Shown here one piece after another: positions 1 to 64,000 of a stretch of DNA of 64,000 nt. Source of the stretch: Rebecca billardiae RCC1528 (Eukaryota; Protista; Haptophyta); assembly GCA_965240325.2 (NCBI GenBank), contig OZ251232.1, forward strand, positions 1,612,001 through 1,676,000. Direction: 5' to 3'. The notes under the pieces were generated by a model. The model worked only from the letters and a program-made list of their open reading frames with translations, ran no database searches and had not been told where the DNA came from. How positions within the stretch are numbered: position 1 is the first letter of the stretch; the number at the start of each line of letters is the position of its first letter. The position numbers and the translations under genes were made by a program.

Positions 1-56
1 GCCATAGTGCGCAGCCTGGTGGGATGCTCTCCCTCCGAAGCGGGGACAATCATCTA

Positions 57-965
57 TCATACGCCCCAGCCCGGCAGCGTCCACGGCCTCGGAAGCACGC
101 GGTGCTCCTCGGGCGTCATGTCGAAGGGCAGCAGCACCGAGATGTTCCCCTCGAGCGCCTCCACCTGGTGCCACCACGCGGGCGGCAGGTAGAGCGCATC
201 GCCTGGCTGCAGCACGCACTCGAGCAGCTGCACGCGCGAGAGCAACGGGTGCTTGAGGCACTCGGCAGCGTCGCCCGCGAGCCAGAGCTGCAGGTCCACC
301 CTGCTTTGCCGAGGCGAGCCCGTCCCCGCCGCGCACGGGTAGACGAACCCCGAGTCGGCGGGCGCGCAGAGTAGGACGCGCTTCCGGCCCACCACTTGCA
401 CGATGAGGGCGTGGCAGAGGTCAAAGTGCAGCGGGCTCACATTGCCGCGGGAGCCCATCCAGAAGCGCGTCTGCTCGGCGCCGCCTACCCCCGCGCACAG
501 CAGGGCGCGCGCGTGCGTCCGCTGCCGCGCCTGCACCTCGCCCAGGTCCGCGAGCAGCGCCTCTCCTAGCGGCAGCTTGCAGTAGGCGTGCTGCTGCTGC
601 TGCTGCTGCTGAGGGGAGAGCTCCGTGCTGCCGCCGGGCAGGGGGCTGAAGAGGGTGCGATCGAGGACTGCGCTTACAGGTAGCTGCACGCGTGTCAGCT
701 GCACCGAGCCTCCCGCTGTGTCGAACCGCCCGCCGGCCTCGCTGCTGAGCTCGCACGGGACGAGGGTGTCGAGACCGCCCAGCCGCGCTGCGAGCTTCTC
801 GCGGTCCGTCCAGTGCGCGCAGGCGGGCCACGAGGAGACGGCTCCCACCATGTGCAGCGGCGCCTTGCCGCAGCTTGCCGTGAAGCTGGCCTGGCAGGCC
901 TCGCCGCGCGCCACCGGTGCGAGCTCCGCATGTGGACCGGGCGTGGCCGACTCGGGACCGTGCAT
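57..965 (-). CDS. JmjC/cupin-8 2-oxoglutarate Fe(II) oxygenase (JMJD5/FIH-like)
   Basis: ORF contains FWMGSRGNVSPLHFD (HxD iron ligands), QVVGRKR and LQPGDALYLPPAWWHQV (distal His). First ATG at 965; start uncertain. Confidence 0.88.
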   Translation of the reverse strand: MHGPESATPGPHAELAPVARGEACQASFTASCGKAPLHMVGAVSSWPACAHWTDREKLAARLGGLDTLVPCELSSEAGGRFDTAGGSVQLTRVQLPVSAVLDRTLFSPLPGGSTELSPQQQQQQQHAYCKLPLGEALLADLGEVQARQRTHARALLCAGVGGAEQTRFWMGSRGNVSPLHFDLCHALIVQVVGRKRVLLCAPADSGFVYPCAAGTGSPRQSRVDLQLWLAGDAAECLKHPLLSRVQLLECVLQPGDALYLPPAWWHQVEALEGNISVLLPFDMTPEEHRVLPRPWTLPGWGV

Positions 966-1234
966 GGGCGGGCGCGGGTGCACACATGCAGCATCTGAGT
1001 ACCGGTACAAGTTTACTACACGTGAGCTCCGAGTAGTGCAAGCAAAGGAAGGGGGGTGACGTCATCCACTGGTGCCCGGTGACGTCCCGAGCAATGGCGA
1101 CCATGCCCGAGACCGATTGAGCTCACGAGCCGGCTTCGGGCGGACGTGTGGTCAGTGATGGCAGCGACAGAGACAGGGGTGCTAGACTCTTGACATGGTG
1201 CAGTTTCTTATACTCTCCGGGCGCTCGCTGGCGC

Positions 1235-4200
1235 TTAAGCCACGGAGGCGGAGGCCGCCATCGGAGCGCCAGCGCGCGCACCCACGGCCGCCGCGGTGCG
1301 CGACGCCCGGCGCTCTCCTGATGAGCCGCGCGGCGAGCGCCAGTCAGGCAGCGTCGAGGCGTACGCCAGCAGCACGGGCAGCAGCACACATCCATGCAGC
1401 ACGCCGAGGATGACCACGAAGACGAGCATGGTGAAGAAGGTGCGGAACACGACTGACGACGCAAAGGCGAGCACAAAGATGCCTGGCAGCGGAGCGGTCC
1501 GCGAGCGGTCGCCGTGTGAGCGCAGTGTGAGCACGCGTGCGCGCGCATCGGGCGGGAGGGTGCGCGCCGCGCGCCGCGCGAGCGCGGGCTCGGGCGCACC
1601 GAGGATCGTCGTCCACCCGCCCTTGAGCACGGAGACGCCCATCTGCACGAGCGCGTACACAACCGCTGCATGCACGGCGTCGCGGCCGAGCTCGCCGCGC
1701 TTGCGCGCCGCGATGAGCGCCGCGTCGTACGTGATGGCGATGTGCACGCAGTAGTCGACGGAGAGGCCGACGCTCATGACCAGGTTGACGAAGGCGATCG
1801 GGTTGAGCGGCACGCCCACCGCCCACATCATCCCCACCAGCTGCACGTTGATCGAGAAGACACAAAGCACGATCCAGAGCGCGACGAGCGGCGGCGTGAA
1901 CAGCAGCATGATGCCGAAAATCGCGAGCATCGCCGAGACGAGGTTGGTCACGACGAGCTCCCAAATGACGACGTCGCCTTCGTTGATCAGGAACGTGAAG
2001 TGGAAGACGAAGCTCTCGCTCAGCCCGCGCCGCTCGAGCGCGCGCTCGAGCTGGTCGCGCCGGTTGATCGAGTCGATCGCCGAGCCCGACGCCGGCTTGG
2101 TGTAGAGCAGCGTGTAACGGCCGGCGAGGGGGCTCTTGCACGACTCGTCCGACTCGCAGACCACGTCGTCCTGCCACTGTGCGTGGTCGTCGAGCCAGTC
2201 GTGCAGCTCGTCGGTGAAGTCGTCCGCGCTCGGCTGCTCCTGCTGCGCCTGCAGGTGCTTCTTGTACAGCACGTGCCACCGGTCGAAGCCAAACGTGACG
2301 TACGGCCGAGATTGCATCTCGTCGAGGGCGCGATCGACAGCCTGCACCACGGCGTGCGTGCGGAAGGACTCGTTGCGCACGACGACGCTGGCCTGCAGCC
2401 GCTGCCCGCCGAAGGTCTCCTGCTCCACGCGCAGCGTGTGCTGCACGTACGAGTCGTCCGGCAGGATATCCGCGTCTGCGCACGCCGTGCGCGGGATCGC
2501 GTCGGGCGGGCGCGTCGCGAGTGCAGTCGTCGATCAGCGGGCCGCGCCAGCACGATGATTGCTCGCGCGGTCGCGCGCGGCGCGGGCGGCGCACGCGTGC
2601 TCACCGGGCATGCCCAGCTTGAGCGTTGGCACCGACGCGATTGAGAGCCCACCCAGCACCAGGAAGACGAGTACGACCGTCGCGGACGCGGCCGGGCGCA
2701 GCAGCGTGGGCGCGTAGTAGCGCGCGACCCAGCGGCCCAGAGGCCCCGTCGGCCGCGGCTCGGCGCTCGGCTCCGCTGGCATGGAGGGCTCGGTCGGCGC
2801 GGGCGCCTCCACCTTGGACACGCCGTCGGCGGCCGGCGGCGCGGCCTGTGCGACCGCGACGACGCACGGCGCGAACGAGACGCGCCCCGCGCGCAGCCTG
2901 CGCTCGTCGAGCACGAGCAGCGAGAGGAAGAAGGAGAAGATGGCGAGCGCGGAGACGGCAAACGAGGCGGCCGCGAACAGGCAGAAGTAGCGCACGCCAG
3001 GCATGTCCACCGTGGAGCCGACGGCGAAGGCGGAGACGGTGGTGATCGTCGTGGTGAGGATGGCGGGGCCGGACTCGCGGAACGAGCGCGCCACGCGCTC
3101 CTCGAGCGCGTCCTCCGACGACTGCGCGTTCAGGTAGTCGACCATGATGATGACCGAGTCCACCTGCACGCCCGCAATAATCAGCGGCAGCAGCGGCGCG
3201 ATCGGCGCGAGCGGCACGCCAAATGCGCTCGCCAGGCCGAAGCCGCCGCCGAGCGCGATCACCATGTTCACGAAGGACGCGCAGCCGAGCAGCACGCGCG
3301 AGTGCACCAGCGAGCGGATCGGCCCGAGCGAGAGCACGAGGTACAGCAGGATGACCAGCAGCCCCAACCCGAAGAGCGGCATGTCGCCAAAGACCAGCCG
3401 GTTCGTCTCGTCATCGTACGAGCGCGGCGAGACGTGCGCGATGTCGAGCACGCGCGGGTTGACCGCGGCCTCGATGCCCTGCGCGGCGTGCGCGCGGCGG
3501 CGTGCACGGCGCGCACGCGTGTGAGAGACTTGTGGGTGCGCGCGCGCCCCGTGCCGGCCGCTCGCGCGCGCGCGTGGCGCGTCGCGCGCGCGGGGCTGCA
3601 TGCACGCACCGCGTTCCAAGCGGACTCAAACGCATACGCGTCGCCGTCGACACCCTCGAGCTCGTACACCAGCATCAGGCCCTCCGCGCCCTCGACGGTC
3701 TCGTCGTCCCCCGCGCCGTCGTACGTGGCGCGCCCGGCGAACACGTCCGCGGTGGCCACGTGGCGGTGGAAGGTGGAGACGTCATCCAAGATGGAGTCGG
3801 AGCGGGCCTCGAGCGCGGTCGCGTCGTACCCCCACAGCCCGAGGAAGCTCTGCGATGCGCACTCGCGCTCGCCCTTGTGCTTGTGGCAGACGTCCTTCCA
3901 GCGGAGCCGGCGTCCGCCCTCGTCGACGAAGCACTTGGAGACCGTCCACTCGTGCGCCTTGAGCAGCTCCTTGAGCGGGCCGAGCCTGCACGTGCGCGCA
4001 CACGAGCGCACACGCGTGCGGCGACGGGGCGCGGCCGCAAGTGGTGAGCGAGGCGGGTGGGCCGAGCGCTGCGCGCGCGCGAGCGCGGCGCGCGTACTCG
4101 AGCATGTTTCCGCCGTCGGGCCGGCGCGCGTAGAGCACGAGGTGGTTGCGCTCGCCGTAGTGAGCCTTCATGTATTCCCAATTCTCATACGCGGGCGAGG

Positions 4201-4543
4201 AGACCGGTGACCAGAGGTAGTTGGCGCGGAACTCCGGCACCATGAAGATGTTCAGCGAGAAGAGGCCGATGAAGAAGACGACCGACGCGAGGAGAACCTA
4301 CGCGGTCGCGCCATCGCCCGGGCGCGCAGCGGCCGGTCAGTTCCATCGGAGGCTGGGCGCGCGCCGCTCGCTGCGCGCGCTCTGCGCGGCGCGCCGCAGA
4401 GTCCTGCGTGATGCGCCGTATTAGGCACCCACCTTGAGCGGGTGTCGTGACACGAGCCGGCCCCAGCGCTCAAAGGTGTGCGCGAGGCCCTCATGGAAGC
4501 GGTGTCGCAGCAGCTCGAGGGCGTTGGCCATCGCGGCGAGCAT
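1235..4543 (-). CDS. Patched/NPC1/PTCHD3-like RND-family sterol-sensing-domain membrane protein, 6 exons
   Basis: Spliced model with GT-AG introns 4432-4298, 4097-3986, 3609-3479, 2604-2476 and 1599-1483, all frame-consistent. Two TM clusters with GxxxD motifs (IIAGVQVDSVII; VGLSVDYCVH), SGPAILTTTIT, and LPDDSYV after the luminal TM. Confidence 0.88.
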
Positions 4544-4846
4544 TGTCGGGAGTTGGGGAACGGGCGCGGCGAGGACGGGTTGCGCTTGGCGTGCGGGCAG
4601 TGCGGCGGCGCGGGATGGCTCGCTTGCGCATTTGCTGGCGGCAAGGAATCGCGCAGGATATCCACACTCAATCTGAAATCTCGTCGGCAATCAGCGTGAC
4701 AAAGTTGGTCTTCGACTCTTCGGACTTTCTTGTTGGCCTTCCCGCGGTTGTAATATTAATCCTCGGTCGGCCTCGGTCCTCGGACACCAGCGTCGGCCCC
4801 CGATCAGCACTTATTCGCGTCATCGAAACTAGCTGCGACTACCGTA

Positions 4847-5378
4847 AAGGGCCGAGCCACTATAAGTGTCAGGTTACCCAGATCGCGCGGAGTTAAAAAC
4901 CCATCGTTTTGGTCAAAACTGGGCGCAAAGTCTGGTCTTTCTGCCGGCGGATCGCGTAATGGCAGAGGAGCACTGCAGCTGCGCCTTCTCCCCCGGGCGA
5001 CCCGGCGCCAGCGGCGCGGCGCGCGCGCGGCTGCGACTCGGCGCTCGCGCTCGACCCGTACGACAGCCGCACCGGACTCGCTGCGCCCCTTGGCTCGCTT
5101 GCCCACAGAGCGCCGCGCGGACCTGGCATGCGTGTCGCGGCCCCCGCCAGAGGTGCCAATCTCAAATTTGTGCGACGTTCAGGGCTGCGAGGTCGGCACC
5201 GTCGACGAGTAGGATGGGTTCTTGACCTCCGCACGTCCCACGCGGAAGTCAAGAGCGCGTCGGAGCGGCCGGGGACCGCGACCTCGTCGCTGTGAACGTC
5301 GCACAAATTCGCGCACGTGGGCGTGGGCACGTCGTCGCACGATGGCGGCTGCCTGACAGTTATAGTGGCTTAACCCCT
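4847..5378. mobile_element. Putative MITE with imperfect ~27-bp TIRs and TA target duplication
   Basis: 4842-4873 ccgtaaagggccgagccactataagtgtcagg matches the reverse complement of 5352-5383 (acgtaaggggttaagccactataactgtcagg) at 26/32. TA at 4845-4846 and 5379-5380; the empty site would be the palindrome cgTAcg. No coding capacity. Confidence 0.55.
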
Positions 5379-6090
5379 TACGTACCCCCATATCACATCG
5401 CAGAATATCCATTGGACCGGGAAGCATGGCGGCTTGAATCAGGGGCTGCTCACCAGCAAGGTGGGGCGTGCGTGGGAACCTCGCTCCACCTGACCACCGC
5501 GGTCGATGCGGAGTGCCTTGGAGAAGGCCTGTCGCGCTCACGGCGAAAATGACGCGGGAGGCCTGACATCTCCCGACGGCGTCGCGGACAAGACACATTA
5601 ACCGACGGCGACTGGCTCATGCGAGTCCGTGATGGCTGACGGCCTCCGGCCGGTGGATGTCGCACCAACGCCGCAAAGAGGGTGCCCGAGCGTGCAACAA
5701 TCCAGAGCAAATCCGAACAGCTCAGATCCGATACGAAGTATGCTTTTGCTCTCAGGGATGTTCGGCGGCACCATGTACAACCGTGACACCGCGTCACGCC
5801 GACCCGGGTCACCGACTCGCGGAGTCTTGCTGAGCCAGTGTTCATGGCCAGCTAGCTCTGAGACTACTCGGCTTCCGGTCCGTCGTCGGCCCGGCGTCGG
5901 TGTAACTGAGCGGACATGGACACATGGTGGGAGGCGTGCGGCTCGTGCTTTCACAAGTCACTTGAATCAGCTTCAAGCTGCGGCTGTCAGTGTCACCACA
6001 GCTGCCTTCGCGCGCTGATGGACGTCCGTGCCTGCCGCCACTGGCCCTGCACACCTTGAACCTGGGCCACCGACGGCGGCGGCGCGCGGT

Positions 6091-6820
6091 CAAGGGCCGT
6101 AAGGGCACCCAACCCCCAGTGCGGAGGTTGGGGGGGTCTGTTGTGCTCGCATCCGCGAGTGGCCTGCCAGCCGAAGACGTGGGAGGCGAGGCGGTGCGGG
6201 CATGACGGGGCGCCGCGGCGGGCGGCGCGCGGCGGGCGAGGCGGACAGTGCTGATGGCGAGGCGGAGGTGGAGGCGGAGGTGGGGGCGAGCGGCTCCGCG
6301 GCGAGCGCGGCGGCGACTGCGCACGTGGGCGGCGAGCGCAGGCTCGGCTGAGGCCACGACGCGCGACGTGAGTCGAGCGGCCGACCGCCGGGAACGGAAG
6401 TGAGTCGGGCGGACATGGCCGAGGTTACTGTCGAGGCGCAGCGCGCGCGCAGCCGGCTGCGCGCTGCCTGGCGCAGCGCACGCCCACGCTTGCCCCTGCG
6501 TGCCCGGTGCAGGCAGCCCGAGCGCTCCGTTTGCTGCTGGCGCGCACGGCACGAGTGAGCTCGCGCGCCGCGTTGGCAACGGCCGATTGCACGGGCCGAG
6601 AGGCGAAAGAGGCGAGCCTCGCGGACTCACGCGGGTGCCAGGAGAGCCTCGACCCGCGCCGCTCAGCGGCGAGCCGTCCGGGTTCGGCATCGCCGCCCGT
6701 GGCGAGAGGGAGAACCGAAGCACGCCGGGCGGCGACGCAGGCCACAGAGACAAACAGACCCCCCCCAACCTCCGAGCCTTTCGCACTGGGCAGGGGGGTT
6801 GAGTGCCCTTACGGCCCTTG
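6091..6820. mobile_element. Non-autonomous DNA transposon (MITE, P-element/hAT-like) with TIRs and 7-bp TSD
   Basis: Perfect 18-bp TIR CAAGGGCCGTAAGGGCAC, with similarity extending to about 60-70 bp with indels. Flanking direct repeat GCGCGGT at 6084-6090 and 6821-6827. Confidence 0.85.
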
Positions 6821-6935
6821 GCGCGGTTGCCCTGACGAGTTCCAGTTCTTGAGTGAAATCGGCAATAAATCGCTTTAGCTTGGGAAGTCGCCCGGGCCGC
6901 CGCCGGGCGGGCTGTGCCTACTGCCTCGCTGCACG

Positions 6936-7649
6936 ATGGACGCGCTGTGGCGGGGGGTCGATGTTGTGCGCTGCATCACTCTCGCGAGCAGGCCGGAGAG
7001 GCGCGCCCACGCGGAGGCCGAGTTCGCGCGCGTCGGACTTGCCGATCGAGTGGCCTTCGCTGTGGAGCAGCCAGACGCGGAGGACGGCAAGCGCGGTTGC
7101 TTCTGCGCGCACCAGCGCGTGGCAAGGGAGGCGCTTGCTGCCGGGGCGCGCACCGCTCTCGTCTTCGAAGACGACGTCGAGTTCCTGCCCACATTCTCAG
7201 ACAAGCTCGCGTCTCGCGCGGCACGATTTCTGCGGGACCCGCCCGACGAGTGGCAGCTGCTGTTCCTTGGCCACGCGCCGCGTGCGATGGCGCTGGTCGA
7301 TCATGATCTCGTGCGCGTTCGCTCCCTCGAGGCCCACGCCTACGTGCTCAGCCGAGCGGGTATGCACGCGCTCGACGCGCTCGAGTATGACGGGCGGCAG
7401 GTGGACGTCCACTTCCACTACGGGTGCGAGCACGCGTTCGCCATCTACCCCATGTTCGCAGTGCAGCGGCCCTTCTGGTCCGACACCGAGCGTTTGGTTC
7501 GCACCGATGTGCGCTCCTCGCGACGCGCGCGCGAGGCGGAGCTGTACGACGCATGCGTGCGGCGCTCGACTATCAGCCGTGCGGAGGCACTGCTGGCGGG
7601 CATTGTCGGGGGAACCTCATCATCGGCTTCGCACGGTCCTTCAGTGTGA
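6936..7649 (+). CDS. Glycosyltransferase family 25 (LPS/LOS-biosynthesis-like)
   Basis: CITLASRPERR, GKRGCFCAH, ALVFEDD, WQLLFLG and AHAYVLS are GT25-type motifs. Intronless. Confidence 0.8.
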   Translation: MDALWRGVDVVRCITLASRPERRAHAEAEFARVGLADRVAFAVEQPDAEDGKRGCFCAHQRVAREALAAGARTALVFEDDVEFLPTFSDKLASRAARFLRDPPDEWQLLFLGHAPRAMALVDHDLVRVRSLEAHAYVLSRAGMHALDALEYDGRQVDVHFHYGCEHAFAIYPMFAVQRPFWSDTERLVRTDVRSSRRAREAELYDACVRRSTISRAEALLAGIVGGTSSSASHGPSV

Positions 7650-7740
7650 GGCGCGCGCGCCAGGGGCATCAGGTAATCTAGATACTGTATGCCAATGCTG
7701 CCAATGGGCATCATACGCCTACTGGTCTGACGATTCGGAA

Positions 7741-7769
7741 TTATATATATAGAGAGAGAGAGAGAGAGA
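7741..7769. repeat. (TA)n(GA)n microsatellite
   Basis: ttatatatatagagagagagagagagaga seen directly. Confidence 0.9.
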
Positions 7770-7883
7770 TTATAGGCGGTTATTATTCGGCCCGATCGAG
7801 ATTGATCGCGCGTATGCGGGTGTGTGTGTATATATATATAGTATGCTACGACGTACTGTTGGCCAGCAGACTCGTCGGTCTAG

Positions 7884-8918
7884 CTACCTCGGCGCGGGCG
7901 GCGCCCCCACTTGCTGAGGCGCGTGCTCGGGTGCGACGAAGCGCGCGGTCGCCTGGCTGGCGGCGTCCGTCAGCACCGCGACGCCGGCCGTTTTGGCGGT
8001 GAGCTGCTGCGTCAGCGACGGGCCCTTGCGCTCGCCCCGGGCCGTCTTGGCGGGCGCGGTCAGCGCGACGCCGTAGCGCTGCTCGTATGCGCGGCGCAGC
8101 TCGCTGCGGAGCACGCCCGCTGGCCCGGCAGCGCGCAGGAGTGCACGCACGTTGGCCAACTCGGCTGCGCTCAGCCGCCCGCCGCCGTCGACCGCGGCGC
8201 TCGGCCCGTCGGTGACGCTGGCCACCGGCGCGGCGATGGGCGTATGCGAGGGCACGGGCGCAGCCGCCGCTTCTGGCTCGACGGTGACGGGCACGCCTCG
8301 GGCAGCCGCGGCGGCAGAGCTCGGTGGCACCCCGCGTTCAGCCACGGCCGTGCGGCTGTCCGCGGCGCGCGCATCGGCAGCCACCTTGCCGCTCGTCAGC
8401 TCGGCCCAATCGAGCGCCTCGGTGGCCGCCGCCGCGTACGACGGCGCGACGGCACCTGGCCCGTGCAGTCGTGCGGCGAGGACCACGCGCACGCGCCCCT
8501 TGTCTCGCAGTTTGGCGAGCAGCGGCCCAAAGTCGTGGTCGCCGCTCGCGAGGACGGCGACCGATGCCGCGTCGCCGCGATCGTACAGCCACAGCAGCAT
8601 GGCGGTGCTGAGCGCGCGGTCGGAGGCCTCGGCGCGCTTGCGCGCGTTCGCGACCGAGTGGATCACGTCCACGCCCTGCGCCGTCAGCGCTGCGAGCTGC
8701 CGGTCCGGAGTGTGCTTGGTGTCGACAAACGCCGCGAATGCCGAGATGGTCGCACGCTCGCCCGCCGCGTCGAGCGCGGCATGGCGCAGCGCGGCCGCGG
8801 CTTGGGCGGCGCTAGTACCGGCTGGAGGGGGGAGGTTCTCAAAGTCCCACCAAATCGACGCCTCCGCGCTGCCCGCGGGCTGGCGTGCCGCGCCGCACGC
8901 CGAGGCGCCCGCGCCCAT
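7884..8918 (-). CDS. NYN (LabA/DUF88 PIN-like) ribonuclease with C-terminal OST-HTH/LOTUS-like domain (MARF1-like)
   Basis: IWWDFENLP, ASDRAL and LASGDHDFGPLLAKLR form the NYN acidic catalytic pattern. C-terminal VRALLRAAGPAGVLRSELRRAYEQRYG resembles OST-HTH. ATG at 8918 (MGAGASAC). Confidence 0.8.
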   Translation of the reverse strand: MGAGASACGAARQPAGSAEASIWWDFENLPPPAGTSAAQAAAALRHAALDAAGERATISAFAAFVDTKHTPDRQLAALTAQGVDVIHSVANARKRAEASDRALSTAMLLWLYDRGDAASVAVLASGDHDFGPLLAKLRDKGRVRVVLAARLHGPGAVAPSYAAAATEALDWAELTSGKVAADARAADSRTAVAERGVPPSSAAAAARGVPVTVEPEAAAAPVPSHTPIAAPVASVTDGPSAAVDGGGRLSAAELANVRALLRAAGPAGVLRSELRRAYEQRYGVALTAPAKTARGERKGPSLTQQLTAKTAGVAVLTDAASQATARFVAPEHAPQQVGAPPAPR

Positions 8919-9129
8919 GTCGCAGCATGTGGGCCCCTTGCACTGGTGGAGGGAGCAACGGGCGGGCCGGACGCATGAAAACTCGCCGGACCGGGGCACC
9001 GGGCCGCGCGCGCCGCGCGGCGGGTGCTACCGGTCATATCACCAAATACGACTCGGCAAGGCGCAGAGCACACCGGTCGAACGCGAGGAGCACGAGCGAG
9101 CGAGCACCTCGCCCTCCGCGTGCCAGGCC

Positions 9130-12100
9130 ATGAAGCAGGCGTCCATCCGCAACTTCTTCGGCACGCCCGCGCCGGACGCGGGCGCCGGGGCCAGCCAGTC
9201 CGCTTCTGCCACCGCCAGCGCTGCCGTGCCGTCCGCCGCGGGCGCTGCGAAGCGCAAGGGCGCGCCGGCGCCGACGCCTGCGCCCGCGCCCAAGCAGCCG
9301 GCGCACGAGGGCGCGCGCAGCGGTGTGACTCAGCCGTCGTTCCTCGAGTACGCGTCGCCCGCGGATGCGCCCTCCTCGCAGCCCGTCCCCAAGCCGCCCT
9401 CTCCGCTCCCGCCGCTCGCCTTCCCATCCGCGCGCGGCGCGGGCGCGGCGGAGGCGCCCACCCTGTCTGCCGAGCAGCGCATGCGGATCGACGCGAAGCG
9501 GCAGGCGGCGCTCGAGCGCCGGGCGGCGCGGGACGGCGCGTCGACGGCGGCCTCGCCCGTGCTGCCCGCCGGCCGCCCACCCAGCGCCGCCGGCGCGCAC
9601 GGCGGCGGCAGCAGCGCGACTGGCAACGCGGCTGATCCCAAGGAGACCGCGCCGCGTCGTCGGCTGATCAAGCGAGCTGACCTGCCGCCAGACGACGCGG
9701 CGCCGGCACGCGCGAGCCCCGACGCGGCGCCGGAGCCCAAGCGCGCGCGTCGCGGCGCCGCCGAGCGCGCGCGCGCCAAGGCCGCCGCCGCCGCCGCCTC
9801 CTCCGCCGCCGCGGGCTCGGGCTCGGAGTACGAACCTGCCGACTCTGGCACGGAGGCGAGCGCGGGCGAGGAGGAAGACGAGGAAGAGCAGGGCAGCGAG
9901 GAGGAGAGCAAGGAGGCCGGCCCGCGCGCTCGCTCGCGCGGGGCCAACAAGGGCCGACGCGGGGCCGCCGCGCCGCGCGCGCGCGCCGCCGCGCCGCCGC
10001 GTCGCGCGGGCGGCGGCGGCGGCAGCAGCAGCGGCGCGGCGCCGTCCGCGCGCGCGGCCACGCCCGCCGCAGCGGCCAAGCGCGCGCCATCCCCCTCGCC
10101 CGCGTCCGGCGTCGCCTCCGCCGCGGCCCCCGCCGCCGCCGACGGCGGCGGCGTGTGGGAGTCCGCGCAGCCGCGCTTCCTCGCCGAGCGCCTCGACGCG
10201 CAGAAGCGGCCACCCTCGCACCCGGAATTCGACGAGCGCACGATTTTTATTCCCGCGCACGAGCTTAAGAGCCTCACCGCCGCGCAGCAGCAGTACTGGA
10301 CGATCAAGAAGGAGAACATGGTGCGCTGCGCCGCGGGCGGCGGCGGCGCGGCCCCGCCCTGCCCACGCGCCCGCCGCGCGGCGCACGCGCGTGCGCGCCG
10401 AGCCTGCGGCCGCTCACTCCGCCCCACTGCCGCCGGTGCGGCGCGGCCGCGCTCGCGCCCGCCTGCGTTCGCCCGTGGTGCGTGGGCCGCCTGCCCCGGG
10501 TCGACGCTGTCCCGCCGTGCCAGGACACGGTCCTCTTCTTCAAGATGGGCAAGTTCTACGAGCTGTTCGAGGACGACGCGCACGTGGGCCACCGCGAGCT
10601 CGAGCTCAACTACATGGGCAAGGGCCGCCCGCACACCGGCTTCCCCGAAGCGGCACTTTCTAAATACGCAGAACAGCTTGTCGGGCGCGGGTATAGGGTG
10701 GGCGTGGTCGAGCAGACCGAGACGCCCGCGCAGCTCGCGCTGCGGAACAAGGAGGCCAAGGCGCGCGACCCGCGCGCGAAGCAGGACAAGGCGGTGCGCC
10801 GCGAGCTGTGCTCCATGCTCTCCGCCGGCACGCTCACCTCCGCCGAGCTCGCCGGCCCAGAAACCCGCTGGCTCCTCGCAATCACCCAGGAGGCCCCGGC
10901 GGCGCCGCCACCGCCGCCGCAGCAGTCGGACGCGACGGCGCGTGGCGGCGCGGCGTCGGGCGCGGGCGCGGACGGCGGCGGCGTGCTGCGCACGGCCGGC
11001 CGATTCGGCGTGTGCCTGCTCGACGCGGCGGCGAACCGCATCGTCGCCGGCTCGTTCGAAGACTCGCCGACGCACACGCGTCTGCGCACGCTCCTCGCCG
11101 AGTGCTGCCCCGCCGAGGCGCTGCTCGACGCCGAAGCACTTTCGGCCGACGCGTCGCTGCTCGTGCGGCTCGCCGTGCCGCGGCAGCAGGTGAGCGCGGT
11201 GCGCGGCGCCGACGCGTTCTGGGGCGCCGAGCGCACGGCGGCGGAGCTGAGCGAGGCGCGCTACTTCGACGGCAGCGCGGAAGGCTGGCCTCGCGCGCTG
11301 CGCGAATGGGCGCCCGAGGGGGCGCGAGTCGCGCCCGCGCGCGCGGACGCTGACGGCAGCGCGCCCGCGGGCGCGGAGCCGCCCGCGCTCGACGCGCTCG
11401 CGATGCGCGCGCTTGGCGGCTGCGTGCGCTACCTCCGCCGCCTGCTGCTCGACGCGGAGCTGCTCTCACTCGGGCGCGTCGAGCACTTCGCGCCCGCGGG
11501 CGCCGCGGCCGCGGGCTCGCGCGCCGAGGGCGTCGGCCTCGGCGGCGCGCGCTGCCTCGCGCTCGACTCCCAGGCACTGGCGAACCTCGAGGTGCTCGCC
11601 AACTCGGCGGACGGCGGGCGGCGCGGCACGCTGCTCGACACGCTCGACCGCACGTGCACGGTGTGGGGCGCGCGCGCGCTGCGCGGCTGGCTCTGCCGCC
11701 CGCTCGCCGCCGCGGCAGACATCCGCCGCCGCCAGGCCGCTATCGCTGAGCTGATAGCAACGTCGGACGAGCTCGGGCGCGCGCGCGTGCGGCTGCGCAA
11801 GCTGCCCGATCTGGAGCGGCTGCTGGCGCGCATCCACTCGCTCGGGGCGAAGCGGACGGACGAGCGCGCCACCTTCTACGGCGACGTGCCGAAGCAGCGG
11901 CTGCGCGAGCTGATCAAGACTCTGCGCGCGCTGCGCGAGCTGCACGACGTCGTGCTGCAGGAGCTCGCGCCGCGCGTGGCCGCGGACGAGGCCGCGGCGG
12001 GCACGGCGGGCGGCGGCTGCGCGGACGGCGGCTGGCGCTCCGCACTGCTCGTGCACGCGTGCACGCCGGGGCTCGGGTACCCCGCCGACGTCGACGCGGC

Positions 12101-13954
12101 GCTCTCGGCCTTCGAGCGCCGCGCGGACTGGGACGCTGCGTGGGAACACGGGCGCGTGCGCCCGCCGCCGGGCGCCGACGTCGAATTTGACGAAGCGCAG
12201 GCGGCGGTGTCGGGCGCCGAGGCGGCCCTCGAGCGCGAGCGCTCGGCCGTCGCCGACGTGCTCGGCGAGCGGGTGGAGCGGCTGCCGTGGTTCATGGCGG
12301 GCGGTGCGCGCGGCGCTCGGCGCGCGCCCGCGCCGCCTTCCTGCGCACGCGCCGCGCGCTCGCTCGCTCGCGCGCCGAGCCGACGCGCGCTCCTGCCGCG
12401 TGCGCCGCGCTGCTGCGCGCGGTTGCCCGCCCGCCCGCCCGCCCGCCCCTCGCCGCGGCGCGCGTGCAGGCGCGTCCGCTCGCGAGTCGTTCCAGGTCGA
12501 GGTCTCGGAGTCGGTGCTCGAGCGCTTCTCGCGCTCCGGCGGCCACCTGCCCGCGCAATGGACGCTCATGTCCAGTAAGAAAGGCTATCGGCGCTTCCAT
12601 ACGCCCGGCATCACGGCCGCCATCGCCGAGCTCGAGCTCGCGCGCGGCCGGTTGGAGGAGGCGCTGCGCGCGGTCAGCCGGAAGCTGTTCACCGACTTCG
12701 CGGCGCAGCACGCGCTGTGGAGCGCGTGCGTGCGCTGCGTGTCCGAGCTCGACTGCCTCATGTCGCTCGCGATCGCGTCGGCGAGCACGCCTGGCCTTAG
12801 CCGACCGACCATCGTCGAGCGCGCGGACGTGCCAGGCGGCGGTGCGATGCTTGCCGTGCGCGGCGGCTGGCACCTGTGCTCGGTGGCCGCACGGCCGGGC
12901 GGGCTCAGCAGCTTCGTGCCCAACGACCTCGCCCTCGGCGCGCCGCCTGACGGGCTGGGCGACGCGCGGGCGGAGCCGCTGCCGCGCTGCGCGCTGATCA
13001 CCGGGCCGAACATGGGAGGCAAGTCCACCGTACTGCGACAGACGGCACTCATCGTGCTCATGGCGCAGCTGGGCGCGCACGTGCCCGCGGCGCACGCGGA
13101 GCTCACGCCCGCCGACGCGATCTACACGCGCGTCGGCGCGGCGGACCGGATCCTCGCCGGCCAGTCGACGTTCCGGGTGGAGCTCGAGGAGGCCTCCGAA
13201 ATCCTTCACGGCGCCACGGCGGACTCGCTCGTCATCCTTGACGAGCTGGGTGCGTCGCCTCGCCCCCGTCTGCCCCGCAGCGCGCGCCGTGCGCACCGCG
13301 CACCGCGCACCGCGCGCACCGCGCACCGCGCACCGCGCCTCGGCGGGCGTGCCGTGTTGCTCCGCGCCCAGCGCTCACTCGCCCTCGCACGCGCCCGCGC
13401 CCGCCCCCGCGCGCGCAGGCCGCGGCACCGCCACGTTCGACGGCATGGCCATCGCAGACGCGGTGCTCTCGCGCCTCGCGCGCGCGACGCACTGCCGCAC
13501 CCTCTTCGCCACGCACTACCACCTGCTCGCGCGGCAGTACGAGGGCCCGAACCCGCACGCGGCTCTGTACCGCATGGCGTGCGCCGTGGACGAGGCGAGC
13601 CGCGAGGTCACGTTTCTGTACCGGCTCGAGCGCGGCGCATGCTCGCGCTCGCACGGCGTGAACGTCGCGCGGCTCGCCGGGCTGCCGCCCTCGTTGCTCA
13701 AGTGCGCCGCCTCGCGCTCGGAGCACATGGAGGCGGCGCACAACGACGTCGCGCGCGGCGCCGAGGGCGCCTCGACGCGCGCGCGCGCCGCCGAGCTCGG
13801 CCGCCAGGTGGCTGCCGCGACCGCGGCCGCGTCGCGCGCCGGGGCGCCGCCCGCCGCTGCGGAGGCGGCGCTCGCCGAGCTGCGCGCTCTGCAGGCGGAG
13901 GCGCGCGCGCTGCTCGCGCACGCGGCCCGCGCCAGCACGCGTGACGGCGCGTGA
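9130..13954 (+). CDS. MSH6: DNA mismatch repair protein MSH6 (MutS-alpha subunit), 4 exons
   Basis: N-terminal PIP box [36 protein letters not shown] Walker [18 protein letters not shown]|RGT and FATHYH. Introns 10321-10523, 12304-12469 and 13250-13418 join the frames. Confidence 0.95.
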
Positions 13955-14646
13955 AGGCCGAGTGCACGCGCTGAGTGCCCGGAGCTTCGCGCCGCCCTGC
14001 GCCGTGCGCATGGAGGACGAGCAGGCTTCGTCCGTCCCGGGCCCAGTCCGCATATCCGCCGCATATCGTCATCGTCGGGCGAATGGGCCGACACGGCTCG
14101 GCTAGACGCCGGTCGTCGGTCGACCACGCCCCGCTGCCACTCATTACTCAACCATCAACCGACGACGCAACAGCTGCGAGGACGCACATCAGGCGCGCTT
14201 CCCATGCACTAGCCGCAACCGAATCATCCGGCTATCGTCGGCGTCGCTGCCATCGCGGCGGCCATCGCGCAGCGGGCCGCCGCATCAGATCGTCAGAGGC
14301 AGTCAGGCAGATCGATGAGCGGCGGACGATCCATCGGACATGCCACATGTGGCACATGGCGCGTCGTCTGGCGCGCGCGATATGCTGACGCTCGTCTCTA
14401 GCTATTATTAATAAAATCTATATATAGTAGCTAGTAGCGTAGTATAGTAGCGCGTACTAAGACTACTGCTGGCAACTATACTGACACCACTGATGCTCGA
14501 TCGACCTCGCGCGGCCGCCAGAAGTACTCAGACTCAGTAGTCGTAGAGCGCGGCAGCCAGTGCGCGAGCACTGAGCAGGCGCCCGCCCGAGGCTCGTACG
14601 TGCCGTTATGTCGGTTATGTGTACGTATCATGCGCCTGTGCGGGCC

Positions 14647-16362
14647 TCACGCAGGCTCGCAGCCGCTCGGGCACACCGCATCCCTCCCGCCAGCGCCGCT
14701 CCCGGCAGGCGCGCCGAATGCGCCAAAGAGTAGACGAGCGCGCGCGCGGCCGCGGCCGCGGCGGCCTCGGCGCGCAAAGCCACGGAGCGCGCGCAGCGCG
14801 CGCGCGGCTGGGATCCGCCCCGGCGTGGGTACACAGCCCTGTGGGCAGCGCACGCCCTCGTCGGGCGGCGGCAGGCTCGGCGGCGGCGAGCTCGGCGGCG
14901 GCGGGCTCGGCGGGCTCTGAGGCTCGGACGCCAGCGCGACGCGCAGCAGCCCGACTCCCGCCGGCAGCTCAGAGCGCAGGGCGGAGCCGAAGGCGTCGCT
15001 CAGAACGACGGCGGCCGCCTCGGCCTCCGCGCCGTGCGCCACGGCGGCCTGCACGTCGACCACCGCGGGGGCGGCCCCGTCGCGCAGCTGCGCGCTCACC
15101 GCGTCGGCGCGCACCCCGAGCGCGCTCGCCGTGCGCTGCGTGACCGCGCCGATCACGCCGGGCAGGAGCGGCGAGGCCGGCTGCAGCTCAGCATCCAAGT
15201 ACACACCAAACGTGATGGTGGGAAGTCCGGGCGGCGGCGGTGAGGGCGGCGGGCTCGGCGGCGGGCTCGGCGGCACGTGCTTCGGCCAGTCCGCGCTGAT
15301 TCCCGTCGAGTACACGCCGCCGTAGTAGTGCAGCCCGCCGCGCGCGCCCGGCAGCGCGCTCTCGACTTCGTCAAAAGCCGCCTCCATGCCCGCCTGCGTG
15401 CGCACGCCGGTCGTGCACGAGTACTCGACGGGGTCGCCGTCCGCCGCGACCTTCTTGTGCGGCGCGAAGGAGAGGCGGCAGTCGGAGTTGGGGTTGAGGT
15501 ACGCGAGCACGTAGAACTGCTTGTCGCCCGCCGCGCCGCCGTGCGCGGCGAGCCAGTACGGGTGGCCCGCGGTGGTCGCGCGCGCCGCCATCGTCGCGCC
15601 GACGTTCCAGGCGACCTGAACATCCACCGAGTCCGTGATGTTGATCATGTGCTCCGTGGGCAGGGCGGAGGCGTTGGGCTGGCCGGGGGGCGCCCACAGC
15701 ATCGGCGTGGGCGTCGAGTCGCAGTTCGACCAGTGCCACCCGATCGAGAAGTGCAGCGGCAGCGGCGCCGCGGCCAGCTTAGTCTCCCAGAGGTCCTCCA
15801 GGATGGCTGCCGCGCCCGCCATGCACTTGACCGCGGAGAAGTGCTCGTTGTTCACGGCGACGCCGTCGAACGCGGGCGCGAGGCCGTCGGCGGGGCAGCT
15901 CACCGCGAGCGAGTCGCACAGCACGTTGTGCGCGTGCGCCATCGGCGCCATCGTCTTCTCCGAGAAGGCGGCGTCGCTGACGGCGAAGAGCGCATACACC
16001 TCGATGCCGAGCGCGCGCGCCTCGCACAGCGTGTCGGCGAGGACGGGGTCGCAGTACCCACCCGTCGTCGCGTCCTCGAGCTTGGTCTTGACGGACGAGA
16101 GGAAGATACGCGTCACCTCGCGGCCGGGCCGCGTGCACGCCGCCCACAGCTCGGCGCGCCGCTCGGCCGTCTCCCACGCCGGGTGGAAGCACTCTGGGTG
16201 CGTCGACTTGGAGCGGTACACGCCGGCGCAGCTGAGGGCGGGGTCGGGGTCGAACGCGTCGTTCCACACGTACATCGAGTAGTTCGCCGCGCCGACGCCG
16301 CGCGGCGCCGCGCATGCGAGGACGAGCGCCACGCCGAGGGCGCGGGCACGCGAAGCCGGCAT
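14647..16362 (-). CDS. Secreted Cys-rich protein with possible glycoside-hydrolase-like domain and SPPP extensin-like linkers
   Basis: Signal-peptide-like start (MPASRARALGVALVLACAA), globular region with FDGVAVNNEH, PPSPPPSPPP repeats, and C-terminal CPQGC...RLLFG...CPSGC. Confidence 0.65.
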   Translation of the reverse strand: MPASRARALGVALVLACAAPRGVGAANYSMYVWNDAFDPDPALSCAGVYRSKSTHPECFHPAWETAERRAELWAACTRPGREVTRIFLSSVKTKLEDATTGGYCDPVLADTLCEARALGIEVYALFAVSDAAFSEKTMAPMAHAHNVLCDSLAVSCPADGLAPAFDGVAVNNEHFSAVKCMAGAAAILEDLWETKLAAAPLPLHFSIGWHWSNCDSTPTPMLWAPPGQPNASALPTEHMINITDSVDVQVAWNVGATMAARATTAGHPYWLAAHGGAAGDKQFYVLAYLNPNSDCRLSFAPHKKVAADGDPVEYSCTTGVRTQAGMEAAFDEVESALPGARGGLHYYGGVYSTGISADWPKHVPPSPPPSPPPSPPPPGLPTITFGVYLDAELQPASPLLPGVIGAVTQRTASALGVRADAVSAQLRDGAAPAVVDVQAAVAHGAEAEAAAVVLSDAFGSALRSELPAGVGLLRVALASEPQSPPSPPPPSSPPPSLPPPDEGVRCPQGCVPTPGRIPAARALRALRGFARRGRRGRGRARARLLFGAFGAPAGSGAGGRDAVCPSGCEPA

Positions 16363-16522
16363 GGACCCGGCGTGGACCCTTTCCAACCGCGCCGGTCGCG
16401 GGCCGCGGCGAATTACCCACCATTGCGCCCACACTGCTCAAGTTTCTGGCTGCTCACGAGCGCAGATTTAGCAGAACGTTCGTCTTCCACGCCGCAACTT
16501 CTGCCGAATCGCTTCGGAACAG

Positions 16523-17938
16523 TCACACGGGGAGGTAGCGCGTGCCGCCAGGCCCCGACGGCCACTGCGAACTCGTCATCGTGTACAGGACGCCGTCGAG
16601 CTGCAGCCCCTCGAGCACGCGCAAGAATGTGCCCTCGTCGGGCGGCGGATACGCGCGCGAGGAGGGCGCATCCTCCTGCTTCAGCGGCGCTGCGGCCGGC
16701 GCGCCGGCACCGCCGCCGCTGGGCGCTGCGCCCGCGCATGCCGCTGCCGCTGCGGCGCGCAGCTGGTCCAAGGTGCAGCCGCCCACACGGTCGCGCGCGG
16801 CCGCCGAGAGGGCGGCGACGATGCCCCCCGCGATGCGCCCCTCGACGGCCGTGGCATCACACGGCGCCGTCTCGGGGGCATCGCCGCCCGCTTTCACCTC
16901 ACTGCCTGCACCCGGCGGCGGCATGGCGTGTGCGGCGCGCGGCGGCGGCGGCGGCGCGGCGGGCCTGGCGGCCATGGCAGGCCCCGCCGCCGCCGCCGAC
17001 GGTGGTGGCTGGCTGCGCGGCTTGCTCTCCTCGCCGGCGTGCGCCGCGCGCATCCGCTCGATCTGCTCGAGGCGCAGCTCCCCCTTCGCGCCCCAGCCCG
17101 CCTTTCCGTCCGGTATTTGCGGCCGAAACTGGGTATACAGCTGGTAGCTACGACGTCCGCCGTCCGCGCGGAGCGCGTCCGCGCCGACCGCGTGCGCGAG
17201 CGCGCGGAAGGCCGCGTGGGCTGCGGCGAAGCCGGGCTCGCCGAAGGCGTTGGCGAGCGAGCGGTACACGTGCGTCGGGTGCACCTCGTCGTACCCGTCG
17301 CCGGCCGAGCGCGCGGATAGCCCGCGCCAGCCGTGCTCGGTGCGTACAGCTGGCGCGCTCTCCCCAAGCAGCCGTGGCGATTCGTGCGGCCGCGCGGCGT
17401 TTGGCGGGAGCGGCGGGAGCTCGCGCGAGGGGACGAGGTCGAGCCGGCGGCCTTTGGCGTGCGCAAAGCGCGCGGCGATCGCGCTCGCGAGCGAGAGCGC
17501 CTCGCTCCACTCGAGGCCCTGCTCGCACGCCACGACCGTCGCCCACAGAATCATGACAGGCGATCGATTCACGCTGAGCACGGCCGTGCGGCATGCGGAC
17601 GGGTCGGGTGGCGGCGGCGGCGGCGGCGGCGCGTGGGGGCTCAGCTTTGTGCGCTTTGAAGGCGAGCCATCGCCGCGTTCCACGCCGCCCGCCGCCCCTT
17701 GCGGCAGCAGCGTGGGCATGCGCTGCAGTGCGGCACACAGCTTTTTGTGCAGACGCTTGTTCGTCACGATCTGGCGGAGGCGCTCGGGCGTGAGCGCGGC
17801 GATCGCCGCGCGGTCGGGGACGCCGGCCTCGACCAGCTGCTTCGCCGCGGCGAACGCCTCAGTCGGCTCGACCTTCGCCGCGAAGAGGAAGTCCAGCAGC
17901 TGGTGCAGCTCGGGCGCCGCTGTCGCCGCCGCAGCCAT
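16523..17938 (-). CDS. Conserved hypothetical protein (VNRSPVMILW...FRP...GWGAKG domain) with possible C-terminal winged helix
   Basis: Long ORF with globular segments. The central motif pattern resembles, from memory, an uncharacterised family in bacteria and fungi. ATG at 17938. Confidence 0.65.
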   Translation of the reverse strand: MAAAATAAPELHQLLDFLFAAKVEPTEAFAAAKQLVEAGVPDRAAIAALTPERLRQIVTNKRLHKKLCAALQRMPTLLPQGAAGGVERGDGSPSKRTKLSPHAPPPPPPPPDPSACRTAVLSVNRSPVMILWATVVACEQGLEWSEALSLASAIAARFAHAKGRRLDLVPSRELPPLPPNAARPHESPRLLGESAPAVRTEHGWRGLSARSAGDGYDEVHPTHVYRSLANAFGEPGFAAAHAAFRALAHAVGADALRADGGRRSYQLYTQFRPQIPDGKAGWGAKGELRLEQIERMRAAHAGEESKPRSQPPPSAAAAGPAMAARPAAPPPPPRAAHAMPPPGAGSEVKAGGDAPETAPCDATAVEGRIAGGIVAALSAAARDRVGGCTLDQLRAAAAAACAGAAPSGGGAGAPAAAPLKQEDAPSSRAYPPPDEGTFLRVLEGLQLDGVLYTMTSSQWPSGPGGTRYLPV

Positions 17939-18292
17939 GGACGCAGGCGGCACTCAGATAAAAGTCATAAAACCCCAAAAGACGAAAACTGAAAAAGCTG
18001 TCAGAAAGCGCCGTTTCTTTTTCACGCTCGAGTTCAGAAAGACCGTTCGCCGCAAGTCGGTTTCGCGGCGGTTGTTCCGACTGGTGTTCTGGCCGGCTTG
18101 ACGAACCTTTTGCGCAGGTCTCGCCAACCGCTGCTTGCTCACAAGGCGAGGCAGATGAACTGCTAAGTAGCGGCAAGGCTAGACGGGGGCCGCCATGGCT
18201 TGTTAGGCTGTCGGCGGGCCACACAGACCCAGTAACACCCGGGGTGTGCTCGCGGCGGCTCGCGCGCAGGGCGCGCGGGTGAGGGCGCCGCG

Positions 18293-21200
18293 ATGCACGC
18301 GGCGGTCAACGCTCGCCGGCGCAAGCGGGAGCTCTCCACGGAGCAGGCCGCCACTGAGATCCAGCGGCACGCGCGCGGCTACATTGCGCGCAAGGAGATC
18401 GCGCACGCCATCCTGGAGGAGCAGATCTCGGGCTCGCGAGGGCACTCGGAGAACGGCGAGCCGCATCGGCGCTCCTCACGCGGGCCCAAGCGCCCACCCC
18501 TCGAGCGCGACAAGCACAAGTCGACCGCGGCGCAGCTCGTGCGCGCGGCGACCATCATCGTCAGCGGCGAAGGCGAGTACCCGGAGGGGACGGACGTGGA
18601 CGGGCTGGTGCTCACGCGCGCGTACGCGCCGCGCGCGCTGGGCTTCCTGAGCATGCACAACCCGATCCGCCGCGCCGCGATCCGGCTGACGCAGCACCGC
18701 GCCTTCGAGACGATCGTGATGACGACCATCATCGCCAACTGCGTCTCGATGGCGCTGTGGCGGCCCGACTATGGCGGCTCGGCGCTCGAGGGCGTGCTGG
18801 CGGTGGCGGAGGACGTGTTCCTGTACGCCTTCTCGATCGAGGCGGGGCTCAAGATCACCAGCCTCGGCTTCGCCGGCTCCGAGCACGCCTACCTCCACGA
18901 CCGTTGGAACGGCCTCGACTTTATCGTCGTCGCCTCGAGTTGGATCACGTTTGGAGCCGACAGGCTGCTGAGCGCGGACGGCGCGCTCGGCACGGTGGTG
19001 GTGGGGCGCGGCGTGGTCGCGCAGTTCCGCGCGGCGCGCGTGCTCCGCGCGGTGCGCTCGTTCACGCTCTTCCCCGCGCTGCGCAAGGACGTCGAGTGCC
19101 TGCTCAAGTCGATGCACGTACGCGCGCGACGCGCGACGCGCGATGCGCGACACACACCACCGTGCGGCGACCGCCGGCGCGGCGCGCGCGGCACGGGCGC
19201 GCGCGCGGCCCAGTCGGCGGGTGGCCTGGCGTGCGCCACGTCCCGCGCGCTGCGCGGCGGCCACCGTGCCCGCCACGCGCCGCCGCGCCGGCCGTCGCGC
19301 GCGCGTGTCGCTCACACTCGCACCGGCACGACGCGCCCGCGCGCCTGCCGCCGCTTCCGTGCCGCCGCCCGCCGCCGCGCAGGGCGTGATCCGTGGGTAC
19401 GCCGTGCTGCTCGTCTTCTTCCTCGCGTTCTTCTCGGTCCTCGGCCTATACCTCTTCGGCGGCGCGCTGCGCCACCGCTGCGCGCTGCTGCCCTCGGCTG
19501 CGGACGGCCCGCCGTACGAATGGACTTACGACGATGGCGTAGCATGCTCGACCGACGCGCGCGCGGCGGACGTGGGCGTGCCCTGGCTCGCGGGGCGCGC
19601 GTGCCCAGAGGGCTCGGTGTGCGTCGAGTCGCCCTCCTCGCCCAACTACGGCCTCACCTCCTTCGACCACATCGGCGTCTCCATGCTGACGCTCTTCCAG
19701 TGCATGACGGGCGAAGACTGGACGGGTGTGATGTATCTGGTGATGGACGCGACCTCGCCGCTGTACCTGCTCTACTTCCTCACGTTCATGTTCGTGGGGT
19801 ACTTCATCGTGCTCAACCTGCTCCTCGCCGTGATCGACGACGTGTACCACCAGCTCTCCGAAGCGTACGACGCCCGGCTGGAGGCGAGCGCGGGCGCGGC
19901 CGAGTCGCTGCCGCCGTCGCCCGAGCCATACAGGCCGCGCGCGGCGACGGTGCCGGCCGAGGCGCCGCAGCCGCCGCCGCCGCAGCTGCAGCCGTCGGCG
20001 AGCAGCGTCACCTTCCCCGAGCCCTCGCCGCCCGGCGGGCGTGCCGGCGTGCCGGCCGAGCCCTCCGCGCGCGCGCGCGCGCCCTCGCCGCCGCCGGCCG
20101 TTCGCTCGAGCTCACGGAGGGGCTCGGCCGCGCAGGCGATTGGATTAGACGTGACGCCGCCTCCGCGCGCGCAGCGGGCGCAGCCCGCGCGCGGCGCGCT
20201 CGAGCGCCGCTCGAAGGGCAAGTCGACGCACGTGCTCGCGCGCGACGCCTGGTACCTGCTGCGCCGCCGGCTGATACGGCTCGGCAAGCGCATCGACGGC
20301 GCGGCGGGTCGGCTGCCGGGCGCGGCGCGCGCCCAGGCGGCGTGCACGCACATCGCGGAGTCGCGCTTCTTCGCGTACTCGATCTTCCTGCTGATCCTCG
20401 CGAACACGGTGACGATGAGCACCGAGCGGCCGTACATGGCCGCCGCGACCGCGCGCAACCTCGGCTACGTCAACCTGATCTACATTGTGTGCTTTGCGCT
20501 CGAGATGGGCGTGAAGCTGGTCGCCCTCGGCGTGACCAAGTACTGCACCGACTCGCTCAACGTGTTCGACGCGCTGGTGGTGATCCTCTCGCTGCTCGAG
20601 TACGTGCTCGCGACCGCGGCGCGCTCGGTCACCGCCTTCGGCGCGATCCGCTCGCTCCGCACCTTCCGCCTGCTGCGCGTCTTCAAGCTCGCGCGCTCGT
20701 GGTCGTCGTTTCGCGAGCTACTGATTACGGTGCGGCGCTCGATCGCGGCGGTGCGCAACTTTTTGCTGCTGCTCTTCCTGTTCATCTTCATCTTCGCGCT
20801 GTGGGGGCTGCACGCGTTCGGCGGCGCGTTCGACCTGCCGAGCTGGGACGGCGGCGAGAAGCCGCGCGCGCACTTCGACGGCTTCTTCGTCGCGTTTGTC
20901 ACGGTGTTCCAAGTGCTGACAACCGAGAACTGGCCTGGCGTCATGTATACGATCTTCAGGGCGACGGGCGATGGCGCGAGCGTGGTGTACTTCATCGTGG
21001 TGCTCGTGCTGGGCAACTGGATGGTGCTCACGCTCTTCCTCGCCCGGCTGCTCTCCAACTTCCCCACCGCCTCGACCTCGTCGTTCCAGCAGGAGCTGCA
21101 GCTCATGCAGCTGCCCACCACGGCGGAGCGCGCGACGGGCGGCGGTGGCGACGTTGGCGGTGGCGGCGACGGCGACGGCACGCCGCGCGTCTTGCCGGCC

Positions 21201-24200
21201 GGCGGCGCGGGCCTCGTCGGCGGTGGCGGCGCGGGAGCGGAGCGCGCTTCGGGCGCGTCCGCGAGCGGCGGCAGCCCCGACGACGACCTGCTCAAGCTGT
21301 TCGCGGCCGACCTCCAGCGCCTCGGCGCGTTCGTGCGCAGGCTGGCGTCGCGATCACGCGCGCTGAGCACAGCTGCGAGCACAGCGGCGCGGCTGTCGCG
21401 CGAGGCGAAGCGCGCCGCGTCGTGCAACACGATGCGCGCGAGCGGCGCCGACTCGGCAGGCGGCGTGAGCGACGCCGAGAGCGGGAAGCCGCGGCCCAGC
21501 AGCGGCGGTGGCGGGAGCGGCGGCGGGAGCGGCGGCGCGGGCGGCGGCGCGGGCGGCGCGGGCGGCGGGAGCGGCGGCGCCGGCAGCGGCGCCGGCGGCG
21601 GCGCGGGCGGCGCGGGCGGCGCGAGCGCGGACGCGCACGGCGGCGGCGGGAGCGCGCACAATGGCTGCCGCTCGCCGGCGCGGCAGCCGGCCATGCCGGT
21701 CGTCGTGCGCAAGTCGAGCGGCGTGCGCACGCGCGACACGGTCGCGCTCGACGGCACGACGAGCACCGACGGCGGCGGCATCGGCGGCGGCGCGCGAGAC
21801 TCTTCGAGCGATGACGACTCGGACGAGGGCGGTGCAGAGGGGCGGCAGTCGATGCCTGCGTCGGTGCTGATCGAGATGTCGGCGCCGCAGGTGTCCGCGC
21901 TGAGCGGCGGGCTGCTCGCCGAGCGCGAGGGCGGCGCGGACGGCGCGGTCGCCGCCGCCGCCGCCGGCGGTGCCGGCGCGCACGGAGCCTGCGAGGGCCC
22001 CGCAAGCTGCGGTGGCTCGTGCGCGGCCGGCGCCGCCGGCGCCGCCGGCGTGGCGCCGCCGCCGGGCACTGGCTGCCTCGAGGTGGCGATGCCTGGGGCG
22101 AGCGCCGCCGGCAGCGCGCCGGCGAGCCCGGGCGCCGCCTCGTCGCGCTCGGCGCGCTCGTCGCGCTCCATGTCGCGCTGGGCGGGCGTGCAGCGCCAGC
22201 TGCGCCGATCGCGCCGATCGGACTCGCCTCCGGCCACGCCCGGCGCGCGCGAGCAGCGCGTGACGCAGTGGGTTCTGCACGCGAGGCTGAAACGTCTTTC
22301 GCTGCACAAGCGGCTGACGATGGCGGGGAAGGAGGCGGAGGTGGGGCGGATGTACGCCGAGCAGCTCACGCTGTGGCGCGCGGGCGCGGTCACCCCGCAC
22401 CCGCGGCCGCACGGCCTCGACCCGGAGTTCGAAAAGGGCTCTTCGCGATGCGGCTCGACTCTGGGTGACGCGTTTCATCTGGTGGCCCTCGAGGCGGCGC
22501 GCGCGAGCAAGCAGTCGGACGCCGCGCCCAGCTGCGCGGCAGGCGGCGGGACGGGCGGGCGCGGCGGCGCGGCGGGCTCCGGGCCCTCCTCGCCCGCCGC
22601 GTGTGCGCACGCGCGCGCCAGCAGCCCGATGCGCCTCACCTCGATGGGGGGCTCGTTTGGCGGACAGCCGTCCGGCGGCGCGGCCGACTCGGCGTCGGCC
22701 GTGTCGGGCGCGGCGCGGCACACGAGCAGCGGCGAGCAGATCGGCCTGCCGTGCCGCCCGCCGCCCGTGCTCGCGGGCTCGAGCCTGGAGTGCGCGCGCG
22801 CGGGCGCGCCCGCGCCCGCCGTGCCGCCGTCGCCGCGCTCCGCGCGCGGCGGCATGGGCCGCTTCGCGCGCTCGGCCTCGTGGCGGGACATGTCAGCGGG
22901 CGCGGCGGGCGCGGTCGCGTCTCATGTTAAGACGATGGCGCAGGCGCTCGGCTTCGACGGCGTGGACGCGTCGGCGCTGAAGGGGCTGCAGGGGCGCTCG
23001 TTCTTCGTGCTCGCCCCCGACCACCCGCTCCGATCCCGCCTCTACGCGCTCGTCCGCCACTCGTGGTTCGAGTCAATCGTTCTGGTGCTCATCCTCGGCT
23101 CGTGCGTCGCGCTCGTCGTCGACGAACGTGTCGCGCTCGCGCGCGACCGCGCCGCCGACTCGGAGGCGGAGGCGTCGCTCGAGGGGTGGGAGCCGGTGGT
23201 GCACGTGCTCAACATCGCGTTCGCCTGCCTCTTCGGCCTCGAGATGCTCATCCGGATGGTCGTGCAGGGCGTGCTCCTCGGCGCGCCCGCGGACGAGGAC
23301 ACGGTGGGCCCGTACTTGCAAGACCCGTGGAATCAGCTCGACGCGCTCATCGTCGTCGTCTCCGTCGTCTCGCTCTTCCCCGCGGCGTCGCAGTTCTCGA
23401 CGCTGCGGCTGTTCCGCACGCTGCGCGCGTTCCGCCCGCTCCGCCTCGTGCACCGGCTGCCCGGGCTGCGCATCGTCGTGAACGCGCTGCTCCGCTCGAT
23501 CCCGAAGGTGTGCACGATGCTTTTTCTCTACGTCTTCTTCTTGCTCATCGTCGGCATCCTTGGCGTCAACCAGTTCGGCGGCAAGTTCACGCGCTGCGTG
23601 GACGCGGAGGGCTCGCTCGTGCCGGTGGACGCGATGCTCGCGCGGCGCGAGCTCAACCCCCTCATCCCGCCCGACGACTGGATGGCGCTGTGCCTGCACG
23701 GCGCGCCGCTCGGCTGGACGTGGGAAGTGCCCACGCCCAACTTTGATTCCGTCGCGCTCGCCATGCTGATGCTCTTCGAGGTGTCGACGTTCGAGGGGTG
23801 GCCGGACATGATGTACTCGGCGATGGACGCGCCGAGCGTGGTGGGCGCGCAGGCGATGCGCGAGGCGCACGTCGAGCGCGCCCTCTTCTTCGTCTTCGCC
23901 GTGATCATCTTCGCCTTCTTTTTGACGAACCTGTTTGTTGGCGTTGTGATCGACAACTTCAATCAGCTCAAGGCGGAGATGGAGGGCAAGGCGGTGATGA
24001 CCGAGTCGCAGCTCGAGTGGGTCGAGGCGCAGCGGCTGATCTTTCGGCACCGGCCGAAGATCAAGGTGCACGAGCCGATCAACCGCATCCGCCGCGCGTG
24101 CTTCCGCCTCGTCTACTCCGAGACGACATACGTCGCGGCGCGCCGGCCGCTCGGCCCGCGCTCGCGAGCCGCAGACGATCCGGCGCCGCCCGAGCCGAGC

Positions 24201-26741
24201 GGCCGGCGCAGCAGCGTCGTCGACGCGGTGCGCTGCTCGGCCGCGCGCGTGGCGAGCCCGTCGGCGCGGCAGAGCAGGGCCAGCGGCACCGTCGCGCCGG
24301 CGCCCGCGGACGGCGGCGGCGGCGGGGGCGGCGGCGGCGGTGGGACCGGTGACGGCGGCGGCGCGGCGGCCGTGGCCGCGGCCGACGGTGCGAACGGCGC
24401 CGCCGCCGCCGTCGCCGTCGCCGCCGACGACGAGGGCAGGGCGCGCAACAGGCGTGGCAGCCGCGGCAAGCGCACCGCGGTGGTCGCGCCCGCGCCGCCC
24501 GGCGCCTCCTCCGCGCCGAGCACGCCGCCGCCGCTGCAAATACGCGTCACGCAGACGCCGCCGCCGGGCGCGACACCACCGGGCTCGCCGCCGCTGCTCG
24601 CGCTTCGCGGCGTCGCGACCGACGCAGCGAATCGGGTGGGCCTCCACCTGGACGTGCGCTCGTCTCGGCTCTCGCTCGAGTCGTCGGTGAGCTACACGAC
24701 CGAGCGCGCGCGCCAGCTGCTCGAGCGCGGGTACTACGGCCAGTACTTTGACCTCTTCATCATGACGTGCGTGCTTCTCAACATTGCGGTGATGATGACG
24801 CAGTTCCACGGCCAGCCCTCGGCAAAGGACGCCGCGCACATGTGGATCAACATGGGGTTCGGGCTGATCTACGCGGTGGAGGCGGCGCTCAAGATCACCG
24901 CGTACACGTTCGGCCGGTACATCGCCGACGGGTGGAACGCCTTCGACTTCTTCCTCGTGCTCGTCTCCGTCCTCACCACCGCGTCGCTGTTGTACGCGCT
25001 CGGCGCGACCGGAGACGTGACGGGTAGCAGCGTAGTCGTCGGCGCGTTCCCGCCGTCGATCTTCCGCATCCTGCGCATCTTCCGCGTGATGCGCGTGCTC
25101 AAGCTGGTGCGCTCGCTCAAGCAGCTGCGCATGCTGATGCAGACGCTCTGGCTCTCCTTCCCCGCGCTCGCCAACATCGGCGTGATCCTCGTGCTTCTCG
25201 TCTTCATCTTCTCAGTGCTCGGCATGTCACTCTTCGGGCGCGTGCGCCTGCCGGGGGACTTCACCGGCGGGCTGGACGAGCACGCCAACTTTGGCACGTT
25301 CGCGCAGTCGGTGCTCACGCACGTGCGGATGATGTTCGGCGAGGCCTGGAACGCGATCATGTGGGACTGCGTCGACAAGGGGTACAACAACGGCGCGCCC
25401 GACGGCGTGACAATCGCCTTCTTTGTCTCGTATCAATTTGTGATGGGCTTCGTCTGCCTCAACCTCGCCGTCGCCGTGATCCTCGACTTCTTCGACGAGG
25501 CGGGGCGCGAGGACGAGCGCGTGCTCAAGGTGCGGCCGGCGGGGCGCGCGCGCCTCCCCCCGCGCGCGCGGAACGGGCGGCGCGTCCGGAGCGGCGCGCG
25601 GCCAAGCGGAGCGAGGGCGCGCGCGCGCGCCGCGCGGCTCGCGGCGGCGCGGCGCGGCAGCGTGCGGGAGCCCGCGCGCGGGCGCACGCTGACCCCGCCG
25701 CCCGCCCGCACGCGCGCGCGCGCGCCAGGCGTCCGACGTGGAGCTCTTCGCGCGGTGCTGGGCCGAGTACGACCCGCACGCGCGGCACACGATCCGAACG
25801 GAGCAGCTGGGGCTGCTGCTCCGTGACGTGCCGCCGCCGCTCGGCTGCCCGTGGTCGGGCGTGGCTGAGAAGGACGAGGCGACGATCCGCGAGTGCCTCG
25901 CCGTCTCGGCCATCCCGGACTTCGGCGGACGCGTGCACTACGTCGACGTGATCACCCGGCTGGCGCTCTTCAACACGTTCCTCGAGAGGCTGCATGTGCG
26001 CGCCGCGCGACGCACACGAAAGCGTGCTCGGCGCCGCGCCGGCCGCGCCGCGCGCGCGCGAGCGCGTCGTTGTGCGCGCCTCGCTCACCCCGCCGCGCGT
26101 CCCGCTCGCCGTCGGGCCGCCCTCGCGCCCTCCCTCCCTCTCGCCTGCGCGCACGACAGGCGGAGTACGTGCTGCTCCTCTCGCAGAAGGAGCAGCGGCT
26201 GCCCAACGCCAAGGTGATGGCGAAGCTGCAAGGAGAGTTTGAGATGCGCTACGACCGCGTGTTCAAATCGATCCGCGAGCTGCCGACGCAGACGGGCACG
26301 ACGGCGGACATGATCGACAGCATCATCGAGTACATGCGCGCGCACCTGGACAGGCCGCCCAGCCCCACCCCGCACGGCTCGCCCGCGCCGACCGCGCTGA
26401 ACGGCGCGCTCGAGGAGGCCGCGCGCGGCGAGCTGCGCGAGGCTTACGCGGCCAACTCGCTTGCGCCACGCGCGGCCGCAACGGCCGACGGCGGCAGCGC
26501 GCCCGTGCCGGCGGGTGCAGACCCGGGCAGACGAGGCGGCGTGGCGGGCGACGCGGCGGCGGACGCCCACGGCGGCATGTCGCCGGCCGCGGAGTCTGGC
26601 GCCAGCGACAAGGCGCGCAGCGCACCCGGGCGTGCGCACGAGGGCGCGACGAGCGCAGCGGGCGACACGGATGGCGGCGGCACGCATGCCATCGTCAACA
26701 ACGGGCTCGGCGGCGCGGGCGCCCAGTCGCCGCCGCACTGA
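18293..26741 (+). CDS. Four-domain voltage-gated Ca2+ channel alpha-1 subunit (EEEE filter), 4 exons
   Basis: Four S4 segments (RAARVLRAVR; RSLRTFRLLRVFKLAR; RLFRTLRAFRPLR; RILRIFRVMRVLKLVR). P-loops MTGEDW, LTTENW, STFEGW and MFGEAW. C-terminal EF-like WAEYDP. Introns 19118-19382, 25530-25728 and 25996-26159. Confidence 0.95.
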
Positions 26742-29100
26742 GCGCGGACGGGCGGCGCACCGCACGCGCCACGCATACACCGGGCCCTCAGTCTCAGGGC
26801 AGCCACCAGCCGCCTTGGGAGCCGGGCCTGCGGGGCGTCGCGGGGCGCGCGTCGCAGTGCATGCGCATGGCGGCCAGCTGCTGGCGCGGAGGCCGCCGTC
26901 CGCCGGCCGTGCAGACAGAGTCGTTGCAGTTCGCGACCGCCGAGTGATGCTGCGCGTCATATACTGTACGCGGATTACTAATATACGACTACATACGCTG
27001 GTGCCATACGCATACTAGCTCAGTCTACAGGGCGCGGTTAGACTACTCAGACGTACGTACGACTGCGAGTCTGGTGATGATGATCGCGCGACTGCTAGTC
27101 ACTGCTACTACCGTCGTATCATGATGGCGGCGCCGCGTCATGATCCGGTCGTCAGACGATGGAGGCTCATCATGCAGTAGTAGGGCTGTATAGGTGCGAC
27201 AGCGGCGGTCGACCGGCGCTGCCAGGCCGCCAGCAGCAGACTGCGCGGCCGTGCGCCATCCTGCCGAGCGGCAGCCGCGCCCGCGGTATTCGCCGGGCCG
27301 CGGGCGTACTTCATCGGTATAACTTGAGGGCGAGGCGGCCCTGACGGCGACGCCGCCGCCATATATCGGGCAGCCGTACGGTGCCACGAGAGTGCTACTC
27401 GGTCGTCAGCAGGTAGTAGCTATATATAGCGCAGCGCATTCGCACTTCACCGACTACGCAGCGGGTATGGCCTATGCGGCTTCGGCGCGCAGCCGACAGC
27501 TACTAGTCATCAGCTTACACGGACAGTTACAGTGCTTGTAACTTACACGGTCGTAGCTAACTACGACTCCGCACGAGGCACGACTATACGCGCGGTATTT
27601 CCGGGCGGTGGCGGGATTAACTCGCGGCCAGTCGTCAGTCGAACTCAACCGCGCCGTGCCATAGTCGCCAGTGACGTACTGCATGTCAGCATGACGCGGG
27701 GCTGTCTCGCGGCGCCTGCTTATTCGCCTTCATTGTAGTTGAATTATTTGATGATGACGACTACGCTGCGCGGCTTACGCGGACAGATTCAGACCAGCAT
27801 CGCATCGGCACAAGTATAGCTTATTAGTAGCAGTAGTACTCTCTGCTCTCTTTATATGTATATATCTATATAGCAGAGGACAGACTCTACCGAAGAGCTA
27901 CGCGTAACAGTGGCCCACTAGCTTGAGTGGCACGCGTGTGCGAAAATAACAATGTCGGCAGCCACTCTCGGGTTCGGCCAGCGGTCCGTGACTCGGGCTC
28001 GGCGCGCGGGACCGCTGTGGGGGCCCTGAGCGGTCTCGCGGCCCCTGTGCCGGGTGATTCATCATCGTGGTTGTGGTAGTATGTGTGGTCTGATACGGAA
28101 AGGGCGATGGTTGTGGCCATGAGCTGTGCATGGTCCACACACCGAAGGCCGCAGTCCCAATTCTTGGCGCGACGGCATGCAAGCAACCAAGATGCCAACG
28201 TGCCAACGCCACCTACCAGGGCCCCGGGCGAGCCGAGCGCTGCCGGAACAACGCGTGGCGAAGACGATGGGTCTACGCGACCACACCTGCCGCATATGGT
28301 GAGCTCGCCCTTGCGCTGCCTGCCGGCAAGTACGCACACTGTGTTTGGTCGTACGGCACGTCGGTCCGTGACGGATCGCGTGCACACAGCTGAGGTGGTG
28401 CGCACAGATGGACGCGTGAGAGTTCTCCAGCACGAATTGACGCGCTCGACATCTAGCGCGCGCGCGACGGTGGGCTGTCATGAGCCACGAGTCGTCGTGC
28501 GCGCAGTTTGAGCCGCGAAGTGGCATGGCGCAAGTTGCAGCGAGCGAGCGCGATCGATCGACGTGGTGAGAGAGCAACGAGGTCGTTCAGTTCCCGCCGA
28601 TTCAGTGCGCGAGATGCGCAAAAATAAACTTTCTGTGACTGCGGTTACTCGTGCTGGCCAAAAATAGACGGTTTATTCATTCGGGATGACTAGTGGCTCG
28701 CGGTTGGTAGAGGTTCGAATCGTTCGATACGTATTCTTTAGATCGAACTGCTGATGCGACCATTTTCCAGAGTCATCTGCGCCCAACTGACGACAAACGC
28801 TGCCACTCAATTGGTCATGGTTAAACCATCGCCTTCATCGAAAGCAATAAGTTCACAAGTACCGCAGCCATATCGACCGCACGGACACTTGCCGCAAGAG
28901 GACCAATCACAGGCGATCCCAGCGCGGAAGACGCGCAGAAATGGCCAGAAATAGCACGGCTTGGGTACGTTGCCCGGCGCCACCCGTTTGCACCTATTGT
29001 GAGCTTGTCATTTTGCTGAGCTCAAGAATCGCAGAACACACAGAGGCTGCGTTCGTGAGCAGCGCCAAACGTTGCCACGTACGGCGTCGCGCCTCGCGGC

Positions 29101-32100
29101 ATGAGAACCCTGCTCGGCTTGGCCTCGACAGCGCGGGACGGCCTCATTATCGTCACCGACCCGGGTCCAGATCCAGATGACGTGAAGGTGGGCCGCTCGG
29201 CGCGCATCGCGCCGCTCCGTCTGTCCACACGCCGTTCGCCCCGCTCACCGCCGTCCCGTGTGCGCCTGCTCTCGCTGCGCGCGTGTGTCCGCTGTTTGCA
29301 GGCACTTCTCATCGCAGCGATCCTGCACAAGCAGGGCCAGCTCGACCTGCTCGGAGTGGTGGCAAATGGCGGGCGTGATCCCACCTCGCGCGCTGCCCTC
29401 GCCCGGTGCATCCTCGACCACGTCGGCGAGCGCGACGTGCCTGTGGGCGTCGGTACCGCGTCGCCGAGCGATGCGCCGCCAATGCCGCACGAGTTCTCGC
29501 TCGAGGGCTTCGAGTCGGTGGACCGGAGCCGGCTAGAGGACGGGGCGCGCCTGCTAGTACGCGTATTGGAGGCCGCGCCCACCGCGAGCGTCACGATCCT
29601 GCTCATCTCCAGCCTGCGTGACTTTGCGGACATTGCTCGCACTCGTCCAGAGCTGGTGCTCGCCAAGGTGAGGGAGGTGGCCATCATGGGCGGGCTCGTC
29701 CCCGACGACGACGCGCCGGGCGGGTACGCGGCGGACGCGGCGACGAACAACAACTTCGACCGAGGCGCCGCCACCTTCACCTACCGCTTCTGCTTCGAGC
29801 AGGGCATGCCGATGACGGTCGTCTCTCGGCACATCATCCCGATGTTGCCGATGCACCTCGCGCGCTCCTTTGCCGACCGCACGGAGTGCCCCGTGATGCG
29901 CTACCTCGCCGACGCGCAGTTTCTCGGCCTCGCGGGTGCGCGCGCGCTGCGCCCATACGGCGTATCGTCACCGTGCGGTTGGCACCTCGCAGCGCCACGC
30001 GCTCGCATGCGCTCGCCGTATGCGCTCATCCCCACCCCCTGCATTTGCGCGTGGTGCGACGCGCATGTTGTTGTGGGTGGCGGCGGCGAGCAGGGCTCTG
30101 GAGACGGCTCTGCACAGGCGAGCTGCCTGCACGCTGCACCAAACAGTGGTACTTCGAGACCTTCTGCGACATCGACCGCTCTACATTCGAGGCACGAGGG
30201 CTCGACCGCCTTGGTGCGGACGCGGACATCATCTCGCTGCTGAACGGCTACGTGAAACCGTGCGCGCGCAAACGCGCCCTGCCACTGCTGCTGCCTGCCG
30301 CGCTGCCGACTTTTGCACATTGCCAGTCTGCCACCGCCAGCCTGCCCAACCAGCCCGCCGGGTGGCCAGCCCGGGGGCGTTGAACGTGGGGGTAGCGATC
30401 GCGCGTGCGCGGCGACCGGGGCCCTTGGCGCGCACGGCGCTCGCTCACCTCGCCCTTCTGGCTGCGCGCGCCCTGCCCACGCCGCGCACCGCACGGCAGG
30501 TACGACGTGATCGCGCTGATGGCTGTGCTCGAGCACACGCGCGGCCTCTTCGCCGACGCGCGCCACGCCGTGCAGCCTGCGGCGCGCGGCCGGAGGCCGG
30601 TGGAGCACCGCCTGCTGATCCAGCCGTGGCAGGCGCTGCCGTCCGAGCCGGTGCTCTCGCTGCTGCGCGACGTGTACATCGAGGTGGTGCTCGCGTCCAA
30701 CGGAGCCGCCGCCGATATGCCCCCGCGCCGAGGCGCGCTCGTGCGCATGTCGTCTGGCTCAGGCACCTCGGATCCCCCCGGTGGCGCCGGCGCCGGTCTC
30801 GGGCTCGGCGGGAGCGCGATGAGCGCGGCCGGTGGCTCCCAGCTCGCCACGTCGGCCGAGACGGCGGCGGCGATCGCGGCGGCGGCGGCGGCGGCGGCGG
30901 CGAGCATGCAGCACGTGCCACCGCGCGCGCGGCCGGAGAGGCTGCAGCTCCCCGTCGTCGACTCCCGGCTGCGCGCACGGCTGAGCGGCGAGGGCGCGCA
31001 CATCGTCAGCTCACCGCGCGGCTCGATGGACGAGGGCAGCTCGCCGACGCGCGCGGACAAGTTGCGCCTGCCCACGCTCGCGGAGGTCCCAATCCCGGGG
31101 CCGCTGAGCCGGGACGAGACGCTGGGCGTGCTCACCACCGCGCTTGAGCACGCGCGCGAGCTGCACCGCCGCCGCACGCCGCATGCCCTCGTCGTGGGTG
31201 CTGCGGTCGTGCTGGCGGCTCTGCTCGCGTGCGCGGCCGACTTCTTGACGACGGCGGCGCTGAGCGTCGCGGACCCTTTCCGCCGCCCACCGTTCCGAGC
31301 ACGAGTGCTGGCGTACACGTGCACGGCGTTGGCGGGCACGCCGCCCATACTCGTCTGCGTGCGGCCAGCCGGGACGCAGCGCGAGCGCATGACGCACAGC
31401 GCCAGGGCGCTCGCCGCGCTGCTCGTGGCAATCGTCGCCGCGCACGTGCGCGCGCACACGTACCGGCCGGCGATTGCGCGCGGAGCGACGACGACCGCAT
31501 GCGCGAGCGCGCTCGTGTGCGCGGGCGTGATGCTGTGGCGCGCGGAGGCGATGCGCAGGCACCGCATCTCGCCGCAGGCGGCGCTGCGCTCGCTCTGGGC
31601 CGCCGGCACCGCGTGGCTCTGTGCGTACGCCGGTTGCCTCAGCGCGATCGCGCGTGCCGAGGGCTGGCAGTGGTCGGCAGCTGCCGACGGCGCTCTCAAC
31701 GTGCTCGCGGCTGCGTGCGTCACCTGGGCGGCGTGGGCTCGGCTGCGGCGCGCAGTCCGCTGCCTCTTGCACCCGGGCACTGCCGGGCAGCTGAGCCGGC
31801 GCGAGCAGGCCATCGTCGGAAGGCTCACGCCGCTCGCGCCGCTGGCCCCGCTGCTCGGGTTTGGCGCACCGCACGAGCGCGCGGACCTCGGGAGCATCTG
31901 CCACGCGGCGGCCGTCACGCTGCGCGGCGTGAGCCTCGACCGAGCCGCGCGCACCTCGCAGTGGCTCGAGGCGGCGTTCAGCACGGTGGCAGACGGCGGC
32001 GGCGGCGGCGATGACGACTCCAGCGGTGGCGGCCTTCCCAGCGGCGTGGGGAGCGCGGGCGCCGGCCAAGGCCGCGGGCGCGCGGCGGGTCACATCTCGC

Positions 32101-32732
32101 CGCGGCGCCGCACGTCGGGTCCGGCGCTCGTGCCATCGTGGCTGCCGACGACGGGCGCGTCCAGCGCCGCGCGCATCGACGCGTATGTCTGCCACTCGCG
32201 CCACGACTCGGCCTCGGCGCGGCGCGACGCGCTGCTGCGCTGGGCGGAGCGCTTTGAGCAGCGGCACCGGCGCCCACCGCGCATCTACATCGACGGCGGC
32301 TGCGAGGACCTGTCGCTGCTGACGCACGAGCGGCTGGCGCATACACTCGTCCACCTGGCGAGCGTTCGCATACTGCTGATCCTCCCCGGGCCGCGCTTTG
32401 CCACGCAGCTGCGGCCCATCGTGCAGCTTTACTGCTGGCAGCTCATGCGCTCCGCGATCGACGTGGAGGTCAGCCTGGCGGCGCGCACCGAGCGCGGGGC
32501 GAACTCGACCATCTCGCAGTTTGACACGTTTGCCGTGGCCATGTGCGTGCCCGAGCCCGACCCGACGGAGCAGGCGTGTTTCGTGCGCGTCGTGGAGCAG
32601 GCGGGTGTGGCGCACTTCAACGAGGTCGTACGCGCCTACCTACCGGCTGTGCGCAACGCAGCATCCTCGGATGCCGCGCTTGGGGGCACGCCGAGTGCGC
32701 GCGCGACCGCCGTGCCGGCGGCGGGTCGGTGA
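29101..32732 (+). CDS. Nucleoside hydrolase (IU-NH fold) - ~6TM - TIR-like fusion protein, paralog A, 4 exons
   Basis: IIVTDPGPDPDD, VVANGG, ISSLRD, IMGG, TNNNFD and KPYD (NH domain). Six hydrophobic helices at about 31190-31740. C-terminal IDAYVCHSRHD...W...IYIDGGCED...LLILPGP...IVQL...FNEVVR (TIR-like). Introns 29188-29301, 29936-30093 and 30260-30499. Confidence 0.82.
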
Positions 32733-33470
32733 GCAGTACGACTACACGAGACTGTCTTGTACGACTTTGAGTGTCACGAACTTAGCTATGTGCTACAACA
32801 GCATCATACAGTATCGTCTTCTTGCGTACTCATTTCATTGCAGTCTGACGTACACGCTCGGCTGCGCCTTGGCACAGTGTGCTCTCGCCTAATTGACACC
32901 AACTCACTCATCGCTGCTTGTAACCCGGTGATCAAACTCAAAGACTACACCCATTCACTTTCAGACTGTCATCACGCGAGTAAAAATGAACCGCGGAGAA
33001 ACCATCATCATCCTCCTCCATTTACGAACCGCTTCATATTGGGATGATGGTAGTTGATCATTGACATTGATGATCGACCACTAAGATCGGAACTGAATTT
33101 CATGAAGGGAATAAGATACTATGGAGATAGTTTCGTCAGGGTTTGGGTACGGTTTCACCGTTTCAAACTGTCAACGTCGTAATACGGTATTATGAACACC
33201 GGACTTTTACGATGGAGTCGCCGTCAGCCGCGGCGGTGCATCAAGTCCAGCTTTGACTGAGACGTCATCCTTGGCCCCCTGACGCATTGTTGTCCTCCGT
33301 TGGACTCGTAGCTGAAGTGAACTTCGCCCGCTCATCCGGTAGCAGCTCGCGTGGCCGATCAGCCGCCAGACGCAGGAGTCAGAGGTATCCGGTCGCGCAA
33401 GTGGACGAGACACGAGTGCTTCGCCTGAAGCGACGAGAGGTGTCAGTGTGTCGCTGCATAGAGGCTGCCA

Positions 33471-34751
33471 TCATCCGCCCTCAGCTGCAGCCTGCGCCGA
33501 CGCGTCGTGCAACCCGTCGCCCCCCGTGTGCGCCGCGTCGCACCCCGCAGCCTCAGCCAGCTGGCGCTCAAAGTGTCGCCGCTCTTCGCGCAGTGTGTGC
33601 GCGATGCGGTCGCCGCACCGGCGCTCGAGGCGTTTGATCGCGTCGAGCTGCGTCTGCGCAAACGCCACGGCCGCCTCGGAGTCCGTCGTGCTTGCGAATG
33701 GGCGGTGCTTCGCCGCCCGGCGCACGGCCTCGAGCTCCCGGCCCAACGCGCGTGCGTCCGCACTCACGCACGCGCGCGAAAAGGCGGCCCACACAAAGTC
33801 GATCGCCACCTCGCTCGGGTGGAGCATGTCCGGCGCGTAGAAGCGGTAGTCGCGCAGCTCGTCGAGCACGAGCTCGTACGCGGGGAAGTAGCACACGCCC
33901 GGCAGCGCGTGCGAGCTGTCCACGGTCGCTGCGTGAGCACCCGCGCCTCTGCCCGCTCGTCCGTCCTCAGACGAAGGCTCTGCGCGCGACTGCTGCAGCG
34001 CATGCGCTGCGAGCAGGCAGGAGGCCTTGGACAGCGCGTTGCCGTGCGCGCCGTCCTTCCAGTGACGCACCGGCGACACCGTGAGCACGACGTGCAGCTC
34101 GGGCCGCACCGCGCGCACGGCGCGCACGCCCGCCGCGAGCGCTGCCGCGGCCTCGCCAGGCTCCAGCAGGACTTTGGCAAACTGCTCCGGCGGTTGGCGG
34201 TGGCAGTTGGCGACGACCCGGCCCGCGGCCACCGGGGCGCCGGGCTGGGTGCGGTAGGCCCAGGCGGTACCGAGCGTGAGGAATAGCGCGCGCGCCTCGC
34301 GAAGCGCGGCGTGGCTTGACGCCAGCCGCGCGTTCATCCGCGCGAGCGTCGCATCCACGCCCGCGCCGCCCAGTGCCGAGTGGTGTTCAAACGACACGTA
34401 CTGCCCCGAGTGAGGCAGCGGTCCGATGAGCTCGGAGCGCTCGTACGGCTGAGCAGATGCGATGCGCTCGAGCGCCGTGCCGATCGAGAGCGGGTTGTAC
34501 AGGATCCCATGCGCCTCGTTGACCGACGCGCGGAGGCCGAGCCCAGCAAGCCGCGCGCCCATGTGCTCGGCAAAGCAGCTGCCCACGCACAGCACCGTGT
34601 CCTCCGTGCGCAGGGCGAAGGGCGCGCGCGGCACGCTGACAGCCGTGCGAAATGTGGGCTCCGCGGGCGAGCCACGCGCCGCCGACAGGGGCACGAGGGC
34701 GAGCAGCCCGAGGTAGACAGAGTGACGGACGGAGACGCGCATCGCCGCCAT
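33471..34751 (-). CDS. GSCFA-family (SGNH hydrolase-like) protein with N-terminal signal
   Basis: VGSCFAEH, YNPLSI, TLGTAW, VANCH, TVSPVRHWKDG, YFPAYE and DELRDYRFY..DMLHP. Likely start MAAMRV at 34751. Confidence 0.9.
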   Translation of the reverse strand: MAAMRVSVRHSVYLGLLALVPLSAARGSPAEPTFRTAVSVPRAPFALRTEDTVLCVGSCFAEHMGARLAGLGLRASVNEAHGILYNPLSIGTALERIASAQPYERSELIGPLPHSGQYVSFEHHSALGGAGVDATLARMNARLASSHAALREARALFLTLGTAWAYRTQPGAPVAAGRVVANCHRQPPEQFAKVLLEPGEAAAALAAGVRAVRAVRPELHVVLTVSPVRHWKDGAHGNALSKASCLLAAHALQQSRAEPSSEDGRAGRGAGAHAATVDSSHALPGVCYFPAYELVLDELRDYRFYAPDMLHPSEVAIDFVWAAFSRACVSADARALGRELEAVRRAAKHRPFASTTDSEAAVAFAQTQLDAIKRLERRCGDRIAHTLREERRHFERQLAEAAGCDAAHTGGDGLHDASAQAAAEGG

Positions 34752-34939
34752 CGTGATTCGTGCGTGCATGCACACGTGCGTCCTCGGATTTCGTTTTCGG
34801 CTTCGAATTATCTTTGTGAGCATCATGAATTCATGATGATCGTCAATCGTCATCAAAACATTAACATACAGCAGCAGCGCTGCGACGCGAGGGGTGCGGT
34901 GGATCCGCTCACAGCTGTCATCCCGCCGCCGCCAGCAGC

Positions 34940-36688
34940 TCAGTCGTGCAGCAGCAGTCGCGTGCGCTCCTTCTGTGAGCCGATGTACTGGTTCATCGCC
35001 ACGAGCCTGGCCACCTCCGGGTCGATCTGCTGGAAGCTTTGGCCGCGCGGCGGCGGCCCGCCGATCCAGAGGCCCTCTTCCGGCACGAAGCGCGCGCCCT
35101 CGCCGTCCTCCGACATGTCGTCGACCGAGACGGCGCCGTACGCGCCGCAGCCGGTGCGCGCCGTGAGCACGCGCCCGATCCACACTGCGAGTGGCAGGCA
35201 GAGCAGCGGCCCCGCGATCACGAGCACGCCCCCCTGCGCGTGCGTGCTCGGCTCGGGAGCGCCGAGCGTGGCCGTGCCGTGAGTGACGCGCGTGGCGACG
35301 AGCCGAGGGTCGGCCGTCAGCCTCACCTCCACGCCCGTGTCGCCGAGCTCGAGCCGTGGCGGCGGGTCGTCGGCGCGCGGCAGCCGCTTCGGCCCGCGCG
35401 CTGGAGCCAGCGGGCCGTACTGCGACGCCCCCAGCGCGCCCATCGGCGCCCTGAGCACCGCAGGCGGCAGCGTGCCAGTTGGGCCGCAGCCGAGTTCGGC
35501 GCGCAGCGCGGCCGCGGCGCGCTGCGCGCCGGGCATGCCCTCCGTGGCGGCAGCGGCGTCGTCGGGTTCGAGCGAGGTGCCCGCCGACCACGCCGTGGCG
35601 TTCGAGGCGCGCACTCTACCGTCTGCGCCCACGTCGATCGCGATGCACAGGTGCGCCAGGGCCTCGCGCAGCACGCACGCAACGCCGTGCGCGCCGGCGC
35701 CGCGATCGCCCGCACCGCCCGCACCGCCTGCGCTGTCTGGAGGGCTCAGCCGCTCGCACTCGCTCACAAAGCCGGCAGCGGCGGTGCTGGGCGCGGAGCG
35801 CACGCGCGTGCGCGTGAGCGCGACCGGCGGGAGGGCCAGCCTCGAGCGCACCCACCTCTCCGCGCCGCTGCTCAGCGCGTCAGCCCCAGACGCGCCGGCC
35901 GAGTCGGGCGGTGCAGTCCTGTGCTCAAGAGCGACCTCTGCCGAGCCACCCGCTCTGAGTGCGGCGTGTAGGGTGACGTTGGCGAGCAGTGGGCTGGCCC
36001 ATGCCTCGAGCGAGGGCAGCAGCGCCCCGTCCTCCCATGCCTCGCGCGCGCCGTCCCCGGCCGCGCCCGTCACCCGCTTGAGCGCCACGCGCGTCAGCCT
36101 CTGCGCCGGCTGCGACAACCGTTGGGTCGAGCGGAGCGCGCTGCGGGCGCCACCGCTCACGAAGCACGCCGCGTCGTACTGCAGCCGGTCCGGCGTGTCG
36201 GACAGGTCGTGCCGGCTGCTGCGGCTCGGCGCGTGGACGAGATGGAGCGGCCGTGCCGCGCGCCACACCGAGCCGTTGGGCAGCGCCAACGCGACGGAGG
36301 CGTTGAGCTCAAGCCGCAGGAGCCGCGGCAGGATCGCGCGACGCCATTCGCGGACAGCGTCCGCGTACTCAGCGGCCATCGCGCGGCGGCGCGCCTCGGC
36401 GGGCGAGAGCACCTCGGGCACTCGGATGAGCCCGAGCCCGTGCACAAACATCCACGCGCCCAGCGCGAAGAGCGCGCACAACCCAAGCAGCATGAGCGCG
36501 TCCTCGCGCGTGCGCGCGCAGGCATGCGCACAGAGGCGTAATCTGCGCATGAGCGCGACGCCGCAGCCCTTCGCGTCCTCGGCTGCGGACGCCGCATGTT
36601 GGCTGCGCGTGAGCCGATCGCGCCGCGCCCGACGAATCGCCAGTGACAGCTTGGAGGGCTCGTGCGCAAGCCCTCGCGGCCGCGCCAT
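34940..36688 (-). CDS. Hypothetical two-pass membrane protein
   Basis: Long ORF with two hydrophobic helices (LMLLGLCALFALGAWMFVHG; GGVLVIAGPLLCLPLAVWIG) flanking a large loop. Confidence 0.6.
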   Translation of the reverse strand: MARPRGLAHEPSKLSLAIRRARRDRLTRSQHAASAAEDAKGCGVALMRRLRLCAHACARTREDALMLLGLCALFALGAWMFVHGLGLIRVPEVLSPAEARRRAMAAEYADAVREWRRAILPRLLRLELNASVALALPNGSVWRAARPLHLVHAPSRSSRHDLSDTPDRLQYDAACFVSGGARSALRSTQRLSQPAQRLTRVALKRVTGAAGDGAREAWEDGALLPSLEAWASPLLANVTLHAALRAGGSAEVALEHRTAPPDSAGASGADALSSGAERWVRSRLALPPVALTRTRVRSAPSTAAAGFVSECERLSPPDSAGGAGGAGDRGAGAHGVACVLREALAHLCIAIDVGADGRVRASNATAWSAGTSLEPDDAAAATEGMPGAQRAAAALRAELGCGPTGTLPPAVLRAPMGALGASQYGPLAPARGPKRLPRADDPPPRLELGDTGVEVRLTADPRLVATRVTHGTATLGAPEPSTHAQGGVLVIAGPLLCLPLAVWIGRVLTARTGCGAYGAVSVDDMSEDGEGARFVPEEGLWIGGPPPRGQSFQQIDPEVARLVAMNQYIGSQKERTRLLLHD

Positions 36689-36850
36689 CGACCATCGAGT
36701 GATCGACGGGCGTGGCACAACTGAGCGATCAGCGATGAGGTCCACACAGTCCGGCTTTTTCCCGGACCGGCCGGTAGAACACTGGAACCGCGTGTGCGTG
36801 CGGGTTTGCGCGCCCGCGCGGTGCGTACTGTCATAGGGGCTTCAAGAGCG

Positions 36851-38865
36851 ATGTCGGCCCCAGCCACGGCGCCCTTCGCCGTGGGCGAGCGCGTGGTGAT
36901 CAGTGGGCTGACGCGAGCCACCCATCTCAACGGCCGGGCCGGGGTCGTGCTCGCCGAGCCGACCGGAAGCGGTCGCGACGAGCGCTGCTCCGTGTCGCTC
37001 GACGCTGACCGCGACGCGCTCCCGGCCGAGCCGGCTGGGCCGCGCTACTCGGCGCCAGAGGAGGCATTCGTCGAGTGCTTCCTCTCGCAGGACGACTTCC
37101 TCCAAGCCGGGCTGCACCCCACGCCGCAGCTCGCGTTGGACGACTGCCGCACCGCCGCCGCGCTCTCACGCCGCGACCCGGCCACAGGGTATGCGCGTGG
37201 CATTGCTGCCGGGCCTCGCATGTTCCCAGCGTGGCCGATGGCGCTGCAGCGGTATGCGGAGTTCCATCCGGAGCGCTCGGGCCGGCTGGTGCTGTACGAC
37301 GAGCAGATGCGCGGGCTGCAGCGCACGCTGCAGACGATGAGCGGCGCCGGCGGCGCGCCGGTTCGGTGGCCGGATGGGCTCCCGCGCGCGGCCAGGCTCG
37401 AGGGGCACTTCTTCCTTGCGCTGGTCTGGCAGTCGATCGACATGCGCTGGGCGTTCCACCACGAGGAAGGCGCGCGCGCCTTCTTCCGCCACGAGCTGCT
37501 CGCGCGGCACAGCGAGGAGGCGGGCGTGCCTGGGCTGTCACCGCCTCTGCGCCGCACGCCGAGCGCGGAGCTGGCCGCGGCCGCGGACGAGCACCTGCTG
37601 CTCTTGGCTCCTCCGGTGCCCGAGCTGGAGGGGAAGTGGCCGTGCAGCGTGTGCCTGGCGAACGCTCTGTTCCGCGTGGGCCGCGTGTGCGCCAAGGTCC
37701 ACCTCAGCATCGCCGTCGTCTCGCCATTTGACCAAGCGCCGCTCGGCATCGCCGCCGGCCGCGCGTGCGCGCGCGCGGCCGCGCGCGTACGCGCAAGCGC
37801 GGCGCATGACGTACTCACAGCGGCGGCGCCGGCGGCGGCTGCGGGCGGCGCTGGCGCACCAGCCGCCGCCGAGTCGGCACAGCCTGCCGCCATCGTCGCC
37901 GTGCGCCCCGCCAACCTCCTCCGGCGGCGCGTGGCGAGCGACGGCCCCAGCGTCTCGTCTGGCATTCCGTCATCGTCTGCGGAGGGTGGCGCACCGACGG
38001 CGCGCGGCGGGCAGTCGGCTGCGCCGCTGGACGAGGCGACGCCAATCCCGATGAGCGCGGCGCGGGCTGCGGGCTTTGGCGCGGCGCTCGAGCAGGTGTG
38101 CGCGAGCTGCGGCGGGGCCGGAGCCAAGTTCTGCTCCCGCTGCCGAGTCGTCGCCTACTGCAGGTGCGGCGCGCGCGGACGCTGCCGCACGCGCGTCGCG
38201 TCCTTGCCGCCTGGCGTGCACCTGTGCCCCCCTGCCGCGCGCGCTCAGCTTCTGTCAAGCACGCTCACCCGCGGCCGCGCCCGCGCGCCCGCGCGCACGC
38301 GCGCGCCCGCAGCGAGGCATGCCAGCGCGAGGACTGGCGCGCGCACCGGGAGCTCTGCCGCGCGCGCACCACCAGCGGCCCCCGGCCCGCGCGCTCGGCG
38401 CCCGTTGAGTCGCCGTTCCGGCCCGAGCCCTCGGCACCGGCCGACTTTGCTCTGCGCTACGGCCGTGCCATCAACCGCCTTCGGCCGGTTGGCGCGCAGG
38501 CGCTGGGCGCGGCGGAGGCGGCGGCGGGAGTGGAGGCGCTCGAGGCGCTCGTCAGAGAGGCGGCGGCGCGGCGGGACGGCGGCGAGGACGGCCCCTTCGA
38601 CGAGTGGATCGCGCTCCTCAAAGCGCGGCTCGCCGTCCAGGTGACTCACGTCCACCCCTCGCGGTCCGTCGAGCTGCACCTCGAGGCCGCCGCCACCTTC
38701 CGCGCGCTGGGCGACGAGTACCGCGAGGGGAACTGCTACGCGGATGCGTGCTTCGGTCTTGCGGCGCTGGGCGAGCACACGCGCGCCGAGGCGTACAAGG
38801 TTCGTGGGCTCAAGCTGATGCAGAAGGCCATCGCCCGGCAGTGGCAGCAGCGGCCGCGCAGCTGA
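36851..38865 (+). CDS. MYND zinc-finger protein with SH3-like N-terminal module and TPR-like C-terminus, 2 exons
   Basis: CASC...KFCSRC...YC|SEACQREDWRAHRELC is restored by intron 38164-38312. N-terminal GERVVISGL...LNGRAGVV. Confidence 0.85.
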
Positions 38866-39236
38866 GTCCGAGTCATTGCTGTGTCGCTGAGTGCAGATTG
38901 TACGTCCACGTCCAGTCGTGAACGCACGCGCGAGGCTCGAGGCTCCAGCTTCGGTCGTCTGCCCCCGCGGTACCCTGCCCCTGGCACTCCAAGTCTTCCA
39001 GTTCCTCGGTGGGGCGCGTAACATTCGAGTGTTGTAAAATCGTCGTTACGGAATTGGGGAATGTCGTTTCATCAATGATATCATCCCGTAACGGCACTCG
39101 CATAGGTAAATTTGGTTGCGATCTCGTGAACGACCCTATCTCGAGATAATACATTCCTACCGTTTTTTTCGCGTCGCGGTCCTTGAAGCTCCAAAGGACG
39201 ACGCACGGCACAAGTGCGCCTCGCGCGACCACGCCG

Positions 39237-41211
39237 ATGGGCCTCGATTGGCTGCTGCCTTGGCGGCGGCGGCCGGCGCTGCTGCTGATCACTGATCCGG
39301 GTCCTGACCCCGACGACATCAAGGTTCGCGCGCTCGCGACGGGCGCCTGACGCGCGCTCGATCATTTCACACGGCCGCGCGCCCGCGTGCGCTCCGCTCC
39401 GCGCAGGCGATCCTGGTCGTCGCCGCGCTGCACCGGCGGCGGCAGATCGCGGTGAAGGGCGTGATCGCCAACGGCGGTTGCCAGGCGCTCGCGCGCGCCA
39501 AGCTCGCGCGCTGCGTGCTCGACAAGGTCGGCGCGCGCGACATCCCCGTCGGCATCGGCTCGGCGGGCAAACCGTATGAGCCTGTCGCGCACGAGTACGC
39601 GCTGCCCGGATATGAAAGCGTGGACGCGGCGAGGCTGGAGCCGGGGCACGCGCTGCTGATGCGCGCGCTGCGGCACGCGCGCGACAAGAGCCTCACCATC
39701 GTCTGCATCTCCTCGCTGCGCGACCTGGCGGACGCGATCGCCGAGGCGCGGCCGCTTGTGGTGCGCAAGACGCTGCGCGTCGCGATCCAGGGCGGGCTGG
39801 AGTGGAGCGACGAGAAGACGGCGTGGGAGCCGGACACGTCGGTGAACAACGAGTTCGACCGCGACGCGGCGAGTGCCGTGTACGCCTTCTGCTTCGCCGA
39901 GGGCGTGCCGCTCACCGTCGTCTCGCGGCACGCCGTGCCGCTGCTGCCAATGCAGGTGTGTGTGCGCGCGGGCGTTCGCGCGGCGGCGCGCGCGCTTGTG
40001 GCGGGCGCGCACGGGCGCGTGCTGTGCCCCGCCGCCCGCCCAGCCGCCCTCACGCAGCCCGCCCTGTCCCCAACCCTCCCACATCTCCCGCCACAGCTCG
40101 CGCGCTCCTTCGCGGAGCGGACGGAGAGCGACGTGCTGCGGTGCGCGCCGCCCGCCCGCCCGCGCGCACGCCCGCGCGCCCGCCCGCCCCCCGGCATGCA
40201 CGCACGCACGCCCACGCCCCGCTCGCGTCGCGCGCTCCCGCCCTCCGCCCCACGCGCCGCGCTCGGCCGCAGCTACCTCGCCAACGCGCAGTTCCTCGGG
40301 CTCGCCGGCCTGTGGCGCAAGCTGTGCGAGGGCCGCCTCCCCGCGCGCTGCACCAAGCAGTGGTACTTCGAGACCTTCTGCGGCGTGCCGGCTGCCAAGT
40401 TCGGCGCGCACGGCTACGACGCGCTCGACGGCACGGCGGACATCACGCAGCATCTGAACGGGTGCGCGCATACGTGTGGCGCGGCCCTGGCACACACGCC
40501 GGCTGACGCACCGCCGCCGCGCGCGCGCCGTGCACCCGCGCCGTGCACTCGCGCCGCCGCCCGCGCCGCCGCCCGCGCCGCCGCACCCGCAGCTACGTGA
40601 AACCTTACGACGTGGTCGCGCTGATGGCGGCGCTGCCGCACACGCAGCGCGCCTTCGGCCCCGGCGCGCCGCCGCGCGACGCGCTCGCGCCCGCCCCGTC
40701 CGTGCGCACCTCGCCCCCGCGCACGCCCTCGGTGCGCGCGCCGTCCATGGTGTCGCTCCGGAGCGCCAACGCCAACGCGTCACGCTCGAGTTCGCTCTCC
40801 TCCTTCTCGCGCGCCGGCGGCGGCCATTGCCTCTACCTGTCGCCGGAGCACGCGATCGACGTGGCGCACGTGGTCAAGCTGCTGCGCAACGTGTACCACG
40901 AGGCGGCGCTCACGGACGAGGCGGCGGGCGCGGAGCGCGGCCCCCGATCCGCGGCCGCGTCGTCGGCGGCGAGCGGTGCGCAAGGCGAGGAGGCGGCCGG
41001 CGCGGCGCGCGGCTCAAAGCGCAGTGGCTCAGGGCATTCGTCGCGCCGCAGCTCGAAGCTCCGCGTGCACCCGCGGCTGGCGCGCGCGCAGCGCGCCGAC
41101 GCGGACGAGCTGCGAGCGTCCGCGTGGACGGTTGGCTCGGGGCGCACGCGCACCGCCTTCTCTGACACGACCGAGGGCGATGGCTCGCACGGCGGCCGCG
41201 GCAGCGAGGCG

Positions 41212-41244
<33 letters not shown>

Positions 41245-43428
41245 CGGTGGGCGCGCGAGCCTGGCGCTCTGCTGGAGGAGGCGGAGATTGTTGCGTTGCT
41301 CGAGGCGGCGGTCCGCCGCGCGCGCGAGCGCGCGAGGCTGGCCACGCTCCTCGCCGCGCTGCTCGCCTTCTCGCTCTTCGTCGCGGCCGCGGCGATGCGC
41401 GGCCTGGACGCAGCGGCGTGGGTGCAATCGAGCGCCGGCCGGCGGCGCGAGGTGTTGGATGGGGGTCGCGGCGACGCGGCCGCGCTCGACTCGGCGGTGG
41501 CGGAGGACGCGCTCTGGATGCGGTGGCGCGCGGCGGGGCTGACCCTGCACGTCGCGTTCGCGCTGTGCGCGCTCGCGCTGCAGCCGATCCCGTCGCACTC
41601 GCGCATCACGCGCGCGTCCGCGCTCGTGTTTTGCCTCGTCGTCGGCGTGGACGGTTACAATGCGATGCGCACAGGCGTGCGCGGTCTGTCGGCTCTGGAG
41701 GAGCAGGCGGGCTTGCTCCCGTGCGAGGCGGGGCTCGGCGCGGCGCTGCGCGCCGCGATGCACGGCGTGATCGCGACAGGCGGCGCGGCGTACCTGGCCA
41801 TCGTCGCGGCACTCGCCGCCGTCTGGCTCGGCACCGCGCACCAACCGCCAGTGTCGCGCACGCGCGCGCGCGTGCGCGCGGTGTGGCTGGCTAACGCGTG
41901 CGCGGCCGCGCTGCTCGCGCTGCTGCTGCTCGGCGCGAGCGTGCTCTGTGGGCCGGTCACCGGCTGGCTCGCGAGCCGGCCGACGGCGGGCATCCGCGAG
42001 TACATCCACGCGCACACCGGCGCCACGTGCGCCGTCGCCATCGCGCTGCTCTGGCCGGGCTCGCGCGAGCGCACGCGCTGGGCGCTACTGCGCGCGGCTG
42101 CGCACTGCGCAAGCACGCTGCGGCCCGTGCGCGCCGGCACGGGCGGCGCGCCGCTGCTCGCCGCGCTCGCGCCCCTCGTGCAGTTCGGCGAGGGCGAGAG
42201 CGCGGACTCGCTCGGTCAGCTCACGCGCGAGGCGCTCCGCGTGCTGCGCGGCGTGGCGCTCGACGCGGCCTTCTTCGCGCGCGCCGAGGCGGGCTCGCAT
42301 CGCGGCCGCGCGGCCGCTGGCAGGAGCAGCCTCAGCCGCGCGGGCGGCGGCGCGCGCGCGCTGCGGGCCGCGCGGCTGTACTCGCGCGCGGACGAGGGTC
42401 GGAACACGGGGGCGAGCGACTTGAGCCTTCTCGACACGCCGGCGTCGTCGCTCTCCGGCCTCGGCCGACGGCTCAGCGCAGCCGCGCGCAGCTCGGGCGC
42501 CCGCTTGTCCGGCGCCGGCGCGCCCGCGCCGCCGCGGTCGGGCGTCCTGGGCAGTTGCTGCTTTGGCGGCGGCGCACGGCTCGTCGGCCGGCGCAAGCTC
42601 TCGCTGCAGCAGCTCGGCGAGGTCGCGCAGCACGCGATGCACAACCTGCTCGACGCGCGCGCGGACGTGCGAGCCGTCTCGACGCTCGAGCAGCTGCGCC
42701 ACGCGCAGGCGCCGGAGGTGGACCGGGTGGTAGTACACTCAGCTTTTGACGACCCTCGGCTGCGGATGCGCGCGCTCGCGGAGTGGGGCGCGCGCTTCGA
42801 GGCGGCGAACGGCCGGCCGGCGCGCGTGTGGCTGTGGGCGGCGTGCGCGGATGCGTCGCTGACGCACGCGGAGCAGCTCGCGCACGTCGTCGTCTACCTG
42901 TGCCGCGCACGCGGGCTGCTCGTCCTGGCCGGACCCACCGTTCCAGATTCGCTCGAATGCGTCGTGCAACTGCTTGCGTTCCGCGCGTGCGGCGGCGCGG
43001 CCTCGGCCGTCGACGTCGCCGTCGTGGGCGAGAGCGAGGCGGCGCGCCGCGCGGCGGTCGCCGCGTTCGATGCGTTCCACGTCGTCTACGCGCGCGCGCG
43101 CTCGCGCTCCGCGGCGGAGCGCCACGCCCTCGTCGCCGCGGTCGAGCAGGTGGGCGCGCCGCGCGTGAACGAGGCGGTGCGAGCTCTGCTGCCCGCCGTT
43201 CAGCGCGCGGCGGCGGCCGCCGCCGCCGCGGACGCAAAGCAGTCGGACCGTGCGGGCGGGAGCGTCGGCGAGGCCGAGGGGCCCGCGGGCGCGGCGGCCG
43301 ACGGCGAGGACGCCACGGCGGACGGCGCGGACGAGGAGGCCGCCGCCGCGCGCGAGGCTGGCGAGGCCAGCGACGAGACGGCGACGGCGGTCGAGGGGAT
43401 GGTGGAGGGCGTGGAGGCGGCGGAGTGA
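39237..43428 (+). CDS. Nucleoside hydrolase (IU-NH fold) - ~6TM - TIR-like fusion protein, paralog B, 5 exons
   Basis: MGLDWLLPWRRRPALLLITDPGPDPDDIK|AILVV, VIANGG, ISSLRD, SVNNEFD, LPARCTKQWYFETFC and KPYDVVALM. Six TM helices, then VDRVVVHSAFDD...W...VWLWAACAD...LLVLAGPT...CVVQL...VNEAVR. Introns 39324-39406, 39956-40096, 40141-40272 and 40462-40592. Confidence 0.82.
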
Positions 43429-43698
43429 CCGATGACGCGCGCGTCATCGCAGGGCCACCAGCACCTGGCAGGAGCAGCATGCTCGCTGATGAGCATCATA
43501 ACATATACATCAGTCATTGTCCGCGTACTACGCGTGTGAATATCGCGGCGCTAATACAGCGAGCGCCACGCCCACTCTGCTCGGCTGTGACGCCACTCGG
43601 CGGCGCCGTTACTGTGACTCGTGATAATACTGTATAGTACTCGTCATCGCACTGCTATACTCATACGACGACGGCGATGTGATATGGCAGCGCAGTCG

Positions 43699-45813
43699 TC
43701 ACTCCATCTCAGCAGTGCTGATCCCAGCAGATGCCGCTGAGTAGCCTGCGGCTGCTGGCGCCGGCGGATGAGCACCGCCGTTATTCCGGCCGTTACTCAA
43801 TCCGTTAGCAGCCCGGCCGCTGCCCGGCGTCCGCTTGGCCGGGCTCGGCCAAATCTCCCCATCGACGTCGTCGTCGTCGTCATCGTCGTGACGCGTGCGC
43901 GGGCTGTGCGCTGCGCTGCCAGTGTCGACGCACGCGGCAAGGCCTCGGAGTGCCCTGGCAAGCACACGGCGCGGCGCGTCCGTACACGAGCGCCACGCCG
44001 CGCCGGCCGCGCCCACCGCACCGGGCGCCGCCGCGCCGCGCGAGCCGTCGGCGCCCTCGTCCTCAGCGTCCTCTTCGCCCTGCTCGACGTTCGAGAGCCG
44101 CCGGATCGGCCCCGAAAGCCTGCGCACCAGGCCGCGCGCCCCGCCGCCCCCGCCGCCGTTGATCAGCAGCGGCGCGGAGGGCGAGCCGGCCGTCCCCTCG
44201 TCTGCAAAATGCACGATGGACTGCTTGCGCCGGGCGGGCGTGCCCGCCGCGCCGACCCCGCCGACCCGTCCGTCCGGCGGGGGCGTCGGCGCGGCCGGGT
44301 TGGGCGGCGGCGGCGTCGGCGGCGCCGCGCGCGGCGCCGCCGTCTGCCCCGGCCCCGCTGTCGTCGAGCGCCCGTCCTCCCAGTCCCGCCACGGCGCGCC
44401 GCGCAGCATCGCCTCCACCTCCTCCAGGATTTCGTCATCAGCATACCGCCCGCCGTTGGGCGCCCGCAGCCCGTCCCAGAACGCGAGCCACTCGTGCAGC
44501 GAGATGGCGTGGCTCGCGTCGTCGTCGACCTCGGAGAACATCGCCAGCGCCGACAGCGTGCCGAACCTGCCCAGCGGCCCGGACTGCCAGTGCGTCTCCG
44601 CCTCTTGCAGGTCAACCTCGCCGTTGCCGTTCCGGTCGAGGCTCTCAAAAAGTGCCGTGACGCGCGCGGCGAAGGCGGGCGGCATGGGCACGCGCGGCGG
44701 CGGCGACGCGTCGGTGCTCGAGGTGCTCGGCCTCGCGCCCGCATCCGCGAAGCTCAGCCGCGCGCTCGGCCGCCTCGAGCCGTTCTGCGACGACGACGAC
44801 GCGGACGATGCGCGCCTGTTGTGCGCGTGCGCGTGCGCGCCGGCGCCACTCGCGCACATGGGCGCGGGCGCGGGCAGCTCGGACGAGCGCGGCGCGGGCG
44901 GCGTGGACGACAGCGTGATCGCAGCCGGCGCCTCCCTCGCCGCCGCGCGCGCCTCCGCCATCGCCTCCGCCGCGCTCCCACTCGCGCCCGCGCCGAGGGC
45001 GGCGCTGCGCCCAGCGCTCGGCCGCCGCTCAAGGGAGGCGCCTGTGACTTCGGCGAGCTCGGCGGCGCGTGCCGCGGCGGCCTTGGCCTCCTCGGCCTCG
45101 AAGTGCGCGACCGCGGCCGCGCGCGCGGCGCGCGTCGCGCCCACCTGCGACCGGCGTGCCTCCTCCTGCGCCTCCTCCACCGCCTTGAGCTTCGCGCTCG
45201 CGCGGGGCGACGCCGACCAGAAGGAGAGTGATCGCGCGGAGCCGCCGCGCGAAAACGCGCGCGGCGGCCTCGCGAGCAGCTCGGCGGCGGTCATCGAGTT
45301 GGCTCGCGAGGCGCGCTGTGCGCTCGGGTCGAGTGTGGCGCCCACGTGCCCCGCGAATGCCGAGCTCCTCGACGCAGACGCCGGGTCGGACGACGGCGTC
45401 GCGGGCGGCGGCGGCGCAGCCACGCCGCTCATCAGGTCTGTCGTCGACGACGCGCGCGCGCCCATGGACAGGATGGCCTGGCTCATGCGCTCGTCGCGCT
45501 CGAGGCTGCGTCGCCTCGCCTCTGAATCGGTGCCCGCCTCCGCCGCGGCTGCGCGGGAGGGCCCGACCCCGCCGAGCCTCCCGTCCGGCGGCCTGTCCGC
45601 AGCTGCAGAAGCTCGCGCGCCGCCGGCTGCGGCGCCAGGGCCGCTCGGGGCTGCCGAGGCGGGCCGTGAGCGCGGTGCGGAACGTACTGGTGTGCTGGTC
45701 ACGGTACTTGCGGACGAGCTGCTCTCGAAGAGCGCGCGCGCCGCTTTCACACCGCCCGCGACGATCATGTCGCGCGGCGATGGCCGCGGCATCGTGTCGA
45801 CACGGCTGCTCAT
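43699..45813 (-). CDS. EF-hand calcium-binding protein with long disordered flanks
   Basis: Paired EF loops DRNGNGEVDLQE and DDDASHAISLHE in a 704-aa ORF. Confidence 0.8.
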   Translation of the reverse strand: MSSRVDTMPRPSPRDMIVAGGVKAARALFESSSSASTVTSTPVRSAPRSRPASAAPSGPGAAAGGARASAAADRPPDGRLGGVGPSRAAAAEAGTDSEARRRSLERDERMSQAILSMGARASSTTDLMSGVAAPPPPATPSSDPASASRSSAFAGHVGATLDPSAQRASRANSMTAAELLARPPRAFSRGGSARSLSFWSASPRASAKLKAVEEAQEEARRSQVGATRAARAAAVAHFEAEEAKAAAARAAELAEVTGASLERRPSAGRSAALGAGASGSAAEAMAEARAAAREAPAAITLSSTPPAPRSSELPAPAPMCASGAGAHAHAHNRRASSASSSSQNGSRRPSARLSFADAGARPSTSSTDASPPPRVPMPPAFAARVTALFESLDRNGNGEVDLQEAETHWQSGPLGRFGTLSALAMFSEVDDDASHAISLHEWLAFWDGLRAPNGGRYADDEILEEVEAMLRGAPWRDWEDGRSTTAGPGQTAAPRAAPPTPPPPNPAAPTPPPDGRVGGVGAAGTPARRKQSIVHFADEGTAGSPSAPLLINGGGGGGARGLVRRLSGPIRRLSNVEQGEEDAEDEGADGSRGAAAPGAVGAAGAAWRSCTDAPRRVLARALRGLAACVDTGSAAHSPRTRHDDDDDDDVDGEIWPSPAKRTPGSGRAANGLSNGRNNGGAHPPAPAAAGYSAASAGISTAEME

Positions 45814-46009
45814 GCTGGCCTCATTTTTGGGATGATGTATGCGATCAGCTATCCGCCCAAAGTGGCCAAAAGAGACTACGCGATCTCCATGGTCGTTACA
45901 CCGGTTCGCGACCGTGCTTTGGCGCTTCGCTGCTGAAACTACAGTCGTGCTGGTGGGGGGTAGAACGCGGGCTGCCAGGGCCGTTCTCGTCGCTGGCTCG
46001 CGCGCGCGT

Positions 46010-48612
46010 CTAGCCCGTGTGGGTGAAGCTGAACAGCCGCATCTGCGCGAGCAGCTGGAGCAGCAGCTTCTGGTAGTGCGCCGACGACTGCGTCAGCGCC
46101 TGCAGCGAGTCCGGGTGCGTCTCCTTCAGGCAGTTGAGCGGCGTGCCGTGCGCCACCTCGCCGCGCGCAAGCTCCTCCTTGCCGTGAACGTCGAGCGCCA
46201 TCGCCGCGTCCGACTCCCCCGACTGCATGATCGCCGCGTAGCGGTGCGCGTAGAGCAGCGTGCTCCAGCCGTAGTCGTTGTACCCCGCGAAGTGGTCGAC
46301 GGCCTTGGGCTCCGCGCTGGGCAGCAGGTCGTCGTCCGCCTCCTGCGCAGCGCGGCGCCGCGCGGCAGCGCGTGTCATGCGCCGCGGCTGGGCGCGCAGG
46401 GCGTGCATGCGCACGGCTGGCGCGGCGCCGCGCGCGGCCGCGCGGCTGCGCGCGCGCACCTGCGGCATCTGCGCGGTGACGCGGACGCACGCCTTGTCCG
46501 TGTCCCGCGAGGCGTTCCACTTGGACGAGGCGAGGCGCAGCGCGGGCGCGAGCAGCACGAGGTGGCTGAGCAACTCCTCCTCGAAGCTCGACTCCTTGGG
46601 CTCCAGCGCCGGGATTGGACGTGCGTCCTGGTCGGCTGGCGAGAGGTTGATTCCCGCCTGACGCAGCCGGAGCAGCAGCAGCGCGGGCTGCATGCGCACG
46701 CCGAGCAGCGCGGAGAGCTGCGGCAGCGAGGGCTCCTGCAGCCGGCAGCCGTCCGCGTTCGTGTCGATCACCACCAGGTTGGACTGCGTCTGCACCGCAA
46801 GTACCTGGACAGGCAGCAGCGTCGGCGGCGTCGGCGGCGGAGGTGGCGGCGGCGCAGGTGTTCAGCTATTGTGGCACGGGCAGCGGCGGACGGCGCGCGG
46901 GCGCGGCGGCGGGCGCGCGCGCGCACCGAGTGCGACGGGCTCAGCGGCGTGAGCAGCCACCTGCGGTACGGCAGCTCGGCGTGCGACGGGCGCAGCACGG
47001 CGAGGGGCGCCAGGTGCGTCGTCAGGAAGGACAGCGTGCGAGTGGCCGCGCTGAACTTCACCTCCGACACCCCGTCGAGCGACCACTCGCGCGCGTCGGC
47101 GTCCCACCAGCCGACGGTGAGGTCCTCGAGCTCGGCGGGCGCGGGCGCCGCCGCGCCCTCCTCCGGCTTGCCGCCCTCCGCGCCGCCCGCCGGCGCGGTG
47201 GGCGCGGCCGCCGCGTGCGCGGGCGGCGGCTGCTGCAGCACGCAATCGTCGCCCAGGTTCAGCGTCACACGCATCGGTAGCACTCCAGACTGCGTGCCCG
47301 TGTCGCCGCCGACGGTGGGGATGGGGTACGCGAGGCGCTGCACCGACGCGCCGCTCGTCCCCACCTGGCGCAGCGTCCACCCCTTCACCTTCTTCGGGAT
47401 CGGCGGCAGTGCCAGCAGCTCGATGATCGTCACGCCGCCGAGTGGGATCCATTGCGAAGGGGCGGCGAACGAGGGTGAGCAGTGCGCGTGCTTGAACTGG
47501 TGAACGGTGATCGCGACCGCGGCGAGCGCGAGGGTCTTGGGCAGCTCGAGGGAGACCGAGATCTCGGGGAGCTCCACGTTCTTCACGCGCACGTTCCGCG
47601 CGAGGTTCACCCACAGCCCGTACCGCAGGTACCCGCCCTCGTGAGCACGCTGTAGCTCGTTGCGCGTGGTGGCCAGCTCGTCCGCGTGCATGAGGATGTG
47701 CCCGGTCGCCTCGTCCAGCTTCTCGATGGTCATGCTGGCGAGCTGCGCGAGCGCGCCGGGCTGCCACATCTCCTCCGCCTCGCCCCGCGCCGCGCCGCCC
47801 GGCTCCTCCGCCCCCGCCGCGGGCTGCTGCGCGGGCGCGCGCGGCAGCAGCCGCAGTCGCTCGTGCCGTGCCAACTGCCACGACTCCTCGAGAAGGCTGA
47901 GCACGACGCCCGTGCGCTCCACCTCCGCGAGACCGTGCGCGAGGTCGGTGGCCTGCGTCTCGGACCACTCGGTGATGTACGTGTTCACCTGCGCCTCCGA
48001 CTGCACGTCCGGCAGCGAGTCGCACGCGACGTACTTGCCCCACTGCGCGGCGCGCGCGCGCGCACGCGGCCGCACCTCAGCACGCCGCGAGCGCGCGCGC
48101 GCGTGCGGGGCGCGTGCGCGCGGACGGACCTCCTCGGCGTAGCCGCGCTTCGCCGCCTCCGTCTCGAGCTTCTCGGCGAGCTGGTCGTACAGCGGCGCGT
48201 TCTCCTTGTCTTCGATCACGCGCCTCTCCTCCAGCTCCGCCGCCTTCTGCGCGGCAATCTCGGCTGCGATGCGCGCCTCCTCCTCGCGCTGCAGCCGCTC
48301 CTTCTCGAGCCGCTCGGCCTCGGCGAGATCAGCGAGGCGCTGCTCCTCCGCGAGCCGCTCTGCGCGCGCGGGGCCGCGAGCAGAGCACGTCAGCTCGCGG
48401 CGCTCCTGCCGTGCGCGCGTGCATGCTGTGCGCGGCTCGGCCGCGCACGCGCGCGCACCCTGCTCCGCTCGCTTGAGCGCCTCCTTCTCCTTCTTGCTCA
48501 GCTTCTTCTTCTTCTCTTTCGGCGGCTGCGTGGCGGCGCACGGGCGCGGGGGCGGCGCCACAACGTGAGGCAGCGCTCGCACAGGAGCGGGCGCAGCACG
48601 GGCGCCCACCAT
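46010..48612 (-). CDS. DNAI7: Axonemal dynein intermediate chain IC97/CASC1 (DNAI7/CFAP94), multi-exon
   Basis: M|PPKEKKKKLSKKEK, E/R-rich coiled coil, WGKYVACDSLPD...VNTYITEW, YGLWVNL, VGWWD...W and ELPYRRWLL. The first coding exon is ATG alone (intron 48609-48526); further introns include 46926-46805 and 46459-46343. Confidence 0.8.
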
Positions 48613-48820
48613 CGTTGTAACCGCGGCAGCTTTTTGCTGGACCTTTTTTTGAATCCGCGCAATAAAAGAAATAAATCTCGAGCAGATTTTTCCGCGGAAT
48701 AAACGGCAGGCAGCAGGCGGCCACCAAGCATCAGGCGCACTGCGCAGCAGAAGGCTGCGCGCGCTGACGACGCGCGCGGCGTGGCGCGCACAGATCCGTA
48801 CTGCACGCGCGTGCGCCCGG

Positions 48821-51490
48821 CTACGACCGCTCAGTGTCGGACTCGTCGTTGTCGCCGTCGATGCTGAGGCAGTCGTAGTCGCTCGAACGCCGCTCGCGCC
48901 AGTCGGCCGCCCCGCCGCCCGCGCCGTCTGCGCCGCCGCCACGCCCCCCGCCGCCGCGTTGCGAGGCAAAGCGCGCCGCACCGGTCGCCGCCGCCGCGCC
49001 CGCCGCTGCCGCCGAGGCCATCCGCAGCCCGAGCGGGGCGGTGAGTGCGTCGGTGAGCACTTGCTGCAGCGACGCGCCCGCGCTCAGCATGGCTCCCGCC
49101 ACACCATCCACACTCCCGCCGTCACCGCCGCCGCCGCCGCTCGCACCGGGGCCGGTGCCACCGAAGCCCTCCGCGACCACCAGGCCTGAGACCGGCGACC
49201 AGCCGAGGGCCGCCGCGGCCGAGAGCCTGGCGCTCCCGCCGGGGGAGGAGGAGGCCGTCGAGCCCGGCCCGGCGCGCGTGGAGCCCGCGCGCTCGCTCTC
49301 CCTGTGCCCATCCGCGAGCGACCATGCATCATCCCCGCCCTCGGCCAACCCCTCGCCCGGCGCGCGCGGCGCGAGGCACATGACGCGGCCGGTTCGAACC
49401 GCGACGACCAGCTGCGGCCGCGCGGGTGGCGCGCCGCTCCCGCCGTCGTCGGCTGCGCGCTCGGCGTGCGCCGCGCCGCCCGGCCCGTGCCGCGAGCGCC
49501 GCCTCGCCCGCCGGCGCGCCGCGCGCACGCACAGCGACAACGGAGGCAGCTCCAGTAGTCCTTCGACGAGTGGCAGAGCGCGTAGGCACACGCTCGCCTC
49601 CGAGCGAGGCGGGACGAGCCCGGCGCTGCAGCTGCCGTCGAGCCAGAGCAGCCGCGCCTCGCGCCCGATGAGCACGTCCGCCGACGCCTCGGCCTCCACG
49701 TCCGCGAGCCCCGCCACGTCCGCCGCCGGCTCGGCCGCCGCGGCCGCGTCCGCCGCGTCCGCGGCGCGCACGCGCATGTGCACCGGTGCGGCCGAGCGGT
49801 TACAAAGAGTAACGGTCACGTCGAACACAGCGCCGCATAGCACGTCCGCCGCGTGCGTGAGCTCGGCGGAGTAGAGCCACGGCGCCGCGGGCTCCTCGGC
49901 CGCGCGCGGCGGCGCCTCCGCGCCCGCAGCCGCCGTGCCGGAGAGTCCCACTGCCGCAGCGGAGGCCGCGGGCGCGGCCGCGGGCGGCGCCGCCGTGGCG
50001 AGGGGCGCGCGCGCGCCGCCGACGTCGGCCGGAGCGGGGAGCGCCGGCGACGAGTGCGACGCGCGCGAGTCCGCGGCACACGCCGACGCGGCCTTGCGCG
50101 CGGGCCGCGCCGGCTGCGACGCCGGCAGGAGCGCCGCCGAGGGCGCGGGCTGCGCCAAGGCTGACACATCGACTGGCAAGCAAGCGCTCACCCAGCCGCC
50201 GCCGCGCGCGTGCGGGTGCACCCAGCGCACGCGCACGGCGAGGCACGCTGAGCGCGCGCGCACGACGTGCGCGCCGCGCGCGTCGTCGTCCTCCGCACTG
50301 CCGCGGCCGTCCGGTGCGTCCTCTTCCGCGCCGCTCCCGCCGGCGCCGTCCTCGGGGCCGTTCCTCCCGCGATTGGCTGCGGCCGCGGCCGCGGCCGCGG
50401 CCGCGGCCATGCACGCGGCCTCGGGCGCGAACAGCGGCACCGAGACGGCGGGCGGCGTGCCGGCGAAGCGCCGGCCGAGCGCGGGCGGCAGCACGCACGG
50501 CAGCGCGCGCGACGTCTCGTGCGGCGCCAGCGCCAGCGGCGCACACCCCGGGCTGAGGAGGTATGCACGCACTGACTCGACGCTTGCGGGCGGCGCGAGC
50601 GGCGCGCGCGCCGCGGGGGCGGGCGGGCTGCTCGCGGGCGCCGCCGCGGCGGGCTCGGTGCCGAGGGGGCGGCCCTCCTTCCGGCCGCCCAGCGGCGTCA
50701 TCGAGCCCATCACCGCCTGCCGCTGCCCGAGCGATGGCGTCTCTGGCGGCGTGGGCGGCGCGGCGGACACGATGGCGCCCGCGCGCGTGGCCGCGGCGGG
50801 CGGCGGCGACGGCGGCGTGTGCCCACCGTCCGGCGAGTGCGCGTGGCCGCCCTCGCTCGCGCCGCACCCCGGCTGCGCCTCGCCCTCCGCCTCGCGCCCT
50901 GCCGCCCGCTCGTGCGCGCTGAGAGCCAGGGCCAGCCTTAGGCTTCCGGCGAGCACGCACAGAGCGCGCACGCGCGCGCGCACCGGCTCGAGCACGCGCA
51001 CGCGCGCGGCGCACAGGCGCGTGCTGGGCAGCGGTGGCATGCCGAGCTCGAAGGCCAGCGCGGACGCCTCCGCCTCGCCGCCGCCGCCGCCGCTGATCGC
51101 GCCATCCGCCACGAGGGCGAGCTCGAGCTCTGAGCCGAGCGCCAAGGCGCGCACGCGGACGGACGCGCAGAGCACGCCGACGCGACGGCCGCCGTCGTCC
51201 GAGCCGAGCGTCCACTCGCTCTCCACGTCGTCGGCGCCGACGAACGCCTCGTCGCCCTCCTCGTCATCGTCGACCAGCTCGCGCGCGCGCGCGTCGCGCA
51301 GCTCGCACCACACGCGCCGCCGCGCGAGCGCCGACCGCCAGCAGGAGGCGGCGCGCGCGTCATCGCAGGCGCAGACGAGGCGCACGCGCTCGCCCTGGAA
51401 GAGCAGGGAGCGCGACGACGCGCCCTCCGCCTCGCCGTCGCCCTCGTCGACGGCGAACGGCACATGCAGCCGCGGCTGCATGCTCGCCAT
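48821..51490 (-). CDS. Hypothetical protein with TRAPP-II Trs65/TRAPPC14-like Ig-fold C-terminal segment
   Basis: 889-aa ORF. FDVTVTLCNRS...GLVPPRSEASVCLRALPLVEGLLELPPLSL resembles the TRAPP-II subunit beta-sandwich pattern. Confidence 0.5.
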   Translation of the reverse strand: MASMQPRLHVPFAVDEGDGEAEGASSRSLLFQGERVRLVCACDDARAASCWRSALARRRVWCELRDARARELVDDDEEGDEAFVGADDVESEWTLGSDDGGRRVGVLCASVRVRALALGSELELALVADGAISGGGGGEAEASALAFELGMPPLPSTRLCAARVRVLEPVRARVRALCVLAGSLRLALALSAHERAAGREAEGEAQPGCGASEGGHAHSPDGGHTPPSPPPAAATRAGAIVSAAPPTPPETPSLGQRQAVMGSMTPLGGRKEGRPLGTEPAAAAPASSPPAPAARAPLAPPASVESVRAYLLSPGCAPLALAPHETSRALPCVLPPALGRRFAGTPPAVSVPLFAPEAACMAAAAAAAAAAANRGRNGPEDGAGGSGAEEDAPDGRGSAEDDDARGAHVVRARSACLAVRVRWVHPHARGGGWVSACLPVDVSALAQPAPSAALLPASQPARPARKAASACAADSRASHSSPALPAPADVGGARAPLATAAPPAAAPAASAAAVGLSGTAAAGAEAPPRAAEEPAAPWLYSAELTHAADVLCGAVFDVTVTLCNRSAAPVHMRVRAADAADAAAAAEPAADVAGLADVEAEASADVLIGREARLLWLDGSCSAGLVPPRSEASVCLRALPLVEGLLELPPLSLCVRAARRRARRRSRHGPGGAAHAERAADDGGSGAPPARPQLVVAVRTGRVMCLAPRAPGEGLAEGGDDAWSLADGHRESERAGSTRAGPGSTASSSPGGSARLSAAAALGWSPVSGLVVAEGFGGTGPGASGGGGGDGGSVDGVAGAMLSAGASLQQVLTDALTAPLGLRMASAAAAGAAAATGAARFASQRGGGGRGGGADGAGGGAADWRERRSSDYDCLSIDGDNDESDTERS

Positions 51491-51515
51491 CGCTGCCAGG
51501 CGGCGTCCGGCAGCG

Positions 51516-51646
51516 CTAAATCAGCCCGGGCCGATTTAAGCTTATCTCAGCCCGGGCCGATTTAAGCGCTTAAATCGGCCCGGGCTGAGATAAGCTCCGC
51601 GCGAGCTTATCTCAGCCCGGGCTGAGATAAGCGCTTATCTCAGCCC
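51516..51646. repeat. Array of ~4.5 24-bp palindromic units (TTATCTCAGCCCGGGCTGAGATAA / TTAAATCRGCCCGGGCYGATTTAA) in left TIR
   Basis: Seen directly; mirrored at 53848-53977. Confidence 0.92.
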
Positions 51647-52289
51647 AGCGGCTCGCGACTCGGCCGCCGTGGACTCGGAGCGCACGTCGCGCGGTGCGGC
51701 CCGCCCGCTCCATGGCTGCACGCGCTGCTGTGTCTTCGGTGGCCACAGGGTGAAGTGCGCTGAGTCTAGTGGCGGGCGCCCAGCTCCACCCACCCCCTTC
51801 TCCCTGGCCCGCCCCGCCTGCCCTCGCCCGCATCGGATGCCTTCCTCGCGCATGCAACTCCACGGCGGCAACTCGGCTTGTGGACTTGCTGCCCGCATGA
51901 GAAGCATGCAGCCAACACCATGGACGCACCATCGACGTTCGCCAGTTGACCATGTCCGCGCGTAGTCGCACGCGGGTGAACACGGCCCGTGCGCTACAGT
52001 CGGTTGTGTGCTGTTGCCATTGCACGTTGTTCAAAATGTGCTGAACGTTGCCACCGCGGCCGCCGCGCGCGGGCGTACCGGTGCCAGCGGCACAGGCATG
52101 GGCACCGGCGCAGCTCCATGGACGATCATGGCGCTGCGGCTAGTGGGCGCGCCGACGCCGGCACGCCCGCAGCTGTCGGCGCGCACGGCGAGCACGCCAA
52201 GCTCGCAGCGCGTGCCGCGGCTCAGGGGCTGGTGCGCACGGACAGCAAGCTAAGGTTGCGGTGTGCGCCGCGGTCCGCACGCACGCAGC

Positions 52290-53110
52290 GGCCGCCGCAT
52301 GCGCCACGCGCGCGGTGGCCGCCGCGCGCGCCGCGGTTGCCGCGCGCGCCGTGGCTGCCGCGCGCGCCGCGGCGGACCAGCGCGCCGCGGCCGTGCGCGA
52401 CGACCGAAGGCTAGTCTGTGGCGGATAGCGAGCGAGCGCGCCGCCGCGGCCAGTGAGCGCGCAGCGGCCGGCGAGCACGCTCAGCCTCATCGCGCAACTG
52501 TCACGTGTTGGCGCCAGGCTTGATGGGCACCTGCGGCGTTGGACCAATGGGCATCTGTGGCCCGTGCGGTGCGCGCTCGCCGGTTGCGGTGGCGCGCTCG
52601 CCAATACCTACGCATGCTGGCGCGGCCTGCTCACCGGTTGCGGTGGCGCAAGCCCCGGCTGCACCATCCATCCGCGCCGGTTGCGGCGCGCTCACTAGCC
52701 GCAGCGGCAAGCTCGCTATCCGCCACAGACTCGCCTTCGGTCGCCGTGCGCGGGGCGGTCGCGGCGCGTTGGTCGGCCTCGGCGCGCTCGCCGGCCGCGG
52801 CGCGCGCGGCAGCCGCGGCGCGCGCAGCAGCCACGGCGCGCTCGCCGGCCGGGCGCGACGGCCGAGTTACGCTGTCTGCCGCCGTGGCGCGCTTACCGGC
52901 CGCAGCGCGCGTGGCAGCCGCGGCGCAATCGCCAGCCGCGCGGCGCGCGGCAGCCGCGGCGCGCTCACCGGCCGGGCGCGCGCAGCGGCCGCGGCGCACT
53001 CGCCGGCCGCGGCGCGCTCGCCGGCCGGGCGCGCTCAGCAGCCGCGGCGCGCTCGCCGGCCGCGGCGCGCTCGCCGGCTGCGGCGCGCAAGACGGCTGCG
53101 GCGCGCGCGG
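52290..53110. repeat. Degenerate 18-21-bp GC-rich minisatellite inside the element (GCGCGCTCGCCGGCCGCG-like)
   Basis: Repeated units at 52310-52390 and 52570-53110. Confidence 0.7.
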
Positions 53111-54106
53111 CGGCCGTTGTGTGCACGCGGACCACGGTGCGCGCGGCGACCTTGGCGTGCTCGCCAAGCGCGCCGAAAGCTGCGAGCGCGACGGCGCCGG
53201 TGAGCCCACCAGCTGCGGCGCCACGACCGTCGACAGTGTATTACTCTGCCGAAGCGCCTGCCACGCTTGAGACGCAGCGAGCCGCACACCACAGCTGTCA
53301 GCTGATGGTCCAAGCTCGGTCATGAACCGGCAGCCGCCGCGCAGAGTAGTGCGCCGCGCGAAGGGACCGTTTCGATCTGACGGGATCGCGATGACTGGCT
53401 GATCCAGCGTCGAGCGTGACCGGCAAGTATGCCAAGCTGGGCAAGCACATGCCGCAACGCGCGAACGGTACAAGGGCAACGCGGTACAAGGGCGACGGCA
53501 CACGGCAGACAGGTGCACGTGGGCCGTGGCCACATGCGTGCGATTACACATGACACACATGTACAGTACACGACGTACAAGTACCCGCGACCGTCGATGG
53601 TGGAATCGATGGTGGAACAATGGCGTTGGCTGAGGCCGTTGCATGCGCGAGGAAGGCATCCGATGCGGGCGAGGGCAGGCGGGGCGGGCCAGGGAGAAGG
53701 GGGTGGGTGGAGCTGGGCCCGCCACTATACTCAGCGCACTTCACCCTGTGGCCACCGAAGACACAGCAGCGCGTGCAGCCATGGAGCGGGCGGGCCGCAC
53801 CGCGCGACGTGCGCTCCGAGTCCACGGCGGCCGAGTCGCGAGCCGCTGGGCTGAGATAAGCGCTTATCTCAGCCCGGGCTGAGATAAGCTCGCGCGGAGC
53901 TTATCTCAGCCCGGGCTGATTTAAGGGCTTAAATCAGCCCGGGCTGAGATAAGCTTAAATCAGCCCGGGCTGATTTAGCGCTGCCGGGCGGCGTCCGAGG
54001 GCGGCGTCGGCCGGTCGCCGGGGGCCCCGCCGACTGACGACAAGCGCGGCGGACACGGCCGCGTCGGCGCGCGCCACGGCCGGAGCGAGCGCGGCCGCAT
54101 GGCGGC

Positions 54107-57100
54107 ATGGATGCTCGTCGGCGCATGGTGAGCCCTCTGCGTGCCATGCTCCTCCTCCTCGCCGCCCCAAGCGCGCGCGCGCGCGCGGGCGGCTTGGCAT
54201 GCGCAGCGCGCTCGCTGGCGCCCAGCACGCCGCGCATGGCGGTGCGCATGTGCAGCAGCGGCGCGCCCGATGCGCGGCGCGCCGCTCCGGTGTTGCGTTG
54301 GCACACGCAGGGCCGCGTCTCGCAGCACGACCTGGCCATCTGGCGCGCGGCCGCCGAGGCGGCGGCGGCGGCGGGTGCCGTGCCGGTGCGGCGGCGCCTG
54401 TCTGAGCGCGAGAAGCGCACGGCGGCGTACCGACAGAGCTGGTGCTGCGCAGGGTGCAGGGCCCTGCTCCCGCCGGACTTTGAGGTCGACCACATCCTCC
54501 CGCTCGTGCTCGGCGGCGGCAACGGCCTCCTCAACCTGCAGGCGCTCTGCCGGCCATGCCACGCGCGCAAGACGCGCGAGCAGCGCGGCGCTATCGAGGC
54601 GGCGGCGGCGCGCGCGGAGGCGGCGGCTCCTCCGCCCGCGCCGGGCGGCGGCGGCGGCGCGCCCGCGGCAGAGTCCACGCCCGCACCCCGCGCCGAGTGC
54701 CTCAACGCCCAGCAGGCGCAGGCCGTGCACGCGCGCAGCCGCGCCGTCCGAGTCGCCGCCGGTCCCGGCACGGGCAAGACGCGCGTGCTCGCGCTACGGA
54801 TTGCCGAGCTGGTGCAGGCGCGCGGCGTGCCGCCCGCGTCGATCCTCGCGCTCACCTTCACGAACCGCGCCGCCGCCGAGCTCCGCGCGCGCGTGTGCGA
54901 CTCCGTCGGCGAGGCCGTCGGTGGCGCGCTGTCAGTTGGGACGTTTCACAGAACTTGCCTCGAGCTACTCAGGGCGGACGTCGAGGCAGTGGGCGCGGCG
55001 GAGGCGGTGGGCGCGGCGGAGGCGGCGGGCGCCACCACGCCGGGCGGGCAGCGCGCGTACTCGCGGGGCTTCGCGCTGTACGACGCGCCCGCGTCGGTCC
55101 GACTCACCGCCCTCGCCCTCGCGCAGCTCGGCTCCGACCACCCGCTCGCGCGCCGCCCCGCCGCGGTGCACGCCGCCATCTCGGCGTCTAAGAACAGGAT
55201 GGAGGACGCGCGCGCGTACCGCTCCCGGCCGGACGCGCACCCGCTCGTGGCGGCGGCGTTCGACGCGTACGAGGCGGAGCTGCGCGCGCGGAACTGTGTC
55301 GACTTTGACGACCTGCTGCTCCTCGCCGAGCGCGCGCTGCGCTCGCCCGCGGTGCTGCGCAAGTACCAGGGCCGGTTTCGTCACGTGCTCGTCGACGAAT
55401 TCCAGGACACGAACGGCGCGCAGTACGAGCTGCTGCGGCGGCTGTGCGCGCCCGCGGCGGCGGAGGGCGAGGATGGGAGCGGCGCGAGCGTGTTCGTAGT
55501 CGGGGACTCGGACCAGGCGATCTACGGCTGGCGCGGCGCCGACTACCGCAACCAGAAGCGATTTGATGCCGACTTTGGGCTGCTGCTCGCGCACGGCGGC
55601 GGCGCGGCCGCTGCTGCCGAGCCCGCGGCGGCGCAAGTCGCCGCGGCGCGCGGCGATGGCGGCGATGCTGGCGGCGCTGACGGTCGCGGCGGTCGCGGCG
55701 GCGGTCGCGGCGGTGGCGCGCTGCGGCTGCGGCTTGAGGTGAACTACCGCTCGACTCGGGCTGTACTCGACGCCGCGACGGCGCTCATCGAAGCCGGCGA
55801 CGCCGGCGAACGCGACCCAGTCGCGCTGCGCGCCGTCGCGCCGGGCGCGCCCAGCGCCCGGCCCACGGTGGTGGCGACCGCCGACCAGGACGCGGAGGCG
55901 GCGTGGGTGGCCGAGCTCATCTGCAACCTGCGCGCGTCCGCGCAGACGCGTGTCATGTCCATTGGCGTGCTCTACCGCACGAACGCGCAGTCGCGGCCCG
56001 TCGAGCGCGCGCTGCTTGCCGAGCGCATCCCTGTGCGTGCGCGCGCGCCGAGCGCGCGCCCCGTGCGCGCGCTGCGCGCCCCGTGCGCGGGCCACTTCGC
56101 GCCCGGAGCGCGCGTTAGGCCGTCTGCGCGCGCGCGCGTGTACGCGTGCGCTGCGCCCACCTCCTCCCTCACGCACCGCGCTCGGCCGCGGCCGCGCGCA
56201 GCACACGCTCGTGCAGGCGACGCGCTTCTACGACCGCGCGGAGGTGAAGGACCTGCTCGCCTACCTGCGGCTGCTCGCACACCCGGAGGAGCCGATCGCC
56301 CTGGAGCGCGTGATCAACACCCCGCCTCGCGGGATTGGAGCTGGCACGCTCGGCGCGCTGCGAGAGTATGCGCGTGCGAGGAACGTGTCGGTGTGGGCGG
56401 CGGTGTGCGCGGTTGCCGAGCCCGAGGCCGAGGCGCGCGAAGCGGAGGACGCGCCGCGCCTCTCGAAGCGCGCCGAGGCCGCGGTCCGCGGCTTTCATGG
56501 CGTGATGCGCAAGCTGCGCGCGTGCCTGCAGCTAGGCGAGAGCGTGGTCGAGGCCGCGCCACACGCCGACCGCCCGGATCCCGACCCCGGCGCGGTCGCG
56601 GGAGGCCCGCCGCTCGGCTCGCTGCCAAGGCTCGTTCGCGACGTGCTGCAGAGCTCTGGGTACGAGGAGTACCTGCTCGGCGGCGGCGTGGACGACGGCG
56701 ACGCGCGGCATCGGAACGCGCGCGAGCTCGCGAACCTCGCCGCCCGGTACAGCGCGTCCCAGCTGCAGCCGTTTCTCGACGAGGCGGCGCTGGTGCAGGA
56801 CCAGGACGCGCTAGCGGCCGCGGAGGCACAAGAGGGCGGCCGCGCGGCCGCGTCGGCGCGGCCGGGCCGCGTGAGCCTGCTCACCGCGCACGCGGCGAAG
56901 GGGCTTGAGTTTGACGTGTGCGTCGTCCTTGGCGTCGAAGAGGGGCTCCTGCCGCACAGCCTGGTCGCCGAGGCCGGTGCGCCGGCGCGGTCGGTGCCGG
57001 GGCTCACGGGGCAGCGCGGTGCTGACGCGGCGCGGCTGGATGAGGAGGTGGCGGCGGCGCGGGAGCTCGCAGAGGAGCGCAGGCTTCTGTACGTCGCGAT

Positions 57101-57296
57101 GACGCGCGCTCGCCGCCAGCTCTACCTGTGCCACGCGCGGCGGCGGCTCGTGTGGGGCGTGGCTCGGCAGCACGAGCCGTCACGCTTCCTGGCGGACGTG
57201 CCGCCGCACCTGCTCGACTTCATCGACGCGACGGCGGACCATGCGGGGCAGCAGGGCGCGGACGAGCACGACTATTGTCGCGACCATGAGCTATAG
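54107..57296 (+). CDS. HNH endonuclease - UvrD/PcrA (SF1A) helicase fusion with N-terminal targeting presequence, 2 exons
   Basis: HNH: WCCAGC...[32 protein letters not shown]. Helicase motifs: [63 protein letters not shown] and [13 protein letters not shown]. Intron 56033-56201. Confidence 0.92.
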
Positions 57297-57426
57297 CATC
57301 CGCCAGGTTCAGCAAAATCAATAATACGCGGATTCAAGGGGGCGGGCGCGCTGTGAGCTGATGACGCGCATGATACCGCCGCCATCATATATCGTCCGCA
57401 GTTCGTCCACTATCGGCAGTATACGA

Positions 57427-57478
57427 CATATATATATATATATATATATATACATACATACATACATACATACATACA

Positions 57479-57514
<36 letters not shown>

Positions 57515-57522
57515 TATATATA
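57427..57522. repeat. Compound microsatellite (TA)n(TACA)n(TA)n
   Basis: Seen directly. Confidence 0.95.
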
Positions 57523-58547
57523 TGTCTAGCCGTCCTCGAAGCGCCTGCGCCATCCAGATGCAGCGAGGAGGCGAGGCACACGCCGGGCAGGGCGGAGCCA
57601 CGCTGGGAAGACGCAGCTCGAGCCAGCCGCCAAGCCGCACGAGAGCGAGGCACGAGGCACCATCGTGCAGAGGCGGGCGCCCTGAAAGATGCGGGCCCAG
57701 AACAGCTGCAGCCATCAGGACAGTGGGCGCTTCCGAAACGAAGGGCGTCGTCCGCTGCGTGAGCGAGAGAGACACAGGGCCGCGTCGGTCGGCTCGGCGC
57801 CAGATGAAAGAATCCAGGCCACCAATTGGCTGTCCAGAGCCACCATGCCAACCCGCTCAAAGCTCAGGAGCAGCACAACGAGTTAGTTAGTTCTTGGCCG
57901 TTGTGCGCGCGCACAGAGCAGGCTCGAAAGACCCTCGAGGCACGAGAAGAGGGTGGCCAAGATGGCAGCCGGACTTGCGCTCGGCCGCCTGCCTCCGGCC
58001 GATTGGCAGGCAGGTGTTGATACCATAGGCGGCGCATTGCGCTCCCACCGTCCTCTTACAGACAATCAGTTATTGTGCCAATAACCCCACGTATATATAT
58101 ATATATATGAGATCATCAGCTCAGCATGATGAATATGCAGCTGTGAGCAGCTCAGCTTGAGCTGTGCTGAGCTGGCGACGCTGACGCGACGGCGATCCGC
58201 GATCGGCGATGACGACCGTACGATGCATCGTGCATGCCGCGCCAGATATGGCGGCGGTCGACGGTCGTCGTGCGCGCTGCTCGGGTTCTTGCTGGGTGAG
58301 CACCGGGCGGTTCACAAGGGCCGCAGCAAAGTGAGCGGCCTGGAACGGAGGCGGCCGGAGGCGACCGCCAGGTAGCTTGTGGACCATCACGCGCGGACCA
58401 GCCTCGACTTGTCATATACATTCGGCTCCGAAGCGAGTGCACGCTCGGCACTTCCTACGCGACGCGCGCGCGTGCAAGCCGAGGGCGCTCTACGCACGGG
58501 CATCGCGCCGTGCCTCGCCGTGCTCCCCACTCGCCTCGCTGATGCGC

Positions 58548-59010
58548 TCAGGCCGCCTTGGTCTTGGCGGCCCCGTCCGCGGGCGCGCCGCTGTCAAAGC
58601 TGAGCGCGAGGCCGTCGATGCAGTACCGCAGACCCGTCGGCGTGTTCCACACGTACCCGTCGGCGAAGAGGTCGCCCAGGTGCCCCTTGCACTTGGCGCA
58701 GTGCACCTCCGTGCCGATCACCGCCCACAGCGCGGGGTTCTCCGACGTGCGCTCGACGCCGGGCAGCTTGTCGTAGAAGCTGGGCCAGCCGGTGCCAGAG
58801 TCGAACTTCTTGGCCGAGCTGAAGAGCGGCGTGGCGCACGCGGCGCAGGAGAAGGTGCCCGAGCGCTTCTCCTTGTAGAGCGGCGAGGAGAAGGGCGGCT
58901 CCGTGCCGCGCTCGAAGAGGATGTGATACTGCTGCGGCGTGAGGACCTGCTTCCACTTGGTCAGCTCGGCCGGCGCCACGTACGGCTCCGCCGACGCGGC
59001 GCTCGCGGGC

Positions 59011-59045
<35 letters not shown>

Positions 59046-59162
59046 ACCATGCACGAATGTGCGCCGCGATCCGACCAGCGAGGGCGCCATGACGCGCCGC
59101 GTCGGCTGCGGGACGGCCGTCACCAGCGCCAGGAGGTGGGCGATCGCGGCAAGGCCCGCCAT
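58548..59162 (-). CDS. msrB: Methionine-R-sulfoxide reductase MsrB with plastid/thylakoid-type presequence
   Basis: LTPQQY, GTEPPF, CAAC, KFDSGTGWPSF, EVHCAKCKGHLG and RYCI. Start MAGLAAIAHLLALV at 59162. Confidence 0.92.
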
Positions 59163-59335
59163 GTCGCGCTCGGGACGGCTGATGCGCGGACGGTGCAGGA
59201 TGCCTGGGTTCTCGCCGTCCGGGTGGCCGGGGCGGATCGATCCCGGACCAACAGTTACGGCCTCCATGCCATTCGAGCCGCCACAAGCCCTTCGGATGGC
59301 GAGCATGCGCTGGTGATCAAGCGGGGAGGGCCGCC

Positions 59336-62300
59336 ATGCCGCAGTCGAAGCTGGTAGACGACCGGGGCAAGCTCGGCACGCCCGTGGCTGAGGGCGGGCT
59401 GCTTGGCTCCACCTTCAAGCGCGCCTACGTCACCCGCCGGGTCGAGCTCTCCCGACTGCCGGTGCGCGCGCGTTCTCTGCGCGTGCGCGCCGTGTGTGCC
59501 TTTCCCGTGCGAGCGCCCGCCGCCGTCGAGCGCGCGCCGACGCGCGCTCGGCCCTCTCTCGCGCGCGTGCGGTGGGCGTGCAGGATATTGAGTTCGAGGG
59601 AGTCGTCGTCGTCGACGTCGAGCCGCCCGAGGAGCCGCCCGAGACCGTCGTCGCGCGTCGGGCCGCCGCTCGTTCGCCGACGCTTGCCGAGCCGCCAACG
59701 CCGACGTCGGCAGTCGGCTCGCCGCAGTACGCCTCGCCGCCGCCGGCGCCGAGCGGGCTGTCGAGCACAGCCGGCATGCCCGCCGCCCGCGCGGCGCGCG
59801 CGAGCGGCAAGGAGCTCACGCTCTTCGCCTTCAAGCCGCCCGCCGATCTCGCTCGGATGCAGGAGGGGCAGGGACTGATGCAGCTGGTGCCCGCGCCCAA
59901 GGACGGCGCGCTCGACATCTCGTACCTGCGCGAGGCGGGGCGGCGGCCGCGGCACTCGGCGGGCCCTGAGACGAGCGGCGGCCCCACGCCGCGCCCCGCG
60001 GGCCTCAGCCCCGCCGAGCTCTTCTTCTCTATCTCCGTGCCGGGCGACCAGTTTGCTCCGACGGCCGGGCCGGAGGCGCGGCTCAAGGAGGCGCTCGTGG
60101 ACGGGGTGGGCGGGCGGCCGGGCACGTTCGCGGGCGAGCTGGGCCACGCGAAGGAGTGGCTCAAGGCGCTGGTGACCGACGCGGAGCGCGTCCGCCCGCC
60201 CGGCCGCGCCGACGCGCTGCGCGTCGCCTCGCTCCTCGATCTCGCGATCGACGAGATGGGAACCGGCCGCGCGGCCACGCCAGACAAGGCGAACGCGAGC
60301 GCGCGCACGCGCCAGCTGTGGCGGCAGTCGGTGGGCGGGTTCACGCTGCGCAAGACGCTGTACGAGCAGGCGCTGAAGGAGCTCATCCGGCAGGTCGGCG
60401 TGGGCTGCGCCGAGCGCGGCGCCCTCCTCGACCGGCTGATCTACGCATACCGGCAGCTCCTCGAAAAGTACCCACGTCTCTTAGAGGAGGCAACGGTCGA
60501 GATGGATTCTCTGCGCCGGCAGCTGAAGGCGGCGCGGGACGACGCGGCGTCGAAGGGCGGCGCGCTGCAGACGGCGGTGAAGCGGACCGAGGAGGCGCTC
60601 GCCGCGAAGGCCGACACCGAGGTCTCGCTTCAGCTCGAGCGCGACAGGACGGCGAGCCTCGAGAAGCACCTCGCGGCGGCAAGCGCGTATGGCCGCGGCG
60701 CGGACGCGTGCGTTTCGTCACTGTGCGTCGAGGTGCGCGAGGCGGAGGCGGGGCACGAGCGGCTGCGCGCGGTGGTCGACGTGCGCGACGAGTGGCTCAA
60801 CGACGAGAAGCTCGAGCACCACGCCACGCGCGAGGCGCTCGCCTCCGCGCACGCGCTCGTATGGGCGCGCGACGCGCAGCTGCGAGGCCTGTTTGACGAA
60901 GCGGAGGAGCTCGGCGATTTGTTCTGCCGCTCGGAGGTGGCGGCGACGCGCGCGGGGCGCAAGCTGCAGGAGACGGCGAAGCGGCAGCGCGGCGCGCAGC
61001 AGCAGCACGAGACCGCCGAGGTGGAGAACGGCCGGCTCCGCGAGCAGATCGACGAGCTGTCCGAGGCGCTTGCGATCTCGCGCGCCGAGATTGCGCGGCT
61101 CGAGCCCGAGGCGTCCGAAGCGGTTTTGCTCCGGCAGAAAGTGAAGGACAAGGACGGGCAGATCGCGAAGCTATCGAGCGAGATGACGCACCACCGGCTG
61201 CGCTGGGAGAGCGCCGTGCAGGAGCTCGAGAGCGCGCGCGCCACGCTCGCCCGCCGCTCGGACGACGCCGCCTCTCTCGAGGCGGAGGTGGCGCGCGCCA
61301 AGGCCGAAGCGGTTTCGCATCGAAAGAACGCGACTCGGCTCGAGGAGGCGCTGCGCCGCGCGCAGGAGGAGGCGCGGGCGCGGCCGGGCACGCCGACGGT
61401 GGTCGAGCTGCAGCAGGGTCCGCGCGGCGCCGAGCTCCGGCCCTCCTCGCGCGCCAACTCGCGCGGCACCGCCACTACCACCTCCGGCTCGCGGCCCGTG
61501 TCGCGCGCGCGCGCGGGCGCCGGGCTGGGCAGCGCGGCCGGCGCGGCGCTGTCGGGCCTGGCTGGCAGCCTGCGCGCGTCGCTCGAGGCGATCCGGATCA
61601 CGACGGCCCACCAGATGTGCGACGCGGAGGACGAGCTCTCGGCGCTGCGCCTCGCGGTGGACGAGCTCAGCCGCCGCGCGCTCGAGCGCAAGGCGAGACG
61701 CACGCTCTCCATCATACAAGCTGTCGAGGGTCCGCCGGTGCCCGAGTCGCCGGCGCAGAAGCTGGCCATGGCGGTGGAGGACGAGGAGGCGGCGGAGCAG
61801 GGCGCGCAGCTGATCAACTCGGTGCTCGAGTCGGAGCTGGGCGCGTCGGTGCGCTCGGGCAGCCTCGTCAGCGGCGCCGATCTTCAGCGTCTCGCCCTCG
61901 CCGACACGATCCCTCGAGATTGGACCTCCGGCCGGCGCGCGCGCCACTGGCGCGAACAGGCGGCCAAGGTCGTGGCCGAGGCCGCGCAGGGAGAGGACAC
62001 CTGGGTGCCCTCGCCGCCGAAGCTCTCGAGCTTCATGCTGCGCAGCACGGTGGAGCGCGGCGCGGCGCGCTCGGCCGCGGCCTCCGACGCCGGCGCGCGC
62101 CCCGAGCACGTCGGCACGCCCGCTAGCAGACAGTCCGCCCGCGCTACGGGCTACGAGGCGTTGGCCGAGGCCGCGTCCGACAGCCTGGCGCAGTACGCGC
62201 GCGAGCTCCGCACGAGCGCCGCGCGCGCGCTCGACGACCTCAAGGAGCGGGAGAGCCGGCTCTCGCGCCGGCTGTCGAGGGCGCTCGACGCGCTGAGCGC

Positions 62301-63330
62301 GGCGGGGCTGTGCGCGTGCGATGCGGACGGCCCGTGCGTCTGTGGCCGCCGCGGGAAGCGAGCGCAGCCGCGCGCGCACCGCGCCGAACACGCCTCGCCC
62401 GGCACCGCGGACGGAGGGCCGCCGCGGCTGGGCAGGCCGCCGCGCCGCCCGCCCGACAGTGCCGCGTCCGGCGCGGACGTGGGCTCGAGCCTCGCCTCGG
62501 CGCGGCGCGCGGAGCAGCGCGTGTACGTGCGCGACGCGCGCGCCGCCGCCGCCGACTCGCTCCGCAAGTCTCTCCGTGCCGCGCAGTCGCGACCGCCGCC
62601 GCCGCCGCAGCCGGCGCAGCTGGCGCCGCCGCCGGCCGAGCCGGCCGCGCGCGGCGGCGAGGGCCGGGGCGTTGTCGCCGCGCGCGCGCGCATCCCTGCG
62701 GAGGCGCCGGTGCGCACGTCGTCGGTCGCGCAGTACGAGGGCCCGCCGCCGCCGCTGCCCACCCGACCCGCGATGGTGCACGGTCCGCTCGTCGGCCGCG
62801 CCGCGCCGACAGTCTCCGCGCAGCAGCCCGCCGATGTGCAAGGCCTGCTCGGGACCGGCGCGGACTCGCTGCCGGTCGAGCTGCCGCGCGGCGCCGCGGC
62901 TCGGATGCCCGGCCGCGGCGAGGTGCTCGCGATGCAGGCGATGGAGGCGGCGGACCAGCTGCACAGGCGCAAGGAGAGACTGCGCGCGAAGCGCGCCGCC
63001 GCCTTCGCCAAGGCCGAATCAATGTACGACCCGTCGCGCAAGCAGAGCGCGCCGCCCGCCGAGCCGCGCGAGCCGCCGCCGCCGCGCAAGCGCGGCGGGC
63101 ACCTGCGCTCCGACCCGGCGAACGTGTCGAGCGCGACGCTCGCGCACAGCGCGGCGGTGAGCGCCGCGATGGCGCGCGAGCGCGAGGAGCGCAGGCAGCA
63201 CTTCGCTCGCGCCGCGGCGGAGGCGGAGGCGGCCGCGGCCGCAGGGGCGGCGGCAGACGATGCCGAAGGCGGGCCCGCCAGCCGCGATGCTGAGCCGCAG
63301 CGCCGGCAGCACGCCGCGACGCTTGGATGA
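59336..63330 (+). CDS. Long coiled-coil protein with axonemal dynein light chain (p28/DNALI1-like) domain, AXDND1-like, 2 exons
   Basis: LYEQALKELIRQVGVGCAERGALLDRL matches the p28 signature ELIRQVxxxCxERGxLL, followed by an extensive coiled coil. Intron 59462-59583. Confidence 0.72.
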
Positions 63331-64000
63331 TTTTTCGTTTTCGACATCAGCGCACAGTGCTGATGATCGGATGATGGCCGGCGGCGGCCCTCGGGACCGC
63401 GTGCACCGTCAGTCCGCCGCCGCGGAATTCATATTTCATCATATATATAATGCTGCCCGGCTGCCGCTTGCCGGAGCTGCTCGCCGCTAGGTCGGCGGGC
63501 GGCGACATCGACTAAGACCTCACCCTCATCCAAGTGCTCCGGAAGGCGCTCGGCCGCGGCGGCATCTGCCGTCGCCGCCGCGTGCCCCAGGCCGAGGCGG
63601 TGCTCCATCCCGGCCCCGCTCCCGTAGGGGGGCAGGGCTGCGGGTGGCGCACTGTCTGACCTGGACGGAAGGCGCGGACGCATTCTATGTGTCTGTTGCA
63701 CTCTGAGCCTGACGCTAGCTTGTCCGATGCTGCCACGTCGTTAAATATAATGCTGCCACGAATCGTTAAATATATATATATATATATGAGTTTCGTCGTC
63801 GGCTGATGCGCGGGTCGGTAGAGTCTACTACTGTCTCTACTACTACTAGTCTACTGATGAGTCTCATTGATGATGATGTGTCACGCTAGATGTGCCACTC
63901 AGCCTGTGCGGGCGTGCCGCGTGGCGGCGGGTGCGGGTACTCGGTCACGGTCGTCACTGTGACTGATCACCTACTACGACTCACTGTAAGTCACTACGAC

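Follow-up and report, generated by a model that had tools for sequence, protein, structure and literature searches.

Two neighbouring genes share one architecture

The 64,000-nucleotide window of Rebecca billardiae DNA analysed here raises the question of whether two of its genes, g1 and g2, each code for a nucleoside hydrolase joined to a membrane region and a degenerate TIR domain, and of what such a protein would do. The original prediction of two genes 6.5 kb apart with one architecture agrees with our spliced models, which confirm both as real genes where it had placed them. Specifically, g1 (29101-32732, plus strand) codes for 1039 amino acids in predicted exons 29101-29187, 29302-29935, 30094-30259 and 30500-32732, forming one open frame that is colinear with g2 and with the relative P0001, while g2 (39237-43428, plus strand) codes for 1234 amino acids in predicted exons 39237-39323, 39407-39955, 40097-40140, 40273-40461 and 40593-43428. 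All seven introns are GT..AG and their predicted splicing restores a single frame. Note that G+C content is 72%, a level at which long open frames come easily, so an intact frame by itself counts for little. Between the genes lie a minus-strand gene of the GSCFA family and two long open reading frames with no Pfam match.

Both proteins begin with a nucleoside-hydrolase domain, which a disordered linker joins to a six-helix membrane module, and end in a TIR-fold domain. The motifs that had been noticed earlier, TDPGPDPDD, ANGG, NNxFD and (K)PYD as well as the LAPLxxFG and LRGVxLD blocks, are found in both genes, and LPARCTKQWYFETFC is identical in the two as claimed. That the three modules form one polypeptide is strongly supported by two observations. 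In both genes a single uninterrupted exon encodes the last catalytic Asp of the hydrolase (equivalent to XopQ D399) together with the membrane and TIR parts, and all three modules are present on the MMETSP transcript open reading frames P0001, P0015 and P0167.

In the hydrolase g1 and g2 are 58% identical, against 32% over the membrane module and 36% over the TIR-like domain, so the claim that the hydrolases are similar and the rest diverged holds. The description of the genes as tandem paralogs stands in that they are neighbours within one family, but a closest relationship between them is not supported. A tree of 36 hydrolase domains shows the family as a poorly resolved radiation in which g1 and g2 have no supported sister pairing, and the two genes have only one intron position in common. 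Judged by these comparisons, g1 and g2 appear to be old neighbouring family members and not a recent tandem duplicate.

The hydrolase resembles the effector XopQ

The hydrolase domain occupies 29101-30614 of g1 (plus strand; residues 1-334, three introns within) and 39237-40833 of g2 (plus strand; residues 1-370, four introns within). Pfam IU_nuc_hydro (PF01156) matches g1 with an E value of 1.6e-10 and 41.6 bits (cut-off 34.2) and matches an exon piece of g2 below the cut-off (E 7.4e-06). The original prediction of an IU-nucleoside-hydrolase-like domain is thus right as to the Pfam family, but not as to an N-ribohydrolase of the IU-NH/Urh1 type. The only PDB sequence matches are XopQ structures (4KL0/4P5F/7JLU; E 7.5e-10 for g1 exon 2 and 1e-22 for P0001), and the best NCBIfam match of both genes is the XopQ model (E 7.6e-14 for g1, where UriH reaches 5e-4, and 7.1e-11 for g2), at a score of 51 bits that is far under the equivalog cut-off of 500. 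Furthermore, the calcium motif DPGPDPDD, read directly at 29158-29181 in g1 and 39294-39317 in g2 (both plus strand), has the DXXXDXDD form of the HopQ1-like clan and not the canonical DXDXXXDD (PMC11685791). A pattern search of 26 hydrolase-bearing proteins matched DXXXDXDD in 14, all with a complete N-terminus, and in 13 of them as DPGPDPDD. The calcium-binding and catalytic aspartates of DPGPDPDD and KPYD are kept wherever the region is present.

Alignment with 4KL0 shows that equivalents of XopQ D116, D120, L345, W361, F366, Y398, D399 and H433 are kept in g1 and g2; both catalytic aspartates and most ADPR-contact residues are retained. D116 and D120 correspond to positions in the DPGPDPDD motif, and Y398 and D399 to the Y and D of KPYDV (30255-30509 across intron 3 of g1 and 40600-40614 in g2, plus strand). 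W361 and F366, lid residues that recognise the base of ADPR (10.1101/2020.08.13.246413), have their equivalents in the KQWYFETF block of g1 (30141-30164, plus strand), which is identical in g2. Taken together, these sequence features place the domain in the HopQ1/XopQ-like clan and not with the classical IU-NH type, and by homology it is predicted to depend on calcium. According to a 2026 preprint, XopQ converts 2'cADPR, an immune signal made by TIR domains, to ADPR by cleaving an O-glycosidic bond, is inactive on nucleosides, 3'cADPR and cADPR, and loses activity upon a D120N substitution (10.64898/2026.06.15.732069). Bacterial HopQ1/XopQ-like members were inactive as nucleoside hydrolases, and the preprint reports O-glycosidic cleavage of 2'cADPR for this group. 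XopQ Y279 and Y311, the latter a contact to the alpha-phosphate, are not conserved in the alignment of the hydrolase with XopQ, so its substrate may differ from 2'cADPR.

A six-helix membrane module links two predicted cytosolic ends

The hydrolase of g1 is followed by an Ala/Gly/Ser-rich linker of low complexity (30615-31115, plus strand) that is poorly conserved, with 32% identity to g2 and many gaps. The membrane module (31116-31940, plus strand) consists of a juxtamembrane helix, six transmembrane helices and a small conserved subdomain that contains LAPLAPLLGFG and LRGVSLD, and the g2 module (41284-42264, plus strand), with LAALAPLVQFG and LRGVALD, is colinear with that of g1 and the family. 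Six transmembrane helices are indicated by hydropathy of P0001 and by the AlphaFold model of the g1 module (m106328af8884; pLDDT 82.6, pTM 0.81), which has helices at 2-48, 58-80, 86-114, 119-147, 153-181 and 188-218. A homologous module occurs in 72 of 151 family proteins. Comparison with solved structures gave no specific relative and no likeness to a known channel or transporter. The original prediction that both ends face the cytosol is supported by the even helix number, by the lack of room for a signal peptide ahead of the first hydrolase strand, and by a positive-inside bias in 43 relatives, where K+R is 9.7 on the N-flank, loops 2-3 and 4-5 and the C-flank versus 4.4 in the other loops. 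The hydrolase and the TIR-fold domain are thus both predicted to be cytosolic.

The C-terminal domain has a predicted TIR fold with an altered catalytic position

The C-terminal domains of g1 (32172-32666, plus strand) and g2 (42715-43215, plus strand; included in alignments A1 and A2) have no TIR match in Pfam. Nevertheless, the g1 model (m16266d7784ef), which has a pLDDT of 95, placed TIR domains ahead in three fold searches. The best Foldseek matches are plant TIR domains (E about 2e-3, TM 0.45-0.53); VIA-align against 48,161 chains returned TIR domains in rows 1-8 (Z 8.5-9.5, SARM1 first at 9.5); and in the ESM Atlas plant TIR clusters (TM 0.59-0.65) rank directly behind those of the family itself. 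These scores are moderate, and nucleoside 2-deoxyribosyltransferases score nearly equal to TIRs in VIA-align (Z 8.5). Overall, the modelling strongly supports the TIR fold that had been proposed for this domain.

A profile match to the TIRs of SIGIRR and TLR proteins aligns the family motif LWCxxEL with the WC..E region of TIR domains. At the catalytic column Glu is present, within an LWCxxEL-type motif, in 37 of 66 aligned relatives, and about two thirds of relatives retain the TIR Glu in a WCxxEL-type motif. By the same family alignment column both genes have Gln there (g1 codon CAG, Gln938, 32424-32426; g2 codon CAA, Gln1082, 42967-42969; plus strand), which fits the earlier designation of a pseudo-TIR. 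The LWC motif is altered as well (LRP in g1, LEC in g2), and both copies keep D7, D16, D122, F124 and N154, which are near-invariant positions of the TIR fold. In an algal TIR an E264Q substitution abolished 3'cADPR production (10.64898/2026.04.20.719644). The Gln suggests that g1 and g2 probably cannot make a signal and more likely quench or relay one. Gln is also the second commonest residue at this column (9/66 and 14/177), suggesting a recurring functional state.

The architecture recurs in public pavlovophyte data

This locus is not the only one with the hydrolase-membrane-TIR architecture. Public pavlovophyte data contain a large family with it, whose proteins are deposited only as hypothetical, and all named members of the family are pavlovophyte. 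Nearly all long proteins with this type of hydrolase also bear a membrane and/or TIR-like module. There are variations on this layout; for example, P0181 has a TIR-like domain followed by the hydrolase with no membrane part, P0184 joins the same hydrolase type to WD40 repeats, and other haptophyte clusters carry the same membrane-TIR module behind different N-terminal domains such as HNOB or C-type lectin. The original prediction knew of no such fusion from the literature, and we likewise found no paper describing it in the searchable literature. HopQ1-like proteins (HLPs) have been recorded in algae including haptophytes, in a paper that does not mention a membrane/TIR fusion (PMC6019455).

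The XopQ/HopQ1 and HLP clan shares with g1 and g2 the PF01156 fold family and the non-canonical motif, and XopQ, the only solved structure matched by sequence, also shares the eight residues listed above. However, XopQ and HopQ1 are secreted bacterial type III effectors whereas g1 and g2 are intron-containing algal genes, whose hydrolase differs from XopQ by being fused to membrane and TIR-fold parts, by the lack of conserved Y279 and Y311 and by its sub-equivalog score. The alpha/beta fold of the C-terminal domain is common to plant TIRs (RPS4, RPP1, SNC1, RUN1, ROQ1), SARM1 and ThsB, and the family consensus resembles NAD+-cleaving TIRs in carrying Glu at the catalytic position, within a WCxxEL-type motif. 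In contrast, g1 and g2 differ from these TIRs by their Gln and the missing Pfam match, have a sequence identity of about 10% to solved TIRs, and bear their TIR domain on a six-helix membrane bundle in place of NB-ARC/LRR or ARM/SAM domains. [quoted passage not shown]

A candidate membrane-bound component of TIR signalling

These results are best explained if g1 and g2 are functional and belong to a large family of polytopic membrane proteins. With about an even chance of being right, we propose that they are membrane-bound components of TIR signalling in which the XopQ-like domain hydrolyses an ADP-ribose-type signal made by TIR domains. Nucleotide-signalling immunity is known to include signal degraders, such as the self-limiting Csm6 and the ring nucleases of type III CRISPR. 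These, like phage enzymes that cleave TIR signals, follow the logic proposed for g1 and g2, that of a degrader on the pathway of the signal maker. The XopQ preprint draws the comparison with pathogen enzymes by which TIR signals are cleaved or sequestered (10.64898/2026.06.15.732069). The CRISPR and phage degraders have different folds and act on different signals, and in g1 and g2 the coupling would be a covalent fusion within a eukaryotic membrane protein.

An unlikely alternative is that the hydrolase is a death or depletion effector, comparable to those at the N-terminus of fungal NLR-like proteins, that destroys an essential ribosyl metabolite once switched on by clustering through the TIR-like domain, which, active or not, would only drive oligomerisation. 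Effector domains sit N-terminally in many NLR-like proteins, as the hydrolase does here, its catalytic motif is far better kept across the family than the TIR Glu, and the WD40 fusion of P0184 has a receptor-like layout. However, the only characterised relatives, XopQ and HopQ1, are highly specific for a signalling molecule and do not act on bulk nucleosides and nucleotides, and the TIR Glu that about two thirds of relatives retain argues that catalysis by the TIR domain is important to the family. It is less probable still that the hydrolase-like domain is not an enzyme but a sensor of an ADP-ribose-type ligand that gates the membrane module or the TIR domain, making the protein a receptor or ligand-gated channel. 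Its base-recognising lid residues are kept, and HNOB and C-type lectin, which replace it in other haptophyte clusters, are typical sensor domains; yet retention of all calcium-binding and catalytic aspartates is unexpected in a pure binding domain, and the membrane bundle is unlike any known channel.

Nucleoside salvage, with the six-helix module as transporter, a hydrolase that splits the nucleosides which this module takes up or releases, and a C-terminus that is 2-deoxyribosyltransferase-like or regulatory, is suggested by the Pfam family name and by deoxyribosyltransferases among the fold matches (Z 7-8.5). We regard it as very unlikely given the HopQ1-like calcium motif, canonical hydrolases that score far below XopQ, the inactivity of XopQ on nucleosides, the rank of TIR domains above deoxyribosyltransferases in all three fold searches, and the lack of similarity to known transporters. 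Finally, loss of the TIR Glu could be the first sign that g1 and g2 are decaying, non-functional copies, as the altered Trp or Cys of the LWC motif and the ease of open frames at this G+C content would allow. This is highly improbable, as at 32-58% identity the hydrolase catalytic residues, splice sites, six helices and the LAPL..FG and LRGV.LD blocks are all kept, the five TIR-fold positions are intact, the g1 domain is modelled with high confidence, and Gln recurs at the catalytic column.

In its well-supported anatomy the protein runs from a cytosolic N-terminal hydrolase through a linker, the six-helix bundle with its subdomain and a second linker to a cytosolic TIR-fold domain. Under the proposed role in TIR signalling, the family would carry out TIR-type nucleotide signalling at a membrane. 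Relatives that keep the Glu would turn NAD+ into a signal derived from ADP-ribose, which the XopQ-like domain would hydrolyse much as bacterial XopQ does 2'cADPR, so that an off-switch or processing step would be built into the complex. Through their TIR domains g1 and g2 may enter assemblies of active TIR relatives, carrying the hydrolase along, and as subunits there they would quench or shape the signal.

Two neighbouring genes encode hydrolase-membrane-TIR proteins

The window has a G+C content of about 72% throughout and contains genes with short GT..AG introns, and its DNA is eukaryotic. Two neighbouring genes on its plus strand, g1 and g2, each encode a nucleoside hydrolase-like domain, a linker, a six-helix membrane module and a C-terminal domain with a predicted TIR fold. 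As read from the DNA and spliced by script, g1 has four exons (29101-29187, 29302-29935, 30094-30259 and 30500-32732, plus strand) that code for 1039 aa and g2 has five (39237-39323, 39407-39955, 40097-40140, 40273-40461 and 40593-43428, plus strand) that code for 1234 aa. All seven predicted introns are of the GT..AG type, and five of these start with GTGCGC or GTTCGC. The proteins can be aligned over their whole length, with the highest identity in the hydrolase (58%) and lower values in the membrane module (32%) and the C-terminal domain (36%), and every motif that the original prediction listed for the pair was recovered from both spliced models.

The hydrolase domain extends past the last intron, where a final conserved strand, KPYDV(I/V)ALM, carries the equivalent of D399 from the bacterial type III effector XopQ. 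The codon for this Asp is located in the large last exon of both genes, an exon whose frame stays open across the linker and all six helices to the end of the C-terminal domain. Since the D399 equivalent shares its exon with the membrane and C-terminal parts, splitting either gene would cut the enzyme. There are also three transcriptome ORFs from related algae (P0001, P0015 and P0167) that contain the hydrolase, the membrane module and the C-terminal domain in one frame, with P0015 and P0167 flagged as complete by their source.

The interval between g1 and g2 contains a minus-strand gene of the GSCFA family (33474-34730; PF08885, E 4e-71) and two long ORFs that have no Pfam match, one on the minus strand (34943-36745) and one on the plus strand (36794-38641). 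Immediately past g2 there is an Ala/Ser-rich long ORF on the other strand (43702-45813, minus strand) with a weak EF-hand match that is below cut-off (E 4e-5). A repeat check around g1 and g2 showed nothing beyond similarity at the coding level and low complexity rich in GCG, with neither a flanking duplication nor mobile-element ends. Regarding the introns, of which g1 has three and g2 has four, only the first is shared in position (phase 0, after codon 29), and the remaining differences point to introns that were gained or lost or that slid after the duplication. Two of the introns at 29188-30499 (g1) and 39324-40592 (g2) sit on either side of YVKP, at a distance of four codons. Comparison of the g1 and g2 introns for a common introner-like element found none, nor any shared sequence beyond GC-rich ends. 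A tree of 36 hydrolase domains has the shape of a star-like radiation in which a sister relationship of g1 and g2 has no support, and a recent tandem duplication is thus not supported by this tree. The two genes are old neighbours, a conclusion that stands beside the non-sister tree, the one shared intron position and the unduplicated flanks.

The hydrolase domain is XopQ/HopQ1-like

Pfam assigns the domain to IU_nuc_hydro (PF01156), with an ORF piece of g1 scoring 41.6 bits (cut-off 34.2, E 1.6e-10) and an exon piece of g2 that covers only a partial domain scoring 26.3 bits against the same cut-off, yet judged by its sequence it is not of the classical nucleoside hydrolase type. When searched against all PDB sequences at E<=0.01, XopQ was the only protein returned (4KL0, 4P5F and 7JLU), with an E of about 1e-22 for P0001 and 7.5e-10 for g1 exon 2 alone. 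The best NCBIfam match was likewise the XopQ model (7.6e-14 for g1 and 7.1e-11 for g2), with the classical uridine hydrolase UriH model reaching 5e-4 for g1 and giving no match for g2. The XopQ equivalog NF041355 was not reached, the scores of 51 and 42 bits being far below its cut-off of 500, and we class the g1 and g2 hydrolases as XopQ relatives and not orthologues. They further differ from XopQ proper in being encoded by spliced eukaryotic genes, whereas XopQ has a type III secretion context.

Within the nucleoside hydrolase superfamily, the HopQ1-like proteins (HLP clan) have as their hallmark the calcium motif DXXXDXDD in place of the canonical DXDXXXDD (PMC11685791). The g1 and g2 hydrolases belong with this clan, as both have DPGPDPDD, which is of the DXXXDXDD type, at aa 20-27. 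A pattern search found the motif in 12 of 24 hydrolase-bearing relatives, with most of the others being truncated models that start inside the domain. Residues were then mapped to XopQ through 4KL0 in a HMMER alignment, with 81 added to the chain index, a mapping which is validated by the expected residue type occurring at all six of the positions checked. Under this mapping g1 and g2 both keep the equivalents of XopQ D116, D120, L345, W361, F366, Y398, D399 and H433, and thus have an intact set of the catalytic Asp residues, D120 in DPGPD-PDD and D399 in KPY-D. In XopQ, mutation of D120 or D399 abolishes hydrolysis of 2'cADPR (10.64898/2026.06.15.732069), while L345, W361 and F366 are involved in base recognition of bound ADPR and Y398 contacts the alpha-phosphate (10.1101/2020.08.13.246413). 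Differences from the XopQ ADPR site are that Y311 falls in a two-residue gap and that Y279 is replaced by Thr or Val. The block LPARCTKQWYFETFC, which had been singled out from the DNA as identical in g1 and g2, is the equivalent of the XopQ lid in the 4KL0 mapping.

Note that HopQ1-like proteins in algae, haptophytes included, have been known since 2018 in a study that makes no mention of TIR, membrane parts or domain architecture (PMC6019455). [quoted passage not shown] No relative of the hydrolase domain was found in the viral contigs scanned, and five TIR-like domains and one hydrolase domain gave no match to the PADLOC-DB defence profiles, Thoeris ThsB included, at E<=0.01.

The C-terminal domain has a predicted TIR fold with Gln at the catalytic position

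Pfam assigned the C-terminal domains of g1, g2 and P0001 to no family even at E 10 (PF01582, PF13676 and PF08937 included), and NCBIfam also gave no match for this domain. TIR_2 weakly matched 5 of 66 relatives (best E 4.9e-4), a profile search against the PDB gave SIGIRR and TLR TIRs at E 0.1-0.3, with the third strand and WC region as the aligned stretch, and UniProt names some relatives from the haptophyte Diacronema 'TIR domain-containing protein'. The family is large, with a profile built from three C-terminal domains recovering 1614 proteins at E<=1e-3, 800 of them at E<=1e-10, from 1.84 billion representatives.

These sequence matches are weak but agree with the structural predictions. 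An AlphaFold model of the g1 domain based on a 66-sequence alignment has a pLDDT of 95, a pTM of 0.90 and a beta-alpha-beta-alpha pattern. When this model was compared with the PDB by Foldseek, ranks 1-24 were all plant TIRs (SNC1, RPP1, RUN1, RPS4 and ROQ1; E 2e-3 to 1.4e-2, TM 0.42-0.53), and most of the next 20 rows were other TIRs. With VIA-align over 48,161 representative chains the top eight were all TIRs, among them SARM1 (Z 9.5), IL-18R-beta, RPS4, SpbK and MyD88 (Z 8.5-9.5, 115-135 residues, rmsd 2.9-4.0), followed by a nucleoside 2-deoxyribosyltransferase at Z 8.5. The ESM Atlas returned the domain's own haptophyte clusters first and then plant TIR-NLR clusters at TM 0.59-0.65. In view of these results we accept the C-terminal domain of g1 and g2 as a TIR fold, and since the fold-search scores are moderate the two domains are regarded as a divergent branch. 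The HET domain (PF06985) was set aside, with one of 66 relatives matching at E 0.03 and neither copy in the window matching; a WLDxxC-like block does recall the HET domain, which we take to be a resemblance only.

Four residues after the Trp of the LWC motif, the family alignment has Glu in 37 of 66 sequences, giving LWCxxEL in the register of the TIR catalytic Glu, which follows the third strand. Over all collected proteins, 118 of 177 domain hits have Glu in this column and 14 have Gln, and among hydrolase-bearing members 17 of 27 have Glu. Both window genes have Gln at this position, Gln938 in g1 (codon CAG, 32424-32426, plus strand) and Gln1082 in g2 (codon CAA, 42967-42969, plus strand), and in both the Trp of the LWC motif is substituted as well. 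In an algal TIR, an E-to-Q change abolished product formation (10.64898/2026.04.20.719644). The label 'pseudo-TIR' that was originally given to these domains fits g1 and g2, with their Gln, and does not fit the family, with its predominant Glu.

The membrane module probably places both end domains on the cytosolic side

A model of the membrane and TIR parts (g1 residues 502-1018, 43-sequence alignment) has a pLDDT of 82.6 and a pTM of 0.81. It contains a juxtamembrane helix that runs into helix 1, six long helices, and a small well-predicted subdomain with the LAPL..FG and LRGV.LD blocks, which is followed by a disordered stretch and then the TIR fold. A fold search of the module within this 517-residue model, from which a weak relative could escape, found only generic helical bundles, the best at Z 9.6, which is under the meaningful level for such bundles, with cytochrome b561 at Z 8.2; the modelled module is therefore assigned no known fold. 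The ESM Atlas, queried with a stored relative of the membrane part, returned only uncharacterised haptophyte clusters.

In regards to topology, Lys plus Arg over 43 sequences is 9.7 for both flanks (N and C) and loops 2-3 and 4-5 versus 4.4 for the other loops, and the hydrolase fold begins so early, near residue 15, that a signal peptide would not fit before it. This supports the earlier proposal that both end domains are probably cytosolic.

Related proteins and their distribution

The membrane module is homologous in 72 of 151 collected proteins, with a hydrolase detected in 21 of these 72. Several other module-bearing proteins have truncated hydrolase remnants, which point to incomplete gene models. 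Nearly all of the long proteins found with a hydrolase domain also have the membrane module, the TIR-like module or both, and all of the named hydrolase fusions found are from pavlovophytes. Among public proteins, the nearest to the pair belong to the pavlovophyte haptophytes Diacronema lutheri and Pavlovales sp. CCMP2436 or are found in MMETSP transcriptomes, with a best identity to g1 or g2 of <=59%.

The TIR-like domain is not limited to haptophytes, since members of its family with a clear RLWCxMEL motif are also present in Symbiodiniaceae, in two proteins of the dinoflagellate Cladocopium (P0129 and P0161). A 947-aa protein from a Logan assembly (P0181) has a TIR-like domain (266-431) that precedes a XopQ-like hydrolase (478-776). 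No membrane module was detected in this protein, which appears to be a second, differently ordered fusion of the two domains. A JGI metagenome protein of 1652 aa (P0184) has a XopQ-like hydrolase (147-465) followed by WD40 repeats (~540-890), without a TIR or membrane module, in what looks like a receptor-like layout.

In the ESM Atlas, the membrane-TIR model aligns with haptophyte clusters that contain HNOB (heme NO-binding) or C-type lectin domains at a TM of 0.38-0.41 by query, weak scores that hint that this module may be combined with varied N-terminal domains in haptophytes. Pfam gave no match for ten relatives that lack the hydrolase. In G. huxleyi, multi-transmembrane TIR genes respond to virus infection, with no further domains described for them (PMC12489294, New Phytologist).

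Discussion

Neither of these domains is new in itself, nor is the concept of enzymes that degrade a signal; what is new is the fusion of the two domains and its membrane setting. We found no paper on a nucleoside hydrolase-TIR fusion in the literature, and the fusion proteins present in databases are deposited as hypothetical proteins.

We propose that the hydrolase may act on an ADP-ribose-type molecule made by TIR domains, because the two domains have been fused repeatedly in two orders, because of the published activity of XopQ, and because plant TIRs are both the closest structural matches and known makers of 2'cADPR (10.64898/2026.06.15.732069). Glu-type members would make such a molecule, and g1 and g2 would serve as quenching or adaptor subunits. 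In its full form, this proposal is that haptophytes have membrane-anchored TIR signalling in which a plant-like TIR signal maker and a host XopQ-type signal hydrolase reside on one polypeptide, with the Gln-type g1 and g2 being dedicated quenching or decoy subunits. We put this forward tentatively, as possible rather than probable.

Other roles can be envisaged for the same architecture. That the hydrolase is an effector seems unlikely, and that it is a sensor seems quite unlikely. A role in salvage is improbable, and there is very little to be expected from the idea that g1 and g2 are decaying copies. Since they combine a hydrolase that is intact by sequence with a TIR in which Gln is substituted, g1 and g2 can be regarded as separation-of-function variants that arose naturally.

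For twenty years no substrate was known for XopQ/HopQ1. The 2026 preprint now reports that this enzyme destroys 2'cADPR, a TIR signal of plants (10.64898/2026.06.15.732069). That an alga carries a XopQ-type enzyme in natural fusion with a plant-like TIR supports, independently and at the genome level, the view that both activities share one pathway, and the reverse-order relatives strengthen this support. The fusion suggests that organisms apply XopQ chemistry to themselves, ending or shaping a TIR signal, and it provides a compact system for testing TIR products in haptophytes, whose antiviral immunity is almost unknown. If the proposal is true, 2'cADPR-like signalling would extend beyond land plants and bacteria, XopQ-type enzymes would natively act as regulators of TIR pathways in eukaryotes, and the bacterial effector family would mirror, or derive from, such host regulators.

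Follow-up and report, generated by a model that had tools for sequence, protein, structure and literature searches.

Tandem TIR-fold domains fused to a XopQ-like hydrolase in an algal genome carry glutamine in place of the catalytic glutamate and have probably lost NAD+ cleavage

Two paralogous genes, A and B, in the window (the whole stretch of DNA analysed here, 64,000 nucleotides) encode C-terminal TIR-fold domains in which glutamine stands at the position of the catalytic glutamate. We read each gene as coding for one multi-exon membrane protein made up of a XopQ/HopQ1-like domain, about six membrane segments and, at the C-terminus, a TIR-fold domain. The TIR domain would have lost catalysis and been kept as a folded module, and the XopQ-like domain would supply any enzymatic activity. 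The pattern of Glu loss across the family would be one of repeated active-site decay with the fold retained, the Gln itself being under no special selection. To this joint reading, which draws on sequence comparison, a predicted structure and analogy with characterised proteins, we assign a probability of roughly 0.6.

Results

Gene structure and domain order

The window has a G+C content of about 72% and contains long open frames with many low-complexity runs, separated by GT-AG introns, and is therefore eukaryotic. Paralog A lies on the forward strand with its TIR-like domain in the last exon, and paralog B follows 10 kb downstream. By translation, exon 1 of A (29101–29187, +; GT after 29187) carries the start codon, the first strand of the hydrolase domain and a DPGPDPDD aspartate motif of the DXXXDXDD type (29158–29181, +). 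Exon 2 (29302–29935, +; AG before 29302) encodes the core of a XopQ-like nucleoside hydrolase, recognised by Pfam IU_nuc_hydro (E = 1.6 × 10−10), and the hydrolase continues in exon 3 (30094–30259, +; LWRRLC...YVKP), which is delimited by splice sites and has counterparts in paralog B and in the homolog P0091. The last exon (30500–32732, +) is an open frame with a GC3 of 0.90 that runs from the end of the hydrolase (YDVIAL) through a low-complexity linker, a membrane block and the TIR-like domain to the stop codon. The membrane block is a putative six-transmembrane unit of six hydrophobic segments (31188–31733, +), as predicted solely by a Kyte–Doolittle scan.

In paralog B, translation places exon 1 at 39237–39323 (+) with DPGPDPDD at 39294–39317, and the main XopQ-like hydrolase piece lies at 39392–39958 (+; 51% identity to A by tblastn; IU_nuc_hydro E = 7.4 × 10−6, below the curated cut-off). 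Further exons with approximate boundaries fall between 39958 and 40590, followed by a long open frame (40543–43428, +; true exon start near 40590) that holds the hydrolase end (YDVVAL), linker, membrane block and TIR-like domain. The C-terminal domains, of 165 residues in A (32166–32660, +) and 167 in B (42709–43209, +), belong to the same profile family and are 35–36% identical over 165–167 residues (36% for B to A), with two one-residue gaps and the frame unbroken. GC3 reaches 0.90 (A) and 0.89 (B) against a GC2 of 0.48 (A) and 0.54 (B), a strong codon periodicity that marks the frame as a real coding frame.

The hydrolase domain begins no more than about 15 residues from the N-terminus, too close for a signal peptide to fit in front of it, and about six hydrophobic segments come after it; from these two features we infer that both soluble domains, hydrolase and TIR, face the cytosol. 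After the membrane block and before the TIR domain, A and B share a short proline-rich stretch (LAPL..FG; approximately 31809–31865 in A and 42150–42250 in B), a possible juxtamembrane element that also scores weakly as a seventh hydrophobic segment. Two reverse-strand open frames lie beside these genes: one between the paralogs (33471–35588, −) matches Pfam GSCFA (PF08885, E = 2.5 × 10−70) with no link to the TIR genes seen, and one directly downstream of paralog B (43699–45810, −) has a weak EF-hand match (E = 4 × 10−5, below the cut-off).

The hydrolase part was searched exon by exon, not as a joined protein. Exon 2 of paralog A had XopQ as its best PDB match (4kl0, 4p5f and 7jlu; E = 7.5 × 10−10), and the homolog P0091 (1–309) aligned with XopQ over 307 residues (E = 1 × 10−25), pairing TDPGPDPDDV with TDPNKDPDDV and KPYDVVAL with NLYDPLTL. 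HopQ1/XopQ proteins are defined by DXXXDXDD in place of DXDXXXDD (PMC3608555), and DPGPDPDD has this form in both A and B; both also contain a Tyr-Asp (in YDVIAL and YDVVAL, respectively) that is the counterpart of the YD in XopQ. The fused hydrolase invoked by the earlier note is present in both copies, with its aspartate motif apparently intact. According to a June 2026 preprint, 2'cADPR, which TIR domains produce, is cleaved to ADPR by XopQ at an efficiency close to the diffusion limit (bioRxiv 10.64898/2026.06.15.732069); because XopQ is reported as such a hydrolase, the fusion would by analogy couple a TIR domain with an enzyme that probably breaks down TIR signals. Among the top-ranked papers of our literature search, none described a hydrolase–membrane–TIR fusion. 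At the nucleotide level, a 113-base stretch of a Diacronema lutheri homolog (L001:10844–10956) is 88% identical to paralog B (40274–40386); it encodes LWRKLC...QWYFETF of the hydrolase and stands out from the remainder of the gene by its much higher conservation.

Fold and family

Searched alone, the A and B domains gave no TIR match among Pfam, PADLOC and PDB sequences: Pfam TIR and TIR_2 (PF01582, PF13676) had no match at E ≤ 10 for either, let alone above the gathering threshold, and HET (PF06985) matched neither, the best relative reaching E = 2.5 × 10−3, below the cut-off. A word-index protein search with ORF residues 570–775 and with the two-domain alignment returned no close orthologs, and the closest relatives by identity stood at 42–46%. 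An exhaustive protein search with a profile of the two paralog domains retrieved 1309 proteins at E ≤ 1 × 10−3 and 512 at E ≤ 1 × 10−10; since both of these domains bear Gln, the profile may enrich degenerate relatives among the 150 matches listed. The family is large, protist and haptophyte-rich, has the signature GPxYxxRLWCxxE and lies between Pfam TIR_2 and HET. A language-model look-up led to haptophyte clusters automatically named 'HET domain-containing' and 'TIR domain-containing', and HET is considered remotely related to TIR (PMC10890737).

We aligned 107 full-length relatives with A and B (alignment A3, 109 rows). Sub-threshold Pfam matches in these relatives comprised 22 to TIR_2 (best E = 4 × 10−4), 22 to HET and 2 to TIR (best E = 1 × 10−3). 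The A3 profile best matched the TIR domains of TLR15 and SIGIRR in the PDB (E ~0.03), and a profile of a 29-member canonical clade had the TIR domain of Arabidopsis SNC1 as its first match. With A3 as input, AlphaFold2 modelled the paralog A domain with a pLDDT of 95.5 and a pTM of 0.90; this model was preferred to an earlier prediction with only the two paralogs aligned (pLDDT 51). All of the first 44 rows of a Foldseek search of the PDB with the A model were TIR domains, led by SNC1, RPS4, RPP1 and RUN1. VIA-align scored the model at Z 10.6 to RPPT-TIR (134 residues, 3.5 Å), 10.6 to RPP1, 10.1 to RUN1 and 9.9 to SARM1 and MyD88; TIR domains made up 49 of the 50 entries listed, the first non-TIR entry appearing at rank 50. 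A nucleoside 2-deoxyribosyltransferase-like fold was rejected, as that family occurred only at this last rank (Z 7.9), under the 49 TIR entries. An Atlas shape search gave TM scores of 0.84–0.89 to haptophyte clusters and 0.63–0.65 to plant clusters composed entirely (100%) of Pfam TIR. On the predicted structure, the C-terminal domain of the paralogs is a TIR fold, the flavodoxin-like β–α alternation of solved TIR domains (strands βA–βE, helices αA–αE), as the earlier note had supposed, and the A and B domains are part of an uncurated branch of the TIR/HET superfamily that is rich in haptophytes.

Glutamine at the catalytic position

The βC–αC motif of paralog A, GPRFATQLRPIVQL (32388–32429, +), is degenerate relative to the family consensus GPxYxxRLWCxxEL and has Gln (CAG, 32424–32426, +) at domain residue 87, assigned by codon reading and by profile column. 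In paralog B the motif reads GPTVPDSLECVVQL (42931–42972), with Gln (CAA, 42967–42969, +) in the catalytic-Glu column and a Glu at the family Trp position (residue 83; 42955–42957, +) one helical turn before it. Re-reading by translation returned both Gln codons where the earlier note had found them. Sequencing error was dismissed, since Gln is encoded by a different codon in each copy; in either one, a single substitution (GAG to CAG, or GAA to CAA) turns Glu into Gln.

Among the matches listed, 108 rows have Glu in the aligned column, 10 have Gln and 8 have Leu, with the consensus GPxYxxRLWCxxE; R-L-W-C-x-x-E is invariant in the 29-member canonical clade, and the gap-free alignment is anchored by G75, P76, L82, L88 and W/F91. 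HMMER aligned the motif stretch to SPSFVNSCWCQYELYF of TLR15 and to FSKNYASSTWCLNELVEI of SNC1, pairing WCvvEL with WCQYEL and WCLNEL, respectively, such that the family Glu falls on the WCxxEL Glu in both. In the A model, residue 87 lies in helix 82–94, directly after strand 69–73. No Asp or Glu occurs anywhere in domain residues 69–98 of paralog A, and therefore no small shift of the alignment can place a Glu there. Profile alignments and the position in the predicted helix together put the Gln of A and B at the catalytic-Glu position of helix αC, in agreement with the earlier note, which had equated it with the canonical TIR glutamate.

The catalytic Glu protrudes from αC in TIR enzymes (bioRxiv 10.64898/2026.04.20.719644); where catalytic TIR domains direct this Glu into the pocket, A and B have Gln. 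Product formation is abolished in TLR4 E750Q and in Chlamydomonas TIR E264Q (bioRxiv 10.64898/2026.04.20.719644), which bears out the premise of the earlier note that E-to-Q kills TIR catalysis. A conserved Ser after strand βA lies near the catalytic Glu (SNC1 S26, SARM1 S567; bioRxiv 10.1101/2025.04.09.647920). Its likely column, by sequence alignment to TLR15 only, is residue 9: A has Cys there, B has Val and, within A3, Ser occupies it in 29 of the 74 Glu-bearing members vs. one of the 35 Glu-less members. D43 and D48 (VWLD..C.D) are candidates for the Asp of the BB-loop region, and either may match the plant BB-loop Asp; A keeps both, and B has Trp43 and keeps D48. By these comparisons, the TIR domains of A and B probably cannot cleave NAD+.

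Loss of glutamate across the family

Glu occupies the column in 74 rows of A3 and is replaced in 35 (A and B included) by Q (9), L (8), A (6), H (4), T (3), V (2) and P, I and D (one each), counts of state that ignore kinship. Of the close-clade members listed, about 45% are without Glu and about 12% have Gln, such that two Gln in A and B are only mildly non-random. On trees built without the motif columns, changes between Glu and non-Glu states numbered at least 16 in the quick tree of 109 rows and at least 13 in the careful tree of 77 rows. Supported sister groups differ at the site: P0041 (Q) vs. P0076 (E), P0018 (E) vs. P0077 (V) and P0051/P0058 (L), and P0010/P0026 (E) vs. P0045 (H) and P0019 (Q)/P0020 (H). 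P0019:526–687 and P0020:73–229 are near-identical (branches 0.06 and 0.07) and have Q and H, respectively, which indicates that the site drifts once Glu is gone.

Other motif residues are lost along with Glu. From Glu-bearing to Glu-less members of A3, R81 drops from 62% to 9%, W83 from 73% to 9%, C84 from 76% to 24% and S11 from 82% to 36%; D5, D14, L23, W26, P38, W41, L57, G95, F122 and N152 are equally conserved in Glu-less members. Paralog A has Q81, R83 and P84, and paralog B has S81, E83, C84 and Trp for D43; the motif neighbours have been lost differently in the two copies, and there is therefore no common or conserved pocket. Fusion to the hydrolase was found in 15 of the 150 matches listed, and 14 of these 15 keep Glu, Diacronema lutheri KAG8460936.1 being one of the hydrolase-fused, Glu-bearing homologs. 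That so many homologs of the same architecture have Glu argues for recurrent active-site decay and not for a conserved Gln or ligand pocket.

These results depart from the functional picture in the earlier note, which had proposed a conserved pseudo-enzyme that binds NAD- or ADPR-type ligands and delegates catalysis to the fused hydrolase. Conservation does not hold up against the Glu of 14/15 fused homologs, the at least 13–16 losses with varied replacements and the Q-versus-H difference between P0019 and P0020. Ligand binding sits poorly with the loss of the pocket-motif neighbours, which went differently in A and B. As for delegation, the hydrolase is equally present in Glu-bearing relatives, and there is therefore no substitution of roles.

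The two Gln may go back to one event. A is closest to P0001 (42% identity) and B to P0009 (46%), and at 36% to each other A and B are not mutual best matches; the hydrolase-domain tree is a star. The careful tree places both in the basal polytomy of a 71-member clade (support 100/100), and a clade of A plus B was not rejected (AU test, p = 0.97). The placement of A beside the canonical clade in the quick tree was discarded as a short-search artefact, because keeping A and B together improves the tree by 52 log-likelihood units. It is plausible that Glu changed to Gln once, in an ancestor that preceded the tandem duplication, and since the A + B clade is unrejected, one shared ancestral change explains the two Gln equally well. 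No TIR-family gene lies within 10 kb of P0002, the homolog from D. lutheri (locus 73% G+C), and so that locus shows no conserved gene pairing.

Discussion

Interpretation and alternative explanations

In the reading we favour, the TIR domains of A and B would not cleave NAD+ themselves, and Glu-less TIR domains of this family would persist as non-catalytic interaction or regulatory modules, comparable to RRS1-type and TLR/IL-1R TIR domains. As a matter of conjecture, their probable partners would be Glu-bearing paralogs from within the family. The only likely enzyme here would be the XopQ-like domain, plausibly hydrolysing a TIR-made cyclic ADP-ribose isomer, and Gln would be one of many replacements tolerated once catalysis had become dispensable.

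The residue itself invites a different view, in which the Gln pocket is conserved as a non-cleaving binding site for NAD+, ADPR or a cyclic ADPR isomer and so gates the membrane block or the hydrolase. Gln, an isostere of Glu, serves experimentally as a substrate trap, it is the commonest single replacement (9/35), S11, H10, D14, C46 and D48 are kept in both A and B, and with the A + B clade unrejected it may date from before the duplication. We nevertheless regard such a pseudo-TIR as quite unlikely, given that the residues of the pocket motif differ between the copies (Q81/R83/P84 in A vs. S81/E83/C84 in B), that D43 is also gone in B, that near-identical relatives flip from Q to H and that Glu remains in 14/15 hydrolase-fused homologs. 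A proposal restricted to paralog B is that Glu83 (LECVVQL), the residue that the earlier note had itself flagged as a possible alternative at the catalytic site, has taken over from Glu 87, leaving the domain an enzyme, perhaps with altered chemistry. We think this very unlikely: column 83 is the family Trp, so that a motif residue is lost, B also lacks R81 and D43, and the literature we looked at held no precedent for a shifted Glu in TIR domains. Such a relocation cannot explain both copies either, because paralog A has Arg at residue 83. What speaks for it is geometry and distribution, residue 83 lying one turn earlier on the same face of αC and being Glu in 9/35 Glu-less vs. 0/74 Glu-bearing members (Fisher p = 1.7 × 10−5, a test that ignores relatedness), in about six separate lineages; migrated catalytic residues are also described as a recognised origin of false pseudoenzyme calls (PMC10211241). 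His shows the same pattern at column 83, with 6 Glu-less vs. 0 Glu-bearing members.

The Gln might also be without any function if the TIR domains, or the whole genes, were becoming pseudogenes. A and B have long terminal branches (0.95–1.2) and have lost several consensus residues, and sequence of 72% GC readily yields long open frames, with many overlapping ORFs. Against such decay of the copies stand the fold-core residues kept in A and B, a confident model from the sequence of A itself, strong codon periodicity, intact splice sites, hydrolase motifs intact in both and 165–167 aligned codons at 36% identity without a frame break, and we judge it improbable to a similar degree as a relocated carboxylate.

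A more speculative idea, which we hold tentatively and consider unlikely, is that Glu-less copies act as built-in dampers, the dead TIR bringing the XopQ-like hydrolase to active paralogs. The dead TIR would dock on Glu-bearing paralogs at the membrane, and the hydrolase would destroy the cyclic ADP-ribose signal of these partners; in a sub-variant for paralog B and eight relatives, the catalytic carboxylate would have been re-sited by one helical turn to column 83. If true, this would be an algal, self-encoded counterpart of pathogen XopQ and of RRS1 acting on RPS4.

Comparison with known systems

TIR domains without Glu are well known from animal TLRs, RRS1-type proteins and the TeTIR domain of NPHP3, which also lacks Glu, and the Gln alone is therefore unsurprising. 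Returning to the favoured reading of lost catalysis in a retained fold, its value lies in the context, a TIR/HET branch that has repeatedly lost its active site, with the fold kept, and, in these proteins, fusion with a XopQ-like hydrolase. Natural Glu-bearing and Glu-less versions of the three-part protein form a ready-made separation-of-function series, which offers a route to the role of TIR signalling in marine algae; a link between TIR genes and resistance to viruses has been drawn in these organisms (PMC12489294).

Plant TIR NADases (SNC1, RPP1, RUN1, RPS4 and Roq1) are the best structural matches of the A model, with a Foldseek probability of 1.0 and VIA Z scores of 10.1–10.6 over 132–136 residues. 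Their βC–loop–αC motif, S.WCL.EL, resembles the RLWC..EL of the algal family, but identity to A and B is only about 10%, and A and B lack the Glu and the preceding Trp. The attached parts also differ, being a membrane block and a hydrolase in A and B and NB-ARC-LRR in the plant proteins. RRS1-type sensor TIRs lack the catalytic Glu and active-site motifs, and associate with and restrain a catalytic partner TIR (PMC13732033). A and B are likewise without Glu, and a partnership of this kind in algae would be an analogy; unlike the RRS1 case, the window has no sensor–executor gene pair, because both neighbouring copies are without Glu.

Most animal TLR, IL-1R and adaptor TIRs lack a catalytic site and serve as interaction scaffolds that are membrane-anchored and cytosolic; in contrast to A and B, the TLR/IL-1R proteins are single-pass receptors with an LRR or Ig ectodomain and have no fused hydrolase. 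HET (PF06985) gives sub-threshold matches over W..F...G..P.LWLD..C.DQ in 22/29 canonical relatives, whereas HET proteins are cytosolic fungal cell-death proteins. A and B resemble XopQ/HopQ1 in having the DXXXDXDD motif and, in the C-terminal half, a Tyr-Asp. XopQ is an effector that bacteria secrete, whereas in A and B the domain belongs to an algal membrane protein that also contains a TIR domain, and its activity on cADPR isomers is putative.

Follow-up and report, generated by a model that had tools for sequence, protein, structure and literature searches.

A nuclear algal gene joining an HNH nuclease module to a Tudor-less PcrA/UvrD-type helicase behind an organelle-type presequence

Introduction

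Helicase-nuclease fusions are central to DNA repair and immunity, as exemplified by RecBCD/AddAB, Dna2, Cas3, and ZRANB3. Most known fusions of this kind, including AddA, RecB, Dna2, and Cas3, are processive degraders, and those of the AddA/RecB type carry C-terminal PD-(D/E)xK nucleases. A locus of the haptophyte Rebecca billardiae RCC1528 appears to be built differently, with an HNH nuclease at the N-terminal end of a bacterial-type helicase, which raises the question of what such a protein might do, in which compartment of the algal cell it might act, and from where its two halves were drawn. The locus occupies positions 54107-57296 on the plus strand of the window, by which we mean the whole stretch of 64,000 nucleotides that was analysed. 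The reading that we favour, and regard as somewhat probable, is that of a nuclear gene, in a GC-rich alga that groups with pelagophytes, encoding an organelle-type presequence, followed by a zinc-bound HNH nuclease, a linker, and a PcrA/UvrD SF1A helicase devoid of the Tudor domain, which together would constitute a plastid cut-and-unwind enzyme.

Gene structure

The gene consists of two exons, 54107-56032 and 56202-57296 on the plus strand, separated by a GT-AG intron of 169 nt. The ORF opens with the ATG at 54107, some 70 nt downstream of an in-frame stop; another ATG, at 54125, could also serve as the start. Exon 1 is one unbroken ORF of 642 codons, which holds the leader, the HNH module, and helicase motifs Q to V, the HNH and the N-terminal half of the helicase being in the same frame; exon 2 holds motifs Va and VI. 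The features are as follows, with the evidence for each in brackets.

54107..54268, plus strand: N-terminal presequence, aa 1-54 (leader features, of the same kind in orthologues)
54380..54604, plus strand: HNH module, aa 92-166, with basic leader helix, Cys4 zinc site, and beta-beta-alpha-metal core (Pfam, AlphaFold2, Foldseek)
54605..54700, plus strand: Ala/Pro/Gly-rich flexible linker between HNH and helicase, aa 167-198 (no stop codon, no frame change)
54701..56032, plus strand: exon-1 part of the SF1A helicase, aa 199-642 (domain and profile matches, motif positions)
56033..56201, plus strand: predicted intron, 169 nt, GTGCGT...CGCAG, its acceptor preceded by a pyrimidine-rich tract, causing a +1 frame shift (orthologue comparison)
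56202..57296, plus strand: exon 2, 364 aa plus stop TAG at 57294-57296, comprising the rest of domains 2A/2B and a short tail, no Tudor domain (Pfam, pcrA profile)

The original prediction had assigned the entire fusion to one exon, which holds for the leader, the HNH, and motifs Q to V but not for the whole gene, because the reading frame changes within the helicase and a GT-AG intron lies between the exons. Comparison with orthologues suggests that the intron at 56033-56201 is genuine and that the gene would give rise to a single mRNA: the two exon translations meet without gap or overlap on P0001 (545/546), P0002 (714/715), and P0343 (712/713), and the pcrA profile match, having reached position 369 before the junction, resumes at 373 beyond it. 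The contig of the closest relative (L235) has no poly(A) end and thus cannot be called a transcript. In the 72-Mb genome, a search with shorter queries returned one copy of the gene and one of its HNH type.

One might also take the frame change at about 56030-56200 for a frameshift, and the locus might then be a dead gene, or else an artefact in which neighbouring HNH and helicase genes have been misjoined. This we find barely credible, since the frame change is bounded by GT-AG and exact collinearity with the orthologues is restored beyond it, the HNH and the N-terminal half of the helicase share one uninterrupted ORF, the catalytic motifs are all intact, and the same fusion recurs across numerous assemblies made independently, the MMETSP transcriptome set among them.

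The HNH module

The intact zinc-binding HNH (CxxC, DH, N, CxxCH) that had been read from the sequence is borne out, with every residue present. The Pfam HNH family PF01844 matches aa 114-157 (nt 54446-54577) with 34.2 bits against a cut-off of 21.4, and PF14279 matches the module with 32.4 bits against 27.5. The Cys4 zinc site is made up of C114, C117, C148, and C151, with D128-H129, N143, and H152 as the core residues, and all of these are invariant in 13 fused and viral relatives; the module thereby displays the catalytic D-H, structural Asn, metal-binding His, and two CxxC pairs of the McrA/HNH_5 type. Across nine fused proteins, 21 HNH columns are invariant, and identity to the window protein is 48-61% in the HNH module versus 39-44% over exon 1 as a whole in the same proteins, so that the module is conserved at least as well as the remainder of exon 1. 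The linker that follows it varies in length and sequence between orthologues.

An AlphaFold2 model of the HNH (pLDDT 90.9) consists of a leader helix followed by two strands and a long helix, which is the beta-beta-alpha fold of HNH nucleases, and Foldseek matched it to HNH nucleases at a probability of about 1.0, although the E-values for the domain, which has 91 residues, are no better than 4e-3. The Gme HNH nicking endonuclease 4h9d heads the structural matches, ahead of McrA (6ghc also matched), Cap5, and the HNH domains of Cas9 and ZRANB3. In a sequence search of the PDB, the best matches of the fused-family HNH profile are the phage GVE2 HNH and then the HNH of ZRANB3 (E 6.4e-8).

The helicase half

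Pfam places UvrD-helicase (PF00580) at aa 199-490 with an E-value of 1.9e-66 and UvrD_C from aa 542, with PF13361 matches in both exons (exon 2 UvrD_C, E 2.9e-34); to judge from these E-values, the domain matches are far beyond chance. The motifs identified in exon 1 are Q (LNAQQ, 199), I (AGPGTGKT, 218), Ia (250), II (DEFQD, 430), III (466), IV (NYRS, 546), and V (YRTNAQS, 623), and those in exon 2 are Va (HAAKGLEF) and VI (YVAMTRA). The full SF1A helicase of the original prediction is recovered, its motifs Q to VI being spread over both exons, and together with the UvrD-helicase and UvrD_C domains they place the protein in the UvrD/PcrA/Rep group. A Gly/Ala/Arg low-complexity insert interrupts the helicase at about nt 55590-55720; inserts of this sort are fewer in the Pelagomonas orthologue.

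The pcrA model (TIGR01073) gives 263 bits for exon 1 and 187 bits (E 4.5e-55) for exon 2, against an equivalog cut-off of 911, the exons having been searched and scored separately throughout and never joined. The Tudor-like domain, already thought to be missing, is indeed not found by Pfam (PF21196) in the window protein or in any fused relative, but the majority of the nearest PcrA matches from bacteria do have it. We do not assign the protein to PcrA proper, given scores that lie under the cut-off, with the exons scored apart, and the missing Tudor domain. The best solved structural relatives of the helicase in a PDB sequence search are UvrD1 and PcrA, and its identity to the PcrA of Chloroflexota and Gemmatimonadota is about 37%. 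These comparisons support a helicase of the bacterial PcrA/UvrD type that lacks the RNA-polymerase-binding Tudor domain, and from its family membership 3'-5' translocation and unwinding are predicted.

Two other sources were considered for the helicase, of which a viral one is rejected and a cyanobacterial one finds no support. Relatives in IMG/VR, which would speak for a viral origin, have at most 33% identity over most of the query, compared with 33-39% for the nearest bacterial PcrA, and reach 44% only on short segments. As for the cyanobacterial ancestor of plastids, the PcrA of Cyanobium (38%) is no closer than that of Dehalococcoidia (47%), and it falls outside the clade of fused helicases. 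Green algae, too, have PcrA-like proteins, such as P0448 of Chlorella.

A defensive role is suggested by a match of the helicase to GajB defence models (E 8e-55) and by the resemblance of the HNH module to giant-virus HNH proteins; on this account the protein would be an antiviral nuclease-helicase comparable to those that serve bacteria in defence, with giant-virus DNA as its target. We hold this to be very unlikely, as the GajB matches represent generic UvrD similarity and are weaker than that to the housekeeping pcrA model (at most 185 bits, versus 263 bits for pcrA on exon 1), those to GajB in the PDB reach only an E-value of about 8e-7, and PADLOC returned nothing beyond generic UvrD/GajB similarity. 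With GajB scoring below pcrA, and for a solitary eukaryotic gene, assignment to Gabija GajB is not warranted. It also counts against a defensive role that the gene is single copy, that the sequences from named pelagophytes and haptophytes are placed in distinct clades with good support, and that an organelle-type presequence, usually missing from defence genes, is conserved.

Carriers of the fusion and the helicase tree

The central claim of the original prediction, an HNH joined N-terminally to a bacterial-type UvrD/PcrA helicase, is strengthened by the recurrence of the same fusion in other algae, namely Pelagomonas calceolata (P0003, also within the MMETSP transcriptome set), Chrysophaeum taylorii (P0010), and a Chrysochromulina tobinii-like haptophyte (P0343). 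An exhaustive search with the HNH profile yielded at least 30 clusters (50% identity) of the same design, a helicase being present in 30 of the 150 best matches. In the helicase tree, the fused helicases form one clade (UFBoot 99 / SH-aLRT 98), for which reason a single fusion event fits; the window helicase, a long branch of odd amino-acid make-up, lies inside a clade holding pelagophytes (support 100/98), and the named pelagophyte and haptophyte fused sequences sit in separate, well-supported clades. The window gene, with its HNH directly N-terminal in one ORF and its helicase inside the fused clade, belongs to this family, and we conclude that the fusion is supported as real and as conserved in pelagophytes and a haptophyte. 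In the public gene model of Chrysochromulina tobinii, the HNH part seems to be missing.

Outside this family, the 80 best-matching HNH loci of bacteria and archaea were all without a helicase downstream, no HNH (PF01844) is found on bacterial PcrA helicases among the closest matches listed, and the combination of HNH and UvrD was not found among the large clusters of the ESM Atlas. The fusion is not a common annotated architecture, as databases carry only automatic names for it, e.g., 'DNA 3'-5' helicase', and a literature search found no publication on HNH with UvrD/PcrA in plastids, algae, or Pelagomonas. As far as these searches reach, an HNH ahead of a PcrA/UvrD motor apparently has no earlier description.

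The leader and proposed organelle targeting

The hydrophobic, signal-like leader and the R/S/A-rich stretch behind it, which had first suggested organelle targeting, are both seen in the window protein and kept in the orthologues. The presequence runs from a short basic start through a hydrophobic core (AMLLLLAA) and a candidate AGG↓L cleavage site at aa 29/30, proposed by a home-made heuristic, to an R/S/A/P-rich stretch, and acidic residues are absent from the R/A/S-rich leader between D2 and D55. Nearly all orthologues have such an R/A/S-rich, acid-free leader with an N-terminal hydrophobic core, the acid-free stretch measuring 36-80 aa in most. A site with small residues at -3 and -1 and F, W, Y, or L at +1 was found by the same kind of heuristic in 17 of 30 family N-termini versus 8.6 expected from shuffles, an enrichment of only about twofold for a pattern that is common by chance in Ala/Leu-rich sequence. 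ASAFind looks for F/Y/W/L at +1 of the cleavage site (PMC12136025).

From these leader features and from the identity of the algae that carry the gene, we infer import into an organelle, most likely the plastid by way of a bipartite signal; the leader could alternatively be a mitochondrial or a dual signal. Dual targeting is common among organelle DNA-maintenance proteins, and the same protein might be imported into mitochondria, or into both organelles, and maintain mitochondrial instead of plastid DNA. The Arg/Ala/Ser-rich, acid-free leaders, which could form amphipathic helices, are compatible with such a destination, as are the orthologues P0010, P0011, P0207, and P0251, which are without a signal-peptide-like pattern. 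This destination nevertheless seems unlikely, because most leaders open with an unbroken run of 8-10 hydrophobic residues, after which come a small residue and Leu/Trp, an arrangement typical of bipartite plastid signals, and because the named carriers are all photosynthetic algae with red-type complex plastids. Many haptophyte plastid-targeted proteins have been reported as common to pelagophytes and haptophytes (PMC5462543), in a paper that does not mention the HNH-PcrA fusion protein itself.

The source of the HNH half

The closest free-standing relatives of the HNH module are small proteins of about 155 aa with 44-54% identity including the leader, one of which is encoded on a Mimiviridae-like contig (L012), adjoining MutS7. 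The fused-family HNH profile gives 73-96 bits on giant-virus MAGs and on large viral contigs, and at most 62 bits on bacteria from cultured isolates; a few MAG or phage contigs, at 74-86 bits, come nearly to the giant-virus level. The resemblance that the original prediction saw between the HNH leader and small HNH proteins of giant viruses thus holds as a ranking of similarity. Separate phylogenies of the two domains, as had been recommended, gave the well-supported helicase clade described above, but an HNH tree (131 sequences x 76 columns) in which the algal HNH has no supported placement, so that a giant-virus origin of the HNH rests on score ranking only. Of the virus-bacterium chimera once proposed, the bacterial type of the helicase and the giant-virus ranking of the HNH stand, and the chimera is plausible; in view of the unsupported HNH placement and the MAG and phage contigs at 74-86 bits, it is not demonstrated.

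Proposed mechanism

In the plastid cut-and-unwind scheme that we favour, the protein would be imported into the plastid, where the HNH would nick DNA, or cut damaged or branched DNA, and the tethered 3'-5' helicase would load at the HNH cut site and strip away the cut strand so that excision or recombination could follow. A single chain would thereby do the work of bacterial pairs such as MutH plus UvrD, UvrC plus UvrD, or RepD plus PcrA. A single-chain nick-and-unwind mechanism is a reasonable conjecture, under which the HNH would nick rather than cut both strands and nuclease and motor would be coupled. A bolder version, tentative and on balance doubtful, is that of a self-contained plastid 'cut-and-peel' repair enzyme, in which one fusion of a giant-virus-type HNH nickase with a bacterial PcrA-type helicase would have passed between pelagophytes and haptophytes with other plastid-targeted genes, replacing the nuclease-plus-UvrD pairs of bacterial mismatch and excision repair.

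The protein might instead be a processive, degradative helicase-nuclease like AddAB/RecBCD or Cas3, whose motor would unwind from an end or gap while the HNH chops the displaced strand, in end resection or in the clearance of damaged organelle DNA, and not a nickase that initiates at a site. AddA, RecB, Dna2, and Cas3 act in this way, and the linker, being flexible, would bring the strand within range of the HNH as it emerges. Profiles of addA and recB do match, but they match helicase segments only, with at most 102 bits against cut-offs of 696-861, which speaks against membership of those families, and the helicase is much nearer to PcrA/UvrD, at 263 bits. Since nicking enzymes (4h9d) and ZRANB3, a structure-specific nickase, are among the nearest structures and sequences of the HNH, and no partner subunit was identified, a degradative role appears quite improbable.

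Comparison with known systems

Bacterial PcrA, UvrD, and Rep (SF1A 3'-5' helicases; PDB 1pjr, 2is2, 9dci) share with the algal protein motifs Q to VI and the order of UvrD-helicase and UvrD_C. The algal protein, by contrast, adds the N-terminal presequence, the HNH, and low-complexity inserts, and is without the C-terminal Tudor domain PF21196, and its gene is nuclear, with an intron, and scores far under the pcrA equivalog cut-off with its exons taken apart. AddA and RecB likewise combine a UvrD-like SF1A motor and a nuclease in one chain, but theirs is a C-terminal PD-(D/E)xK nuclease and they work with partner subunits, whereas the algal protein has an N-terminal HNH and no PD-(D/E)xK domain found by Pfam or NCBIfam. 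The human SNF2-family annealing helicase ZRANB3 (PDB 5mkw) offers another eukaryotic case of an HNH fused to a DNA motor; it differs in its SF2/SNF2 motor, its C-terminal HNH, and its nuclear location, and has no relation to the algal protein outside the HNH.

The small HNH proteins of giant viruses (Imitervirales-like contigs, GVMAGs) and the phage nickases GVE2 HNH (5h0m) and Gme HNH (4h9d) have the same HNH, basic leader helix, and Cys4 site, with 42-54% identity, but they are free-standing, about 80-270 aa long, and without a helicase. A further parallel is offered by MutS7/mtMutS with a C-terminal HNH, of giant viruses and octocoral mitochondria, which are reported to join a repair ATPase to an HNH and have been proposed thereby to make a repair pathway self-contained (PMC3166940); there the partner of the HNH is MutS and not a helicase, and the HNH stands at the opposite end of the protein. 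MutS7 is also the neighbour, on contig L012, of the small viral HNH most similar to the algal module.

Implications

Two groups of marine phytoplankton that are ecologically dominant retain the fusion with its organelle-type address. One half of it points to a bacterial source and the other to a giant-virus-like one. As pelagophytes and haptophytes have it in common, it can serve as a useful marker in the debate on gene flow between both lineages. If the protein acts in the plastid, it would name a missing player in the genome upkeep of complex plastids, and it would offer a clean one-protein system in which to follow the handover of a nick to an SF1A helicase.

Gene Structure

The fusion gene and the features that flank it are placed in the window as follows:

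54107-57296 (+): gene for an HNH nuclease fused to a PcrA/UvrD helicase
54107-56032 (+): exon 1
56033-56201 (+): intron of 169 nt, GT at 56033 and AG at 56200-56201
56202-57296 (+): exon 2
53848-53977: nested-palindrome array of 130 bp, 130-260 bp ahead of the start ATG
~57410-57520: (TA)n/(TACA)n microsatellite just 3' of the fusion gene
58548-59306 (-): putative methionine sulfoxide reductase B (SelR) ORF with an N-terminal extension, recognized by eye

The G+C content is 64-78% across the window in 2-kb steps and 69-77% near the gene. The reading frame opens at ATG 54107, some 70 nt after an in-frame stop; a second ATG follows at 54125. Beyond codon 642 the exon-1 frame passes into Arg/Ala-rich nonsense, and the helicase resumes in another frame at about 56202, the acceptor of the intervening intron being preceded by a pyrimidine-rich tract. 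The two exon translations were always analyzed separately, and we assign two exons because the pcrA profile match breaks off in exon 1 at profile position 369 and resumes in exon 2 at 373, because the exon pieces abut exactly in BLASTP on the fused orthologues P0001 (545|546), P0002 (714|715), and P0343 (712|713), and because the junction region aligns with P0002 residue for residue. The original prediction had assumed a single exon, which is true of the stretch from the leader through the HNH to helicase motif V, but not of the whole gene, which is interrupted by the GT-AG intron ahead of its second exon. The gene is real and ordinary-looking, and a gene-model or assembly artefact, or a pseudogene, is highly improbable.

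As for the flanking DNA, the palindrome array is composed of TCAGCCCGGGCTGA cores that have GATAAGC or TTTAAG at their sides, with arms of up to 44 nt at 89-100% complementarity, and may represent a promoter element or what is left of a transposon. The microsatellite appears in ORF translations as IYIY.../HTYIHTY... runs.

Helicase Half

Within the first 642 codons, Pfam places UvrD-helicase at aa 199-490 (E 1.9e-66) and the start of UvrD_C at aa 542-642, and every SF1 motif from Q to VI is located across the two exons, bearing out the claim of a complete SF1A helicase.

SF1 motifs of the helicase half (exon 2 in its own numbering)
Q: exon 1, aa 199, LNAQQ
I: exon 1, aa 218, AGPGTGKT
Ia: exon 1, aa 250, TFTNRAA
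II: exon 1, aa 430, DEFQD
III: exon 1, aa 466
IV: exon 1, aa 546, NYRS
V: exon 1, aa 623, YRTNAQS
Va: exon 2, aa 230, HAAKGLEF
VI: exon 2, aa 297, YVAMTRA

The best solved relatives are mycobacterial UvrD1 and Geobacillus PcrA, and by sequence the helicase half is of the bacterial PcrA type. The C-terminal Tudor-like domain, already thought to be missing, is indeed absent: PF21196 is found neither in this protein nor in any fused relative, whereas most of the nearest bacterial PcrA matches carry it. A viral source of the helicase was rejected: its relatives in IMG/VR reach at most 33% identity over most of the query, with up to 44% on short segments only. A cyanobacterial source is not supported, Cyanobium PcrA being no closer than that of Dehalococcoidia. 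The genome also holds two other, distant UvrD-like loci, on C1 (4989350-4990147, -) and C5 (2490778-2492121, +), with 41% and 36% identity, respectively, over parts of the query and longest-ORF translations too noisy for placement in a tree.

HNH Half and Its Likeness to Giant-Virus Proteins

The HNH domain occupies aa 114-157 (34.2 bits against a Pfam cut-off of 21.4), and its two CxxC pairs, D128-H129, N143, and H152 are invariant in fused and viral relatives, so that the zinc-binding HNH can be regarded as intact, as had been proposed. A confident AlphaFold2 model of the 91-residue module (pLDDT 90.9) comprises a leader helix, two strands, and a long helix; Foldseek matched it to HNH nucleases only, the first being the Gme HNH nicking endonuclease (4h9d), followed by McrA, CBASS Cap5, Cas9 HNH, ZRANB3 HNH, and T4 endonuclease VII, with probabilities of about 1.0 and E-values of 4e-3 or weaker, the small size of the domain accounting for the latter. 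The solved structures that match best in sequence are the HNH of phage GVE2 (5h0m, E 1.6e-9) and that of human ZRANB3 (5mkw, E 6.4e-8). This HNH type is single-copy in the genome, which has two distant HNH loci besides.

In the word search, the only small proteins were P0121-P0124, of about 155 aa, with 44-54% identity to the HNH and a likeness that takes in the basic leader ahead of the first CxxC. A member of one of these small-protein clusters, P0129, lies on a 37-kb contig directly adjoining MutS7, together with a capping enzyme, VLTF3, an RNA polymerase subunit, and other giant-virus genes. Full-module matches to the family profile in IMG/VR are from giant-virus MAGs and from contigs of 100-560 kb, and giant-virus copies score 73-96 bits against at most 62 bits for cultured-isolate bacteria; scores of 74-86 bits also occur on a few contigs that were assigned to MAGs of bacteria or archaea, at least one of these contigs looking truly archaeal. 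The suggested resemblance to small giant-virus HNH proteins therefore stands as similarity, but viral origin does not follow, since the HNH tree (76 columns) gave no supported placement of the algal HNH, and "giant-virus-like" is here a statement of sequence similarity, not of demonstrated transfer.

On the Mimiviridae-like contig L012 (7223-10474), the small HNH closest to the algal one stands head to head with a MutS7 that bears a weak HNH of its own at the C-terminus (aa 851-894, E 9e-4), and on both L012 and contig L011 the small HNH gene has a protein kinase gene as its neighbor. The nearest non-fused HNH of the tree is carried by L085, a contig binned to a Caulobacteraceae MAG that may be mis-binned, as its orphan genes and weak Erv1/Alr match look more giant-virus or eukaryotic than alphaproteobacterial.

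The Fused Family

A word-based search with exon 1 found several proteins with 39-44% identity that share the HNH and UvrD architecture:

P0003: Pelagomonas calceolata, 830 aa, also in the MMETSP transcriptome collection
P0010: Chrysophaeum taylorii
Several environmental proteins

Lower in the ranking stood bacterial PcrA proteins (of Anaerolineae, Gemmatimonadota, and other groups), which have 33-39% identity and lack the HNH. A second search, seeded with the divergent member P0006, found the environmental protein P0343 (1179 aa), whose helicase is nearly identical to P0346, annotated by NCBI as "ATP-dependent DNA helicase [Chrysochromulina tobinii]"; the fusion therefore also occurs in a haptophyte. 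P0343 has the leader and the HNH whereas P0346 lacks both, and P0346 is probably a mis-built gene model that begins past the HNH and whose C-terminus runs into a MADS-box (SRF-TF) protein.

An exhaustive search with a profile built from the HNH module of nine fused proteins returned 2556 representatives at E <=1e-10; a helicase follows the HNH in 30 of the best 150, and many more top matches are plainly N-terminal fragments of fused proteins. One such fragment from an environmental lineage, P0213, has a Cys-rich, MYND-type zinc-finger-like insert of about 40 aa between the HNH and the helicase start, and seven small proteins (P0196, P0202, P0226, P0232, P0243, P0244, and P0253) carry two tandem copies of the same module type.

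A maximum-likelihood helicase tree (70 rows, 374 columns) unites all 19 fused proteins in one clade (UFBoot 99/SH-aLRT 98), and a single fusion event therefore fits these sequences. The window helicase groups with Pelagomonas and Chrysophaeum (100/98) and adjoins the environmental P0002 (94/78), and the Chrysochromulina-like group forms a separate clade (100/98); the weak sister of the fused clade is a PcrA-like protein of Chlorella vulgaris without HNH (83/22, long branch). The fusion gene is single-copy in the 72-Mb genome.

Outside the algal family there is no sign that the fusion is a common annotated architecture: PF01844 occurs in none of the bacterial PcrA matches listed, the 80 bacterial or archaeal loci with the nearest HNH all lack a downstream helicase, and the HNH and UvrD domain set is absent from large ESM Atlas clusters. 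The prokaryote searches cover this HNH type and PcrA-near helicases, and other HNH subtypes with distant UvrD-like helicases could escape them. The architecture is unusual, conserved, and undescribed in the literature searched, which yielded nothing on an HNH-PcrA/UvrD fusion.

Predicted Location

In nearly all full-length members, one or two basic residues at the N-terminus lead into a hydrophobic core of 8-10 residues, and the next 36-80 residues are free of Asp and Glu and rich in Arg, Ala, Ser, and Pro. The candidate cleavage site here is AGG|L (aa 29/30), and Gly, Ala, or Ser followed by Leu also appears in the leaders of Pelagomonas, P0001, P0005, P0006, and P0008. Of 30 N-termini, 17 fit a crude pattern that combines a hydrophobic core with small residues at positions -3 and -1 and with F/W/Y/L at +1, where shuffled sequences give an expectation of 8.6; ASAFind reserves its high-confidence class for sites with F, Y, W, or L at +1 (PMC12136025). 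Pelagophytes and one haptophyte make up the named carriers, and Dorrell et al. traced many haptophyte plastid-targeted proteins to a pelagophyte/dictyochophyte ancestor (PMC5462543), in a text that does not mention the fusion protein. Taken together, the leader features, the +1 pattern, the carrier groups, and the pattern of Dorrell et al. favor a predicted plastid location; mitochondrial import, or dual targeting, of a protein with such a leader is an unlikely alternative, although one that retains some weight.

Proposed Mechanism

The protein joins a catalytically complete HNH and a catalytically complete SF1A motor by a linker some 30 residues long, and the HNH module is at least as conserved as the remainder of exon 1 (48-61% identity against 39-44% over exon 1 in the same proteins). 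PcrA and UvrD require a nick or a 3' single-stranded end for loading, and in bacteria this entry point is supplied by a separate nuclease: MutH, UvrC, or a Rep initiator. Degradative resection by a processive helicase-nuclease is a distinctly unlikely use of this pairing, and a role in antiviral defence is less likely still. In the reading that we prefer, the HNH could make the loading cut itself and the motor could then strip the cut strand, and the missing Tudor domain is in keeping with a role uncoupled from RNA polymerase.
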